Part shown: positions 1-64,000 of the stretch, piece after piece
How the letters are laid out: the number at the start of each line of letters is the position of its first letter
Numbering within the stretch: the first letter of the stretch is position 1
NCBI GenBank assembly: GCA_019704295.1
Contig: AP024596.1
Coordinates: 992,001-1,056,000, forward strand
DNA: 64,000 bases
Direction of reading: 5' to 3'
Source: Sulfolobales archaeon HS-7
GTDB taxonomy: Archaea; Thermoproteota; Thermoprotei_A; Sulfolobales; Sulfolobaceae
Translations under genes and position numbers: made by a program
Notes under the pieces: generated by a model
Seen by the model: only the letters and a program-made list of their open reading frames with translations
Databases searched by the model: none
Told to the model about the DNA's origin: nothing

Positions 1-123
1 TATAGACCGCCGACACTCTGACATCAGTAAATTATCAGAAAATTACTATTAAATATTTAAATTACTATAAGGTGTTCGCAACTAACTTAATATAACGATC
101 TTACTTTATCACATTTTAAGGAA

Positions 124-1200
124 TCATTCAACAATTCTCCTAAAAAGGAGGTAGAACACTATATTTGATATTAAGTATAGTAAACCTGTTATTAGAAACG
201 GAAGATATAAATTATCGATGGAAAAGAAAAATCCTCCTATTGTAGGTCCCATACTTCGCGGTATTGAATCAAATAAGCTGACCAAGGACATTCCTCTCCC
301 CCTTTCATTCTCGGGAATAACTTTCATGAACATGGATGTCCATAAGGGTTGAGTCATGTTCATAAAGACGTTTCGAAACACGTACACTGTGCCAGCAACT
401 AATGCTGTCGCGGAAAAAGGCATGTAAAAGAGGAGGGCAATTGCAATAAAATGAAATGTAACAATTGTTTTCAAATTCCCCAGATACTTGCCAATGTATG
501 GCGATATATACGTGCCAACCGCAAGTGTCAAATTAGATACTGCAAAGAAAGGGCTTATCTCATCGATAGGCGCGTGAAATTTCAAACTAAACCATAAAGA
601 GAGTAAAGGCAATAACATACCAGCCCCTAATCCTGTCAGGGCCTCAACTGAGAACTTCGATACCGTGCCTATAGAACCTATTTTAGGGGTTATCTTTCTG
701 GTGCCTTTATATGATTCCCTGACCGGGATCAATGAGATTATACTAACAAGTATAGCAATCTCCTCGATAGCGAACACGTTACTAAATTTTAGAAAGGAAG
801 GAATTAATGCACCAACAAAAGATGCAACTATGGATAGCGAATTCATAAGTCCGAACGTTTTCTCCAGGTTCCCACCTTTCTCCACTAAGAGCACTGAGTT
901 CATATTACTCCTTGAGAACAGAAGATATCCTAATGGGATTCTCTCTATTAATAATAAGATTCCGAATGCATAAAGTATTCTAGAAATTATTTGAATTTTC
1001 TTTCTACCAAAAGCGTCACCGAAAATTGAAAATAGATACCCTAGGAAAGCCCCTGAAAGAGTCCCTACAGTTAGAATTATTCCTATTAGGAGAACTGGAA
1101 GGCCTAGTTCATGAAAGTATAATGAGACTATAAGAGAATTAGCTCCCCATGTTATTCCAGTAATGGCCGATGAGAAAATAAGTAAGGACTTTTCATTCAT
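124..1200 (-). CDS. MFS transporter
   Basis: Multiple hydrophobic helices; MFS motif A-like GDAFGRKK; ENERGRGMS loop in the second half. Confidence 0.85.
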   Translation of the reverse strand: MNEKSLLIFSSAITGITWGANSLIVSLYFHELGLPVLLIGIILTVGTLSGAFLGYLFSIFGDAFGRKKIQIISRILYAFGILLLIERIPLGYLLFSRSNMNSVLLVEKGGNLEKTFGLMNSLSIVASFVGALIPSFLKFSNVFAIEEIAILVSIISLIPVRESYKGTRKITPKIGSIGTVSKFSVEALTGLGAGMLLPLLSLWFSLKFHAPIDEISPFFAVSNLTLAVGTYISPYIGKYLGNLKTIVTFHFIAIALLFYMPFSATALVAGTVYVFRNVFMNMTQPLWTSMFMKVIPENERGRGMSLVSLFDSIPRSMGPTIGGFFFSIDNLYLPFLITGLLYLISNIVFYLLFRRIVE

Positions 1201-1249
1201 TAATCTTTACAAAAAGGCTGAGCTGATTAAAAACTTATGAAGCTAACTT

Positions 1250-1480
1250 CTAGTTGATAATAAACCAATCCTTTCTTTGCATACGTTTCATTGCCTGATA
1301 TTCATAGGGATACTCATTTCGCAAGTAGTCCTCAGGAAGTTCAACATCTCCAATATCATTATTCTGAATCCTCTTCTTTCCTCTTATTCCTAATAACATA
1401 AACAACACCGCTAATATATAAATTATCTTAGAAATATTTAAACCTTTCCCCCAAATGTACGATATTATGCTAGAAGTCAC
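1250..1480 (-). CDS. Small hypothetical membrane protein, possibly a truncated gene
   Basis: 76-aa ORF with one hydrophobic segment; upstream in-frame ATG (1531) is cut off by a TGA. Confidence 0.35.
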   Translation of the reverse strand: MTSSIISYIWGKGLNISKIIYILAVLFMLLGIRGKKRIQNNDIGDVELPEDYLRNEYPYEYQAMKRMQRKDWFIIN

Positions 1481-2375
1481 CGAACATAGTGTTATGCTGT
1501 ATTTAAGAGGTAAAAGTCAAATTAAGATCATATCACTAAATGCCCTGATAATATTAGTAGAATTATACTTTATCTTAATAATATTGTTTTAATGAAATCA
1601 AACCCTTAAGAAGATAGTGTGATTCCCTACATTCCATCGTAAATTGGTTTGATCTTTTGCTTATATCATGATAATAGTTAACGCTCAAAATAAAACGAGA
1701 ATGACCCTACTAGCTGGGGCGGACTTACAACTTTCTATAAAGGCTATCATCCTGATTGTCCTCTATCAAATCGCATTTCATATTAGGATTGCTGATTGGA
1801 GGGAAGGCCTACCACTCGCTCACTGGACGTCTCGGAAACAGTTGTTAATATGTAATTAATTTTAATAATTAGATAAAAAATTATAAAACATTCCTAGTAA
1901 AGATTAATTCTTTTGATTGCTAAAATTATGAAATCGGCTTATTAATCTCAGTAAGTAGGGAAATTACTTAACCTTTAAGGTTTAGGTCTGACTAACTGAC
2001 GTCTGTGGCTTAATGAGTTCAAAGTTTACTATTCGGTCTAAACCGTGGACATCGTAGGGCTAAGAGGTCAGCGAAGTTACAAGAACTCTTGTAATCACAT
2101 TAAAGTATTATCCCTGGATTGAGCTTATTCCTAATAAGAATTTAGTTTTTAAATTGACGCTTGTTGCGTAATATACAATGTGTTAATAAAGCTCGCTCTT
2201 TCGAGTCCAGTTATTAAAATAACCTGGAAACTCATACTAAGTAGGTTCCGTATTCCCTTGGGCGGGATCATTCAGTTTTCTTAAGCTCATTAAGATAGAC
2301 GGAAAAGTTTCGGTGTGGAGGAAATCCCAACTAATAGCAAGTTAATCTTGATTAAGGGTGATTGTAATATAGATT

Positions 2376-2651
2376 ATGGGATTAAAGATAACTTACGACG
2401 TGATTGGATATAAACTCAGAGTAGTCTATCATACTGATCCTACGTTAGTAAATCGTGAGGGTGAAGTAATCCTAGAAACAGAGAAATTCTTCTTCCTAGC
2501 GGATCAAGGTAAGAATGTTTTCATGATAAGTAAAAATCAGGGGCTATTTGAAATAACCTCTAATAGTTTTAAATTCTCACTTGATGGTAATAGGATGATG
2601 TCTAAACCGAAGAACAGGATAACGAGGAGGAAAACAGTTGAGCTTGAGTAA
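2376..2651 (+). CDS. rnp1: Ribonuclease P protein component 1 (Rpp29/Pop4)
   Basis: IGYKLRVVYHTDPTLVNREGEVILETEK pattern; canonical position upstream of S17. Confidence 0.85.
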   Translation: MGLKITYDVIGYKLRVVYHTDPTLVNREGEVILETEKFFFLADQGKNVFMISKNQGLFEITSNSFKFSLDGNRMMSKPKNRITRRKTVELE

Positions 2652-2970
2652 AAACGTTGGTATCATCGGGGTAAAACCTCCTGAGAAAGAATGCAAAGAT
2701 GAAAAATGCCCATATCATGGACATCTGAAAGTAAGGGGTATGGTACTTGAGGGGACAGTTTACCGCTATAGGGCAAATAAAGTTGCAACAATTGTTAAGG
2801 AGTATTTAAAGTATAACCCGAAATATAAGAGGTATGAAAGAAGGACAAGTAAAATACATGCGTATGTACCTCAATGTATTGAAATTAAAGAAGGCGATAG
2901 AGTTATAATAGGAGAAAGTAGACCATTAGCGAAATCAGTAGCATTTGTAGTGGTAGGGAGGGTGAGTTAA
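2638..2970 (+). CDS. rps17: 30S ribosomal protein S17 (uS17)
   Basis: [32 protein letters not shown] motifs; TTG start after GAGGAGG. Confidence 0.97.
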
Positions 2971-2971
2971 A

Positions 2972-3388
2972 ACGTCAGAAAAAATGAACATGACAGGTCC
3001 CAGGTATAGCTATACGCCTGGGATACAACATATGACGAAAGTGAAAGTAGCAGATAACAGCGGAGCAAGGGAGGGAGTAGTAATTGGAGTTTACGGATAT
3101 AGGGGGCACTTGAGAAGAGTTCCCTTCGCCAACATAGCAGATTTAGTACTCATTTCCATCAGAAAAGGCAGTCCAGAAGTCAGAAAGCAGAAATTCAAGG
3201 CAGTGATAGTGAGGCAAAAAATGCCTTTGAGAAGGAGGGATGGGACTTGGATTTCATTTGAGGACAATGCGGTTGTAGTTGTAAATCCTGACGGTACTCC
3301 TAAAGGAACGGAAATAAGAGGACCGGTAGCGAGAGAATCTATAGAGAGATGGCCAAAACTTGCAGGGCTTGCCACAGTAATTATTTAA
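2972..3388 (+). CDS. rpl14: 50S ribosomal protein L14 (uL14)
   Basis: [27 protein letters not shown]. Start is either ACG 2972 (6 nt after GGTGA) or ATG 2984. Confidence 0.97.
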
Positions 3389-3401
3389 GAGGTGATAGAG
3401 A

Positions 3402-3791
3402 ATAACCTCTCTAAAACCTGCTAAACAGAGGCTAGCTTTATACAATGTACCTTTACATAGGGCAAATAGATTTCTAACTGCTAAGTTGTCAAGTGAGCTC
3501 GCCGAAAAATATGGAATTAACCGACTTCCAGTAAGGAAAGGAGATACGGTGATGATCTTAAGAGGCGACTTTAGGGGCTCCGAGGGAAAAGTAACTGAAG
3601 TTTTTCCGAAAAAAGGAAGGATTTACATAGAGAACGTAACGATAAAGAAAGTAGATGGTACACCAAAATATGTACCTATACATGCATCGAAGGTAAATAT
3701 AACTAAATTAGATGTAACTGACGATTGGAGAACTAAAGTAATAGAAAGGAAAAAATCTGGAGGTAGGAGGGAAGTAGAAAATGCCAGGTAA
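3402..3791 (+). CDS. rpl24: 50S ribosomal protein L24 (uL24)
   Basis: LPVRKGDTV..RG KOW motif, PIHASKV. Conserved N-terminus TSLKPAKQR begins at ATA 3402, upstream of the track's 3486 start. Confidence 0.96.
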   Translation: MTSLKPAKQRLALYNVPLHRANRFLTAKLSSELAEKYGINRLPVRKGDTVMILRGDFRGSEGKVTEVFPKKGRIYIENVTIKKVDGTPKYVPIHASKVNITKLDVTDDWRTKVIERKKSGGRREVENAR

Positions 3792-4506
3792 AAAACACGC
3801 GACTAGGTTTGATTCTCCCTGGTTTATAAACTATTCGAAGAAGGAATTCAAGTGGGCAGTAAGATCTTCTCCAGGAACACACAAGAAGACGAAATCTATA
3901 CCGCTAGCCTTTTTCCTTAGAGATTATTTAAAGCTAGCCACAAATCTACGCGAAGCTAAGAAAATTATAGGCAGTCGTTCTATATTAGTTGACGGTAGAG
4001 CTATTGCCAATTATAAGTTTCCATTAGGATTATTCGATAATATATCGTTTCCTAAACAAGACTTACATTATAGAATATACCCAGATAAAATAAGATTTTT
4101 AAGAGTTGAACAGATAAATGCGGAGGAATCTGTAATAAAGTACCTTAAACTGATCAACAAAACTGTTACTGTAGGGGGGAATGTGCAGCTTAACTTCGAT
4201 AATGGATACAACTTACAAGTAAAAAGAGAGGACGAGTTGAGTAAGATTAAGACATTAAGCACAATTAAATATGATTTATCCTCTAAAAAAATAATAGACT
4301 ACTATCCTTTAGAAGAGAATGTACAGGCAATAATTACAGGAGGAAAGAACGTAGGGTTTCAGGGAACTATTGAATCGATAAAAAGGGCCCAATATAAAAC
4401 AAAGAAATATTCAATTGTAACACTGAAAAATAAGGAAGGGACTGCTCAAACTAATATAAACAACATAATGGTATTAGGAGGAAAAGTAAAGGAGGAGGAA
4501 ACATGA
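3781..4506 (+). CDS. rps4e: 30S ribosomal protein S4e
   Basis: [27 protein letters not shown] motifs; operon position. Confidence 0.96.
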
Positions 4507-5048
4507 CAGAAGAACAGACCTTTGCTCAGCGGAAAAAAAACCCAATGAGAAGAGTACTCTTGGATAAGGTGACAGTAAATATAGGGGTGGGTGAAACTAG
4601 CGAAAAATTACAAAAAGCTTACATGTTGTTACAGGAAATTACGGGTTCAAAGCCGGTTTATACTAAAGCAAAGAAAACTATACGGGACTTCGGTGTGAGA
4701 AAAGGTACCAATATCGGAGTAAAGGTAACTCTTAGGGGAGAAAAAGCGGTCGAATTCTTGAGAAAGGCGTTAGAAGCAATAGGATACCGTCTTAAGGAAA
4801 ATAGCTTCGATAATTATGGTAACGTAGGATTCGGGATAATTGAACATGTTTCAATTCCAGGTACCAGGTACGATCCGGAGGTAGGAATGTTCGGAATGGA
4901 TGTAATTATCACACTTGCCAGACCAGGTTATAGGGTAAGTAGTAGAAGAAGAAATAGGTCTCGAGTTCCAAGGAGACATAAGGTTTCCAAAGAAGAGGCA
5001 ATAGAATTTTTAAGAGAGGAATTCGGTGTAACGATAGTTTCTGGGTGA
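4503..5048 (+). CDS. rpl5: 50S ribosomal protein L5 (uL5)
   Basis: [33 protein letters not shown]. Confidence 0.97.
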
Positions 5049-5055
5049 ATACGAT

Positions 5056-5220
5056 TTGGGAAAATATCGACCACCAAAAGAGAGAAAACATGGAAGAGGA
5101 GTACAAACGTGTCAGAGATGTGGAAGTTCCGATGGAGTTATTCAGAAATACGGCTTATATCTATGCAGGCAATGTTTTAGAGAAATCGCATATCCACTTG
5201 GGTTTAAAAGGCAGAGGTGA
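5056..5220 (+). CDS. rps14: 30S ribosomal protein S14 (uS14, Zn-binding type)
   Basis: Translated by hand from TTG 5056: [54 protein letters not shown]; two CxxC pairs; GGTGA upstream; not in ORF track. Confidence 0.97.
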
Positions 5221-5228
5221 AAGCCAGC

Positions 5229-5630
5229 ATGGTAGTAATTAATCCTGTGGCTAATCTCTTCGCTTCATTATACAATAACGAGATAAGAAGGAATAAATCT
5301 TCACTTGTTGCCCCGTCATCTAAATTACTTATAAATATCCTTAGGACTCTCCAGAAGGAAGGTTATGTAGGGGAATTTGAAGTAATAGATGATGGGCGAT
5401 TTGGAAAATTAAATGTTCAACTTCTGGGTAGAATAAATAAATGTGGGCCGATAACGCCGAGATTCCCTCTGAAATATAGGGAAATGATTGATTTACCCCC
5501 TCACATAAAGAAATTCCTTCCTTCAAAGGAACTTGGAATAATAATAGTCTCAACCCCAAAGGGCGTCATGTCCCACAAGGACGCTGCAAAGGAGAGAATC
5601 GGTGGCATAGCTTTAGGATATGTATACTAG
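5229..5630 (+). CDS. rps8: 30S ribosomal protein S8 (uS8)
   Basis: [33 protein letters not shown]; ATG 5229 follows GAGGTGA. Confidence 0.97.
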
Positions 5631-5639
5631 GTGATGGTA

Positions 5640-6188
5640 GTGTTTAGGGCAATTTACATTAAAGAAGAAATTGTAATTCCAACAGACGTAAGTGTAGATG
5701 TGAGTAATAATAAGGTTATAGTCAAAGGAAAGAAGGGAATGATCGATAGGGATTTTTCTCATATGAAAGGAATAATTATTAATAAAGACAACAATAAGAT
5801 TACTATTGAAAGTACTTTTCTAGATAAGGAGAAGAAGGCCAAACTCTATTCCATTATACGTCATATAGAGAATATGTTTACTGGTGTTACCAAGGGGTAT
5901 AAATATTCGCTAAAGGTAGTGTACTCACATTTCCCTATATCTATAAAGCTAGTGGGAGATACCTTACAAGTAACTAATCTAATAGGAGAAAAAAACATAA
6001 GAAAACTGAAGATTCCTAAAGATATTAAAGTTAGTATAAAGGGAGAAGATATAGTAGTTGAGGGTATAGACAAGGAAAAAGTTGGTCAAGTAGCGACGAA
6101 TATAGAGAGGATGACAAGAATTAGGGACTTCGATAGGAGAGTCTTTATGGATGGGATTTTTATATACGGTAAAGAGGTGGGAGATTGA
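5640..6188 (+). CDS. rpl6: 50S ribosomal protein L6 (uL6)
   Basis: NMFTGVTKGY, YSHFP, DRRVFMDGIFI. Start uncertain among 5631, 5634 and 5640. Confidence 0.96.
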   Translation: MFRAIYIKEEIVIPTDVSVDVSNNKVIVKGKKGMIDRDFSHMKGIIINKDNNKITIESTFLDKEKKAKLYSIIRHIENMFTGVTKGYKYSLKVVYSHFPISIKLVGDTLQVTNLIGEKNIRKLKIPKDIKVSIKGEDIVVEGIDKEKVGQVATNIERMTRIRDFDRRVFMDGIFIYGKEVGD

Positions 6189-6556
6189 ATAATAAAATAA
6201 AAAAAATGAGAAAAAGAATGAGTTTAAAAAGAAAGTTCCTGAGATATAAGTGGCAACGATACTTTAAACTAGAAAGGCAAGGAACCTGGAGAAGAGCAAG
6301 AGGAATAGACAACAAAATAAGGATGAAGAAGAAGGGATGGCCTATGCGACCTACTACAGGTCTTCGTACGATGGTGATGATAAGGGGATATCATCCTTCA
6401 GGCGTTAAATATATTGTCGTAAATAATGAAAAGCAGCTAAAAAAAGCCAAGGAGTTGGGACTTGCAGTATACATTTCATCAAGGATAGGGCTTAACAAAA
6501 AATTAAAGTTAACAAAACTAAGCAATGACCTTGGTATTGAAGTTCTAAACGGGTGA
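6185..6556 (+). CDS. rpl32e: 50S ribosomal protein L32e
   Basis: WRRARGIDNKIR, RGYHPSG. Confidence 0.95.
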   Translation: MNNKIKKMRKRMSLKRKFLRYKWQRYFKLERQGTWRRARGIDNKIRMKKKGWPMRPTTGLRTMVMIRGYHPSGVKYIVVNNEKQLKKAKELGLAVYISSRIGLNKKLKLTKLSNDLGIEVLNG

Positions 6557-6560
6557 GAAT

Positions 6561-7019
6561 GTGACAACAGTAAATATCAGAAAAAGGCTTGCTGCGGAAA
6601 TAAAAGGTGTGGGTATAAAGAGAGTAAGGATACCCCCTCAAAATATAGATGAAATAGAGGAGGCATTGACTAGAGAGGACGTAAGAAAGCTCATAGAGGA
6701 CGGAAAAATTATCATTCTTCAAAAGCGAGGACCGAGCAGGAAGAGACACATAGAAAGGGCAAGGAAAAGGAGAGTAAAGAGCGAAAGGCGAGGGCCAGGT
6801 AGTAGAAAAGGAAATAAAAAGACCAGGAGGGAATTAGAGAAAGTTTGGGTTATGAGAGTTAGAAAAATGAGAAAATATCTAAGATATCTGAGGGATAACA
6901 ATCTAATAGAAAGGCGTATATATAGAATATATTACAGAAAGGTAAAGGGCGGTAATTTCAAAAGTCTGACAGAACTGAGAAATTCTCTAATTCAATCTAA
7001 TTATCTAAAAGGTGAGTAG
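6561..7019 (+). CDS. rpl19e: 50S ribosomal protein L19e
   Basis: KRLAAEI, TREDVRKLI, RRGPGSRKG, YRKVKGGNF. Confidence 0.96.
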   Translation: MTTVNIRKRLAAEIKGVGIKRVRIPPQNIDEIEEALTREDVRKLIEDGKIIILQKRGPSRKRHIERARKRRVKSERRGPGSRKGNKKTRRELEKVWVMRVRKMRKYLRYLRDNNLIERRIYRIYYRKVKGGNFKSLTELRNSLIQSNYLKGE

Positions 7020-7020
7020 G

Positions 7021-7605
7021 TTGGTTCAAGGAGCCAGATATAAAGTAAGGTTTAGAAGGAGACGTGAAGGAAAGACGGATTATCATAGGAGGTATACTTA
7101 TGTATTGTCTAAGGTGACAAGGATTGTAATAAGAAGAACAAACAAATATATTTACGCACGAGTAATGACGTTTAATCCTAAAGGGGACGAGGTTGTAGTT
7201 AGCTCGTCTTCAATAGAACTTAAGAAGAAATATCAATGGAAGGGGGATGGAAAGAACTTATCTGCATGTTATCTTACAGGCTACTTACTTGGAAAAAAAG
7301 CTGAGAAGTTAAACATTGAAAAACTAGTCGTCGATTTGGGACCGTTTAAGGTGAGAGAAGGAGGTCGTATTTACGCAGTTATAAAGGGGATTCAGGACGC
7401 AGGTTTGAAGTTTGCTTTTGGGGATGTGGAGATTGACATGAATAGAATAAGAGGAGAACATATAGCGCAATATGCGAAGACTCTAAAGGAGACGCAGCCT
7501 GAAAAGTACCAACAGTTATTCTCAAAATACTTGAAGGAAGGATTAAATCCAGAGGAACTCACTGAACATTTTGACCAAATCTTCAGTAAAATAAGAGGGG
7601 AGTGA
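7021..7605 (+). CDS. rpl18: 50S ribosomal protein L18 (uL18)
   Basis: YKVRFRRRREGKTDY, ACYLTGYLLG, RIRGEHIA; TTG 7021 follows GGTGA (track start 7012). Confidence 0.96.
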   Translation: MVQGARYKVRFRRRREGKTDYHRRYTYVLSKVTRIVIRRTNKYIYARVMTFNPKGDEVVVSSSSIELKKKYQWKGDGKNLSACYLTGYLLGKKAEKLNIEKLVVDLGPFKVREGGRIYAVIKGIQDAGLKFAFGDVEIDMNRIRGEHIAQYAKTLKETQPEKYQQLFSKYLKEGLNPEELTEHFDQIFSKIRGE

Positions 7606-7609
7606 AATA

Positions 7610-8251
7610 ATGGAGGAAGTAAAACCTGTCAATCTGGAGGAATGGAAACCAAGAACTAGATTAGGAAATCTAGTTAAGGAGGGAAAAATAACCTCAATTA
7701 AGGAGATATTTGAGAGAAATGAACCTATACTCGAACCTGAAATAGTGGATGCCCTTCTTCCTAAATTAAAGTACGAAATAATTGATATTAAAATAGTGCA
7801 AAAGCAAACTGACGCAGGGGAGATATCCAAGTATAAAGTAATGTTGATAATGGGGAATAATGATGGCTACGTCGGAATAGGACTGGGTAAAGCTAGACAG
7901 CTTAGAGTCGCAATTCAAAAAGCGATAACTGACGGAAAATTACATATAATCCCTATAAGGAGAGGATGTGGAAGTTGGGAGTGCAGTTGCGGAGAGCCAC
8001 ATAGTATTCCGTTTAGGGTAACGGGAAAAGCGGGTAGTGTTGAGGTGGACTTGCTTCCAGCACCGAAGGGGACGGGAAATGCGGTAGGTTCTGTATTGAA
8101 GACACTAATGCAGTATGCGGGAATAAAAGATGTATGGTCTACAAGTAAAGGAGAGACGAGAACGACAGAGAACTTCGTAAAGGCTGGATTCAATGCTTTA
8201 TATAACACCACGAAGTTTCTTACAACCACAGATTGGGCGAGGAAGAGGTAA
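7610..8251 (+). CDS. rps5: 30S ribosomal protein S5 (uS5)
   Basis: WKPRTRLG, QKQTDAGE, RRGCGSWEC, PAPKGTG. Confidence 0.97.
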   Translation: MEEVKPVNLEEWKPRTRLGNLVKEGKITSIKEIFERNEPILEPEIVDALLPKLKYEIIDIKIVQKQTDAGEISKYKVMLIMGNNDGYVGIGLGKARQLRVAIQKAITDGKLHIIPIRRGCGSWECSCGEPHSIPFRVTGKAGSVEVDLLPAPKGTGNAVGSVLKTLMQYAGIKDVWSTSKGETRTTENFVKAGFNALYNTTKFLTTTDWARKR

Positions 8252-8257
8252 GGGTTA

Positions 8258-8725
8258 ATGGTATTAATTGCCACGATTAGGGTTAGGGGCACAGTTGGAA
8301 TACCTCACGATATCGAAAATACGTTAATTAGACTCCGATTACTAAGGAAGTATTCGGCCATGGTATATCCGGATAAGAAGGAAATAATGGGTATGATAAA
8401 ATACGTATCTGGATACATTACGTGGGGTGAGGTCAATGAGGAAGCTCTATCGAAGTTACTTTTGAGAGCGAGAATGAAAGACAATAGCAGATTCAATGCA
8501 GAGTCGTTACAAAAAGTATTAGGAATGTCTCATGAAGAGCTTATTGATAACTTAATTCAAGGAAAGGTATACCTTCATAAACTAAATAACGCATTTCGTC
8601 TACCAATAGGACTTAGGCCGCCAAAATACGGTTTCAGCGGTAAAATTAACATTCCGTTTAATGCTGGAGGAGAGACAGGATATCGCGGTAATGCAATAAA
8701 TGATTTAATCCTATCAATGACATAA
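8258..8725 (+). CDS. rpl30: 50S ribosomal protein L30 (uL30, archaeal long form)
   Basis: IRVRG, YITWGE, LRPPKYGF, GETGYRGNAINDLI. Confidence 0.96.
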   Translation: MVLIATIRVRGTVGIPHDIENTLIRLRLLRKYSAMVYPDKKEIMGMIKYVSGYITWGEVNEEALSKLLLRARMKDNSRFNAESLQKVLGMSHEELIDNLIQGKVYLHKLNNAFRLPIGLRPPKYGFSGKINIPFNAGGETGYRGNAINDLILSMT

Positions 8726-8740
8726 TGGAGGGGGGAAATT

Positions 8741-9166
8741 ATGGTAGTCAGACACGAGAAGAGGAGTAGGAAGTTAAGGGGAAGTAGAAGGATGGGCTGG
8801 GGATTGCAGAAACAACACAGGAACAGAGGAAAAAGAGGCGGAAGACAGATAGGTATGGACAAAGAGAAATTTTCGTGGACGGTTAAATATGCTATGAACT
8901 GGTATGGAAAAAGAGGATTTGTAAATCCAACAACTAAGGTGGAAAACGCAGTATCATTAAGAAATGTAATTCAAATGATTCTTAGCGGAAAACTCTCTCC
9001 GGAGACTGAGAAAAACGAGAAAGTATATGATCTAATAAAGTCTGGATATGACAAATTACTCGGAGGGGGAAGTCCTCCTTTTCCCATAGTTGTGAAAACG
9101 AAGAAAATAACGGAAAAAGCAAAGAGGGCAATTGAAGAGAAAGGTGGAAAAGTTATTTTATCCTAA
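8741..9166 (+). CDS. rpl15: 50S ribosomal protein L15 (uL15)
   Basis: KRSRKLRGSR.MGWG, YGKRGF, YDKLLGGG, IEEKGGKV. Confidence 0.97.
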   Translation: MVVRHEKRSRKLRGSRRMGWGLQKQHRNRGKRGGRQIGMDKEKFSWTVKYAMNWYGKRGFVNPTTKVENAVSLRNVIQMILSGKLSPETEKNEKVYDLIKSGYDKLLGGGSPPFPIVVKTKKITEKAKRAIEEKGGKVILS

Positions 9167-9192
9167 TTAACTGCTTTTTATGTAGGATATAA

Positions 9193-10578
9193 ATGGCGTC
9201 GTTTGTAGACATCTTGTCAGAATTGGGAACTTATTTGCCAGCTGTGACTAAACCTAAGCAGAAGCCTACTTTAGGGAACAAACTGTTATGGACAGCTATT
9301 GCATTAGCTATATACCTTGTAATGGCCTCAGTCCCGTTGTATGGAGTAACCTCTAGTTCTCTGTTTAGTCAGTTTTTAGCGGAGGAGATAATTTTTGCAT
9401 CTACTGCTGGAACTCTGGCACAACTGGGAATAGGTCCTATAATTACCGCCGGATTAATAATGCAAATCTTAGTTGGCTCTAAGTTACTGGATATGGATCT
9501 CAACTCAGATGAGGATAAAGCGAAGTTCACCACATCACAGAAAGGTTTAGCTTTCATCTTTATATTAGTAGAGTCGTTCTTATTTGGCTACGTACTTACT
9601 CGTAATAGTTCACTAACTATAGGACTAATCGTTGCTGGTCAGCTTATAGTTGCAACGTTTCTTATACTGCTCCTAGATGAGTTGATACAAAAGGGATGGG
9701 GTCTTGGTTCTGGAGTAAGCCTTTTCATACTCGCAGGTGTAGTGAAACTAATATTTTGGGACATGTTCGGAATAACGGCTCAGGCTTCCCAAGATTTACC
9801 CATAGGTTTTTTCCCAACGCTAGTTTCTACCCTCGCTAGTGGCAAAGGAATACTAAACGTGTTCGTAGACTTTACTAAACCTTTCCAGCCTGATTTAGTG
9901 GGACTCGTATCGACAATAGGACTAATTGTTTTACTAGTTTACCTTACAGCGATGAAAATAGAGATTCCTGTAACCACCCAAAGACTAAGAGGGATTAGAA
10001 CTACAATACCGCTTAGTTTTCTTTATGTTAGCAGTATACCAGTGATATTTGTTAGTGTTCTTGCCTCAGATATTGGTCTATTCGGTTCAATAGCGTCTTA
10101 CTTTAATCCTTCTATATCAAGCGTTTTTACCACAATAGAAAACATATTCATTTATCCACCTAACAATATTCCCCATAGTGTTTACGCATTGGTTTTGGAT
10201 CCCCTAGGTGCTCTTGAATATGGTGCAGTATTTATACTGCTGTCTCTTGTGTTCGGCATACTTTGGGTGGATGTAGCAGGATTAGATCCTTCCACGCAAG
10301 CAAGAAATCTGATAGACTCCGGAGTAGAAATTCCTGGAATGCGGGCTAATCCAAAAGTTTTAGAAAACATTTTGGGAAAGTACATATATCCCCTTGCATT
10401 CTTCAGTTCACTTATAGTGGCAGTAATAGCGATATTTGCGACTTACTTAGGAGCTTATGGAACTGGTGTCGGGATATTACTTGCGGTAACAATAGCGCAA
10501 CAATATTACAGTATACTTGCTTATGAGAGATCACTCGAGATGTATCCATTATTAAAACGGTTAATTGGTGAAGAGTAA
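9193..10578 (+). CDS. secY: Preprotein translocase subunit SecY
   Basis: [38 protein letters not shown]; about 10 TM helices. Confidence 0.98.
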
Positions 10579-11168
10579 TGAACTTGGGAATAGTAACTGG
10601 TATTCCAGGCGTAGGAAAGACAACCGTACTAGGTGAGGTTGAAAAATTGAGCAAAGAAAAGAACATTGAAGTTCTCATTATGAACTACGGTAACTACATG
10701 TTGAATACTGCAATAAATATGGGGTTTGTTAAAGATAGGGATGAAATTAGAAAACTCCCTCTGACCTCACAAAAGAAATTACAATATGAGGCAGCTACCA
10801 ATATAATACACGATGCGTCAAAATTGGAGGACAAAGGAATAGCACTCTTAGATACACATGCAATAATTAAAACACCATCTGGATATTGGCCAGGCTTACC
10901 AAAACATGTTATTGAAATACTAAACCCTAAGGTTATTTTTCTAATAGAATCTGAACCTGAGGTTATTCTAAACAGACAGAAAGGTGATTCAACCCGTAAA
11001 AGAGCTGATTACAATGATATCGAAGTAATTAAAGAATCAATTTCTTTTGCTAGATACGCTGCAATGGCGTCAGCGGTATTGGTAGGTGCCTCAGTAAAAA
11101 TAATAAAGAACGAGGAGGGAACTCCATCAAAAGCTGCAGAGGAAATACTTAACGTTATGATAGGGTAG
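10578..11168 (+). CDS. adkA: Adenylate kinase (archaeal AdkA type)
   Basis: [33 protein letters not shown]. Confidence 0.96.
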
Positions 11169-11175
11169 CCTCCTA

Positions 11176-11613
11176 ATGATATTACCAGTTATTATTGCAA
11201 TTCTTCTTGCATTCTTATCTAATTTCATAGTATATTTGCTAGGAAAACTCTATATTGATAAAAAAATTAACACTACTCTTAATAACATTTATTCTATTGA
11301 TACAAACGTAGAGAGAATAGTTTCTCCCAAAAGAAAAGATAGAAAAATACGAATAATGTCTAGGAGAATATCCCGATATAGAAACACCCTCTTTAAATAT
11401 AACATGTATAAGACGATATCACTAGTCCTACTATATTTTACGATTCTCACAATCATATCGGATTACATAAAAGGAGCGGTTATAATACCAATACCTAATC
11501 AGGTAATAGATGGTAAGCCTGGATTTCTTACAATTCCAAATGGTGCATATCTCATATTCTTAATAGCTTTTTTGAGCTTCCTATGGTTATCGATAAGACC
11601 TATAGGTAAGTGA
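11176..11613 (+). CDS. DUF106/EMC3-TMCO1-like membrane protein
   Basis: Three hydrophobic segments with a charged loop; conserved position after adk. Confidence 0.7.
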   Translation: MILPVIIAILLAFLSNFIVYLLGKLYIDKKINTTLNNIYSIDTNVERIVSPKRKDRKIRIMSRRISRYRNTLFKYNMYKTISLVLLYFTILTIISDYIKGAVIIPIPNQVIDGKPGFLTIPNGAYLIFLIAFLSFLWLSIRPIGK

Positions 11614-12065
11614 ATTACCGCACTACACTTCAAAAAACATCACTGATAATTCACGTATTTTCAACGAATTGAGTGTATTTATATAAATAGAATGAATTTA
11701 ATTAGATGCAATCATATAGACTAGGTAGAGATTCACACTTAACAATTTCCCTTATTTAATATATTTTTACCATAAATGCAATTCACAATGGATACCTGAA
11801 TCCTCCGACACATACCTTTGGCATGCTTTATATTATTTTCCTTGTAATCAATCCAAATGAGGCGGAAATTTTAGTCAAGTTCTCAAGATCATGTTTGTTT
11901 TATAATAGAAAATTGTTTTTAGTATTATACACACACCATTTTAAAATACATAAACTACTTTTGATTTACTGTCAATAGAGGGTATTTCGGAAAATTCTAT
12001 CCAGTAATAATTTACATGCGGTTTAACCTAGAAAGAAATTTAAGTCGAAATACAGCTTAACCCTC

Positions 12066-14150
12066 ATGTATAGGTGGATTTATATTACTTTATTACTGTT
12101 ATTTACGCTAAACAGTTTAATTATTGTATCTAATGGTCGACAAGCTAATCTTTCCCAGGCAAGTTCACTGGGTCCACGTAACTCGTCAATTTTAGTTGAT
12201 ATTTCTCAGACAGTTCCCCCAGACTCATTGGATCCATCGACAGGTTTCTGTATTTCTGATTCTCCTCTTTACAATGCCATTTATCAAGAAATAGTTGAGT
12301 TTAATGGCTCTAACTACTCAGATATAGTTCCTGTAATAGCCGCAAACTGGACTACACAGAATTATCAGAACTACACGTTCTTCATAAGACATGGCGTATA
12401 CTTTAGTGATGGTGTTCGAGTAAATGCCACTACTGTTTGGTTTTCCTTATATAGAATGATATTAATGGGACAGTCACCCGGAATAGTTAATTACGCTGGT
12501 CTTCTCTTTAACGTTACTGAATACAGCGATACCGGTTACGCCATTCCCTGGGGTGTAGCCAATGCGATACATAATGTTACGGGCCTCCCAACAAACGTAA
12601 ATACGACGCTTGCGGCTTGCATACTATCTAAAATCCTATCTGATTTTAATACATCTAATGTGACAATTCAGAAAATTATGGAATATCCTTGCCAAGCAGT
12701 TGTGGTCAAAGGACCTTATGAAGTAGAGATCAATTCAATAGTACCGTATAAGGATCTATTAGAAATATTAGCAGCATGGGCTACTATACAAGATCCCGCA
12801 TTTGTGGATTTACATGGCGGTGTCCAACCAAATCAACCCAACACTTACATTAATCTCCACGGGATGCCTGGAACGGGACCTTACGTAATAAGCTATATAG
12901 GTCAGGGATTTTCAACTATAGTTCTAAAGGAAAATCCAAATTACTGGGGTAAATATCAAGAAGTTCCCTCGATTGCTCAACCAGCTCATATACCAGTTAT
13001 CGAGATCGAGTATAGTGTTTCCCATGTTGATCGTATTGAGGAATTTAAGAACAACCAAGTTCAGATATCCTACGTGGGTTTTTCTTCCTTATCTCAGTTT
13101 CCAACGTATGATGTAAAGCAATTCGGAGCCCCTGTTGGTAGCTATTACATATCCATGAACACTCAAGAATATCCCACTAATATTACTGCTCTCCGACTAG
13201 CAATTGTTCACGCCATAAACTACTCAGCACTACTCCAAGTATTTAAATTCGGAAACTCTACTTTCGCCTCGGAGTACTTAGGACCGATTTCCCCCCAATT
13301 TGCAATATATGATTATGTTATTAATCATGATCACTTATCTTTGTATTCCTATAACCTCTCTCTTGCTATTTCCTATTTAAATGAGGCTGGTTATGAGGGC
13401 CATTTTTACGTAACTTTACCTAATGGAACAACTGTCGGGAATGTCTCAGGGACTGAATTGACCCCTCTATCAATTTACGTCTTAGCACCAGTAACAAATT
13501 ACGAAGAAGAGGAATTACAAATAATACAGAAGGATCTCGAAGAAATAGGTATAGCAATAAGTATAACCCCTGTTACCTCTTCGGTTGCGGACGGATGGGA
13601 TACCCCTTCTACCACACCAGATATGGTATACTTACCATGGCTTCCAGACTGGCCAGATCCAATATTTCAGGAGTTAATAGCTAATACATATGTTTTAGAC
13701 GGGGGTTTTTCAGGAAATATGGCATGGGTAAACGAGAGTCAGCTTAATCAGATCTATCAGAACCTAGCGTTTCTAACAAACCAAACTCAACAGTGGGAAG
13801 AAGTAGCATATGCTTATAAAATAGTTTACAATCTTGCTCCGTACATATGGTTGCCAATGCCGTATACTTACTTCCTTGTTCAACCTTACGTAGGCGGTTT
13901 CGAATACAACCAATTCGTTGGATACTTCTATAACACGATGTATTACAAAACTAACATAACAAATGCTACGATAACGAATACTAATAATAGTAGAAGTGCT
14001 GTATTAACTACCTCATCACTTACCTCCCCCTCGACAATATCCGCGTCTAACACTAGTCAAGTAATTGGTTACAACGACTTATATTACGTCGTAGTTATAG
14101 TGCTTTTAGTCGGAGTATCCTATTATCTGTATAGGAGGAGAAGATTGTAA
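12066..14150 (+). CDS. ABC transporter substrate-binding protein, family 5 (peptide/nickel type)
   Basis: PDSLDP, FFIRHGVYFSDG, GTGPY, NPNYWG; signal peptide, Ser/Thr linker, C-terminal TM anchor, many NxS/T sequons. Confidence 0.9.
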   Translation: MYRWIYITLLLLFTLNSLIIVSNGRQANLSQASSLGPRNSSILVDISQTVPPDSLDPSTGFCISDSPLYNAIYQEIVEFNGSNYSDIVPVIAANWTTQNYQNYTFFIRHGVYFSDGVRVNATTVWFSLYRMILMGQSPGIVNYAGLLFNVTEYSDTGYAIPWGVANAIHNVTGLPTNVNTTLAACILSKILSDFNTSNVTIQKIMEYPCQAVVVKGPYEVEINSIVPYKDLLEILAAWATIQDPAFVDLHGGVQPNQPNTYINLHGMPGTGPYVISYIGQGFSTIVLKENPNYWGKYQEVPSIAQPAHIPVIEIEYSVSHVDRIEEFKNNQVQISYVGFSSLSQFPTYDVKQFGAPVGSYYISMNTQEYPTNITALRLAIVHAINYSALLQVFKFGNSTFASEYLGPISPQFAIYDYVINHDHLSLYSYNLSLAISYLNEAGYEGHFYVTLPNGTTVGNVSGTELTPLSIYVLAPVTNYEEEELQIIQKDLEEIGIAISITPVTSSVADGWDTPSTTPDMVYLPWLPDWPDPIFQELIANTYVLDGGFSGNMAWVNESQLNQIYQNLAFLTNQTQQWEEVAYAYKIVYNLAPYIWLPMPYTYFLVQPYVGGFEYNQFVGYFYNTMYYKTNITNATITNTNNSRSAVLTTSSLTSPSTISASNTSQVIGYNDLYYVVVIVLLVGVSYYLYRRRRL

Positions 14151-14218
14151 AGGACTTTGATGATTTTTGTTTGCATTATTAGGAAAAGACTTTATATTCC
14201 CTTCATATAGAAACCCTT

Positions 14219-14419
14219 ATGCGGGAACGAGAAGTTGAAGTGAAGCGATTGAGAGGGAAGAAAAGAGTCAAGACGAAAGAATACGAGTATGAGTATTATA
14301 CCCTGCCTTTGTACATTTACATTCCAAAATCCATGATAGAAAGGTTCGGCTTCAAATATAGGCTCTATATAGACGAGGAAAACGGTGTAATAACTGTAAA
14401 GCCTAAAACCTCTCCATGA
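14219..14419 (+). CDS. Small basic protein, possible AbrB-like nucleic-acid-binding fold
   Basis: TATA (TTTATATT 14191-14198) correctly spaced for a leaderless ATG; YIPKSMIERFG...ITVKP pattern; ATGA overlap with next gene. Confidence 0.7.
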   Translation: MREREVEVKRLRGKKRVKTKEYEYEYYTLPLYIYIPKSMIERFGFKYRLYIDEENGVITVKPKTSP

Positions 14420-15645
14420 GGTTAGCTCATTTGAAGAATATAAGAGATCCGATTCATGGATTCATTGATGTAGAAGGAATATATCTCGAATTAATATCAG
14501 GTCCCTTTTTTCAAAGACTTAGAAATGTACATCAGACCGGTATCGCCTACCTTGTCTATCCTGGAATGCATCACACTAGATTCGAGCACAGCTTGGGTGT
14601 AATGTATTTAGCAGGGGAGTTTCTTACAAACATTGCTAAGAATTCGGAGAAAAATGATCTAATGCCCGACTTAACAAAACTGGCAATGATTTCTGGTCTT
14701 CTCCATGACATAGGTCACTTAGCGTTTTCACATACGTTTGAGTATGGACTAAGGTTCGCAACACGGATGGGAGCGAAAGTCCCTTGGTATGGAAATAAAA
14801 CTCACGTTTATTTAGGTCTGAGCCTCATTAATTCAGTTCTATCGACATATATGGAAAAATTAGGCAAAGAAGTTACATTACAACCGCTAGAAGTGGTCAA
14901 TCATGTACTTAAGGATGATCCTCATACGAAAGAGGAGAGGATAGTGCATCAGATGTTATCTAACGTTATTGATGCTGACAGGGCAGATTATTTACTTAGG
15001 GATTCGTATTATGCAGGAGTTGAATATGGGAAGCTGGATATATCTAGACTAATGAAGGTAATGAAATTACAAGAAGACAGTGTAGTTTTCTTGAGCAAGG
15101 GAATACCCGTTGTTGAACAGTTTATTTTAGGGAGGTTTTACATGTATAGGACGATATACTTTCACGACGTAGTTGCGATGTATAGTTCCGTCTTAGCATT
15201 TGCAATAGGCTCAATGGTTGCTAAGGGGATAGTTAGTGATATAATTGAACCTGAGAACATTTTAAAGATAACTGATAATTACATTTTTTCATTGCTGTAT
15301 TCCTTTGATGACAGGTTCAGAGACGCGATATTCTTCAGAAGGGGTTACAGAAGGATCAGAAAGATACCAGAGGAGTGTATTCCTATTTTAAAGAAAAGAG
15401 ATGTCGACATTACGTTGGAGTATAACGGTGACGTAATAGTTCATACGTTGGAGGATTCCCCATACTATGAGAAGGAGAATGAGACGGTATATGTGGAGGA
15501 TGAGGAGGGTAGACGAACTCTCTCTCAATTATCAGAGGTTGTCAATCCATTGAAAAAACAGATCTCTAAAGTAGTTGTTTCTTACAGTTCGAAACTCCCT
15601 TCAACTGAAGCAGAAAGTATGATAAATAAAATATGTAAAGGTTAA
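14416..15645 (+). CDS. HD-domain phosphohydrolase (dNTP triphosphohydrolase/SAMHD1-like)
   Basis: IRDPIHG, FQRLRNVHQTG, HTRFEHSLG, LLHDIGH, DADRADYLLRD. Confidence 0.92.
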   Translation: MRLAHLKNIRDPIHGFIDVEGIYLELISGPFFQRLRNVHQTGIAYLVYPGMHHTRFEHSLGVMYLAGEFLTNIAKNSEKNDLMPDLTKLAMISGLLHDIGHLAFSHTFEYGLRFATRMGAKVPWYGNKTHVYLGLSLINSVLSTYMEKLGKEVTLQPLEVVNHVLKDDPHTKEERIVHQMLSNVIDADRADYLLRDSYYAGVEYGKLDISRLMKVMKLQEDSVVFLSKGIPVVEQFILGRFYMYRTIYFHDVVAMYSSVLAFAIGSMVAKGIVSDIIEPENILKITDNYIFSLLYSFDDRFRDAIFFRRGYRRIRKIPEECIPILKKRDVDITLEYNGDVIVHTLEDSPYYEKENETVYVEDEEGRRTLSQLSEVVNPLKKQISKVVVSYSSKLPSTEAESMINKICKG

Positions 15646-15731
15646 GTCGGAAATAGGTGAAGTCTAATTATTTACTTTTGGTTCCCTAAGGTTAAGAGTT
15701 ATTTTATATTTCCATACAATGCCAATTGAAT

Positions 15732-16424
15732 ATGAAAATAAGGTTTTTAGGGACAGGATCTGGAGCTAGCGTAGGTTCTAGAAGATTCAAATCTGGAGTT
15801 CTTATAGATAATACTATATTGCTTGACTGCGGAACAGGGGTAAACTTTAGGCTTGATGATCTATCTCTATCAACTAAAGTTGAAGTCGTTATGGTTTCGC
15901 ACCTACATATAGACCACATTAACGGAATACCGGAAGTATTAGTTCAGAGGGCGGTAAATAAAGCTCCACCCCTCAAGATACGCTCTCCTCCAGGTTTCAC
16001 GAGTTACTTCAGATCCCTGAAGGGAATAGGAAATGTGATTAATGCCGAGATTATTGAAGACTATCTTCCAACCTTTAAAAATGATCAATTAGCAATATGG
16101 TCAGTAAAGGCTGATCACGCGATATATGGAGTTGCATATGTGATAGACTCTTACGATAAGAGGATTATTTACAGTGGGGACACGGCTGAACCCGTTGACG
16201 AGATTTTAGAAGTGGCAAAGGATGCAGACTTAATAATACATGAGAGTAGCTGCATTGACGACTGTAAGCAGTTTGGACATACCTCAATAAAGGAAGTTTT
16301 AACGCTCTTCTCAGGGAAAAAGGTAATTCTAACTCATATTCCTGCACAACTGGATCACGTAATGAGGACATACGTGAGGGAAAACATTATCCTTGCAGAG
16401 GATATGTCTGAGTACGAAATATAA
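15732..16424 (+). CDS. Metallo-beta-lactamase fold hydrolase, RNase Z-like
   Basis: FLGTGSG, LLDCG, SHLHIDH, YSGDT, ILTH. Confidence 0.85.
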   Translation: MKIRFLGTGSGASVGSRRFKSGVLIDNTILLDCGTGVNFRLDDLSLSTKVEVVMVSHLHIDHINGIPEVLVQRAVNKAPPLKIRSPPGFTSYFRSLKGIGNVINAEIIEDYLPTFKNDQLAIWSVKADHAIYGVAYVIDSYDKRIIYSGDTAEPVDEILEVAKDADLIIHESSCIDDCKQFGHTSIKEVLTLFSGKKVILTHIPAQLDHVMRTYVRENIILAEDMSEYEI

Positions 16425-16515
16425 CCACTCTACACTATTGTCTAAGACTTTCAGTAGATGTGTCCTACCTGCTCTCCACAATAAGTTTTATATCTGAAGC
16501 CAGTCAATCTTTGCA

Positions 16516-17646
16516 ATGGTCTCGATCGTTGACGGTAACGCGATAAAATTCGGAAAATACGATAACAGGGTTGAGGAACTGGGTGCACGTGCAGCTCTCC
16601 CGTTAATCGAAAAACATAACGATATCGACTTTGTAATTGTGTCTAACTCGTACTCAGGTGAGTTTAACGCAGTATCTGGTATAAATAACCTGATTACTAC
16701 TCTTATCTCAATTGATAGGATCCCTTCAGTAAGGGTTGATAATACAAGCGGTAGTGGGGGAAGTGCATTACTCCTAGCCAAGGGGGTATTAGCTATGGGC
16801 TTTAGAAAGGTCTTGGTCATAGGAGTAGAAAAAATGAGGGAGAGACAAACCAGAGATGTCACTAAAACAATTTCCACGCTTCTCACGGAAGAGGAAAGCA
16901 AAGTGGGATTTTCCCTTCCATCAATTGCCGGATTCGTTGCAATGGAATACATGAGAAGGTATTCAGCTCCGCGGGAGAGCCTAGCGAAAGTTGCGGTTAA
17001 GAACCACTATAATGCAACTTTTAACGACAAGGCCTTCTCTGGCAAAGTCCTAACAATAGATGAGGTTCTATCATCTAAGCCGGTTATTGAACCACTACGT
17101 TCATACGAGATATCCCCTATTGCCGATGGCGCTGTCGCTTTAGTGATGGTTAACGATCAGGAGTCACGCAGTTATGATAAAGTAATCTATGTAAATTCTA
17201 TGATTTCGTATTCGAGTTCTAGTGCGTTAGGAGATAGGGGTGATTTAACTTGGATGGAATCAGTTGAGTTGGCTTCGAAAAGGGCTTTCTTAGAAAGTAA
17301 GACACATCCTAGAGATATAGGAGTTGTCGAGGTTCATGACATGGCTAGCATATTGGAGATAATGGAGTTAGAGGCAGCAGGGTTTTTTAAAAAAGGACAG
17401 GGATGGATAGCGACTATGGAAGATCTTACATCATTAACAGGAGTCCTTCCAGTGAATACCAGTGGCGGATTAATAGGAAAGGGACATCCTATAGGTGCTA
17501 CTGGTGTTGCACAGGCTTATGAGATATGGCTACAGCTAACTAGACAGGCAGCAAATAGACAGGTAGAGGCAACTAAGGGAATGACAATAAATATAGCTGG
17601 ATTTGGTAATAATGCGATAGTTGGAGTTTACGGTGTGGAGCCTTGA
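16516..17646 (+). CDS. Thiolase-family (SCP2-like) protein lacking cysteines
   Basis: GVEKM, SPIADGA, VEVHD, NTSGGLIGKGHPIGATG. Confidence 0.88.
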   Translation: MVSIVDGNAIKFGKYDNRVEELGARAALPLIEKHNDIDFVIVSNSYSGEFNAVSGINNLITTLISIDRIPSVRVDNTSGSGGSALLLAKGVLAMGFRKVLVIGVEKMRERQTRDVTKTISTLLTEEESKVGFSLPSIAGFVAMEYMRRYSAPRESLAKVAVKNHYNATFNDKAFSGKVLTIDEVLSSKPVIEPLRSYEISPIADGAVALVMVNDQESRSYDKVIYVNSMISYSSSSALGDRGDLTWMESVELASKRAFLESKTHPRDIGVVEVHDMASILEIMELEAAGFFKKGQGWIATMEDLTSLTGVLPVNTSGGLIGKGHPIGATGVAQAYEIWLQLTRQAANRQVEATKGMTINIAGFGNNAIVGVYGVEP

Positions 17647-17918
17647 GTTTCCGATGTAAAAAGTGTAATAAAAAATATAGTGTAAGGAGAGTAAGATGTA
17701 GTTGTGGAGGAACAGAGTTCCTCTATGAGAACGCCAGTTTCAATCCAATTTTCTCCTTAAAGCTCTCGGTAACTCCTGCTGGTTTTCCTGAAGAAGTCTA
17801 TATAACACTAGGTAAGTCGGGCGATATTATGACATTTTGTAGGAGTTTAGAGAAAATTACCGATGAGTTCTATGTTAACGAAAACGGAGAATGTGTGACC
17901 TCCGAAAGAATCAAATAA
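17643..17918 (+). CDS. Zn-ribbon / short OB-fold (DUF35-like) thiolase partner
   Basis: CKKC...RCSCG; VTPAGF; 4-nt overlap with thiolase stop. Confidence 0.7.
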   Translation: MSFRCKKCNKKYSVRRVRCSCGGTEFLYENASFNPIFSLKLSVTPAGFPEEVYITLGKSGDIMTFCRSLEKITDEFYVNENGECVTSERIK

Positions 17919-18908
17919 TTCAAAAATTTCCCACTGATATTACAAATTTTTCTCGACATCAATTCAATCATAATTAAGAATTTGTCACGCAAGCCACGTG
18001 AAATTATAGAAAGCAAATTCCAGTGTCTAATGCGCATTAAATGTGATACAATTTATTAACTAAACTTTTCGTAAGAAAAACAAGTATCAAGAACCTGACT
18101 AGTAGGAAGTTGGACTTTTCCTCTACAATTTGATAATCTATAGTTCAATGTTTAAAGAAATCGCGTAATTTCCTTTTCGCCCAGATCTGATCCCAAAGAA
18201 GGGATAGAAGATAAGCGATAAACGTAACTTCTCGCATATATTCAGGAAATGAAACCTATCCGTGCATTGTGAACTGTAATATTCTTCGTTAAATTAGTAT
18301 AGTTCGGTTTAATAATCCAGATACATATAAAACAGTGTGAGAAATAAGGATAGCTGTAACATCATTATAAACATGCGAAAGCAGGTTAAGAGGTTATATG
18401 TAATAGCAATGACGCGTGTTATTAGTAAAGTCCTTAAAAGGAGTCAAGCAGACCGAAAGCTAACAATGATCCCCTTCCCAAATTGTTTTTATCAACTCTT
18501 TGAACTTTTTCTCATGTCGGTAAACGGTAACTTGTTATCGGTGTGAAAGTTGATAAAAGTTAACATTAAAAAGCTGGGAATATCCAAAAAACTCAGTAAC
18601 ATTTTCCAAAATTTTCATGCGATAGTAGTAGTACTTATTGTACTTAGTCAGAAACTATAGGGCAAATATTCATTCTACAGCCTGGAAATGTGTTAGTTTT
18701 ACACCAATGATATTCTCGCCCTTCATTAACCAACAGAGTATGGAATGACCTTGCTGGGATTGGATGCTTTCGGCTGTCTCATGGTAAACACTGAGAGTTT
18801 GCTTAAACTCGATAAAGTTCTGTAATTAATATGTATTATAGTATTCGAATCCTTCATGCTAGAAAATACTAGGTGAATTAAGTTAACCTTAAATTTTAAC
18901 GACAATTC

Positions 18909-18915
18909 TTTAATA
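18909..18915 (+). promoter_or_regulatory. TATA box of tRNA-Arg gene
   Basis: TTTAATA 24-30 nt upstream of the tRNA 5' end. Confidence 0.55.
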
Positions 18916-18938
18916 GGAAAAACCGAAATAGTTTTGTT

Positions 18939-19013
18939 GGACCCGTAGCTCAGCCAGGATAGAGCGCTGGCCTTCTAAGCCAGTGGTCGGGGGTTCAAAT
19001 CCCCCCGGGTCCG
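18939..19013 (+). tRNA. tRNA-Arg(TCT), no intron, CCA not encoded
   Basis: Acceptor GGACCCG/CGGGTCC; anticodon stem CTGGC/GCCAG with loop CTTCTAA; T arm GGGGG-TTCAAAT-CCCCC. Confidence 0.97.
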
Positions 19014-19454
19014 TTCTGGTAGAACCCCCAATTCTCTTCACTTGCATACAGGAATCAGCCTCGCAAACTAAAGGTTCGACATGCGTTTAGTTTCCATCAT
19101 CTAGGTTGGAAACGTAATACCACCCTCTTCTTTCACGTATAATGTAATCACCACATTTATATCGCATGTTCATGATAATTACAATTACTGTTTTACGATA
19201 AAACCTTTGTTTTACATTAATTTTTACGTAAAAGTAACAAAGACGGTAAATTCAAAACCCTTTAAGATCGACTCATGGATAAGTACATCTTTACCGTCGT
19301 ACTTAATAGTGGACACTAGGCGGTAATTTTTATCATAATACTTCTTCACAAGGTGATTTAAGCTGCTTAAAAATTCAGCTTCCCATAGCGGTGTAGTTGA
19401 AATCATGTGTAGATCTTTGACCTTATTAGACCCTTAACTCAATTATTCTACAAT

Positions 19455-19922
19455 CTACACAACTTCTTGGCTAGTTTTCTGCTCTTTTTGCAATAACTTT
19501 CTTAGATTCTCTCTGTTATTTATGACGTCCTTGAGAATTCTGTAAGTCATACCCCATATTCTGTACTCATGATAGTAAAACGCATCGTCTTTTTCTACCA
19601 TATTATTGAGTTCTGCCCAGAATGCCTTTTGTATTTCATTACTATCCGCTCTAGGCTCTCCGGTTTTAGGAGACAGGAAAACTGCTACCTTTATATTCCT
19701 ATTGTTTGGTGAGTAAATCCCAAGTTTTTCAACAATCCTTGGAGTAAGGCTAACTTCTTCTTGAGCCTCTCTTATTGCTGCCTCTCTTGGTGTTTCTCCT
19801 TGTTTGATGAATCCTCCTGGCAATGCGATATGACCAGACCACGGATCTCCATCTCTTTGCACTCTCTTAATTAGAAGTACTGCTTCTCCATCAAAAAATA
19901 CTGTGACAGCAGCGTCAACCAT
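19455..19922 (-). CDS. Nudix hydrolase (CoA pyrophosphatase-like)
   Basis: PWSGHIALPGG...ETPREAAIREAQEEV Nudix box; IWGMTYRIL. Confidence 0.9.
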   Translation of the reverse strand: MVDAAVTVFFDGEAVLLIKRVQRDGDPWSGHIALPGGFIKQGETPREAAIREAQEEVSLTPRIVEKLGIYSPNNRNIKVAVFLSPKTGEPRADSNEIQKAFWAELNNMVEKDDAFYYHEYRIWGMTYRILKDVINNRENLRKLLQKEQKTSQEVV

Positions 19923-20029
19923 TTGTCATAAAACTATTCTTTATCTTAAAAATTCTCTCATCTAAAACTATCGTATAAGTCCCCCTACTCTCCATTAAGA
20001 ATTTTGCCTTCCTACTTTATAGGGATATT

Positions 20030-20941
20030 ATGGAATGTCGTGCAGAAAGGATTCTCTCTAGTTCACTTAGAGAGGAAAGGGAAATAAGAATATGTAATAA
20101 GGGAAAGAATTTAGTTTTAGTTTTACATCCTTATGGATATGGGAAAGTACCGTTTTTAGTTGGTAATCCGAAGTACCCATCTTTTAAGAAGATGGAGTCA
20201 ATAGACGCCGTGTTTGTAGAACCTGACGCAAGCCTTCCAATTAGGTCCGGAATTACTAATCCCCCATTTGAGGATATGTACATGGGTTCATGGTATCATG
20301 ATTCAGAGTATGTTGGTAAATACGCTTCTTTTATAGTCGAAGTGGCAAGACTATTCAAAGAAAGATATGAAATAAAGGGTAGAACAGCAGTAATTGGGGG
20401 ATCTATGGGAGGATGGGGGGCAATAAATCTCACTTTGAAATATCCAGATATTTTCAGCATTGGGGCGTCAGCAGACGGTCCAATGATCTATGGGAAGTCC
20501 CTGTTATTCTTAAAGGAGGGAACCCAGGAACTTGCGAGAATTATGGGTACTACGGTTGAGCAAGTGGGTGAGGTTTACTTAGATATGGCAAGATCTCTGG
20601 ACATAGTTTATACAGGTGGGAAACTCCTAAAAAGCGTATCCTACATAAATGGTAAGGTATTATACGATGAAAGTCTTTTCGAGAAGATAAAACTTAATTT
20701 CCCATTACAAGTAGTCGAGACCTATAGGGCGAATATTGTGGAAAACGAGCTGATTTTAATTACTAACTATTATGATACGGGGATTGCTATCTCTAATTCC
20801 CTTATGCATAACAAGATGTTACAATTACATATTCCTCATCATTACCAGTGCTACGTTGGTCCTAAAGTAGCGTCCCACATAATTGGAGTAGCTAATAGTA
20901 TGTCTAAAATTCTTGAATTATTAGGGGTAAGGTTTAGATAA
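20030..20941 (+). CDS. Alpha/beta hydrolase (esterase family)
   Basis: GGSMGG nucleophile elbow; C-terminal His candidate. Confidence 0.75.
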   Translation: MECRAERILSSSLREEREIRICNKGKNLVLVLHPYGYGKVPFLVGNPKYPSFKKMESIDAVFVEPDASLPIRSGITNPPFEDMYMGSWYHDSEYVGKYASFIVEVARLFKERYEIKGRTAVIGGSMGGWGAINLTLKYPDIFSIGASADGPMIYGKSLLFLKEGTQELARIMGTTVEQVGEVYLDMARSLDIVYTGGKLLKSVSYINGKVLYDESLFEKIKLNFPLQVVETYRANIVENELILITNYYDTGIAISNSLMHNKMLQLHIPHHYQCYVGPKVASHIIGVANSMSKILELLGVRFR

Positions 20942-20993
20942 TATCTACTCTAATAATGATAACTTTTTATTTTTTAATTCAAAGATAGTTGTT

Positions 20994-22052
20994 ATGGAAA
21001 AGTACTGTCCTAGATGCGGTAATTCATTACAGGATAGTGTGCAAGTTTGTCAATATTGCGGTTATACATTCCCATCTTCACAGCCTAACACACAACCTCA
21101 AACTCCGCCTCCCACATATCAACCATTACCAACACAGCCCCCAAGCAACGTTGGCAAAACTCAATATGGTACATCTCAACCGAATCAACCAACGGGAATT
21201 CCACAACCGTCATATAGTTATAGACAACAACCGGTTCTACCTGCTAACTATATTCAAAATGTCCCTAAACAGTTTTTATCAGTGTTACAAACATCGTATC
21301 AAGCTATTTTATCAACATATAACTACGCAAAACTAATTGTTGGAATAAGCGTAATACTGTTTGCTGTTGGGGAATTATTTCCACAAATAGAGTTAATTAT
21401 ATCCTCCATCAGATTTCATGCATATGCTTCAATAGCACCAGCTACATTGCTTATTGCATCATTTCTTATTTATTTAGTAGTAGGAATATTATTCCTAATA
21501 AGTAAAAATTTCTCACTTAATCGATTAATATATCCTCTATCACTACTATACTTCCTTATACTAGGTATAACAGAGATGGTGGCTACTGCGATAGCTACAG
21601 GCACTGGCTATTTCCCTGGTGTAATCTTAGTTACTGGTTCAATCTTGGGATTCTTTGCAATAATGAAAAGTAACGATAAGATTACCGCTTATGTAATTGG
21701 TTTCGTATCTGTGCTTCTCATATATATTTATAGTAATTCATTCCTTAACTCAAACCTATGGGGTCCTGCAGTGTTAACGGTATTATCCTTCTTAATAGTT
21801 ATGACTTTCGTCGATATGAGAGTAATTAGAGGAGTCGGTTGGTCTATAAGTGCGCTGATACTGTCAATAGGATTTATTACGTTTGGCTCTAGCTTGCTCT
21901 CTGTATCAAACCCAGGAGGATACTTGGGTACAGCATATTTTGGAATAACAGTTGCTAGTGGAATATTATCTGTGATAGGTGGAGTATTCGGTATAGTATG
22001 CGGAATATTTATGATAATATTTTCATTAATTACTCGAGAAACATTATTTTAA
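20994..22052 (+). CDS. Zinc-ribbon membrane protein
   Basis: CPRCG...CQYCG double Zn knuckle, Pro/Gln-rich linker, about 8 TM helices. Confidence 0.8.
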   Translation: MEKYCPRCGNSLQDSVQVCQYCGYTFPSSQPNTQPQTPPPTYQPLPTQPPSNVGKTQYGTSQPNQPTGIPQPSYSYRQQPVLPANYIQNVPKQFLSVLQTSYQAILSTYNYAKLIVGISVILFAVGELFPQIELIISSIRFHAYASIAPATLLIASFLIYLVVGILFLISKNFSLNRLIYPLSLLYFLILGITEMVATAIATGTGYFPGVILVTGSILGFFAIMKSNDKITAYVIGFVSVLLIYIYSNSFLNSNLWGPAVLTVLSFLIVMTFVDMRVIRGVGWSISALILSIGFITFGSSLLSVSNPGGYLGTAYFGITVASGILSVIGGVFGIVCGIFMIIFSLITRETLF

Positions 22053-22310
22053 CTTCAGTGTGAGTTAAGTGGTGAGAGTTTTCCTCTACGACAGTAGACT
22101 CGGATTATTTAGAATGTGAAATTATATGAGTATTTTCTCAGTTCTCTTAGGTAACGGTTCTCCTATTCGAACGTCTTATTCCTTAACGTAATTTATCATG
22201 ACTGAAATCGAGTAAGAATGGGGAAGGCCTCTCTCATTTTCACGCTTAACAATAATTATTTCAATATTATTTTGAGTCTACTAATGAGGAAGGACCATTC
22301 GCATTCCGTT

Positions 22311-23231
22311 CTATGATTTTTTTCTTCTCTGAATAGCACGTTCATATTCTTTTTTCTCCTCATCAGTTTCTGGGGAATATTGCTTTACTGGAATAGGTTT
22401 ACCATTTTCATCTATGTGAACAAAGGTAAAGTATGTTGTGGTTACATGTTCCGTTATCCCGCTTTGAGGTTCGTATTTGATTACATTTAACGTTACTTCC
22501 ATTGATGTCCTACCGACGTATGATATACACCCCCTAATAAGTATGTAATCTCCTAACATAACGGGAGAATAAAATGACGTCCTACTAACGGCAGCAGTTA
22601 CAACGTGTCCGTTTGAATAAGGATATCCGATGTAATTTAGACAAAGTATTCCCCCTGTGTCGTCCATAATTTTAAGAATTCTACCTGCAGAAGCTGTCAC
22701 TCCGTTATATGTCAAATCTGGGGTCACGTTAAGGCTATTAGTTATTATATACCTAAAACCGATTGTCGGGTTAGTAACATCAAATCTCCTCTCATTTCTA
22801 TCCTTAATTTTCTGAAGACGTTCTTCCCTCCTTCTCATCGCAACATTCCATATTTCCTGGTCATCCGGTTCTATGATCTCCTCTATCTTCAGAGGTCGTA
22901 AATTCCTGTCCACTTTAACGTAAGAACCGTAGGCATTTGCTATTAACTCATTCCCTCTTAGAGCCTTCATCTCTACTTCTACTGAAGTTCGCCCGACAAA
23001 TTGTATTTCCGCGTATATAGATATGATATCTCCAAGTTTCACTCCTTTGTGAAAAACTACGTCATCCAAAGTTGCTAGCACTGCCTGCCCTTTCACAGCC
23101 TTTACTACACATAAAAGACCGGCGTCCGCTAGCCACCTTAGCATATCCCCTCCGTGTAATCTTCCTAGAAAGTTCGTCTCAGTGTAATGGACTATTTTAT
23201 GTTGGACTATGCGGGTTTCAGACGTTTTCAA
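22311..23231 (-). CDS. Acyl-CoA thioesterase (double hotdog fold)
   Basis: NFLGRLHGG, VGRTSVEV and VGRTSMEV duplicated motifs. Confidence 0.9.
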   Translation of the reverse strand: MKTSETRIVQHKIVHYTETNFLGRLHGGDMLRWLADAGLLCVVKAVKGQAVLATLDDVVFHKGVKLGDIISIYAEIQFVGRTSVEVEMKALRGNELIANAYGSYVKVDRNLRPLKIEEIIEPDDQEIWNVAMRRREERLQKIKDRNERRFDVTNPTIGFRYIITNSLNVTPDLTYNGVTASAGRILKIMDDTGGILCLNYIGYPYSNGHVVTAAVSRTSFYSPVMLGDYILIRGCISYVGRTSMEVTLNVIKYEPQSGITEHVTTTYFTFVHIDENGKPIPVKQYSPETDEEKKEYERAIQRRKKS

Positions 23232-23619
23232 CTATTACACCTAATATTTCGTCAGAAAGTTTAAGGTATTCTCCGCTTCCAGTCTTCCTCCATTCGAGGA
23301 TCGCATCCCTTAATCCATCAAGGATCTCCTTTAAATTCGTGGGTATATCCCTAAGAATTCTTTCGGGGAAATCAGTAACTGAAACTCGTTTCGGTCGGGC
23401 TGAGAAAAACGGAAGGTATTCATCCTGAGTAGCACTAATTATAAGGCCACCATGACGATCTACCATATACTCGTATCCTCCTACACGACCAACAGTTACC
23501 GCAAAGTCCTCACCTGGTGGAACTACTTGACTTAGTGAGTTGAGGAACGCAATGGAGCTCTTCAGATCCTTATTTCTCTTTACTCGCGTTAAGGAATTCT
23601 TAAAATCTTCTACGCTCAT
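23218..23619 (-). CDS. Hypothetical protein
   Basis: 133-aa ORF with normal composition; overlaps thioesterase start (operon-like). Confidence 0.75.
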   Translation of the reverse strand: MSVEDFKNSLTRVKRNKDLKSSIAFLNSLSQVVPPGEDFAVTVGRVGGYEYMVDRHGGLIISATQDEYLPFFSARPKRVSVTDFPERILRDIPTNLKEILDGLRDAILEWRKTGSGEYLKLSDEILGVIVENV

Positions 23620-23800
23620 AGTAACAAGATTTGGGATTCCCAGTTATAAAAATGGAGGTTATAAGAAAGGGGAAATTGAGTGAGATATGAAGACATTCTA
23701 TACGACACCTCCCTAAGTTCCAGTTATTATTAAAAAGAACTATTAGAAGACTTTCAATTTCAGTAAAACCTTTCTGATAACTATTCCAAGAAGGTATTAT

Positions 23801-24115
23801 CTTAATGGGAAGATTCAGGGAAGGCATAAGGCCCTATCTACAGGGATTGGATTTATACCCCTTTTAGTTAATCTAAAATAAGAGAAAGGGACTCATTTAT
23901 GTTAATTACACTTATTTACGCAGTATGTGTTACTGAGACGCCTTAGCGAGGCTGTGTGGTACGCCCCTGCTCCAATCAGCAGCCATCAGGACACCACCAT
24001 GTCCACTTCGAGGTGCAATCCTTAGACACTATGGTGCCCTACAGGCAAGGTGGAGATAAGAAGCAGGAAGTCCCTACCGTGAGGTAGGGTATAGTATCCA
24101 TCAGGGTAAGTTCAC
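23801..24115 (+). mobile_element. Non-autonomous, internally deleted IS200/IS605 derivative (MITE/PATE-like)
   Basis: Left end CTTAATGGG...CCCCTTT and right end GGCAAGGTGG..GAAGCAGGAAG-hairpin-..GTTCAC both align to the ends of the element at 27727-29060; no tnpB ORF. Confidence 0.75.
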
Positions 24116-24165
24116 TTATGTAGCTTAACCTGAAGGCATTATTTGTCAAGGTTAAGTTCCTTCCC

Positions 24166-25338
24166 CTAGGTTGGGGTTGGCGTCTTAAAAATATCGCTTC
24201 TTCTTAGGGTCCTTTCCCACGTTCTGTCAAATCTAAAGATTTCCATGAATATTGCAGTGATGTGGAGTATGACGACCAGTTGGATGTATACATAAGAGAC
24301 AAAAGCGTAAGGTATTCCTATCATATGTTTTTTTGAAATAATCACTGCCACTATAAACGTGAAAAGTGAAGACAGAGTAATGAAGGAACCGAATACTAAA
24401 AGCATTTCACGAGGAACTACAATGACCAAAGAGTAGTCTAATAAACTGATTGCCATGAACATAGGGGTAAATACTACTGTTATTGCGTCTATTATCTTTA
24501 GTGTGGGTTTGCCTAATTCCTTCATGGATATTTCGAGATGTCCCCGATACCACCTTAGTCTTTGCTTTATTAGGGCTCTTAAACTAGGGGCAACCTCCCT
24601 CCAGGAGAGAACAGACGGGACGTAAATCACCTTATAATTCTTTGCAGTTAGCCTCAAACTTAGGTCTAGGTCCTCGGTTAGAGTATTCTCATTCCATAGC
24701 CCAACTTCTCTTAATACGGAGCTTCTAATAAACATGCACGTTCCGTTAAGAGGAACGAATCCACCTAATCTAGCCCTTCCCGCTATACTGTACTCGTATA
24801 AAAGTTCCTCAAGGGCTGCAAACCTTGAAGCCAGACTATCGTTTACGTTTATCGGGAGAAGTTTCCCCTGGACTGCTGCGACATCCCTTTTTTCGAATTG
24901 TCCCGCTGCAGATTTTAATGCATCAAGTTTCGGGATTGTGTCTGCATCGAACACCGCTACTATTTCCCCCTTTGCTACGTCCATCGCTGCGTTCAGGGCT
25001 GCTGCCTTTCCCTTTTTGTTTATAGACAAACATTTAATCAGGCGGTAGTTCTCTGCATACTTCATGCAAACGTCTAGGGTATTATCTGTGGAACCGCTTT
25101 CCGCAACAATAATCTCCATTTTCTCCCTGTCGTATTCCTGCTGAATTAGCCTATCTATTATTCTTGGAAGTTGCTTCTCTTCGTTCTTCGCAGGAATGAT
25201 AATACTTACTGTAGGATAATTATTTATTGTAGAGTAAGCAGAAAATTTCCATGTTATACCTAAGCTGGATAGAGAAGTATTATAGAGGTTCCATATAGTC
25301 ACTAATGTTACGGAAAACAGCACCAAATATGTGAGCAT
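24166..25338 (-). CDS. Glycosyltransferase family 2 (processive, cellulose-synthase-like)
   Basis: IIIPAKNE, GKAAALN, DAD, LTED, KQRLRW (QxxRW); C-terminal TM helices. Confidence 0.92.
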   Translation of the reverse strand: MLTYLVLFSVTLVTIWNLYNTSLSSLGITWKFSAYSTINNYPTVSIIIPAKNEEKQLPRIIDRLIQQEYDREKMEIIVAESGSTDNTLDVCMKYAENYRLIKCLSINKKGKAAALNAAMDVAKGEIVAVFDADTIPKLDALKSAAGQFEKRDVAAVQGKLLPINVNDSLASRFAALEELLYEYSIAGRARLGGFVPLNGTCMFIRSSVLREVGLWNENTLTEDLDLSLRLTAKNYKVIYVPSVLSWREVAPSLRALIKQRLRWYRGHLEISMKELGKPTLKIIDAITVVFTPMFMAISLLDYSLVIVVPREMLLVFGSFITLSSLFTFIVAVIISKKHMIGIPYAFVSYVYIQLVVILHITAIFMEIFRFDRTWERTLRRSDIFKTPTPT

Positions 25339-25456
25339 CAGGTTAGATACGCTTTAATCATATATATTCTTAATATTACCTCAATTATGTATAACGATCG
25401 AAGCATTGACAATATAGTCCTATTGCTCTTTAAATCATCTTCACCAAATATTAATT

Positions 25457-25723
25457 ATGATAACCAAATCTGATATCAGAGATATAATGGGGGAGTACTC
25501 TCCTCGTGGTGAAACTTTAGCTAATGTAGGTAAGTTCATAGCGATTGGCTTGGACGATCCTTTCCACGTAACAACCATTACCGGGGGGGCTCTTATTATA
25601 GCGGGGGAGATCATGAGAAGGAGAACCCCTCTAGGTGTCAGAATGGCCACTCTAATGATACGGCAAGGGATACAGGAATTCCATAAAATTTCATTGGAGA
25701 TAAGTACACTTGGGTTAAAGTAA
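25457..25723 (+). CDS. Hypothetical protein
   Basis: TTTAAA at leaderless spacing; TAATG overlap with next gene. Confidence 0.7.
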
Positions 25724-26634
25724 TGAAAATAACGCCGATAGCCTTTGAGAGTCTAGGGGTGAGATCTCAATGTACATTAGTGGAAACTAAAGATATTAGG
25801 ATACTAATCGACCCTGCTGTGTCATTGGCTCCTAGGAGATACGGTCTCCCCCCTCATCAGAATGAAGTTGATAAATTAAATGAACTAAAAAGGAAGATAG
25901 AGTCGACGGACGCCGAACTCATAATCGTAACACATTACCATTACGACCATCACGATCCTGGGTACGTTGTAAGTAACGAGATCTATAGGAATAAGACGGT
26001 GTTAATTAAGGACCCATTAAACTTCATAAATGTAAGTCAAAAGGTCTTTAGGGCTCCTAAATTTCTTAAGAGTATTGAAAAGAAAGCATCCGAGGTGCAG
26101 ATAGGGGACGGGAAGAAATTTGAGATAGGTTCTACGAAAATAAATATCTCTAACCCCGTACCCCATGGTGCGGACGAAAGGTTAGGTTACGTTATCCAAG
26201 TTGCTATAAGTGATAAGGACGATACAGTTCTTTTCACATCAGATATAGAGGGGGCGCCCAGAGGCGAACATCTTGCCTTTACTAATGAGATCAGACCTGG
26301 TATTATAGTCATTGATGGTCCTCTCTCATATCTTTTAGGGAGGGCTTGGAATGAAGAGACACTTAATAATGCAATGAAAAACATGGAGTACTTTATGAGG
26401 CTCGGTCTGCATACCGCGATAATAGACCATCACGTTCTGAGAGATCTGGAGTATCAGAGAGTTTTGGCACCTGTAATCGATGTAGCAAAGTCAGCGGGCG
26501 TTAAAGTAGTTACAGCCGCGGAATATTTAGGAATGGAGAACCTACAACTCGAAGCGAGGAGAAGGGAACTCTACACGTATGAGAATAAACCAGGAAAACT
26601 GACAAGAAACATGCTAAACCTAATGGACTCATAG
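25723..26634 (+). CDS. MBL-fold metallohydrolase (UPF0282 family)
   Basis: [40 protein letters not shown]. Confidence 0.9.
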
Positions 26635-26645
26635 CACGGGAACTC

Positions 26646-27656
26646 TTATAACCATGGATCAGCTACTATTCTTCCTAACGCATTACCCTTCTTATATTCT
26701 TCGAGTGCCTCACCTACTTTGTCAAGGCTTACTACCTTGTCAATAAGTATTTTCATTTTTCCCTCAGCTACTAGTCTTAATCCTTCCCTTAACTCATCCA
26801 ATGTATTCCCTACTGATGCTGTAACAGTTATTTCCCTAACTATGTTATACAAGGGATTCATTTCTATTTTTTCCCTCTCATATCCAATCAGGACGACTCT
26901 CCCCTTTCTCCCTACTGCTCTAATGTACGAATTATACGATTCCTTTGTTCCCACAAGGTCGTAAACCACATCGGCCATATTACCCTTTGTTATTTCGTGT
27001 ACTTTCTTAGTTAAGCTATCCTTTAGCGGATTGACGACTTCTGTGGCTCCTAATTCTTTTGCTAGCTCTAATTTCTTTTGATTACGAGAGACTGCAATAA
27101 CTTTAGCCCCCTTCAGCCTATTATATTGAATTAGCTGGAAACCTACACCTCCTACACCGTAAACAACTACAGTATCTCCCTCTTTTATAGAGGCCTTACT
27201 TGTGGCATGAATGGCAGTAGTAACGCTACATCCTATCGGCGCAGCTTCCTCAAATGAAATCTGATCAGGTATTCTTATTGCATTCCTGATGGGGGCTTTA
27301 ACATATTGTGCAAACCCCCCGTTATTCATGAAACCTAATTCTAGTTTCGGTCTAGGGCATAGGTTTTCTTCACCTGTTTTGCAGAAATTACATTGTCCGC
27401 AACCCTGATAATAGTATAGAACTACTCTATCCCCCTTCTTCAAATCACTATCTCCCTTGATCTCCTCAACCTCACCTGCAATTTCATGCCCTAAAATTAT
27501 TCCGTTGGGCGCTGGTATTATGGAATCTAGGAAATGGAGTTCTGTATGACAAATTCCTGCAGAATGAACTTTGATCAGGACTTCACCGTTCTCTATCTTA
27601 GGTAGTTCAACCTCATCCTTTACAAGCCCTCCGTCTCTAAGGAGTAATGCCCGCAT
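26646..27656 (-). CDS. Zn-dependent alcohol dehydrogenase (MDR family)
   Basis: GICHTE, GHE.AG, CGQCNFC..GEENLC, GVGGVG. Confidence 0.93.
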   Translation of the reverse strand: MRALLLRDGGLVKDEVELPKIENGEVLIKVHSAGICHTELHFLDSIIPAPNGIILGHEIAGEVEEIKGDSDLKKGDRVVLYYYQGCGQCNFCKTGEENLCPRPKLELGFMNNGGFAQYVKAPIRNAIRIPDQISFEEAAPIGCSVTTAIHATSKASIKEGDTVVVYGVGGVGFQLIQYNRLKGAKVIAVSRNQKKLELAKELGATEVVNPLKDSLTKKVHEITKGNMADVVYDLVGTKESYNSYIRAVGRKGRVVLIGYEREKIEMNPLYNIVREITVTASVGNTLDELREGLRLVAEGKMKILIDKVVSLDKVGEALEEYKKGNALGRIVADPWL

Positions 27657-27726
27657 GATTAATACATGCTTAAGCGCTTTTTTAATTTTTAGTTAAGATA
27701 CTAAAATAGATGTTGTTATTTTTTAT

Positions 27727-29060
27727 CTTAATGGGGGTTCAAAGGGGGCGAAAGACCCCTTCCGTAAGGGGATGGATAGCCCCCTTTGTATAAGGTTAAA
27801 TATCCGTTCTTCTGCATTCTCCTAATGCCCGACGTAGTGTTCAGGTTCAGAGCCTACACTAATGACAAAACGTTGAGGGCGTTAAAGGCCCAGTTGAAGT
27901 CGGCGTCTGAATTGTACAACACCCTGCGTTGGGCAGACTCCTATTTCTATGCAAGAGACGGAAAAGGTCTGAACCAAACCCAGTTGAGGCAACTAGCGCT
28001 AGACCTGAGGAAGCAGGACGTGGAGTATCAACAACTGCACTCTCAAGTTGCTCAGAACGTTGCGGATCGCTTCTACGAGGCCAGGGAGAGGTTCTTCAAG
28101 GGATTAGCAAGGTTTCCCAAGGAGAAGAAGGCCTACAGATGGTACTCCCTGGTCTATCCGCAGAGCGGGTGGAAGGTATTGAGAGTGAGGGAGATAAGGA
28201 AGAAGAGCAGGGAGGGTAGCCCAAAGAAGTTGATGACGCTGAGTCTCTCCCATCTAGGTGTATTCGAGGTTCTTGTGCATAGGGACTTTCCCCTGGACAA
28301 GGTAAAGAGGGTTGTAGTAAAGCTAATGCCCTCAGAGAGGATTTACGTCTCCTTCGTGGTCGAGGGTTACGAGTTCCCCAAGCTAGCTAAGGTCAATAAA
28401 GTAACGGCACTGGACGTGGGCATCAAGACACTCATCATGACGTCAGAGGGAGAGTATTTCCCAAACGTAAAGCCTTACGAGAAGGCGTTGCGGAAGGTGA
28501 GGCACTTACATAGGATCCTGTCCAGGAAGAAGTTCCTCTCCAAGAACTGGTTTAAGGCAAAGGTGAAGTTAGCCAAGGCATACGAGCATCTCAAGAACTT
28601 CAGGAGAGACCTCTACATGAAACTAGGTAAGCACTTCGCGAGGAACTATGACGCGGTGGTGATGGAGGACATAAACGTCAAGAGGCTAGTGGGCAGATCG
28701 CTCAGGAAGACGAGGATGAGGCTCCATGACGTAGCCTTCAACGAGTTCAAGACGGTCTTGAAGTATCAGATGGAGAAGCACGGTAAATCCATCGCCCTAG
28801 TGGATCCGGGGTACACGTCTAAAACCTGTGCCAATTGTGGTTACGTGAAGGAAGACCTAACTCTCTCCGATAGGATCTTTTCCTGTCCCAAATGCGGATG
28901 GGTCACTGACCGTGATTACAACGCCTCCCTGAACATCCTACGTAGATCGGGGTCGGTGCGACCCTTAGTGCCTGTGGAGTTCCGCCCTCTACCAGTACTT
29001 CGGTACTGGCAAGGTGGGACCAGGAAGCAGGAAGCCCCGTTTAGGGCGGGGTGAGTTCAC
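27727..29060 (+). mobile_element. IS200/IS605-family element, tnpB only (IS1341-like)
   Basis: Left-end hairpins 27733-27785; right-end hairpin ending GTTCAC at 29060; visibly GC-richer than flanks; no tnpA. Confidence 0.9.
27825..29054 (+). CDS. tnpB: RNA-guided endonuclease TnpB
   Basis: FRFRAY, RuvC residues ALDVG / VMEDI / DRDYNA, Zn finger CANC..CPKC; ATG 27825 lies about 29 nt after TTAAATA (track start 27786). Confidence 0.95.
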
Positions 29061-29080
29061 ACCCTCTAATACTTTAAAGA
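28945..29080 (+). ncRNA. TnpB omega/reRNA scaffold plus flank-derived guide (predicted)
   Basis: Hairpin CCAGTAC-TTCG-GTACTGG and right-end hairpin overlap the tnpB 3' end; guide would start at 29061 (ACCCTCTAATAC...); 5' boundary approximate. Confidence 0.65.
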
Positions 29081-29340
29081 GTGAGGATGAAATTTCACCT
29101 TTTCAAAGTTCATTCGTTTAATATCGTCAATAGTAAATGAGGAACCGTCGAACTTCGATGTCCGAAGAGGTGTTACATGCTTCGCCTCTAACACAGCTAT
29201 GGGAACAGCGTGTCCAGAACTATACATAGATCAACGTTATGTTCCTTGATGTTCTTGCTATTGGCAAACTTGCACCTTTTAAGACTAAATCACTGTAAGG
29301 ACTTGGTAATCTCTTCTCTAGTTCTACGTGTTTTTCCCCG
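29066..29340 (-). pseudogene. Possible frameshifted PD-(D/E)xK nuclease remnant
   Basis: EHNVDLCI and, in another frame, PIAVLEAK..., ending at TAG 29068-29066. Confidence 0.25.
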
Positions 29341-29651
29341 TGGAAGGTAAGCTTTAAGTCTTGTGTTTTTAAGTTCTTGTTGGAAAAAAGAATATTTAAT
29401 TACTCTATTTATAAAGATGAGATAGTTAGCTGGGATTAGGAAAATGTTACTTTAAAACCTCAATAAAAGACGTCTTTTAGCATCAGTTTTAGATCCTTCG
29501 ACGTTCTATATTAAATCTACGTACTGCCATTAACTAACAAGTTAAGCTTCGTTGGTAAAACTAGAATACAAAATTCGGATGAACCGATAGGAAGACTCAC
29601 GATCATTTACAATTAGGACAATCTTTTTATTCAATCAAATTGATGCTACTT

Positions 29652-30431
29652 ATGAACGTCAAACTCATCGTGGTTTCAGTAGTGATAATAGGCGTGTTAG
29701 TTGGAGGACTCTCATATTATCAGCTATCCCATGTTACTCCGTCCCTAATAGTTCTCTCTCAGCAAGATATTTCCACCGTAATGCCGGGGTGGAAAGTGGC
29801 AGGAGTTTTAGTGGCAAATTACACGCCATTTTTCTCAAGTCTGTACCCTAATGCTACTCAGGTTGCACAAGAGGAGTTTATTAAAGGTAATGCTACACTA
29901 TACCTATACGTTATAGAGTATAATGCTACCCCTACTAATAAGCCGGGATACTCTGAATACGGTCACTTTCTGATCCACGCTAACGTAACTGGAAACACCA
30001 GTTATGTAAACCTCAATAATGTAATTTCAGAGGAGATAAACGCGATAAAGACAGGGAGCGGACTTAAACCCGAAATCTCTAACTTCATGCTCTCTTCAAA
30101 CGATAACGTAAACGTTCTCGAATATGGCAATTTAACTTCAAAAGATATTAATTTATACATAGAAGTAGTTAAAGATAATCAGAGTATTACATACATATCT
30201 ATAGAGAATGCCTCAAACTACTCTGAGATATACTCATCAATATACTCATCTGTAAAGCAATATGCCGTTAACGGAACGCTCAATGGTTATAATTACTTTA
30301 ACCTAACTATAACGTCCCTACAGGGACAAAGCTTCTATATTGTTGGTGAAAAACCAACATGGGTCGTAATACTTGAATTTTACGGTCCACCCCAGTTTCA
30401 ACTATTTAGCACCATTATGGAGAGAATTTAG
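29652..30431 (+). CDS. Membrane-anchored surface glycoprotein, unknown function
   Basis: N-terminal TM helix, many NxS/T sequons, Ser/Thr/Tyr/Asn-rich. Confidence 0.8.
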   Translation: MNVKLIVVSVVIIGVLVGGLSYYQLSHVTPSLIVLSQQDISTVMPGWKVAGVLVANYTPFFSSLYPNATQVAQEEFIKGNATLYLYVIEYNATPTNKPGYSEYGHFLIHANVTGNTSYVNLNNVISEEINAIKTGSGLKPEISNFMLSSNDNVNVLEYGNLTSKDINLYIEVVKDNQSITYISIENASNYSEIYSSIYSSVKQYAVNGTLNGYNYFNLTITSLQGQSFYIVGEKPTWVVILEFYGPPQFQLFSTIMERI

Positions 30432-30466
30432 AAAGAGTTATAAGGGACTTTTACGTTAATCTTCCG

Positions 30467-30778
30467 ATGATAAGCATAAGCTTACCTTCAGGCATACAAT
30501 TATCTGGTATAGTAACGATAGTCGTTACTTTCTTACTAGGACTACTTATAGGAGTTTTAGTGAAAGAGTTGATCAAAGTTGGTATAGTTCTTCTAATAAT
30601 AGTTGTTCTACTTTATGCACTAGGATATATTCATCCCTCTTTCATTCAATACGCGCTTCATCAGGCTGGAGTAGTTGCACAACAAGCCTACAGCTATGCC
30701 CAGGAATATAAAAATATTATTCCTTACACTTCTATAGCTTTCATTATAGGGTTTGTAATAGGTTTGTGGAAAGGTTAG
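30467..30778 (+). CDS. Small membrane protein (FUN14-like)
   Basis: FLLGLLIGVLVKELIK, GFVIGLWKG ending; three hydrophobic segments. Confidence 0.75.
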   Translation: MISISLPSGIQLSGIVTIVVTFLLGLLIGVLVKELIKVGIVLLIIVVLLYALGYIHPSFIQYALHQAGVVAQQAYSYAQEYKNIIPYTSIAFIIGFVIGLWKG

Positions 30779-31056
30779 GACGATTTCCCTCCTTCACCTG
30801 TCGTTTTCTTCTCCTCAACTGGTTTCTCCTTGCTTTTTTCTTTCTTCTCCTTACTCTCTTTCTTGAATCTCTTTATTTCAACTTCTACCGTTACGCCTTC
30901 ATCACAGGTATAGGCGATATTTCCATTTTCCTCCCTCTCCTCACAGGTTATCCCTCTATTCCTTATGAATTCCCTCAAGTTCTTCTTATGTCTGAAGGTT
31001 AATTTCTCCTCTTTATTCTCCTTCTTTACGGTTACGTAGTATTTAATTACTTTCAT
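30775..31056 (-). CDS. Small Lys/Glu-rich hypothetical protein
   Basis: 93-aa ORF with coding-like purine bias; convergent 4-nt overlap with the upstream gene. Confidence 0.65.
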   Translation of the reverse strand: MKVIKYYVTVKKENKEEKLTFRHKKNLREFIRNRGITCEEREENGNIAYTCDEGVTVEVEIKRFKKESKEKKEKSKEKPVEEKKTTGEGGKSS

Positions 31057-31106
31057 AAGGTCATAACTGGTGATGAAAATTTAAGGTTGTGGTGAGATTG
31101 AATAGC

Positions 31107-33611
31107 ATGTCGTCTATTAATGGATTTAGGTATTTTTCTCTAGATGAAGTAAAGAAAAGGGGATACGACATAGATAATTTACCATACTCAATCAAAGTTC
31201 TGATCGAGAATGTGTTGAGGAATATGAACGGAAATACCGTAACTGAGGAGGATCTCGACGCCATATCCTCCTGGAAAGTGGGAAAAGAAATACCCTTCTT
31301 TCCATCAAGGATATTACTTCAAGATTACACAGGTATCCCGCTTCTTGTAGACCTAGCTGGCATGAGATCAGCGATAAAACGATTAAGAGGAAAACCTGAG
31401 GCAGTAAACCCGCTTATACAATCTGACTTGGTCATTGATCACTCAGTACAAGTTGATTACTTCGGAACTACGAACTCCCTAATGCTGAATATGAAAAAAG
31501 AATTTGAAAGGAATATGGAGAGGTATAAGTTTTTAAAATGGGCTCAGGGGAGCTTCTCAAATCTAAGGATAGTGACGCCAGGTCACGGTATTGTTCATCA
31601 GGTAAATATTGAATTCTTATCTCAGGTAGCGTATGTCAAGGATGGTGTTATTTATCCCGATTCCCTGATAGGTACGGATTCTCACACTACAATGGTTAAC
31701 GGAATAGGGGTTTTAGGTTGGGGTGTCGGCGGCCTTGAGGCAGAGGTATCCATGTTGGGAGAGCCTTATCCTTTACTCGTTCCTGAGGTAATAGGTGTTA
31801 AACTGACGGGAGAACTTAATCCTGGAGTTACTCCAACCGACGTCGTCTTATATGTAACTGAGACCTTAAGAAAAATTAACGTGGTAGGTAAATTTGTGGA
31901 GTTCTTTGGACCCTCATTATCAAAATTATCTGCCCAGGATAGATCCACTGTGTCCAATATGGCGCCGGAGTACGGTGCGACTGTAGGCTATTTCCCAGTG
32001 GATAAGAACACTCTTACCTATCTGGAGAAGACTGGGAGGGATCCCGTATTACCTAGAGAGTACTTTAAGTCACAGGGAATGTTCTATAGTTACGAACCTA
32101 TTTATTCGAAGGTCGTAGAAATAAATCTAGGAGATATTGAACCGTCAATAGCGGGTCCTAAAAATCCTGAGGAGAGAGTTCCCCTTAAAGAGGCTAAGTC
32201 GGTTGCTGAAGAACTATGTAAGGACGGTAGGGACGGATCCTTTATCCCCAATTGCGGAATTGCAATAGCCGCTATAACGAGTTGCACTAACACATCAAAT
32301 CCAACAGTAATGCTAGGGGCTGGAATATTAGCTAAAAATGCTATTGAAAGGGGACTTATTAGAAAGCCCTATATTAAGACCAGTACTGCCCCTGGTTCAA
32401 GGGTGGTTACAGATTACTTAGAGAAGACTAACCTTCTCCCCTACCTGGAGGGATTAGGATTTCACGTAGTCGGTTACGGATGTACTACGTGTATCGGAAA
32501 TGCAGGACCATTAATACCCGAAGTAGAGAAAGACGTAAGAGAAGGTACAAAAGCCTTTGCGATTATAAGCGGTAACAGGAACTTTGAGGGAAGAATTAAT
32601 CCGTTGCTTACGGGAACCTTTCTAGCCTCACCAATTCTGGTAGTGGCATACGCTCTAGCAGGAAGGTTTAACGTTGATTTTGAACGTGAACCCATAGGAT
32701 TTGATCCAAATAAGAAGCCGGTATACCTAAGGGATATATGGCCGAGTACGGAGGAAATTAACAAATTACTTGAGAAAGCTATGGACCCTGAAATATTCAA
32801 GGAGAAGTATGCTGATGCATTCGAGGGAAATGAGGATTGGAATAAACTTTCAGTAGAAAAAGGCGAGTTATACTCATGGGATACTTCCTCTACCTACATT
32901 AGGGAACCGCCTTGGTTCTGGGGAGAAGGTTGGAAAATGGGGGACATAGTCGGTGCAAAAATACTGGCCCTTTTCGGAGATAGAGTAACGACAGATCATA
33001 TCTCCCCTGCAGGTCCAATAACCCCTGACTCCCTAGCGGGAGAGTACTTAAGAGCACTAGGCGTAACCGAGTTAAATACTTTTGGAGCAAGAAGGGGGAA
33101 CCATGAAGTGATGTTAAGAGGAGGATTTTCCAACCCTAAGATAAAGAACATGATGGTCGATAAAATAGGAGGATATACGAAGTATGAGGGAAAGGTAGTA
33201 ACGATTTACGAGGCGGCAATGAATTACCAGAAAAAAGGAATTCCACTGGTAATTTTTGCTGGGAAGCAGTACGGTACTGGTAGTTCGCGCGACTGGGCAG
33301 CGAAAGTTACTGCTCTTTTAGGAGTAAGAGTAGTTATTGCAGAGAGCTTTGAGAGGATTCACAGGAGTAATTTAGTAGCGATGGGGGTAATACCAATAGA
33401 AGGGATAGATTGGAGACAATTAGGACTTACTGGAGATGAGACAATTAACGTTAGAGGACTTAACGAGCTGACACCGAAGAAGAAAGTCACGGTAGAAATT
33501 GGCAATAAAACGGTAGAGGGAATAGCCCGCGTTGACAATAAAATAGAACTAGAGTACGTTAAAAGTGGCGGGGTATTTAGATACGCTCTTAATAAGGTCT
33601 TGTCGAAGTAA
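31107..33611 (+). CDS. acnA: Aconitate hydratase AcnA
   Basis: QDYTG, DHSVQVD, GTDSHT, AITSCTN, GCTTCIGN, TTDHISPAG, GSSRDWAAK; ATG 31107 fits TATA spacing (track start 31089). Confidence 0.96.
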   Translation: MSSINGFRYFSLDEVKKRGYDIDNLPYSIKVLIENVLRNMNGNTVTEEDLDAISSWKVGKEIPFFPSRILLQDYTGIPLLVDLAGMRSAIKRLRGKPEAVNPLIQSDLVIDHSVQVDYFGTTNSLMLNMKKEFERNMERYKFLKWAQGSFSNLRIVTPGHGIVHQVNIEFLSQVAYVKDGVIYPDSLIGTDSHTTMVNGIGVLGWGVGGLEAEVSMLGEPYPLLVPEVIGVKLTGELNPGVTPTDVVLYVTETLRKINVVGKFVEFFGPSLSKLSAQDRSTVSNMAPEYGATVGYFPVDKNTLTYLEKTGRDPVLPREYFKSQGMFYSYEPIYSKVVEINLGDIEPSIAGPKNPEERVPLKEAKSVAEELCKDGRDGSFIPNCGIAIAAITSCTNTSNPTVMLGAGILAKNAIERGLIRKPYIKTSTAPGSRVVTDYLEKTNLLPYLEGLGFHVVGYGCTTCIGNAGPLIPEVEKDVREGTKAFAIISGNRNFEGRINPLLTGTFLASPILVVAYALAGRFNVDFEREPIGFDPNKKPVYLRDIWPSTEEINKLLEKAMDPEIFKEKYADAFEGNEDWNKLSVEKGELYSWDTSSTYIREPPWFWGEGWKMGDIVGAKILALFGDRVTTDHISPAGPITPDSLAGEYLRALGVTELNTFGARRGNHEVMLRGGFSNPKIKNMMVDKIGGYTKYEGKVVTIYEAAMNYQKKGIPLVIFAGKQYGTGSSRDWAAKVTALLGVRVVIAESFERIHRSNLVAMGVIPIEGIDWRQLGLTGDETINVRGLNELTPKKKVTVEIGNKTVEGIARVDNKIELEYVKSGGVFRYALNKVLSK

Positions 33612-33659
33612 ACTCTTTCCCAACGGTTGATTTTTATTGTTTTACGTGCAATACCATTT

Positions 33660-35126
33660 ATGTTAAGGATAAATCATTTCATAAACGGAGAGTTCGTAAT
33701 TCCTCACGGCGAGGATTACAAGGAGAAGCGTTCTCCTAATGACGGAAAAGTGTTAGCGGAGGTTGCCAATGGAGGAAGAGAAGACGCGAAAAGAGGTATT
33801 GACGCAGCATATGAGTCTCATAAGTCATGGTCAAAATTGCCACCTATCAAGAGGGCTGAATACCTTAGCAAATTTCTCGAAATCTATAAGTCAAGCGTGA
33901 ATACATTTCAGGAGTATCTGATAAGAGAGGCCGGTGGAATAAAGAAGAAGGCTTGGGCTGAGACCTTATTCACTGAGAGGTTAATATCCAACGCCATCGA
34001 GGTCGCTAGGCATGTTAATGGTGAGAATATTCCATCAGATAGTGAGGGGCAGTTAAACATAGTTTTTAAGAAACCTAAGGGCGTTACTTCCGTAATAACT
34101 CCATGGAATTACCCACTTTCCATCTCCATCAAGAAGGTTATGCATTCCTTAGCTTTTGGAAATACAGTTGTGTTAAAGACCTCAAGCGAAACGCCAATGA
34201 CGGGGTACTTAATAGCTGACGTTGCACAGAAATCTCTTCCAAAAGGCGTCCTTAATGTGATATTTGGTTCTGGCTCTGTAGTAGGGGATGAGATGGTTAC
34301 TAACAAAAAGGTTTCACATATCACATTCACTGGTGAGACAGTAACGGGAAAGGAAATAGCATCAAAAGCTGGAGGAAATTTAAAAAGCGTAACGTTAGAA
34401 TTAGGAGGGAGTGATCCGCTTATTATAATGGACGACGTGGATATCGATTACGCTACTAGACTAGCTGTTTTTGGAGCGTTCTTTCATCAAGGGCAGATAT
34501 GTACGTCGTCAAAGAGGATCTTAGTTCATGAGAGGATTTACGATAGGTTCGTAAGTCGATTTATGGAAGCGGTTAATAACCTAGTGGTTGGCGATCCTGA
34601 ACTAGAAAACACTGATATTGGTCCCCTCATAAATGAGAGACAAGTTTCGGCGATGCAAGAATTTGTTAAAGATTCTCAGGATCGTGGGGGTAAAATAATA
34701 TCTGGAGGGAAGTTCAAGGAAAACTACTTTTATCCGACGGTAGTCACTGACGTTGACGCGAACTTTAAGATAATGAAGGAGGAGGTTTTCGGACCTGTAA
34801 GACCTGTAGTGCGTTTTTCAACAAAGGAGGAGGCTATTGACATAGCTAATTCTACGGAATATGGACTGTCGGGGGCCGTATTGACTAACAATATTAACAC
34901 TGCCTTATTTTTCGTTGAAAACGTAGAAGCAGGTATGTTCCATGTTAACGATGTAACATTTCTTGAGGAGTCCCACATACCATTTGGAGGGATAAAGAGT
35001 AGTGGATTGGGAAGAGAAGGAGGATTATACTCCGCTAGGGAAACTATGTACGATAAATGGGTTACATTTACTACAAGGACTAAGCGATTTCCAATCCCAG
35101 CTTCACTGAAAGAGAAAACTAATTAA
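33660..35126 (+). CDS. NAD(P)-dependent aldehyde dehydrogenase
   Basis: ITPWNYP, FTGET, LELGG, GQICTS, EEVFGP; ATG 33660 fits TATA spacing (track start 33627). Confidence 0.93.
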   Translation: MLRINHFINGEFVIPHGEDYKEKRSPNDGKVLAEVANGGREDAKRGIDAAYESHKSWSKLPPIKRAEYLSKFLEIYKSSVNTFQEYLIREAGGIKKKAWAETLFTERLISNAIEVARHVNGENIPSDSEGQLNIVFKKPKGVTSVITPWNYPLSISIKKVMHSLAFGNTVVLKTSSETPMTGYLIADVAQKSLPKGVLNVIFGSGSVVGDEMVTNKKVSHITFTGETVTGKEIASKAGGNLKSVTLELGGSDPLIIMDDVDIDYATRLAVFGAFFHQGQICTSSKRILVHERIYDRFVSRFMEAVNNLVVGDPELENTDIGPLINERQVSAMQEFVKDSQDRGGKIISGGKFKENYFYPTVVTDVDANFKIMKEEVFGPVRPVVRFSTKEEAIDIANSTEYGLSGAVLTNNINTALFFVENVEAGMFHVNDVTFLEESHIPFGGIKSSGLGREGGLYSARETMYDKWVTFTTRTKRFPIPASLKEKTN

Positions 35127-35182
35127 TTTCTTTATTTCTATTTTTTAAATATAGTGTTATTTAATTTTATGGAAGTTTTTAT

Positions 35183-35570
35183 CTTAATGGAAGTTAAGGG
35201 CATGAGGAATCATGTGGATGAGTGATCCATCATTTGAACATTTTTTCCCAGGCTGTAAATGTTTGACATAGAGTACCTCTACAGCGATTAAATGAGTTTT
35301 GAGGCCGTAAAAAAGTGCCTAAGAAGTTACCGTGAGATTGGTAAAACCACCTGCTCCGGGCACACGTTAGTAACATTCCATCGGCTCAGGAGTATTACGT
35401 AATGTCAGTCTTAGAAGTAAGGTAAACCTAGCTTTCCACGATTTGTGTTGGAAGCGAGAACGTCGAGAGATCTGACGTTGTCTGTTCAGGTTTCACCTGT
35501 CCTAACTATTGATTAAATCATAGCATCTCACTATTACGCTCTTCCAACGTATTAAACGGTTAGTAATCAG
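35183..35570 (+). pseudogene. Decayed tnpB / IS605 relic
   Basis: TTTTTATCTTAATGG identical to the intact element's left junction; broken frames give VNLAF...DLTLS...FTCPN, matching the TnpB C-terminal Zn-finger region. Confidence 0.55.
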
Positions 35571-36001
35571 AAACACCTGCTGTACTACAAAGCTTTTTAA
35601 GTAAGGTATAAGAGAAAGGTTTGGGCTCCATAGGATTTCATGACATTTCATTTCATTCCTCATCCCTCGGATTTCATTAAAGTCACGGGACAGTGTGAGG
35701 TTCATCCTTCTTTGTCTCATTGGAGGGATAACCTAACCTGCTCATGGATGTGGATAAATGTGGACATCTTATGCTCTGTCACCCTTAGGGAAACTCGTCC
35801 GCATCCGGTGACAAGATTTATAAAACATATATTATATAAAAAATATATAAACTTCACTGTGTATCTGAAACTATTGATAATGGAGCAAATCTTGTCCTTA
35901 GGAGAGTTCGCTAACTACAATAATAATCTGATATACCGTGAATAATAACACAAGAGTGGGAGGTCAATAAGGTTAAATTAGATAAAATTAATAGTGTGAA
36001 C

Positions 36002-38032
36002 ATGTCGCGTGCAGCGAGATTTGCGCTATTACTGTTTTCTGTCGTAGAAATTCTAATCGTATTTCTTATACTTAATGCGACTCATTCATTCTATGCGGAG
36101 CTAGAAATAGTTCTGGTTATGACAATAAGTGTTCCGTGTATACTTCTCTCCTTAACTGGATCCCAGTTTCCTGGATTTATTCTTATTGGAGCGATCTCAC
36201 CGATTATATTTGCATATAGTGAACATCTTTATCCAACAAATGCAGGTTATGTCTTAATCGGTTCATCTCTTATATTGATTCTCTCTTGGTTGCTTTATGC
36301 CCTTACCGTTAGAGGTAAGAAAATCAGGAATGCACTAGGAGGCCTCGGTGCGTTATTCTATGTTATTGCTATTCTATATACTCTATTACCATTGCACCTA
36401 TCAGGGTTTACATTGAGTAAACTTATTACTAATTTTGAAACAGGGTATTCGTCACCTCTTGGCTTCGTTCTGCTTATCCTATCATCATCATTCATAGGAT
36501 TTTCAGCTTTTACTACCCCCAATGTTATGAAACTTAGACAGAATGGTCTTCCAAGGAGAGCGGAATGGTCGGTAACAGTAAACGGGGTTAAAAGAAAGAC
36601 TAAGGGTAAGACGATATCTATCAAATACGAGGGAGAAAGCTACTGGGTTGTCGAACCTGTATTTAAGAAAAACGATAAATTCGTACCTTTTCCTCAAAGT
36701 GGGAAAACATTGCCTGGAACCATTAACGTTGAGTTTAGGAAAGCGTATATCGTCGTTTTTAGGCAACAGGGATTGCCTAAAGATGTTCAATGGAGTGTGA
36801 TAGTGAACGGAAGGGCTTGGAGTGGGTACGGGGATATAAACGTAGAGGTTTTTGAGACTAATGCTGAGTATGAAGTTAGACCTTTATCAATAAACGGAAT
36901 GTGGTATCTCCCTAAAGAAAGAATTGGTAAAATACAGGGAGGAAAAACTATTACTGTAAATTTCATGAGAGTAGACTCAGCTCAATCAGTGCCTCAAATT
37001 CCATCATCTTCACAATCATCCCAGACCTCCGTAACGATACCAAGGAGTTTAAGGAACTGGGAACCTTCTGTTTGGATAGGAAGAGAGATAGGGGGTTATA
37101 AAGTAATGGAAGTCATAGGGCGCGGAGGTACATCATATGTACTTAAGGGAACTCTTTCAGGAAGTTTAAGAGCCCTTAAGATCCCTATAATAGGTGAGGG
37201 TGATAAGGAACAGTTAATATTCTCAGAATTGGCATCGGAGTTTAAGAACCTTGACGAACTTTCAAAGAAGACGGAAAACGTAGTTCAGCTCTATGGATTT
37301 GGCGGTGGGACGGATATAATTAGGGCGATAAAGAACGGTAACTTAGAATTATACGCTAACTCCCCCCCATATATTGTTATGGAACTAATGGAAGGCGGAG
37401 ACGCTAAGGGGATATCGGACAATGATGCTATTTTCTACTGGCCTAAATATTATAAAATAGTTCTGATTATAATTCAGAAAATATCTGGAGCTCTAGCTGT
37501 AATTCACGCAAGTAACTACGTTCACATGGACGTTAAACCCCAGAATATATTTTTCAGCAATAAACCTGGTACAACAGCTTCGGAGGTGCTTAACAATCTT
37601 AATAATGGACTAGTCAAGGTGAAACTGGGGGACTTAGGTTCGGCAAGAAGGATTGGAGATAAGATTATTCAATTGACTACAGCCTATTCTCCCCCTGATG
37701 CAATTATCGCTTACTTAAAGAATGAAGGTACTTATCCTGCTATAGATGTTTTTTCCCTAGGAGCTACCGCACTATATCTATTAACTAGACAAGCAGTTTA
37801 CGAGCAGGACACCCTCACTTTACTGAACTTATCGTTAGATAACAAGTCGTTAGATCTCGCAAATAAAGCAGCATACCGCTATTCTGAGTTGTGGAGAAAC
37901 ATGAGCAAACCTGTTAACGTTCCAGATCAGCTGTGGGCATTAGTTAAAGCAATGCTGAACCCATCTCCTAGTATGAGACCTGCAAGCAAGGAAATAGCGT
38001 ACAAACTACTGAGCATCAAGGATACGCTTTAG
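36002..38032 (+). CDS. Membrane-bound Hanks-type Ser/Thr protein kinase
   Basis: About 6 TM helices; two GLP..WSV.VNG repeats; IGRGGTSYV, ALKIP, VMELMEGG, HMDVKPQN, LGDLG, DVFSLG, RP. Confidence 0.93.
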   Translation: MSRAARFALLLFSVVEILIVFLILNATHSFYAELEIVLVMTISVPCILLSLTGSQFPGFILIGAISPIIFAYSEHLYPTNAGYVLIGSSLILILSWLLYALTVRGKKIRNALGGLGALFYVIAILYTLLPLHLSGFTLSKLITNFETGYSSPLGFVLLILSSSFIGFSAFTTPNVMKLRQNGLPRRAEWSVTVNGVKRKTKGKTISIKYEGESYWVVEPVFKKNDKFVPFPQSGKTLPGTINVEFRKAYIVVFRQQGLPKDVQWSVIVNGRAWSGYGDINVEVFETNAEYEVRPLSINGMWYLPKERIGKIQGGKTITVNFMRVDSAQSVPQIPSSSQSSQTSVTIPRSLRNWEPSVWIGREIGGYKVMEVIGRGGTSYVLKGTLSGSLRALKIPIIGEGDKEQLIFSELASEFKNLDELSKKTENVVQLYGFGGGTDIIRAIKNGNLELYANSPPYIVMELMEGGDAKGISDNDAIFYWPKYYKIVLIIIQKISGALAVIHASNYVHMDVKPQNIFFSNKPGTTASEVLNNLNNGLVKVKLGDLGSARRIGDKIIQLTTAYSPPDAIIAYLKNEGTYPAIDVFSLGATALYLLTRQAVYEQDTLTLLNLSLDNKSLDLANKAAYRYSELWRNMSKPVNVPDQLWALVKAMLNPSPSMRPASKEIAYKLLSIKDTL

Positions 38033-39328
38033 GAATTCTCTCATTTTATCAGTTAAACTATCTGGATTCCGTATGGCTTCATTAACCTCTTCGTTATTCA
38101 ATTTGAGTACGTCTATACCAGAAATTTCTATATTTTTTGCATTAGTTATTAAGAATACTTTCTTTACCCGCACCCCATCAACTTCGGTAACCTTAACTAT
38201 CTTCTCTAGATTAGAGGGCGTATTCAAGGTGTCTCCATCAACTATCTTAACTTCCCCGAGATATGCGTCATTTTGAACTCTAAAGTATATGTCGGGAGTT
38301 ACAGTGCCATCATCTGTATCGATTCTCCTTCCCTTAGGGTGAACGTAAGATATTCCCATTTCCTTTGCAATTGATATAAGTGTTTTCCTTACGGATTTTT
38401 CTAATTCCCTTGAAATATCCCGAGGATCTCCCTCTAGTTTAGCAGGAGGAACATTCCTTATCTGTTTCACTTTTTCCTCAAGACTTCTCCTTATCTTATT
38501 CGTATCCGGACCTACTTCATTTATCAAATTAGTGTATATTTCCTTTGCCTTATCTAAGAGCGATGATACGGTCTTCTCCTCTATAAGGATCCTTGCTAAA
38601 ACGTCTGCTAAGTCAGGACAATAATACCTTAGTATGTCCTCCTTTTCCTCCTCCGTTAGATCACCACTTAGATCAACCTTAATTGGCATTTCGATCAGTC
38701 TCCTTTGAATAGCCTTGTCCATTTCCTTACTGGTCTCTTCTATTGGCATTGCCATTACAACTGGCACCTTAGTACCGGAATTCAACAGTCTATGTAATGG
38801 CATTACATGTCCTTCCTTAATTCTGATTTCATCAACAAGCAAGGGTAGAGCTGAGTCACTAAGGAACTCAATAATACCATCTATATCCTTACTGTACTCC
38901 TTGCACGCAATTCTAAGTTCTGCGATATTATGCTCTAAGAGTAGCTTATTACAGTTTTTCTTCAACCACTTTCTAAAATCTCGCGGTAAGGAAAAAAACC
39001 CGTAACCTAACTCCTTTTTCTTCTGATTAAGTCGCATTATCGCTTTCTCCCTTATTGTAAGGATGTCTTGAGACTCCCAAAATACATCCTCAAACCTATC
39101 CTTACCGGAGAGATCAACGTATAATGCACCTCTATCAACGAAGTCGGTATATATCTTTCTGAGTAAAGTGGTCTTCCCCATACCTGGAGGTCCGGTAATT
39201 AGCACGATTCCATTTCTCTCGATTTCTGCCTCTGCTATTTTCAGACCTTGTTCCCACCTTTTACCGACTGGTTTTAATTCCGTGTCGTTCCACGATGTTA
39301 ACGTTCTAGATGGAAAAGTGCAGTTCAA
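38006..39328 (-). CDS. P-loop ATPase with C-terminal PD-(D/E)xK nuclease-like domain
   Basis: Walker A GPPGMGKT, Walker B LLVDE; TPDIYF...LGEVK. Confidence 0.8.
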   Translation of the reverse strand: MNCTFPSRTLTSWNDTELKPVGKRWEQGLKIAEAEIERNGIVLITGPPGMGKTTLLRKIYTDFVDRGALYVDLSGKDRFEDVFWESQDILTIREKAIMRLNQKKKELGYGFFSLPRDFRKWLKKNCNKLLLEHNIAELRIACKEYSKDIDGIIEFLSDSALPLLVDEIRIKEGHVMPLHRLLNSGTKVPVVMAMPIEETSKEMDKAIQRRLIEMPIKVDLSGDLTEEEKEDILRYYCPDLADVLARILIEEKTVSSLLDKAKEIYTNLINEVGPDTNKIRRSLEEKVKQIRNVPPAKLEGDPRDISRELEKSVRKTLISIAKEMGISYVHPKGRRIDTDDGTVTPDIYFRVQNDAYLGEVKIVDGDTLNTPSNLEKIVKVTEVDGVRVKKVFLITNAKNIEISGIDVLKLNNEEVNEAIRNPDSLTDKMREFLKRILDAQ

Positions 39329-39329
39329 A

Positions 39330-39896
39330 CTACCTTCGCCTTATGATACCACAAATAGTTCCGTTAACTAATATTCCTTCCTCTCCTCCCGGAATTAACT
39401 CGTAGTTAGCTTGAACGTAATTGCTCAACTTACTGTAAAATTCCTCTTTGGTAACTCCCATCTGCTCCCTTATTAGCTTTAAATTAGCTACACCTAGAGC
39501 GTTCTTGACCTTGTTATAATATTCGTCGAAGATTTTCTCCATATTGGGAAAATTAACGGGATTTTGAGTTATCTTAAGATATTCTTTGATATACCTAATT
39601 TCCGACATTAACTCCTTCAGCATTTCATTATTCGTTTCCTCAAGCTTTATGACGTAGTCCATCTTATCCTTCTCACGGCTTTGATCAATCTTAGGTGTTC
39701 TTTCTCCAAGTTCTATCAGCTTTACCCTATATGAGTTAGGCGTCTTTTCCTTTATTGCTAATCCTCTAGACGTTATTACCTCAACTATGGCGTCAACGTC
39801 TTCATAGGAAATCTTGAGTAGTTTTTTGATATCTCCCCTAGTTAATTGGTTTTTCTCTTTTAGTTTTCCTATTAATTTATTTACATATTCTTCCAT
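39330..39896 (-). CDS. Putative winged-helix / coiled-coil DNA-binding protein
   Basis: N-terminal [25 protein letters not shown]-like pattern, central coiled coil, C-terminal [18 protein letters not shown]-like segment; ATG overlaps gad end (track start 39914). Confidence 0.7.
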
Positions 39897-41044
39897 GTTC
39901 CCTTGACTACCCACACCGGTTCCTCCATAACATCGAGTTCCTTGGGCTCTACGGCGTACTCCTCTAATTTCTTCTCATTAACTGAAACGCCTAGTCCAGG
40001 TTTAGAGGGAACTTTAACGTGTCCACGTACGACCTCAATCTCTCCATTAATTATTTCCTTTTTCCAATCTGGAAACCAATCATAGAATGATTCTAACATT
40101 AGCAGATTTGGAGTGACAGCACTTATTTGAAGAGATGCAGTGTATTGAATAGGTCCGAACGCATTGTGATATGCGATCTCAAGGTCGTATGCCTCAGTTA
40201 ACGCTACAACCTTTCTCGCAATCGTGAATCCGCCGATGTTTGTTATATCTGGTTGTAAGATATTCACTAATCCTAAGTAAACGGGTATTTCCTTTAATGA
40301 AACCAGTCTCTCTCCCATAGCAATTCTTAGCGACACCTCCTTCCTGTATTTTTCATATCCCTTGATGTCTTCATGATGCACGGGCTCTTCTACGAAGACA
40401 GGATCGTATTTTTCAAGCATTTTCCCTATCATTATTGCAGAATTAGCGTTAAATCTGCCGTGATGTTCAATCATCACGTCCAAGTGATCTTTAACAGCCT
40501 TTACCCTCGCTTCGGCTTCCTTTACCCCCTTAAAGTCGATCCAGTTATAATACATGCCAAACGGGTCGAATTTTGCTGCTTGGTATCCCATTGATGCTAC
40601 ATCATGTGCCTTCTTTCCGAAGGATTCAGGGGTTACGCAATCCTGGTACCATCCATTTGCGTAAACAGGTATTTCATCCCTAACCTTTCCTCCTAACAAC
40701 TTGTATATTGGTGCTCCCAGTTCTTTCCCTAAAAGGTCCCACTCTGCGATGTCTATTGCGCTAAAGGCGGTTACGGTATCAAAAGCTCTGCTGTAGTAAA
40801 AGTCCTGCTTGTACCATTCCTGGTAGTTTTTCTCCACTTCTTCAACTTCCTTTCCTACAAAGGCCTTTGCAACCTGTTTAACTGCATTAGCAACTGTAAT
40901 AACTCTAAGCGTGGGAACCGCCTCACCATATCCTACCTCTCCATTTGACGTTGTGACTTTGACTATAATAGAGGAAGACGCCCATGTTGCACTTCCCTTC
41001 TCTTTATGTGTTAATACTATTGGTTTTATTTCAGAGATCTTCAT
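39881..41044 (-). CDS. gad: Gluconate/galactonate dehydratase (enolase superfamily)
   Basis: [53 protein letters not shown] match Sulfolobus GAD. Confidence 0.92.
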
Positions 41045-41480
41045 GAATAGGATTTAATCATTAAAAATATTTAACTTGATTGTCGGTTTTGGGGTAATTT
41101 AGGGTTCTTTGCGAATTATAATTTATAAGAAAGATGGATGAAATAAAGTAAATTGTTGAGCGTAAATCCCCTACTAGCCATTACGGTTATATTGAATTAA
41201 ATTTGTTATAGTTAATGGAATAAACTAAATTAGCGAAGGAGACGTCAATCGCCCGTTTTCTTCTACAACTCCAGAAGTGGATTCCTCCTTCTTAACAGGA
41301 ATGAGGTGCAAAGAAAGGATCTGAGGCTCCTTTTTCTTAATTTTGCGATTTCAAAGAATTCATAATAGCAAGTACTCGATCTTTCCTAAAGTTATCACTC
41401 TATAATCTCCTAGATCATTCCTCTATATTGGAATGAATTCCACCGATCTGTTTTAAATTGGTAGAGTATATTACACCAAC

Positions 41481-42728
41481 ACGGACATAGAGGTGGCTAA
41501 GCGGATAGAGGCGGACCAGAGGGACGTCCTAGAGGAAAAGTTGTCAAATAACTATGTGAAGAGGGATTTCAGGGGCGACATCTCTAAGTACTTTAGTATT
41601 CCCAACGTCCTAGTCTTACTTGGAATAAGGGGGTCTGGAAAGTCCACTTTGTCCTTAATGCTCATGAAGGATTTAGGGGTTAAGTTTGCATACTTGAACT
41701 TCGATGAAGAGATGCTCTACGGAGTTTCTATCAAGGATCTGAGGAGCTTAACACAGGCAATATATGAAGTTTATGGGACTGACGTGAATTACTTCGTTTT
41801 CGACGAAATCTACAATGTAAAGGGTTGGGAACTCTTTATAACCAGACTAAGGGAGACGAACAGAATAGTTGTAACTGGAAGTAACTCGAGGATGCTATCG
41901 GGGGGGCTCTCAACAGTTCTTACAGGGAGGCACTCGGACCTAGTTCTCTCCCCTTTTTCCTTTAAGGAATATTTGCGTTTTAAGGGGCTCAGCGAAGAGA
42001 TCCCAACTTCCACAAGAAGGGTGGCTGAGGTCAAGATCGAGTTGGGGAAGTACTTGGATACGGGAGGGTTTCCAGAGGCCCTGATGATAGGTAAGCAACA
42101 AGTAGATGTAATATACAACGATATTCTCTTCAAGGACGTAATATTTAGATATAAAATCAGGGAGACGGAGAAGTTTAAAGACTTCTCAAAGAGTCTGATC
42201 TCCTATTACTCGTCCGAGGTATCTTTGTCTAGGCTAGCGAAAACTGTTGAGGTAGACAAGAGGACTATCGATTTATGGTCTTTTGGGCTTGAAAACGCTT
42301 ACTTAACCTATTTCCTTCCTAGGTTCGGGGAGAAACCCAGGGAGAGATTAACTTTCAATAAGAAAGTATACGTAGTTGATCTCGGAATTATGTCGCGTAT
42401 GGCATTAAGGTCTAGGGATGAAGGTAGGATCATGGAGAACGCAGTCTTCCTTAAGTTAGCTAGGGACAACCAGCTGAGGGGACTATCCTACATCAAGGGC
42501 AAGGATTTCGAAGTGGACTTTTACGATGAGGTGAAATCGAGATTGATCCAAGTGACCAGGGCTTCTGATAAAGTGGATGAGAGGGAGATCAGAGGGATCT
42601 TAAAGGCGAAGAGCTTAGTACGAGCCAAAGAGCACTTAATAGTAACTTACGATGTGGAGGGTGTCGAGAGAATAGAAGGGAGGGAGATAAGGATGATACC
42701 CATCTATAAGTTCCTACTCATGAGTTGA
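41481..42728 (+). CDS. Archaeal ATPase, AAA_14 + DUF4143 family
   Basis: GIRGSGKST, FDEI, VTGSNS, LTGRH, GGFPE, KKVYVVD, MENAVF, EVDF. Start is ACG 41481 or GTG 41493. Confidence 0.88.
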   Translation, partial: TDIEVAKRIEADQRDVLEEKLSNNYVKRDFRGDISKYFSIPNVLVLLGIRGSGKSTLSLMLMKDLGVKFAYLNFDEEMLYGVSIKDLRSLTQAIYEVYGTDVNYFVFDEIYNVKGWELFITRLRETNRIVVTGSNSRMLSGGLSTVLTGRHSDLVLSPFSFKEYLRFKGLSEEIPTSTRRVAEVKIELGKYLDTGGFPEALMIGKQQVDVIYNDILFKDVIFRYKIRETEKFKDFSKSLISYYSSEVSLSRLAKTVEVDKRTIDLWSFGLENAYLTYFLPRFGEKPRERLTFNKKVYVVDLGIMSRMALRSRDEGRIMENAVFLKLARDNQLRGLSYIKGKDFEVDFYDEVKSRLIQVTRASDKVDEREIRGILKAKSLVRAKEHLIVTYDVEGVERIEGREIRMIPIYKFLLMS

Positions 42729-42858
42729 ATTCGCTAACTAACATTGGCGTTTCGATGGATTCTAGTCGAGGGCTTGGAGTAGTTTGGGATTAACGCTTGT
42801 TTATTGAGGTAATCTTAGCACGATCAAGTTAAATATGTGCAGTTATTATATTCATAGT

Positions 42859-43341
42859 ATGCGAGGAGCTATAATAGCTGGAATAGTTGTGTTAATTCTC
42901 ATAATCGGTGGGATTTTAGGTTACACTTACTTTACCATGGGAAACGTTAAAATATACGTTGTCGATGCTCCATCAGGTCTAGTAATAACCCTGACCTCAA
43001 CCTCAATAATGCTGCACAAGGTCACTGGAGGATGGGTGACAGTTTCCAACAAAACAATCTCATTTAACTTAACATCTGCAGCTGTGCTACTGGTTAAAGC
43101 GGTTATTCCAGCAGGGAAATATAATGAGATGTTTATCTACGTTTCAAACGGTTCCGCATCAATTTTGGGATTATCGGTTTCGTTACCCAGTCACGTTTTC
43201 AAAATTCACTTTGTTAATAATCAGGATCTAGTTGTAGGCGGAATGTACAATGCAACCGTAATTATTAACTTCCCTCATATTTCAATGAACGCCGGAAATC
43301 TCATAATTACCCCTTCAGTAACTGCCGTAGCCTATAACTGA
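42859..43341 (+). CDS. Membrane-anchored DUF4382-like protein
   Basis: N-terminal TM, VKIYVVDAP, IPAGKYNE, LPSHVFKI. Confidence 0.7.
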   Translation: MRGAIIAGIVVLILIIGGILGYTYFTMGNVKIYVVDAPSGLVITLTSTSIMLHKVTGGWVTVSNKTISFNLTSAAVLLVKAVIPAGKYNEMFIYVSNGSASILGLSVSLPSHVFKIHFVNNQDLVVGGMYNATVIINFPHISMNAGNLIITPSVTAVAYN

Positions 43342-43457
43342 ATTTATCGTAACGGGGGATTAATGGGAACGTATGAGGGTGAATAACCCCTCATTTGAAT
43401 ACTTTTTAAGAAAGTAGTATAGATAGAATTTTAAAAACCACTACAAATACTAAATTT

Positions 43458-45107
43458 ATGCCTTCAACAGTAGCGGATGTAATAGTTAGGACTATGAGTA
43501 AATTCGGTGTAAAGAGGATTTATGGAATACCTGGAGACTCCATAGATCCCTTAGTTGATGCCCTTAGGAGAAATAAAGAGGTGCAGTATATTCAAGTTAG
43601 GCATGAAGAGGGAGCAGCATTCGAGGCTTCAGTAGAGGCAGAATTAACGGGGAACCTCGCAGCTTGTATGGGGACCTCTGGACCAGGTTCAATACATCTG
43701 TTAAACGGACTTTACAACGCTAAAATGCAGGGAGTGCCTGTCATAGCCCTTACTGGACAGGTAGAGTCATCCCTTCTAGGTTCGGATTACTTCCAAGAGG
43801 TTAACCTTGTAAAGTTGTTTGACGACGTTGCGGTATTTAACATGATGATTGCGAATCCAGAGAACGCAGGCTACATTGTATGGAGGGCTATGCGAGAAGC
43901 TATTATAAAGAGAGGTGTGTCCCATGTAAACCTACCCGTAGATGTACTAAGGATGAACGCAGAGGAGTATTCAGCTGAGTTTAACTTTAATATAGGTTAT
44001 GCACCGGATCTCGCTAAGGCTAGGGACGCAATAGATAAAAGTAAACGACCTCTCGTCTTTATAGGTGGAGGAACCAGGAGATATGGGGAATTAGTTAACG
44101 CTTTTGCGGAAAAAATAGGTGCACCCATCGTTTATGCCCTAAATGGGAAAGGCGTAATTTCGGATTACGATAATAAAGTGCTTGGAGGTATAGGTCTCTT
44201 AGGTACGAAGCCATCTATAGAGGGTTTGGATAAGGCAGACCTAATAATTATGCTAGGATCTTCATTTCCATATGTGACGTTCATTCCTGAGAATAAGGAT
44301 ATAATACAAGTAGATGTGAACCCGCAGAATTTAGGTAAGCGGATTGACGTGAAGTACCCTATTGTGAGCGATGTAGGACAATTTCTCACGAATATTACAC
44401 CTATGTTGAAGGAGAAAGAGGATAAATTCTATCTCGAAATGAAAGGATCTAAAGAGAGATGGCTTGAGGAATTGTCGAAATTAGAAAACGCCAATTCAGA
44501 ACCGATAAAGCCTCAAAGGGTTGCTTTCGAATTGAGCAGGAGATTTGAGTCGGGGGTCGTTATAGTAGATACGGGAAATGTAACGATGTGGGGATCAAGG
44601 AATTTTAAGGCAAACGGTAAACAGAAATTCGTCTTCTCCTCATGGCTCGGCTCTATGGGTGTAGGAATTCCCGGCTCGGCTGCTGCGTCTTCTCTGGGTG
44701 AGAGGTCTTTAGCTCTAGTAGGAGACGGTGGGTTTATTATGACGAGTTCCGAGTTAATAACTGCCAAGAAATATAACCTGCCTATAAAGGTAGTAATTTT
44801 CAACAATTCCAAACTAGGCATGATAAAATTCGAGCAAGAGGTTATGGGATATCCAGAATGGGGAGTGGATCTGTATAATCCTGATTTCTCTAAGTTCGCT
44901 GAATCCATCGGTATTCACGGCTACCACGTGGAAAAACCGTCTGAGCTGGAAAAGACCATAGAACAATTTCTAGGCGATGAAGCACCTGCGGTCTTGGATG
45001 TGGTTGTGGATCCAAACGAAAGGCCGATGCCACCCAAGTTGAATTTCACACAGGCTAAAAATTACGTAATTTCCATTTTTAAAGAGAAGCTTGAGCCAGT
45101 TGAGTGA
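43458..45107 (+). CDS. Pyruvate oxidase/dehydrogenase (ThDP- and FAD-dependent, PoxB-like)
   Basis: YGIPGDS, VRHEEGA, SGPGSIHLLNGLY, GDGG...NN ThDP motif, LGMIKFEQ. Confidence 0.9.
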   Translation: MPSTVADVIVRTMSKFGVKRIYGIPGDSIDPLVDALRRNKEVQYIQVRHEEGAAFEASVEAELTGNLAACMGTSGPGSIHLLNGLYNAKMQGVPVIALTGQVESSLLGSDYFQEVNLVKLFDDVAVFNMMIANPENAGYIVWRAMREAIIKRGVSHVNLPVDVLRMNAEEYSAEFNFNIGYAPDLAKARDAIDKSKRPLVFIGGGTRRYGELVNAFAEKIGAPIVYALNGKGVISDYDNKVLGGIGLLGTKPSIEGLDKADLIIMLGSSFPYVTFIPENKDIIQVDVNPQNLGKRIDVKYPIVSDVGQFLTNITPMLKEKEDKFYLEMKGSKERWLEELSKLENANSEPIKPQRVAFELSRRFESGVVIVDTGNVTMWGSRNFKANGKQKFVFSSWLGSMGVGIPGSAAASSLGERSLALVGDGGFIMTSSELITAKKYNLPIKVVIFNNSKLGMIKFEQEVMGYPEWGVDLYNPDFSKFAESIGIHGYHVEKPSELEKTIEQFLGDEAPAVLDVVVDPNERPMPPKLNFTQAKNYVISIFKEKLEPVE

Positions 45108-46132
45108 GGATGAAGATAGCTATTTTGGGGGGAGGATTCGCAGGAATAAGCGCTAAGCTAAATCTGAAAAACGCCTTACTGATCGATGAATCGGATTTCT
45201 TCACGGTAACGCCTAAGCTTACTGATGTGATATCAGGAGAAGATCCGAAACTATCTAAGCTTTTTAGAAGGGTTGATATCAGAGCTAAAGTGAGGGAAAT
45301 TGATCTTAGAAGCAAGGAGATCCTGACTACTGATGGGAAACTGACTTACGACAAACTGATCATTGCAATGGGATATAAGCAAAACGTAAATCGCATCAAG
45401 GGTGGTGACAAATTGCTCAGACTCGAAACAACCGAGGATGCTTTAAAGTTTAAAGAGGAAATCAGTAAATCCAGAAGTATTTGTGTGATTGGAGGCGGGG
45501 ATCTCGGCGTTGAGGTAATAGGTTCTACGGTGGAATTAGTTAGTAAATTGAGCGACAAGCAGATTACTATAGTAAACAGGGGAAACAGGCTACTCCCTCA
45601 TATGCCTCTAGAAATATCCTTAAGTGTTGAAGATATTCTTATGAAGAAGGGGGTCACTTTACTTTTTAATACTGAAGTAGAGGGAGTTGAGGGAAATAAG
45701 GTTATAACGTCAAAGGAAACAATTACTGCTGATCACATATTCTTTGCTGGAGGGCTTAAAGGTCCTGACGTTGAAGTAAAACCGAATATTGAAAGAGTTA
45801 ATGATAGATTCATAGTTAACGATGATCTCAGCTTACCCGGCTTCGAGGATACTTACGCGATTGGTTATTCGGCTTATCTAAAAGGTACTCCAGGCACGGC
45901 TGAAATCGCTCTCCAACAGGGAACCTTTGTTGCGAGGAACATAACCTCTAGGAAGGAGAAGTTCGTTGCAAAACCCTTAGCTGATGTTATTAAAGTTGAT
46001 CAGGAATATTTAGGTATTTTCCTAGGAAAACCGGTCAAAGGAAACTTTGCAAGAGCACTAAAAGAAATTGCCATAACGAACACAATAGCTAAAGTAAATA
46101 GAATTAATATTGGCCTAACGCAATTTTCTTGA
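45104..46132 (+). CDS. FAD-dependent oxidoreductase (type II NADH dehydrogenase-like)
   Basis: GGGFAG, YDKLIIAMG, GGGDLGVE, TAEIALQQG; GTGA overlap. Confidence 0.85.
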   Translation: MRMKIAILGGGFAGISAKLNLKNALLIDESDFFTVTPKLTDVISGEDPKLSKLFRRVDIRAKVREIDLRSKEILTTDGKLTYDKLIIAMGYKQNVNRIKGGDKLLRLETTEDALKFKEEISKSRSICVIGGGDLGVEVIGSTVELVSKLSDKQITIVNRGNRLLPHMPLEISLSVEDILMKKGVTLLFNTEVEGVEGNKVITSKETITADHIFFAGGLKGPDVEVKPNIERVNDRFIVNDDLSLPGFEDTYAIGYSAYLKGTPGTAEIALQQGTFVARNITSRKEKFVAKPLADVIKVDQEYLGIFLGKPVKGNFARALKEIAITNTIAKVNRINIGLTQFS

Positions 46133-46244
46133 CAAGTTTGTCTAAAAAGGTTAAAGAAGTTTGGAAATTACCTAATCTTACATCACGTAAAAATCGGGAG
46201 AGCCTTGGATAGACTTAATAGTCTAGAAATAGTCATGATTTTTA

Positions 46245-46850
46245 ATGATACTAGATTTATCGTTGTATATAGAAAACGAAATGCCTTTTTATCCAGGGGA
46301 TCCTAAACCCTATATAAAGACGTATAAGACTTTGGAAAAAGATGGGGTAAATCTTCACGAACTTCACCTTGGTACACATACAGGCACTCATGTAGACGTT
46401 CCTTTTCATTTCGTGAAGGATGGTAAAACTCTTGATCAAATTCCCTTAGAGCGTTTCATGGGAAATGCTACCTCATTAGCTGTGACCGACCAGTCTAACA
46501 TTAAATTAGATTCCATTCCGAATGAGGGGGATGTCTTAGTACTGTACACGGGAACTAATCTACAGTGGAAAAAGGGTTGGGACATGTCATCTATAGCCAG
46601 AATTGATGAGACTACGGCGAAAAACATTGTGAGTAGCGGGAAGAAGCTAGTTGCTATAGACTCTCCCAGTATCGGTTATCCAGAAGTTCACAGGATCTTA
46701 CTTGGGAACGATATTATGATAGTCGAAAACCTTAACTCCCATGCACTTAGTCAATTAGTAGGAAAGAAATTTCAATTTATGGCTTTCCCCATTTTAGTAA
46801 AGGGAGTAGACGGAGCACCAGCTAGGGCTTTAGCGTCAATAAACATTTAA
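46245..46850 (+). CDS. Cyclase family protein (kynurenine formamidase-like)
   Basis: YPGDP, HTGTHVDVPFH, IVENL, DGAPARA. Confidence 0.88.
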   Translation: MILDLSLYIENEMPFYPGDPKPYIKTYKTLEKDGVNLHELHLGTHTGTHVDVPFHFVKDGKTLDQIPLERFMGNATSLAVTDQSNIKLDSIPNEGDVLVLYTGTNLQWKKGWDMSSIARIDETTAKNIVSSGKKLVAIDSPSIGYPEVHRILLGNDIMIVENLNSHALSQLVGKKFQFMAFPILVKGVDGAPARALASINI

Positions 46851-46875
46851 GCCTGTCACGTCTTATTCCTCTTTA

Positions 46876-49773
46876 ATGAGAAAAATAGGGGAGTTGTCTC
46901 AAAGGATAGCTTTTGTCTACGCTAACTCCTTTACCAAGATTAAGTTCCTCGACTGGAACACCACGGAGAACCCTTTTCAACTGGAAGTTAACGTAACACA
47001 TCAAAATCAAAGACTTGCTGTGATGGATTACTCAGGCTCTGCGTTAGTGAAGCTTAACGGAAAACCGTATTTTGCCTTGGACGGATATCATAAGGAGTTC
47101 GGATTACCTTTAGGCGCGGATAAGATAACGGCAGATTTCTCAACCTACAAGAGTTTTGGTGAAAAATCTCCTATTAATCCAGGCAGGCCAGTTCTATACG
47201 TTCTTAGACCATCAGCAAGGGAGTTAGCTATTTACGGTAACGTTATTCTAGAATTTGTCAAATATACTACCGACGAATACGTAAGGGAATTGTTAATTAA
47301 GGCCCTCACGGACTCGCTAACTCTAGTTCCCTTTTCTGGGGTTTCCCGAGAACAGTTGTTACTGGCATCAGCGCTTCAACGTAATTTTCCCAGGTACTTA
47401 TTAGATTATTCTGAGAAAATGGATTACAGTGAGGGAGAGTATTCTGAGGAGTTCGAAAGGTCTTTAGAAAATCTTAAGGAAAAGCTTAGAGAACTAAGAG
47501 AAGATCTGGGAAAAAGAGGGAAAATAACAGCCATTGGTCATGCTCATACAGACACAGCGTGGCTCTGGCCTTTTTCCGAAACTAGAAGAAAAGTACATAG
47601 AAATTTCGCAACAATGCTATCATTAATGAATAATTATGAATTCAAATTTATTCAGAGCATGTCAATATACTATGAATGGATAAAGCAGGATTTTCCAGAA
47701 CTTTTCGAGAAGGTAAGGGAGAAAATTAATGAGGGAAAGTGGATATTAGGAGCAGGATACGTTGAATTTGACGCTAATGTTACTTCTGGAGAGTCCTTAG
47801 TAAGGCAGTTCCTTTACTCCCAAAGATTTTACAAAGAGAATTTTGGAAGGAAGGCTGAAATAATATGGCTACCCGATACGTTCGGATTTTCAGCTCAACT
47901 ACCTCAAATAGCTAAGCTTGGAGGAACCAGAGTCTTTGCAACACACAAAGTCTTCTGGAATGACACTAATAAGTTCCCATACTCTTTGTTCCACTGGAGG
48001 GGAATAGACGGGACGGTTATTCCAGCAATTGCCTTCGGTAATGGTAAAGGAGGGTACAATTCCTCCTTTGAAGCGGATAGCGTTATGGAACAATTCAATA
48101 ACTGGAAGGATAAGGCAGAACCCATGCTATATTCATACGGGTATGGTGACGGCGGAGGTGGACCTACCGAGGAGATGCTACTTAGAGCTAAGGCTATAAA
48201 CGATATGCCAGTAATGCCTAAGGTTGATCTTTTAGGCGAAATCAAGCCTAATCCATCAGCCTCATGGAGGGGAGAACTTTACTTGGAAACCCATAGAGGA
48301 GTTCTCACATCACACTCAAGGATGAAATACCTTCACAGACGTGCTGAATTCGCTATTAGAGAAGCTGAAATTTGGAGTACAATTGCAGGAACGTATGACG
48401 ATTCAGTTTTCGAGAAAATGTGGAAGGAGATATTAAGGGACGAATTTCATGACGTGTTGCCAGGTTCTGCAATAAATGATGTCTACGAGGAGGTTTATCC
48501 TGCCTTAGAGAACGTAATAAGAAGTGCAGGGGAATTAGCTAAGAGAGCTATCGCGAAATTAGTAGGTGATGGTGAAAAACTTACTGCGTTCAATTCCCTT
48601 TCATGGGATAGAGATGAGTACGTGACGGTTAAGGAGGAATCGAGTATATCACAAAAGGTCTCGGACGGATACTTGATAAGGGTTCACATACCTTCATTAG
48701 GATATGCGGAGGTAAAACCGCTTGCAGTTGAAGACAAGGTCACACTAAGGGAAGAAGGAGAAAAAATAGTGATTGAGAACGGACAGCTCATTGTAGAGAT
48801 AAATAAACATGGACTAATTACAAGGATTTTTGATAAGAGGAATAAGAGGGAAATTCTAGCGAGACCCAGTAATGATGTACTGGTACACGAGAACATCCCA
48901 GGATGGGCTGATGCATGGGATATCGAAGAGTCTTTCCACGACACCACTCTCAACATGGATACAAGAAGCGTTACAGTAGAGGAGACCGGTCCTCTTAGGG
49001 CTTGCGTTAGAATTGAGAGAGCTATAAAACACTCTACATTAACTCAAAAAGTGTGTCTCTACGCAGAGGAAAGGGAAATACGATTTACTGATACGATCAA
49101 CTTATACGACAGGGAACTTTTAGTTAAGAACTGGTTTTACTTAAATCTCAACACTGACGAGGCGATTTTTGAAATTCCTTATGGGGTGATTAAGAGAAAA
49201 ACAAATAGAAATACATCGTGGGAAAGAGCTAAATTCGAGGTACCAATGCAGAAATGGATCGCAATAGAAGAGGACGGTTACGGAGTGGCAATGATAAATG
49301 ACGGAAAATACGGTATCACTGTAAATGAAGGCCAAATAGGACTTTCACTAGCTAAATCACCCCTATATCCAGATCCCCTTACTGATAGGGAGACGAATGT
49401 TGTCAATTACGCTCTCATTATCTACGATGGCAGCTGGAAAGAGGCGGGGGTACATAGAAGGGCATATAAGCTGAATTCCCCTCCTCTTTTGTTGAATACA
49501 AAGGGCGGTCAAAGGAGTTTCTTTAAATCAGGCGAATTGATCTTGGAGGCAATTAAGCGGTCTGAAGACAAAAGAGGTGTTATTCTCAGACTATATAACG
49601 TCTCCAACTCAGTGGGAAGGGAGAACTTACAGTTGTGGTTTACGCCTGCAAGGGTCGAGAGTACAAATGTACTGGAGGATGAAGAAATCAAGAGGGATAT
49701 TACCGTAATCGAGAACTCAATAACGCTCTCATATAAGAACTATGAAATAATTACGCTGAAGGTATATCAATAA
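46876..49773 (+). CDS. Alpha-mannosidase, GH38
   Basis: GHAHTDTAWLW, GESLVRQ, WLPDTFG, GYGDGGGGP, GELYLETHRG, FHDVLPGS. Confidence 0.95.
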   Translation: MRKIGELSQRIAFVYANSFTKIKFLDWNTTENPFQLEVNVTHQNQRLAVMDYSGSALVKLNGKPYFALDGYHKEFGLPLGADKITADFSTYKSFGEKSPINPGRPVLYVLRPSARELAIYGNVILEFVKYTTDEYVRELLIKALTDSLTLVPFSGVSREQLLLASALQRNFPRYLLDYSEKMDYSEGEYSEEFERSLENLKEKLRELREDLGKRGKITAIGHAHTDTAWLWPFSETRRKVHRNFATMLSLMNNYEFKFIQSMSIYYEWIKQDFPELFEKVREKINEGKWILGAGYVEFDANVTSGESLVRQFLYSQRFYKENFGRKAEIIWLPDTFGFSAQLPQIAKLGGTRVFATHKVFWNDTNKFPYSLFHWRGIDGTVIPAIAFGNGKGGYNSSFEADSVMEQFNNWKDKAEPMLYSYGYGDGGGGPTEEMLLRAKAINDMPVMPKVDLLGEIKPNPSASWRGELYLETHRGVLTSHSRMKYLHRRAEFAIREAEIWSTIAGTYDDSVFEKMWKEILRDEFHDVLPGSAINDVYEEVYPALENVIRSAGELAKRAIAKLVGDGEKLTAFNSLSWDRDEYVTVKEESSISQKVSDGYLIRVHIPSLGYAEVKPLAVEDKVTLREEGEKIVIENGQLIVEINKHGLITRIFDKRNKREILARPSNDVLVHENIPGWADAWDIEESFHDTTLNMDTRSVTVEETGPLRACVRIERAIKHSTLTQKVCLYAEEREIRFTDTINLYDRELLVKNWFYLNLNTDEAIFEIPYGVIKRKTNRNTSWERAKFEVPMQKWIAIEEDGYGVAMINDGKYGITVNEGQIGLSLAKSPLYPDPLTDRETNVVNYALIIYDGSWKEAGVHRRAYKLNSPPLLLNTKGGQRSFFKSGELILEAIKRSEDKRGVILRLYNVSNSVGRENLQLWFTPARVESTNVLEDEEIKRDITVIENSITLSYKNYEIITLKVYQ

Positions 49774-49774
49774 A

Positions 49775-50200
49775 ATGGAAAGTCTTATATCAAGATTAGA
49801 TGGAACGGACAAGCACGATAAACATTTGGCTTGGGTACAACTCGAGCAGAAATTAGATTCAGGTGAGGTAAGTCCTGAAGAACTTCTAAACGTTTTTCTG
49901 TGCTTTAGAAATCATGGAACCAGATATAGAGCATGGAATAAGGTTTATCAACTTATACAAGAGAAAAAGGTTTCCCAGGAAGTAGTAAAGAGGAGTGTTA
50001 ACTGCTTACTTGAACTGCTCTCAAGTGATGATATTAACGTTAGATGGCTTACTTGGTATATTACCTTGCCTCCTCTTATCGGTATAATATTAAGTGAGGA
50101 GGAACTTGTTCCCTATTACAACTACCTCTGTGAACTAAAGGATTACCTGGATTTGCTAGACGATATCCCGTTTGTCAAATGTCATGGGGACTTAAAGTGA
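49775..50200 (+). CDS. Hypothetical helical-repeat (HEAT-like) protein
   Basis: Repeated motifs RYRAW and VRWLTW, LLELLSSDDINVR; tight coupling to flanking genes. Confidence 0.65.
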   Translation: MESLISRLDGTDKHDKHLAWVQLEQKLDSGEVSPEELLNVFLCFRNHGTRYRAWNKVYQLIQEKKVSQEVVKRSVNCLLELLSSDDINVRWLTWYITLPPLIGIILSEEELVPYYNYLCELKDYLDLLDDIPFVKCHGDLK

Positions 50201-51267
50201 AGGACAGGGATTTAATCTCATTTCTTTCCGCCGTACTCTACTACGCTGAAAAAGGACATCCTTTACCTGTTGCGTTTAAGCGCGCGAAGTGTGAGCATAA
50301 AATCAAAAACGTAAACTACAATGAAGTTTTTTCCCTAGCTTATAAGTTAACGTTTTCCTACAACTCACTGACGGGAAGAGGAAGAAAGGATAAAGTGAGG
50401 AATTTCCTATCTTATGGCGGGACTCCAATCCTTCCAAATTGGATAACCGAAGAACTAAAACGAGTTAATATTGATGTAGATAAGGTTGTCCACGGCGGCG
50501 CGCAATGGATACGAGTAAATACCCTTAAAGGAGATATTGATAAGGTGAGGAAAGAGCTGGAGAAAGCCATTGACGTTTTTGATTCCCCTTTACCGTACGT
50601 GTTCAGAGTAAAGGAGCGTGTACCTAGCGAATTCACACGAAGTTATAAAGTTCTCTATCAGGACTTAGCTAGCGCGTATGTCGTTGAGAGCTTAAAGCCT
50701 CAGCAAGGCGAAGTTTTACTCGATTTTGCTTCATCTCCAGGAATAAAAGTCTCCCAATATATGGCACTAACAGAAAACAGAGGTAGGGTAATTGCCACGG
50801 ATGTAGACCATAACCGACTGAGGAAGGAATTACTTCTTCTTAGGAAGATGGGAGTGGATCTGAACAGGGTTGAGGTAATTAATCAAGATTCCTCGAGGTC
50901 AGCTATTATGAGGGGAGACAAAGCCCTAATTGACGCTCCATGTTCGTCGACAGGAATAATAACTAAAGAACCAACTCTTATGATCAGACTTAATCAAAGA
51001 CACTTAATTTCCAGGTTGAGTAAACTTCAGAAAAGTATTATTAATAAAGCGGTAAAAGCTACAGAAAAGATTGTGTACTCCACTTGCTCGATCCTACCAG
51101 AGGAAGGTGAGGAGGTGATAAGCGAATACGAAAAGCGGCTAGAAACACTTAATATAGATGGAAACACAGGATACGAAATTTACCCCTTTCATGATAAGGT
51201 GAGGCGTTTCTTTCCTGGAATTAATCACACAGATGGTTTCTTCATAGCTAGATTGAGGATAAGTTAA
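50179..51267 (+). CDS. RsmB/NOP2-family RNA m5C methyltransferase
   Basis: IRVNTLK, QD.AS, DAPCSSTG, YSTCS, DGFFIA. Confidence 0.92.
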   Translation: MSWGLKVKDRDLISFLSAVLYYAEKGHPLPVAFKRAKCEHKIKNVNYNEVFSLAYKLTFSYNSLTGRGRKDKVRNFLSYGGTPILPNWITEELKRVNIDVDKVVHGGAQWIRVNTLKGDIDKVRKELEKAIDVFDSPLPYVFRVKERVPSEFTRSYKVLYQDLASAYVVESLKPQQGEVLLDFASSPGIKVSQYMALTENRGRVIATDVDHNRLRKELLLLRKMGVDLNRVEVINQDSSRSAIMRGDKALIDAPCSSTGIITKEPTLMIRLNQRHLISRLSKLQKSIINKAVKATEKIVYSTCSILPEEGEEVISEYEKRLETLNIDGNTGYEIYPFHDKVRRFFPGINHTDGFFIARLRIS

Positions 51268-51298
51268 AAACATCCGAGGGTGAAGACGTCTCATCTAT

Positions 51299-51958
51299 TT
51301 ATGCTTTGTACAATGGAAAGATCCTCTTTCGTAAATATTCTAGTACATTTGTTTCGTGGGAGATCATAAGTTTATAAGCATCATCAGGATTTCTTGATTT
51401 AATAGCATTGAAAATATCTCTATGTTCCTCATATTCCTCATTCATTCTGTCGAAGCTAGTGAATAGCGTCATTCTTACGACTCTAAGCTTTAATCTAATA
51501 TTAATAAGGCATTCCCTGAGTTGCTCGTTTTCAGAAGCTCTTGCAATAAAGTCATGGAAGGTTCCGTTAAGTTCCGCTAAGGTGACAGGCTCTGCTTTTC
51601 CGGAAAACGTCGTTTCCTTTATATCGTCCAATATGTTCTGAATATCTTGTAACTCACGTTCGCTCGCCCTTACTGTAGCGAGTTTTGCTGCAAGTCCTTC
51701 TAATTCGATTCTGACCTCATAGAGTTTTTCTATCTCCTCTGGAGTTAAGTACAAAACGGTATAAGACCTGTTAGTTTTCCTTATTAACCCCTCCTTTTCC
51801 AGAATACGTAATGCCTCTCTTATTGGAGTTCTACTCATGTTGAGCTCCAGAGTCAAGGAGTCCTCTGTGAGCACCTCCCCCAGTTTATACTTACCCTCTA
51901 CAATTCTCTTAAGAATCTCATCATAAGCCGCCTTAGCTAAGCTTCCTGACATCGACAA
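51299..51958 (-). CDS. GntR family transcriptional regulator (FCD domain)
   Basis: MSRTPIREAL, LYEVRIELE, FHDFI, EEH..I. Confidence 0.92.
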   Translation of the reverse strand: MSMSGSLAKAAYDEILKRIVEGKYKLGEVLTEDSLTLELNMSRTPIREALRILEKEGLIRKTNRSYTVLYLTPEEIEKLYEVRIELEGLAAKLATVRASERELQDIQNILDDIKETTFSGKAEPVTLAELNGTFHDFIARASENEQLRECLINIRLKLRVVRMTLFTSFDRMNEEYEEHRDIFNAIKSRNPDDAYKLMISHETNVLEYLRKRIFPLYKA

Positions 51959-52037
51959 CCGTTTCCATTTTTATCGTTATATTTTTTCCTAGTAAAAATA
52001 GTAAGGCTTAAATCTAATAGTGATAATCAGTATAGTT

Positions 52038-52466
52038 GTGAATAATAAGGGAATAACAGACTCAGTTGTACAGTTACTTGTGTTGATGGCAAGTATTGTG
52101 ATAGTTTTGCTTGTAATATTCTTTGCTCTTAATTATTTAGGTAATGGGACTAATCTTGAAACGCCGATAAAAATTATTGGAGAACCCGAAATAACTGTTA
52201 ATAACGATACCTTGATAATTCATTACTCGAATCCTTCTCCTGAAACATATAATATATCCTCCGTATTCATAGGAGGGGCAGGGGTATCTCTTGACGGGAA
52301 TTACGTATTAACGCCTGGGGAGAACAGTGTATATATACCTTTTTCTCCAAGTAGTAGCCTTGATCAATCCTTGGCTACCCTTGAAAACTCAGGACAACCG
52401 GTGGGAGTTACGCTCATTTTGAATAATGGTGTGTCAGTACATCTTTCGGCAGATGTAATAGAATGA
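52038..52466 (+). CDS. Archaeal type IV pilin-like protein
   Basis: MNNKG/ITDSVV class III signal peptide followed by a hydrophobic helix; NxS/T sequons (track start 52020). Confidence 0.7.
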   Translation: MNNKGITDSVVQLLVLMASIVIVLLVIFFALNYLGNGTNLETPIKIIGEPEITVNNDTLIIHYSNPSPETYNISSVFIGGAGVSLDGNYVLTPGENSVYIPFSPSSSLDQSLATLENSGQPVGVTLILNNGVSVHLSADVIE

Positions 52467-52511
52467 TAATTATGCTGTCTACTTAATATATTATAGATCA
52501 GGCGTTAAAAA

Positions 52512-52862
52512 TCATTGCATTTTTTGAACAATAACCGCTGTTCCATAAGCTATTATTTCGTCCATGGATTCAGCAATCTCATTAGAATCAAAATATACCT
52601 GTACCACGGCGTTAGCTCCCATGCTTCTAGCGTGCTGAATCATCCTTTCTAGGGCTGTTCTTCTAGCTTGTTCCGCATTTTCAACGAACTCAGTTATTTC
52701 TCCACCCGCTATACTTCTAAGTCCTGCTAGAAGCCTACCCCCGAGACCCCTACTTCTTACAGTTATTCCCATAGCTATTCCAATAACTTGCACAATTTGA
52801 TATCCTGGAATAAAGTTTGTAGTTGAAATTAACATACCTTCAGATTGACTCTGAAAAGACAT
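52512..52862 (-). CDS. YbjQ/UPF0145 family protein
   Basis: TTNFIPGY, GGEI, AR..ALERM, GANAVV, AYGTAV. Confidence 0.92.
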   Translation of the reverse strand: MSFQSQSEGMLISTTNFIPGYQIVQVIGIAMGITVRSRGLGGRLLAGLRSIAGGEITEFVENAEQARRTALERMIQHARSMGANAVVQVYFDSNEIAESMDEIIAYGTAVIVQKMQ

Positions 52863-53439
52863 AGTATTTATTCAGACATATAAATAATAAAGTTAACTTG
52901 TTCCTCGCCTAATTCTACCTTAACTTGTAGAGACGTATTGGAAGTCTTATAAGAATCCGTTCGGATATATGTATGATGGCGGGACTGTCTCTCCTTTTGA
53001 CAAAGGGTATTGAAAAATCAGGCATCTATGAGTTAAAAAATTGGTATACGTAGAGAAAAGAGGAGAAATCTAGAATGTTATGAATGTGCCCAATGTGGAA
53101 TAAATGTTATTTACTTTAAAAACTAAATTTTATAATAGAGGAATAATATATCTCACGGCACTTAATTAGGACGATAATATAGGAAGATCATGAAGAGATT
53201 AAACAACTTTCTCATATTATTAAGGTTAAAAAGCTTTACCATACCCCAGTCTGATTATTGAACGGAATTAATCATTCACTAACGTGTTTCATAACTTTTT
53301 AGTTTATCTTGTAATCACACCAGTTATACATTGGGTACTCTCTCGGGGAGTTCTTTTAATAGGAGTTTGCTATTTCGATTTTCGGAAGTTCTCTGAAATC
53401 AGGGTTGATGACGTAGGTATGTTATAGTTGTTCTAGAGG

Positions 53440-53990
53440 AAACTAATCCTGTGTAAGTGACTAATACCTCTGTAACTCAACTTGTTGCTAACCAGTTTGG
53501 AATAAACCTATCAAAGGTAAATGTAACAAAGCCAATACTTCTTAAGTTGCAGCTGATCTCGGGAATGGATTGTTCGAGAATATAATCATAGCCGATTTGG
53601 TAGCGGTAGAAACAGCAAGTGTGAGAAAAGATGTTTCCGAGTTTGAGATTACCTAAGCCTGTCGTCCTGGGAGTTAATTACTCCAACGAAACTTTTCATC
53701 TGAAGGTGAGAACTTGTTAATCGGGAAGAGGCAGCTGGGGTTATTTACTGGTAAGGAACTTATTCATTATTTCTAAACGAGGCAGAAAACTTTCCCATAC
53801 GGTATGCATAAAGTGACGGTGGAAAATTATGAATTCGGAATACCCAGCCTTGCAAAATACGGAGCTTACGAAGACATAGGTAGGTTACTAATTCAATCCT
53901 AACGGAAAGGTAGATTCACGGACAGTAGTTGAAGTGATAGGGTAGACACTTTATGTTAGGATAGCAATTTCAGATAGAGGCTAAATTCGT
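53440..53990 (+). pseudogene. Possible decayed gene for a secreted protein
   Basis: Successive short frames (VTNTSVTQLVANQFGINLSKVNVTKP; PVVLGVNYSNETF; FPYGMHKVTVENYEFGIP) interrupted by stops. Confidence 0.3.
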
Positions 53991-54430
53991 ATCACCTTTG
54001 TATATTACTTCTTTCCCGCGCTGGGGGATACGCCGTTAGCAAAAGTTTATACAAAAATCAAACAGAGGTTGCGACTTACTATGAATTAACTCGTTACTTT
54101 CGGCCGATTCAGGTAACCATCACAAATTATAACTATTGCGAATAGTTATCAAATAAAGGAAATTGTTAAATGTGAATCTCCATCAGTCCATAGGATTGCG
54201 TTCAATTAAATTCATTTTATTTTTCTAAATAAACCAAATTCGTAGTGAACATGTGAACTTCCTTTACTTTCAAAATCACATAAAATTTTACCTATAGATT
54301 GGAAATCTAAAACATAGTAATATCTATATATTATCAGTAGTATTATATTGCATATATATTACAAGTAAGATTCCATCGTTATGTGTAGAAAGAATTTAAA
54401 TAGGCATCTTAGAAATATACTTGAAAAAAG

Positions 54431-55144
54431 ATGGGATTTAACGGTATAGATGGGGATGTAAATGTACCGGGCATGATTCCATGGGAAGTAATCGTGGCGT
54501 ATTTCGTCGTTGCAATAGCTGTTGCCGTTGTAATTGGGAAAAAGACGGGTGGTCTAAAGGCCTTTACGACCTTAGACCTTGTATATATAGGCATTGGCGC
54601 GGCTTTTTCCGTTGTGTGGGAATTCTATATTGGTGGATTCCTTAATAAATTTGTTCCCTCAGGACTTACCTTATTTATAAACTTTGGATTTTTGGGGAGA
54701 CTTCTGATTGTATTCATAGTAGCCGCACTAGTCAGGAAGTTCGGGACGGGCATGATTACGTTAGCGGCGTTTGACATACTCGGAGATTTATTCCATTATG
54801 GATTCGGAGGGGAACCCATTTTCTTGATATATGAGGCATTGACTTACGGCTTATTCATAGACATAGCTATAGCCTTGCTCGGAGGCAAGTTTTTAGGGGT
54901 TGGCAGCAAAACCCAAACCGTGGCTCTAGTTTTAGGAATAGTTGAGGGAGCGATTATAGGTCTTCTGTGGGCAATTCCAGATCCGATTTTCTATGACGCG
55001 TTCTTTAGGCCATTTCTATACGGAGCTGTTGTCAGCTGGGCGAAAGTTATTTTCACCATTGAGGCTTTTATACCTGGAGACGTAATAATGGGAGCTATTG
55101 CTGGAATTATAGCGAACAGGATACAGAGAGCCGTGGCAGTGTAA
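54431..55144 (+). CDS. ECF transporter substrate-specific (S) component
   Basis: FTTLDLVYI, AALVRKFG motifs; about 6 TM helices; adjacent to A and T components; start uncertain. Confidence 0.82.
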   Translation: MGFNGIDGDVNVPGMIPWEVIVAYFVVAIAVAVVIGKKTGGLKAFTTLDLVYIGIGAAFSVVWEFYIGGFLNKFVPSGLTLFINFGFLGRLLIVFIVAALVRKFGTGMITLAAFDILGDLFHYGFGGEPIFLIYEALTYGLFIDIAIALLGGKFLGVGSKTQTVALVLGIVEGAIIGLLWAIPDPIFYDAFFRPFLYGAVVSWAKVIFTIEAFIPGDVIMGAIAGIIANRIQRAVAV

Positions 55145-55161
55145 ATGCCCGGTGACTACAG

Positions 55162-56742
55162 ATGAACGCAGTTGAATTAAGGAATTTTTCTTTTACTTAT
55201 TTTGGTTCAGATAAACCTTCCATTGAAGTAGAAAACTTAGAGATAGAGGAAGGGGAGTCTGTTCTTATAGTCGGAAAATCCGGCTCCGGTAAGTCAACAC
55301 TCGTCAATTGTATAAATGGTGTAATCCCTCATATGATAGCAGGGGATGAGAAAGGAGAAGTAAGGGTGTTCGGTAAGGACGTGAAAACAAGTAAAATGCA
55401 CGAAATATCAACCTTAGTGGGAACAGTTTTACAGGATCCCGAAACGCAGCTAATTAACTATACCATAGAGGAGGAAATAGCGTTCGGTCCTAGAAATCTC
55501 AATCTACCTAAGGATGAGGTGAGAAGGAGGGTAGCTGAGTACTCCAAAATAACTGGAGTTTATCATATGCTCGATAGGGAAACATATACTCTTTCAGGGG
55601 GGGAGATGCAAAGGACAGTTTTGGCTTCAGTGCTAGCTATGGAGCCGAGGATGTTGATACTTGATGAACCCACCTCTAACATAGATCCCCAAGGAACTGA
55701 GGAAGTCTTCTCCCTATTAAGGGAAATGAAGGGTGAAAAAACGCTTATTATAGTCGAACATAAGGTGGAGAGGGTTTTACCATTCGTTGACAGAGTTCTC
55801 TTGATTGATAATGGTAAAATAACCCTTGATATAACCAAGGAAAACATTATTAAAAACTCAGACATTATACAAGCAGCGGGAGTTGAAGTTCCTGAACACT
55901 TTTCCTACGCTAGGAAAATAGGGCTTAATACAACTGATATTTTTGAGGTAAAGAAGGTGTTAAGAGAGAGAGGCATTCAAGTTGACGGTATACAAAGGAG
56001 GAGAGGGGAGAAAGAAGTTCTTTCTGCGCAGGTAAAAGTTGTAACTAAAGGCGGTAGAGAGATCTTAGATACCGAACTTAAGTTAATGGAAGGAGAAATT
56101 CACGCAGTAATGGGTAGAAACGGCTCTGGCAAGAGTACCTTGTTGAAGTCTATATCTGGATTATTGGAACGAAGGGACTTCTTCATAACTGAGAAGATCA
56201 CGGCTCTAGGAGAGGACATATCTGGAAAACCGATATGGTATAGAGGTAAGTATATGTTATACCTACCTCAAAGCTTTGACTTAATGTTAGTATCAAACAA
56301 GGTAATCGACGAAGTAAAATACTCAATGAAGCATAGGGGAGTAAAGAACACTCAACTTGTAGACGAATTGATGAAGAAGTTCTCGCTTTACGACGTAAGG
56401 GATAAGGATCCGCTAATTCTAAGTATGGGACAGCGGAGAAGGGTGGTTATGGCATCAGTAATGGCTTCTGGAGCGAGGATTCTATTAATGGACGAGCCTA
56501 CATCGGGGCAAGATTACTACCATAGGGAAATGCTCGGAAGGGAACTAATTGAGCTGAAACAAAAGGGTTATTCTATAGTCGTTGTGACACACGACTCTAA
56601 TTTCGCCTTTAAATACGCTGACGCTGTTTCAATACTAAATGGAGGAAAGAAGGTGCTTGAAGGTCCTCCAGAAGAGGTATTTTATACTTCAGAGGATTAC
56701 GGTGTTCCTCAACCTTCGAGTTTCCTTTTGAGGTGTAGATGA
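55162..56742 (+). CDS. ECF transporter duplicated ATPase
   Basis: Two ABC domains: GKSGSGKST/LSGGE/LDEPT and GRNGSGKST/LSMGQ/MDEPT. Confidence 0.92.
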   Translation: MNAVELRNFSFTYFGSDKPSIEVENLEIEEGESVLIVGKSGSGKSTLVNCINGVIPHMIAGDEKGEVRVFGKDVKTSKMHEISTLVGTVLQDPETQLINYTIEEEIAFGPRNLNLPKDEVRRRVAEYSKITGVYHMLDRETYTLSGGEMQRTVLASVLAMEPRMLILDEPTSNIDPQGTEEVFSLLREMKGEKTLIIVEHKVERVLPFVDRVLLIDNGKITLDITKENIIKNSDIIQAAGVEVPEHFSYARKIGLNTTDIFEVKKVLRERGIQVDGIQRRRGEKEVLSAQVKVVTKGGREILDTELKLMEGEIHAVMGRNGSGKSTLLKSISGLLERRDFFITEKITALGEDISGKPIWYRGKYMLYLPQSFDLMLVSNKVIDEVKYSMKHRGVKNTQLVDELMKKFSLYDVRDKDPLILSMGQRRRVVMASVMASGARILLMDEPTSGQDYYHREMLGRELIELKQKGYSIVVVTHDSNFAFKYADAVSILNGGKKVLEGPPEEVFYTSEDYGVPQPSSFLLRCR

Positions 56743-57770
56743 TGAGTGTAATTAACATCACATATGAGAACGGAACAAGCATAACACTAATCAATAATAT
56801 ACCTCATATCCCTTATTTTGCATCTACCGTGATTAGCTGGGTGGTTTTCTTGTTTGGGGTAGCAGTTCCTCTTGCAATACTCCTGTTAGCTATTGGGATC
56901 AGGGGTTTCATAGAAATAACTCGGTTTGAAAAACATAACACATTCTATTATAATATTAATGCAGTAACTAAGATAATACTCTTAATAGGTGTAACTATTG
57001 CTGCAGCAATTACAGTATGGTGGTTCAGTGCCATATTGACGATAATCCTTTTAGCTTCGTATCTTACCTTAAAGAACGGGTTTAGAAAGCTGATATTGGT
57101 TCTCTATCTAACGTTAACTTTCATAATCGGTATTACTCAGGGTTTTGCACCATACACACCATACTCTGTTTTACAATTAGCCTATCATACAAATACTTTC
57201 AACGCTATATGGGAGTGGCCTAGTTATTTCTCATTTATGGGATACCAACCCTATTTAACTCTTCAGGGTTTAGAGTACGGCGTTCAAATATCATTCAGGT
57301 TTATCCCTGCAACTCTCTCCGGACTTATCTTAATTCTCACTACAACTCCCTCAGAGATATTAGGGACGTTTAGTAGGATAAAGGTTCCGCTCGCCTTTGT
57401 ATTCTCATTAATCATAGCTTTGAGGACTATTCCGAGGATATTCGAAGTTTTCGATACTGTTGTTAAGTTACAGTTCATGAGAGGATTGGGAAGTACAAAG
57501 CCTAAGGTCTTTTATCCGATGTACTTTTTATATGCGGGGATTTACGCAGTAGTTCCAACTATGGTTTACCTCTTTAGAGGCGCAAAGAACACCGCGATAG
57601 CTGCAGATACAAGGGCCTTTAGAGCAAAGGAGACTATAACATATCTTAACGACTTAACGTTTACGAAGGAGGATATAGTAATCGTAACGTTAGTTATGGC
57701 AATTCTAATAATATCTGGTATCTTAATAGCGCTTGGATTAGGTAGAGGAATTCCCTACACAGGTTATTGA
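56739..57770 (+). CDS. ECF transporter transmembrane (T) component
   Basis: TTTPSE, ALRTIP, QFMRG and DTRAF arginine motifs. Confidence 0.88.
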   Translation: MMSVINITYENGTSITLINNIPHIPYFASTVISWVVFLFGVAVPLAILLLAIGIRGFIEITRFEKHNTFYYNINAVTKIILLIGVTIAAAITVWWFSAILTIILLASYLTLKNGFRKLILVLYLTLTFIIGITQGFAPYTPYSVLQLAYHTNTFNAIWEWPSYFSFMGYQPYLTLQGLEYGVQISFRFIPATLSGLILILTTTPSEILGTFSRIKVPLAFVFSLIIALRTIPRIFEVFDTVVKLQFMRGLGSTKPKVFYPMYFLYAGIYAVVPTMVYLFRGAKNTAIAADTRAFRAKETITYLNDLTFTKEDIVIVTLVMAILIISGILIALGLGRGIPYTGY

Positions 57771-57834
57771 TTTGGATTTTTTATTTTTCGTAATCCAAAA
57801 TAAAGCTTAAAATGCGTCTTTACAATTAACAATT

Positions 57835-58209
57835 ATGACAGAGGCAGGAATTACAGCCGTTAGCGAACTAATTACCGCTTACGTTAAGTCATTAATCGAG
57901 AAGAGCAAGGAAGGAAAGAAGTTATCCGATCAGGAATACCTCATTTTAGTTACTTACTATACGGAGAATAGGATGGACGAGATAAGGGGAGAGATGAGGA
58001 GTTTTATGGATTACGTTAATAAGAGGTTCGAGGACACGAATAGGAGAATCGACGATCTCAGGAAGGACATGGACACCAGGTTCGAGGACACGAATAGGAG
58101 AATCGATGATCTCAGGAAGGACATGGACACCAGGTTCGAGGACACGAATAGGAGAATCGACGATCTCAGGAAGGACATAAACATGTTAATACAAGTGTTA
58201 AGGAAATAG
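57835..58209 (+). CDS. Coiled-coil repeat protein
   Basis: RFEDTNRRIDDLRKDMDT repeated about 3 times; TATA at leaderless spacing. Confidence 0.8.
   Translation: MTEAGITAVSELITAYVKSLIEKSKEGKKLSDQEYLILVTYYTENRMDEIRGEMRSFMDYVNKRFEDTNRRIDDLRKDMDTRFEDTNRRIDDLRKDMDTRFEDTNRRIDDLRKDINMLIQVLRK
58024..58178 (+). repeat. 54-bp in-frame tandem repeat, about 2.9 copies
   Basis: Units start at 58024, 58078 and 58132; a single synonymous C/T difference among them. Confidence 0.95.
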
Positions 58210-58572
58210 CATTCTTGGCAAGGCCGTTTTATAAATATATTTAAATTGAACTTAAAGCATAGAGGTAACTTAGATTATAACGCGAATAGGACCGTCCACG
58301 CGGCAACGAGGAGGGAGTACTTTGGCTCGTAAGGCTTATTATACCGAGTGCTCCAACCTCGTAAACTTCCTTGTAAGTGCTGTGTACTGCATTTTGTAAG
58401 TTTTTGTGGGTTTTATAAAATAATTCGTTCCTGAATTTTACGTTATTAATCTTAAACTATCTGGAATTGATGGTATTATAGTTAATATTCTTTCAATTAC
58501 TTTGTGGGTGATGTATAGGAATCCCTGAAACTTAGGAAATTGTCGTTCAGGGAAATGCTAAAAACAGTTATG

Positions 58573-59706
58573 TCATGATAAATGGACTCTTTTGTTCGTT
58601 GTAAGTACAGAGAATCCAATAGCAGATATCAGTGCTGGAGAGGCAGCTAATGGCCAAAGAAATCCCTCCTTGAGGTAGTAGTTCATAACTTCACTTATCA
58701 TTATATTTCCCAAGTTTCTCCCTAATGATGATGCGAAACCAAAAACGCCCATATATTGACCCCTGTTGGTCTCTTCTGACATATCTGCTGCTAGTGCTTG
58801 AATTACGGGTGAGACGATCATTTCGCCGCACGTAATTACTGTCATATCAAGTATTGCTAACAAAAAGGAATAGCACAATGAAACCAAGCTATAGCTTACG
58901 AAGTACAAAATAGAACCGAGAATAAGTGAAAGTCTCACCCTAGTTGAGAATACGCGCCCTATAATTTCTTGAAGAAATACTATCATAAAACCGTTTACCG
59001 CGAAGAGCGTTCCTACCTCGTAAAGGGGTATTCCTCTAACATCGTTATAGTAAAGGGTTAATCCAAAACCCATGAGTCCCATAACCATGAATAGCATAGC
59101 CGCTGGTATCAAAAAAAGGGCGAAATTCTTCCCTACGTGAAAGTTAATTCTAGTAGGTCTGGCTCTACTCTCCTCTAACGTAATGATGAAGGGGATAGAA
59201 ATTCCCGTAATTATCGCGGTGAACATGAAGGAAAACCTGTAACCCACCAACGACATCAGAGCACCACCTACAAACGGACCTAACGCCCACCCCGCGTTTA
59301 TTCCTACCCTCAATCTACTGTAAGCCAGTACTAATTTACTAACTCCTTTTCTAGTATCTCCCACCATTGTTGTGTTCGCAACAGAGTAAATCGAATTGAA
59401 CATTGTTTGAGAAAGTATGCATAAGACTAAGGGAAAAGAGTTGTAAAACACATACGCCAGCAATAGTGAAACGGAACCGCCTATCGTCCCTAAAATCATC
59501 GCCTTTTTCCTTCCTAATTTATCGGTTATTACTCCCCCTCCTAGTTGACCAATAACTGAAATAACTGTCTGTATCGCGTAAAAACCTCCTATAAGGTAAA
59601 GAGGTACTCCCACCCTATAGAGAATTAAACCTACGTAAGGCCATATTGCCGAGAATCCAAAAGACCTTATTCCCCCAAGTAATGATAACCTTGTGATAAT
59701 GTCCAT
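58573..59706 (-). CDS. MFS transporter
   Basis: GGVITDKLGRKK, NAGWALGP, RGQYMG; about 12 TM helices. Confidence 0.9.
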   Translation of the reverse strand: MDIITRLSLLGGIRSFGFSAIWPYVGLILYRVGVPLYLIGGFYAIQTVISVIGQLGGGVITDKLGRKKAMILGTIGGSVSLLLAYVFYNSFPLVLCILSQTMFNSIYSVANTTMVGDTRKGVSKLVLAYSRLRVGINAGWALGPFVGGALMSLVGYRFSFMFTAIITGISIPFIITLEESRARPTRINFHVGKNFALFLIPAAMLFMVMGLMGFGLTLYYNDVRGIPLYEVGTLFAVNGFMIVFLQEIIGRVFSTRVRLSLILGSILYFVSYSLVSLCYSFLLAILDMTVITCGEMIVSPVIQALAADMSEETNRGQYMGVFGFASSLGRNLGNIMISEVMNYYLKEGFLWPLAASPALISAIGFSVLTTNKRVHLS

Positions 59707-59739
59707 TTCTAAGGGTTTAGATAAAACATGTTAAAATAC

Positions 59740-60999
59740 TTATAGTTGACCCCTTGTCCTCATTGCGTTTACAACTCTATCAACAGCTTCTACCATTGCT
59801 ATAGTTCTGAAATTATGTTCGCCCTGTTTTTCATACCTTGAGTAGATCGAGTTAAAGGATTCCTTCATTCTGTTTAATATCAATCTCTTAGCCTCGTCCT
59901 CGTCTATTATCTCTCCGCTCCTATTGTTGCTCCACTCGACGAACGAACCAACTACTCCTCCCGAATTAGTAAGGATATCGGGTATTACCGGAATTCCCTT
60001 TGAGAAGAGAATTTCGTCTGCGTTAGCCGTAACCGGTCCGTTAGCTGCCTCAACAACGAGTTTTGCCTTAATTAAGGGAGCGCTCGCCTTATTTATAACG
60101 TTTTCAACTGCAGCTGGAATCAATATATCACATTGTTGTAGAAGGAGTTCCTCATTTGTCACCTTCCTACCGGGATAGTTTGCTACTGTACCTGTCTTTG
60201 AGAGATATTCCAGAGCTTCATTGGGGTTGATTCCCTTCTCATTTATCACCCCTCCGTAAATATCACTGATCCCTATTATCCTAGCCCCCATTTCGTGCAG
60301 GAATTTTGCAGTCCAAGAACCTACGTTCCCAAACCCCTGTATGATTACGTTTTTGCCTTCAATTCCTCCTATAAACTTCTCAGCGGATAATTTAGCTATA
60401 TTTGCAACACCCAGTCCTGTACTATAAACTCTCGTGGCTATCCCGCCTAGTTCGACAGGCTTTCCCGTAAATGAAGCCCTATCCCTACGCCTCGAGATTC
60501 TCTCATACTCATCCATGAACCAGGTTATAGTCTGCGAGTCTGTGTTTATATCTGGTGCCATTATGTCCAGTTCGTCACCTATATATTCGTATATTTCCCT
60601 AACGAATACTCTTGAAGCCTTCTCCAGTTCCGTTGCGTCAAGTTCTCTCGGATCGAGATTTATCCCTCCTTTCCCCCCGCCGTAGGGCAACTTCAACAGG
60701 GAGTTCTTCCAAGTCATTATCATTGAGAGCGCCATTACCTCCTCTAAGTTCACCTTAGGGCTGTACCTTACGCCGCCCTTATAGGGTCCTAAAGCACTGT
60801 TATGTTGGCTTCGGAAACCTGTATATACCCTTTGTTTACCGCTTTTATCTCTCACCTGAATTTTCACTTGAATTACCCTTTCTGGAGTTGCCAGTGCCTC
60901 TCTAACTGAAGAATCCAGCCCTAGAATTAGGGATATTTTGTCCAGAATCTTAAGTTGCTGCGCTAATAGACTTGCTGATATCTCGGTTGTAACTTCCAT
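59740..60999 (-). CDS. gdhA: Glutamate dehydrogenase (Glu/Leu/Phe/Val dehydrogenase family)
   Basis: [44 protein letters not shown]. Confidence 0.93.
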
Positions 61000-61422
61000 A
61001 AAGCAGACCTAACCAACCTTTGAACTCTCGTTTAAAAGACTTTCCTAAAGTCTATGTATAGGTAAATAATTTATAGGAAATCACTTGATAGCGATAGTTA
61101 ATTTATAATATCTCTTTTCTTTTTTAATTAACGCTTTACTCAAGTAAGTGTCGTTTAATGAGTTCTTAACAAATTATATTACCCCTCATATAACTAATAC
61201 TAGCTAATCAAATTTATTCTTGTAGATTTTATATCTACCGGTGAAGGCGAGGTAATTTCATCAGATATTACGAGTATACATATTATCAATTAGGGATCGT
61301 AGGTAAACTTATTTCATTCGCACGACTTATATTAGCTGGGATAACATAAAATATGATAATAAAAATTAAGAATATGATTATCACGATAAAGCTTATATTA
61401 TACTACATTACTATATAATGCC

Positions 61423-62547
61423 ATGAATAAGGAATATATTTTAGTTGGACTACTGATAGTAATTTTTGTTGTAAGTGTAGGAGTAAACTTTTACATGTTA
61501 AGTACAGTGCAGAGACTTAGCGCGGATTACTCTGCACTTTCTTCAAACTACAGTACGCTATACACCGATTACGACAACGCACTCGCGCTTTATAATAACT
61601 TGACCAAGGAGTACGTCTCCCTAGGAAATAGCTACATGACGCTTTATGCGGACTATACCACTTTGAAGGGGGAATACGCCACACTACAAGCGGAGTATAA
61701 TAATCTTACTGCCAAAAGTGCCGAACTCTCGAATCAGTTAAGTACCGTTTCTGGTGAAATGACAGCATATGGTATTCTGTCAGACATGGCATCGACTAAT
61801 ATACCCGCCATTGATCAGTATTTAATTGGCCCCTATCACAGTAACTTCTCCATTACATCTCCTCCTGGGAATGGAACGGTAACAGTAGTGAATTCCTCTC
61901 AGCTTAAGCAAGTCAACGAACTTTTGGGCCAATTCTTCGGTTTCCCAGAGGTGAGGTTGTTCGTCTTTGCAACTGTCGTTAACTTCCCTACGAACAACAC
62001 GTTGCAGGTTCAGGCTGTTGTGAAGTTCGGCAATACCTTAGCCAACGGCTCCTTAGAGACCATATACTCGATTGTCAACATGGAGGCTCAGGAATACTCA
62101 CTTGGGCATTGGCAGGTTATCATGTTGAGTATTGACGATTCATTAAACCAGGATACATACCATATGGTCACTACTTCTTTTGATTTCTTAAACGCCCTAG
62201 TAACTGAGTCTGGTTCGACCCTTGAAACTGACCTTATAGGTCCATTCCCAAGCTACGTCTATATATCAGCGGGCCCCTTTGCGGGGAACTACAGTGGCTC
62301 TACGGCCATAATTTCCGGTTTTCTAGGAAAAGTAATTCCTAGTATAAAGAGCATGACATTTACTACTTACAACTTCACCTTCTCTCCGATTTCCTCATCC
62401 CAGGGAACTTTAACGTTTTATGGGGACTTCACAATGGTTCTAACCAACGGAACTGTTCTTAACTATCCTAATGCCGAATTAATGATAAATTTGGAGCTCG
62501 AGCCTGTAGGTATATTTCAAATAACAGGAGTAAATATATTAATTTAA
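61423..62547 (+). CDS. Membrane-anchored surface protein with coiled-coil stalk and duplicated head domain
   Basis: N-terminal TM, Tyr/Leu heptads, two similar domains (..LIGPY.. / ..LIGPF..), NxS/T sequons. Confidence 0.8.
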   Translation: MNKEYILVGLLIVIFVVSVGVNFYMLSTVQRLSADYSALSSNYSTLYTDYDNALALYNNLTKEYVSLGNSYMTLYADYTTLKGEYATLQAEYNNLTAKSAELSNQLSTVSGEMTAYGILSDMASTNIPAIDQYLIGPYHSNFSITSPPGNGTVTVVNSSQLKQVNELLGQFFGFPEVRLFVFATVVNFPTNNTLQVQAVVKFGNTLANGSLETIYSIVNMEAQEYSLGHWQVIMLSIDDSLNQDTYHMVTTSFDFLNALVTESGSTLETDLIGPFPSYVYISAGPFAGNYSGSTAIISGFLGKVIPSIKSMTFTTYNFTFSPISSSQGTLTFYGDFTMVLTNGTVLNYPNAELMINLELEPVGIFQITGVNILI

Positions 62548-62670
62548 AATTTTTTAGTCGAGTACCTCAATTGTACTTTATATTATATCATAAGCTACTG
62601 TTCTTTTTGTTATATTCAAAATAACCTAATGCCGAAAAAGTTTATATATATCTTAAACGTTACTCATGTT

Positions 62671-64000
62671 ATGAAAGTTGGAAACTATATTTTAGGTTTA
62701 GTGGTAATGTTTCTAATGGTTGCAACGTTGCTAAGCGTCCCTGCTGGAGCTACGTTAGAGTTCCTGCAAAACTATAACAAACCTGTTTTAACTCCAGCCG
62801 AAACGAACTTGTACTTTCCATATGTTTCCGTCTTGAACGAATATTGGTTCTACACGTCAAATACTCAGATATTTTACTCTCTACTAAGTGGGCAAGTTCA
62901 GTTTGCTGGTCTGGTCCATACCGCACAGATATATCAAGCAATGAAGGATCCTAGCATATACGTTTACGACGGACCTACCTATTCATACTTCTACTTCGCA
63001 TTTAATCTCAAGGAGTACCCTATGAATAATACATATTTTAGGTGGGCGGTGTCCAGCGTTCTGAATTATCAGCTTGTTGAGGAGGAAGCGTGGGCTAATG
63101 GATTAAAGGGAATCGCCTTGCCATATGAGTTAGATCCTACCTTATATTCTTCTTATTATAATCCTCAGATGGCTACGATATATGCACAACATGAGAGCTA
63201 CAACCTTACTAGGGCTATGATGTACTTAAAGGATGCAGGTCTTGTCTATAATAACGCCACTAATACTTGGGATTATCCTAATGGAACTCCTGTTGTTATC
63301 CAAATACTAACGCCACCTAATGCACCCCCTCTAGATGAAGCTTCGAAAATATTAGTCGATGGAGCTCATAGTATTGGATTGGACCTTCAGGTTGAATGCG
63401 TTCCGTTCTCAACTGAGGTACAGTTAGTTGATGAACAGAATTTCCAGATTGACAATTTGGGAGTTGATATATCAGCAATAGCGCCTACGTGTCTTCAGGC
63501 ATTATACGGTTATCCGATTAACTTCCTCGAAACCTCCATAGGGGTATACAACAAGACACTAAATACAGTTTTGGATCAAGCCGCAACTGCAAGTACCGTT
63601 AACCAATCCATAGTTTACACGAAAGAAGCTGAGGTAATGTTACAATACGAACTTCCAGCAATAATATTCGGTTGGGGGAACAGTATAAGTGGTAGTTATC
63701 TTCCTGGATTTGATGGATATACGGGTACTGCAACTCAAGGTGTCTGGCTTACTGACGTTCATCACACCGGTTTAAGTAACGGAACATATGTGTGGGGACT
63801 TACTCCCGAAACTGGGGCTCCCACAACTTATGATATATATACTGTAACAACTGCGTGCGAGTTTGACGGACTTGACGATAATCCTGCTACTCCAACCGTC
63901 TATGATACGGCACTAGTAACCCCTCCAGGAAATCCATTAGGGCTAGAACCTTGGGCAGCCTATAATTACACTATACAGTCTGGGTTAAACGAAACCATAC
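62671..64000 (+). CDS. ABC transporter substrate-binding protein, family 5 (partial, runs off window)
   Basis: Open frame from ATG 62671: MKVGNYILGLVVMFL..., FAFNLKEYPMNNTYFRWAV, YNLTRAMMYLKDAG, LEPWAAYNYT; TATA around 62641; not in ORF track. Confidence 0.85.
   Translation, partial: MKVGNYILGLVVMFLMVATLLSVPAGATLEFLQNYNKPVLTPAETNLYFPYVSVLNEYWFYTSNTQIFYSLLSGQVQFAGLVHTAQIYQAMKDPSIYVYDGPTYSYFYFAFNLKEYPMNNTYFRWAVSSVLNYQLVEEEAWANGLKGIALPYELDPTLYSSYYNPQMATIYAQHESYNLTRAMMYLKDAGLVYNNATNTWDYPNGTPVVIQILTPPNAPPLDEASKILVDGAHSIGLDLQVECVPFSTEVQLVDEQNFQIDNLGVDISAIAPTCLQALYGYPINFLETSIGVYNKTLNTVLDQAATASTVNQSIVYTKEAEVMLQYELPAIIFGWGNSISGSYLPGFDGYTGTATQGVWLTDVHHTGLSNGTYVWGLTPETGAPTTYDIYTVTTACEFDGLDDNPATPTVYDTALVTPPGNPLGLEPWAAYNYTIQSGLNETI

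Follow-up and report, generated by a model that had tools for sequence, protein, structure and literature searches.

Fusions of an ATPase to a nuclease are typical of defence systems. Among AAA+ proteins, Cdc6/Orc1, DnaA, Hda, MuB and TnsC function as ATP-dependent oligomers on DNA. Arch_ATPase-DUF234 and AAA_14-DUF4143 proteins are found as many paralogs per genome, and to our knowledge they need no separate double-wHTH partner. Within the Sulfolobales, the OLD-family ATPase-nickase Cran1 is reported to serve cell-cycle progression in Saccharolobus islandicus, not defence (PMC12796447). Saci_1228 and Saci_1229 of S. acidocaldarius have been annotated as a P-loop ATPase and a GntR-type regulator, and after UV the former went down 4-fold and the latter 2-fold (PMC6101591). 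This pair is also reported to peak at the mitosis/cytokinesis (M/D) stage, a statement that PMC6101591 carries as a secondary citation.

Here we compare these systems with a locus of the Sulfolobales archaeon HS-7 that lies in an analysed stretch of 64,000 nucleotides (the window). An earlier note on this DNA had proposed a three-gene defence or DNA-surveillance system consisting of a membrane sensor kinase, a DNA-binding adaptor and an ATP-gated nuclease.

Gene layout of the HS-7 locus

The features of the locus are as follows.

35996/36002-38032, plus strand: membrane Ser/Thr kinase (open reading frame)
38006..38032, no strand assigned: tail-to-tail coding overlap of kinase and ATPase genes, 27 nt (read from sequence)
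38006-39328, minus strand: ATPase-nuclease gene, 440 aa, TTG start (open reading frame)
38009..38443, minus strand: C-terminal PD-(D/E)xK nuclease-fold domain of the ATPase, residues 296-440 (structure matches)
38456..39262, minus strand: AAA+ module of the ATPase, residues 23-291 (model, structure alignments, invariant motifs)
39330-39914, minus strand: small partner gene, whole open reading frame (likely start ATG 39896)
39330..39896, minus strand: small partner protein, 188 aa from ATG 39896 (P0003 numbering 7-194)
39881-41044, minus strand: gad, gluconate/galactonate dehydratase-like, enolase superfamily (profile match)

The small gene likely starts at ATG 39896, because the N-termini of its homologs match there, and the TTG start of the ATPase at 39328 agrees with the conserved M-x-C N-terminus of the aligned homologs. 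The close spacing described in the earlier note was borne out at each junction: the gad stop overlaps the small-gene ATG by 16 nt (39881-39896), the small-gene stop codon TAG (39330-39332) is separated by 1 nt from the TTG start, and the kinase and ATPase coding ends overlap by the 27 nt listed above. A TATA-like box lies ~20-27 nt before the ATG of gad, while none is obvious within ~60 nt of the small-gene ATG in the window sequence; judging from the sequence, the pair seems to share one transcription unit with gad.

The flanking genes are also what they had been taken for. Pfam Pkinase matched residues 368-667 of the kinase (E 2e-26, 93 bits), in which GRGG375, ALK393-395, HMDVKPQN510 and DLG546 correspond to the Gly-rich loop, the VAIK lysine, the HRD-type Asp and DFG, respectively. 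Its N-terminal part contains about six hydrophobic segments (residues 9-173), and two internal beta-rich repeats of ~75 aa each precede the kinase domain. For gad, the best NCBIfam match was the bifunctional gluconate/galactonate dehydratase (E 1e-180), with 600 bits, under the 750-bit equivalog cut-off. An AAA_14-DUF4143 gene (41493-42728) lies 450 bp from gad.

Domain architecture of the ATPase and its small partner

In the model of the ATPase (pLDDT 89), the AAA+ module comprises Walker A at 46-53 (GPPGMGKT), Walker B at D166-E167, the arginines R209-R210, a helical lid at 226-291 and a large helical insertion at 79-160. The family alignment shows no variation in Walker A, D166-E167 or R209-R210. 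VIA-align matched the module to MuB, S. solfataricus Cdc6/Orc1, Hda, TnsC and DnaA (Z 13.6-13.1), and Foldseek matched it to ORC/Cdc6 at E 2e-7. The Pfam nSTAND3 match on the P-loop part exceeds its threshold. A STAND NTPase identity was considered and rejected: the 40-bit match spans only residues 29-86 (profile positions 7-64 of 155), the model has an AAA+ lid and then a nuclease domain with no wHTH (HETHS) module, and the nearest structures are initiator/MuB-type AAA+ proteins.

The earlier note had read a PD-(D/E)xK motif from TPDIYF and GEVK, and had made its proposal depend on a restriction-endonuclease fold at the ATPase C-terminus. Structure comparison confirmed this fold, with a complete catalytic motif in the window protein. 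Among ten ESM Atlas matches (TM 0.56-0.67) listed, one per family set, from the 30 models nearest to residues 296-440, nearly all belonged to restriction-endonuclease-type families, for example Mrr_cat, DUF234, Card1_endonuc, NERD and McrC. The solved McrC chain 6hz4_M aligned with residues 295-438 at Z 10.4 (rmsd 3.2 Å over 131 residues). The modelled order of elements, a helix (302-319), three strands (336-343, 347-351 and 354-361), a helix (372-377) and a further strand (386-395), provides the alpha-beta-beta-beta-alpha-beta core of the PD-(D/E)xK superfamily. The window protein retains E310, D346 (TPDIYF), E359 and K361 (GEVK), and these are placed as in that superfamily, with the D and the (D/E)xK on strands 2 and 3 and the acidic residue on helix 1.

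Most members of the core lineage of the family (described below) have lost the nuclease residues, while their ATPase motifs stay invariant. Position D346 usually holds G or S in this core clade (D is kept in one Saccharolobus copy), the E359 position is variable, being mostly L or I with D or E in several members, and K361 is replaced by V or F in Saccharolobus. Such a distribution of motifs agrees with a conserved function that is driven by ATP and can in some cases do without cleavage. The catalytic tetrad is kept in the outgroup, the older paralogs and the HS-7 window gene, which speaks for cleavage as the ancestral state and for continued selection on it in these lineages.

The small protein belongs to the Saci_1229 family. 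Its AlphaFold model (pLDDT 87) consists of a wHTH (7-66), a long helix (78-116) and a second wHTH (125-193), in agreement with its earlier description as a double-HTH/coiled-coil protein. Structural matches were of a generic wHTH kind (TFE-alpha, AspA, MarR, ScpB and Hop2-Mnd1), with further likeness to MarR, TrmB and TFE-like proteins. The C-terminal wHTH is the most conserved part, and across the family alignment it carries the motif LGxA..IR...G...EEFY....Y.LI.GG.EG., which is family-specific.

These matches raise the alternative of a small protein that acts as an ordinary transcription factor and controls a regulon together with the ATPase, its cofactor or anti-activator; the nuclease fold would then be a degenerate DNA- or ligand-binding module. 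We regard this as quite unlikely. The MarR, TrmB and TFE-like structures speak for it, as do the nuclease residues that are dispensable in most of the family and the GntR-type annotation of Saci_1229 quoted in PMC6101591, but no Pfam transcription-factor family scored above threshold on the small protein, its most conserved wHTH motif is unlike known regulators, and the tetrad persists in the lineages named above.

Distribution of the pair and of its neighbours

The ATPase and its small partner are a vertically inherited chromosomal two-gene unit of Sulfolobaceae, not a mobile defence island. ATPase homologs were found in 43 of 47 Sulfolobaceae genomes (40 of the 41 high-quality ones), with homology over residues 2-437 at E 1e-58 to 1e-71 in the 43 genomes. 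At class level the family occurred only in Sulfolobaceae (37/40) and one other family (4/7), and in a search of 1.84 billion proteins no more than 27 representatives reached E 1e-10. The tight coupling of wHTH and ATPase genes pointed out in the earlier note proved general: a small-gene homolog lies immediately 5′ of the ATPase on the same strand in all 41 loci (the window and 40 other Sulfolobaceae), with gaps of -26 to +8 nt, and the same pairing was seen in a distant Thermoprotei metagenome genome. Apart from the small gene, any one neighbour family occurs in at most 11 of the 41 loci. In the tree, every genus is monophyletic within the core clade, and the window gene is sister to that clade (UFBoot 89). 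The core lineage, which includes Saci_1228, is near-universal in Sulfolobaceae and tracks genera; the distribution of the older paralog clades is patchy.

These data bear on whether the pair could be a restriction-like or abortive defence module of two genes, in which the wHTH protein would sense or bind foreign DNA, the ATPase assemble on that DNA and the nuclease cut it, with no kinase involved. The joining of an ATPase to a PD-(D/E)xK domain, as in McrBC and other defence ATPase-nucleases, is in keeping with such a module, and so are BrxC as a structural neighbour of the ATPase (Z 12.0), the 30 unrelated gene families found downstream of the pair across the 41 loci, and the patchiness of the older paralogs. 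Partial PADLOC matches (mad8 and PDC-S73), from a check that the earlier note had recommended, and the nSTAND3 match also speak for it, but on the ATPase these defence-model matches are confined to the generic P-loop residues 29-186. Set against a defence module are also the near-universal core lineage that follows the genera, the loss of catalytic residues in most core members under invariant ATPase motifs, and the cell-cycle and UV regulation reported for the S. acidocaldarius pair in PMC6101591. Searches for plasmid or virus/phage copies of the family matched none, and no methyltransferase or self-protection gene was found among the larger genes scanned nearby. The defence reading is weak, and we consider the two-gene version unlikely.

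The likeness to MADS (methylation-associated defence system) consists of mad6 on the kinase (E 4e-34) and mad8 on the ATPase (E 1.6e-10). Membership was rejected: the matches extend no further than the generic kinase domain and the P-loop, and the MAD6 equivalog scored 49.7 bits against a 460-bit cut-off. No methyltransferase or other MADS-type family was found in the 12 larger genes scanned between 29.6 and 46.1 kb.

The kinase and gad are neighbours of the pair by chance, in the window genome only, and are not part of the conserved module. gad was absent from all 40 other loci, and only two of the 40 other large loci had a kinase at a distance of up to 7 kb, so the neighbourhood analysis gave no conserved link by which the kinase could be a third component. 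The earlier note had itself named such an absence of co-location in other genomes as refuting its proposal. A surveillance or defence system of membrane kinase, wHTH adaptor and ATP-gated nuclease, as first proposed, therefore appears highly improbable. Its case rests on the overlapping coding ends in the window and on a Hanks kinase that directly follows the pair in three Metallosphaera species (two among the large loci and the third on one further contig), so that the adjacency arose at least twice; with ~5-7 such kinases per ~2200 genes, we roughly estimate this adjacency to be somewhat above chance. Kinases also regulate the Sulfolobales cell cycle, according to 10.1101/2025.05.09.653063. 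However, 38 of the 40 other large loci have no kinase near the pair, and in Metallosphaera the kinase represents another paralog, ranking third among the matches to the window kinase in one genome of that genus, and is co-directional with the pair, the opposite relative orientation to the window kinase. The genes closest to the window kinase in architecture, frames of ~635 aa with which it shares its N-terminal half, were separated from the pair by at least ~50 kb in each of five genomes checked. The ATPase 3′ end commonly runs into unrelated convergent genes (overlaps of 4-38 nt in seven other loci), and convergent genes cannot be co-transcribed. Just upstream of the window kinase there is an IS605-like end remnant, which suggests local rearrangement.

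Probable role and comparison with known systems

The best reading of the pair is a chromosomal, cell-cycle-linked DNA-transaction module encoded by a two-gene operon; we give this a probability of roughly 0.6. Such a role is the likeliest because expression of the S. acidocaldarius genes reportedly reaches its maximum at mitosis/cytokinesis and is repressed after UV. How the two proteins may form a complex, bind and cut DNA and serve the cell is inferred along the following lines. The wHTH partner would bind DNA and recruit or position the ATPase, which, by analogy with its structural relatives, may oligomerise on DNA in an ATP-dependent manner. Members with intact catalytic residues, such as the window protein, would then cut the DNA with their C-terminal domain, whereas in most of the core lineage, with D346 and E359 exchanged, this domain would merely grip it. 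The role could be, for example, to process or organise sister chromosomes before segregation.

Some observations sit less easily with a cell-cycle reading. The apparent sharing of a transcription unit with a sugar-acid dehydratase would be unusual for a cell-cycle gene, the fusion of ATPase and nuclease is a hallmark of defence systems, the older paralogs are distributed patchily, and the genomic surroundings vary greatly between loci.

Saci_1228 (100% identity to AAY80574.1) and Saci_1229 share with the window pair their family, gene order, ATPase motifs and the C-terminal wHTH motif of the partner. The two ATPases are ~33% identical, and Saci_1228 carries G, I and K at the positions of window D346, E359 and K361; because G and I replace D346 and E359, Saci_1228 is probably not a nuclease. 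The neighbours differ as well, being a photolyase (the adjoining 1293-bp gene Saci_1227) and TenA in S. acidocaldarius and the kinase and gad in the window. The published expression data concern this nuclease-degenerate member of another genus, not the HS-7 gene. For Saci_1228 an HrpA-helicase homology has been suggested in print, but the fold, with a single AAA+ module and a nuclease domain, does not bear this out.

The best structural matches to residues 1-300 of the window ATPase come from the AAA+ initiator/target-selector clade (Cdc6/Orc1, DnaA, Hda, MuB and TnsC), with which it has in common that a helical insertion separates strand 2 from Walker B and that sensor 1 is followed by two conserved arginines. 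It differs in lacking a fused wHTH or origin-binding domain and a family-level sequence match, and its insertion is far larger (~80 residues, with conserved Cys, Trp and Tyr).

Arch_ATPase (PF01637)-DUF234 proteins (PAB2304/2qen and SSO1545/2fna) and AAA_14-DUF4143 proteins resemble the window ATPase in carrying, on one chain, an AAA+ module and then a restriction-endonuclease-like or DNA-binding C-terminal domain. Full-length alignment to PAB2304/SSO1545-type proteins gave Z 11.8 and 11.2 over residues 4-435 and 4-437, and residues 296-440 have DUF234 proteins among their closest structural neighbours. Arch_ATPase/DUF234 membership was rejected, Pfam ATPase_2 reaching 20.8 bits against a 33.2-bit cut-off; DUF234 gave no match on residues 295-440 even at E up to 1, and DUF4143 no sequence match.

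McrBC likewise combines an AAA+ motor with a PD-(D/E)xK nuclease, and the C-terminal domain of the window protein superposes on McrC, as given above. In the window ATPase, by contrast, a single polypeptide comprises both parts, its motor belongs with the initiator/MuB proteins rather than with the McrB GTPase, and reading of the DNA would fall to a separate wHTH protein; nothing points to modification-dependent restriction. Cran1 has an unrelated fold, an ABC-type ATPase with a Toprim nickase and no wHTH partner gene, but with its defence-type ATPase-nuclease architecture and its reported cyclic expression in Saccharolobus islandicus (PMC12796447) it is a functional analogue of the window ATPase.

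Gene order around the pair and what is conserved

The window occupies positions 992001-1056000 of one 2.15-Mb contig of the HS-7 genome, which falls within the Sulfolobaceae and is the sole member of its genus among the genomes compared. The four genes that an earlier, sequence-only note had placed here were all found as open reading frames (ORFs) in that arrangement.

Genes at the locus in the window
35996/36002-38032, plus strand: membrane Hanks-type Ser/Thr kinase, ORF
38006-39328, minus strand: ATPase, ORF with a TTG start
39330-39914, minus strand: small protein with two winged-helix (wHTH) domains, ORF; likeliest start ATG 39896
39881-41044, minus strand: gad, a gluconate/galactonate-dehydratase-like gene of the enolase superfamily

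The 27-nt tail-to-tail overlap between kinase and ATPase, the 16-nt overlap between gad and the small gene, and the 1-nt gap before the TTG start of the ATPase could be read directly from the sequence, and the observation reported in the note is confirmed overall. For the small protein, ATG 39896 is most likely the real start, since the N-termini of its homologs fit this position. In the kinase, a complete Hanks-type catalytic domain is accompanied by about six hydrophobic segments (residues 9-173) and by two internal repeats, each of about 75 residues. A TATA-like ATATTTTTAA box lies about 20-27 nt before the gad ATG (41045-41075, minus strand), whereas no comparable AT-rich box was visible in the 60 nt before the small-gene ATG (39897-39960, minus strand), a region inside gad. 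Judging from these sequences, the pair in this genome may therefore share a transcript with gad or use a promoter that lies further inside that gene. About 450 bp past gad, and divergent from it, we noted a second ATPase gene with a nuclease-superfamily-type tail (41493-42728, plus strand; Pfam AAA_14, 7e-29, and DUF4143, 1e-16), which is unrelated in sequence to the pair and belongs to the same general architecture class.

Of 47 Sulfolobaceae genomes, 43 had full-length homologs of the ATPase, frequently two copies each, and we compared neighbourhoods of 15 kb around the ATPase at 40 other loci and in the window. At all 41 loci the gene directly upstream of the ATPase, in the same orientation, encoded a homolog of the small protein; the spacing between the two ranged from -26 to +8 nt, and this bears out the tight wHTH/ATPase coupling described in the note. 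Outside the small-protein family, no gene family occurred at more than 11 of the 41 loci, gad was found at none of the other 40, and the immediate downstream neighbour of the ATPase came from 30 different families (convergent at 20 loci, co-directional at 21). Seven further loci have an unrelated convergent gene running 4-38 nt into the ATPase end, and the kinase overlap is thus ordinary for such compact genomes.

The note had proposed that kinase, wHTH protein and ATPase-nuclease form one defence or DNA-surveillance module, and had itself named failure of the kinase to accompany the pair in other genomes as the first result that would speak against this. That is what we found: a kinase stands beside the pair elsewhere only in three Metallosphaera species, where a Hanks kinase of about 495-500 aa follows the ATPase stop on the same strand at a distance of 15-30 nt. 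The ATPase in question belongs to the core clade, the near-universal Sulfolobaceae lineage.

Kinases adjoining the pair in Metallosphaera (further loci with this adjacency: L019 and L026)
Locus L055, 8362-9843, plus strand: Hanks kinase
Locus L073, 8360-9868, plus strand: Hanks kinase

In its own genome, the adjacent Metallosphaera kinase ranks only third among the matches to the window kinase (E 4e-46 vs 4e-73), making it a different paralog, and it could be a lineage-specific operon extension. Closest in architecture to the window kinase are frames of about 635 aa that have its N-terminal half in common, and in the five genomes checked these are no closer to the pair than about 50 kb. Just upstream of the window kinase is an IS605-type left-end remnant (35179), consistent with local rearrangement. 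Three copies of the 12-mer TTATCTTAATGG lie in the window (23797, 27723 and 35179), against 0 expected by chance; the third falls in the stretch 35179-35500 (plus strand), between an aldehyde dehydrogenase gene (33627-35126) and the kinase. There, clear similarity to the IS605/TnpB-type left end is limited to about 20 nt, and it looks like a remnant. We also tested the kinase and ATPase for membership in MADS, and they do not qualify. The sole surviving support for the three-gene model is that two lineages have a kinase directly beside the pair, each from a different paralog group, and we consider this model highly improbable. The earlier interpretation therefore stands in part: the pair holds, as does the nuclease fold described below, and the kinase-containing defence system does not.

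Structure of the ATPase-nuclease and its small partner

Sequence searches of solved structures with the ATPase gave only P-loop-level matches, and a word-indexed homolog search returned that protein alone; its homologs were taken from genome and profile searches. In an AlphaFold model built with 22 family members as input (pLDDT 89), residues 1-300 form an AAA+ module, whose best solved neighbours were MuB, S. solfataricus Cdc6/Orc1, Hda, TnsC and DnaA (Z 13.6-13.1), followed by BrxC and the archaeal ATPases PAB2304 and SSO1545 (Z 11-12). Foldseek agreed with these initiator/MuB-type neighbours. Membership of the ATPase in STAND was tested as well, and the AAA+ model with its initiator/MuB-type neighbours does not fit that class. 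Across the family, Walker A, Walker B (D166-E167) and an RR pair (209-210) show no variation. Cysteines C3, C126, C142 and C237 are invariant across all ATPase clades and C272 and C278 nearly so, with C3 sitting in a conserved N-terminal M-x-C-x-x-P..TVT.W segment; these cysteines could serve in metal binding or form disulfides.

Residues 296-440 were modelled as helix, three strands, helix, strand, the order seen in restriction endonucleases. Pfam detected no nuclease family in residues 295-440 alone, and the fold therefore had to be shown structurally. Among the ten structure matches listed, one per family set from the 30 nearest ESM Atlas models, nearly all were of restriction-endonuclease type (Mrr_cat, DUF234, Card1_endonuc, NERD and McrC; TM 0.56-0.67), and a solved McrC chain matched the domain with Z 10.4 and an rmsd of 3.2 Å over 131 residues. 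Given these matches, the motif that the note had read as PD-(D/E)xK sits where such a fold would place it: helix 1 carries E310, D346 stands where strand 2 begins, and strand 3 contains E359-x-K361. The model and the McrC match substantiate that reading, and the domain adopts the restriction-endonuclease fold whose absence the note had named as a second result that would speak against its proposal.

The model of the small protein (pLDDT 87) comprises a wHTH domain (7-66), a 39-residue helix (78-116) and a second wHTH domain (125-193). Its structural neighbours were generic wHTH domains only, and a sequence search against solved structures gave no match. The alignment showed that the conserved part is the C-terminal wHTH, which bears a family-specific GG-EG motif. 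Complex prediction for the two proteins (score 0.04, mark 0.32) neither supports nor counters binding.

Distribution of the pair and fate of the nuclease residues

Searched with a profile, 1.84 billion representative proteins yielded only 27 at E 1e-10 or better, and among 251 genomes of the class, matches were confined to the Sulfolobaceae (37/40) and one other family of small genomes (4/7). No relatives were found in plasmid or phage records. On a metagenomic Thermoprotei contig from the distant group outside the Sulfolobaceae, a homologous small gene again precedes the ATPase, with an 8-nt overlap, and that ATPase retains D...DxK. Two distant members from Thermoprotei metagenomes, P0023 (1217 aa) and P0022 (624 aa), were called as much longer proteins, in which several hundred further residues come after the ATPase-nuclease part (residues 24-464); one member of their clusters is named ABC substrate-binding protein, and they could be true fusions or gene-calling artefacts.

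In a maximum-likelihood ATPase tree rooted on the distant Thermoprotei group, we observed two older paralog clades, patchily distributed and with intact catalytic residues, and the core clade, which occurs in almost every genus, each genus being monophyletic. The single copy in the window is sister to the core clade (UFBoot 89). The ATPase motifs, E310, R314, H330 and N396 (window numbering) do not vary on the tree. In the core clade, position 346 holds G or S in place of D except in two copies (one from Saccharolobus and the basal copy from genus-g2), position 359 varies (mostly L or I, with D or E in several members), and K361 is replaced by V or F in Saccharolobus. The acidic residues persist both in the window gene and in the basal copy from genus-g2; at position 361 the former keeps K and the latter has R. 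Anatomy, conservation and these motif states are direct observations; the residue pattern on the tree suggests that nuclease chemistry is ancestral and was largely given up in the core lineage, with the ATP-driven function kept. That the small protein is a plain transcription factor with the ATPase as its cofactor would be possible for the nuclease-dead lineage, but leaves retention of the catalytic tetrad elsewhere unexplained, and we regard it as quite improbable. One genus-g3 genome carries a third ATPase copy (contig G006:C5, 14749-16057) that is broken in two, an N-terminal piece of 101 aa containing two in-frame TGA codons and a C-terminal frame of 368 aa, and it is therefore probably a pseudogene.

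Reported regulation, a proposed role, and comparison with known systems

The copy in S. acidocaldarius DSM 639 is 100% identical to AAY80574.1 and adjoins a 1293-bp photolyase gene; as Saci_1227 is such a gene (PMC3139894), the pair there is Saci_1228 (ATPase) and Saci_1229. These are annotated as a P-loop ATPase and a GntR-type regulator, and after UV were repressed 4-fold and 2-fold, respectively, independently of TFB3 (PMC6101591). Their cell-cycle induction is reported through that paper's citation of Lundgren and Bernander (2007), and the pair is not mentioned in the main text of the S. islandicus cell-cycle transcriptome or the TFB2 preprint. Saci_1228 was also speculated to be the counterpart of the HrpA helicase (PMC6101591); a fold combining an initiator/MuB-like AAA+ module with a McrC-like nuclease domain gives this no support.

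The G2/M timing, taken from the literature, and the drop in expression after DNA damage suggest that the pair helps to prepare or separate sister chromosomes. This regulation does not fit a two-gene defence module, and neither do near-universal vertical inheritance, loss of catalytic residues and absence from mobile elements; such a module would suit the architecture and the variable gene context, and we judge it unlikely.

MuB, TnsC, ORC and DnaA are ATP-dependent oligomers on DNA, and we infer that the ATPase would assemble in the same manner. The small protein would bind DNA via its wHTH domains, may dimerise through its long helix, and would engage the ATPase through its conserved C-terminal wHTH. 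The C-terminal domain of the ATPase would cleave DNA in nuclease-competent members, that of the window included, and merely hold it in others. Together with the cell-cycle role above, we give this reading of the pair, as one package, a probability of about 0.6. In a more tentative reading, which we consider rather unlikely, the pair may be an undescribed chromosome-processing machine specific to the Sulfolobaceae and one related lineage. Here the double-wHTH adaptor would act at the G2/M transition, loading DNA with an ORC/MuB-like AAA+ oligomer, and the ancestral job would have included DNA cleavage, for example to remove linkages between sister chromosomes. The HS-7 genome would preserve the ancestral nuclease-competent, single-copy state, most other genera having kept a nuclease-dead core copy and some also nuclease-active paralogs; that Hanks kinases have come to lie beside the pair independently and more than once could mean that this step is under phospho-control.

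For the eukaryote-like cell cycle of archaea, Sulfolobales serve as the chief model, and to our knowledge their machinery for sister-chromosome separation is still poorly known. The pair was already on record as hypothetical cell-cycle-regulated genes, never characterised and with their domain nature misjudged. A family-wide, reportedly cyclic gene pair gains a structural identity, an initiator/MuB-like AAA+ module with a McrC-like nuclease and a dedicated double-wHTH partner, and the published helicase guess is corrected; the split between nuclease-competent and nuclease-degenerate lineages offers natural experimental controls. With respect to known systems, the pair is a new variant of the combination of an AAA+ ATPase with a PD-(D/E)xK nuclease. 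A useful precedent, by analogy, is Cran1, an ATPase-nickase of the OLD family that Sulfolobales express cyclically; attempts to delete it failed, and it serves cell-cycle progression, not virus defence (PMC12796447). Like Cran1, the pair cautions that an ATPase-nuclease beside a kinase does not alone indicate an antiviral system.
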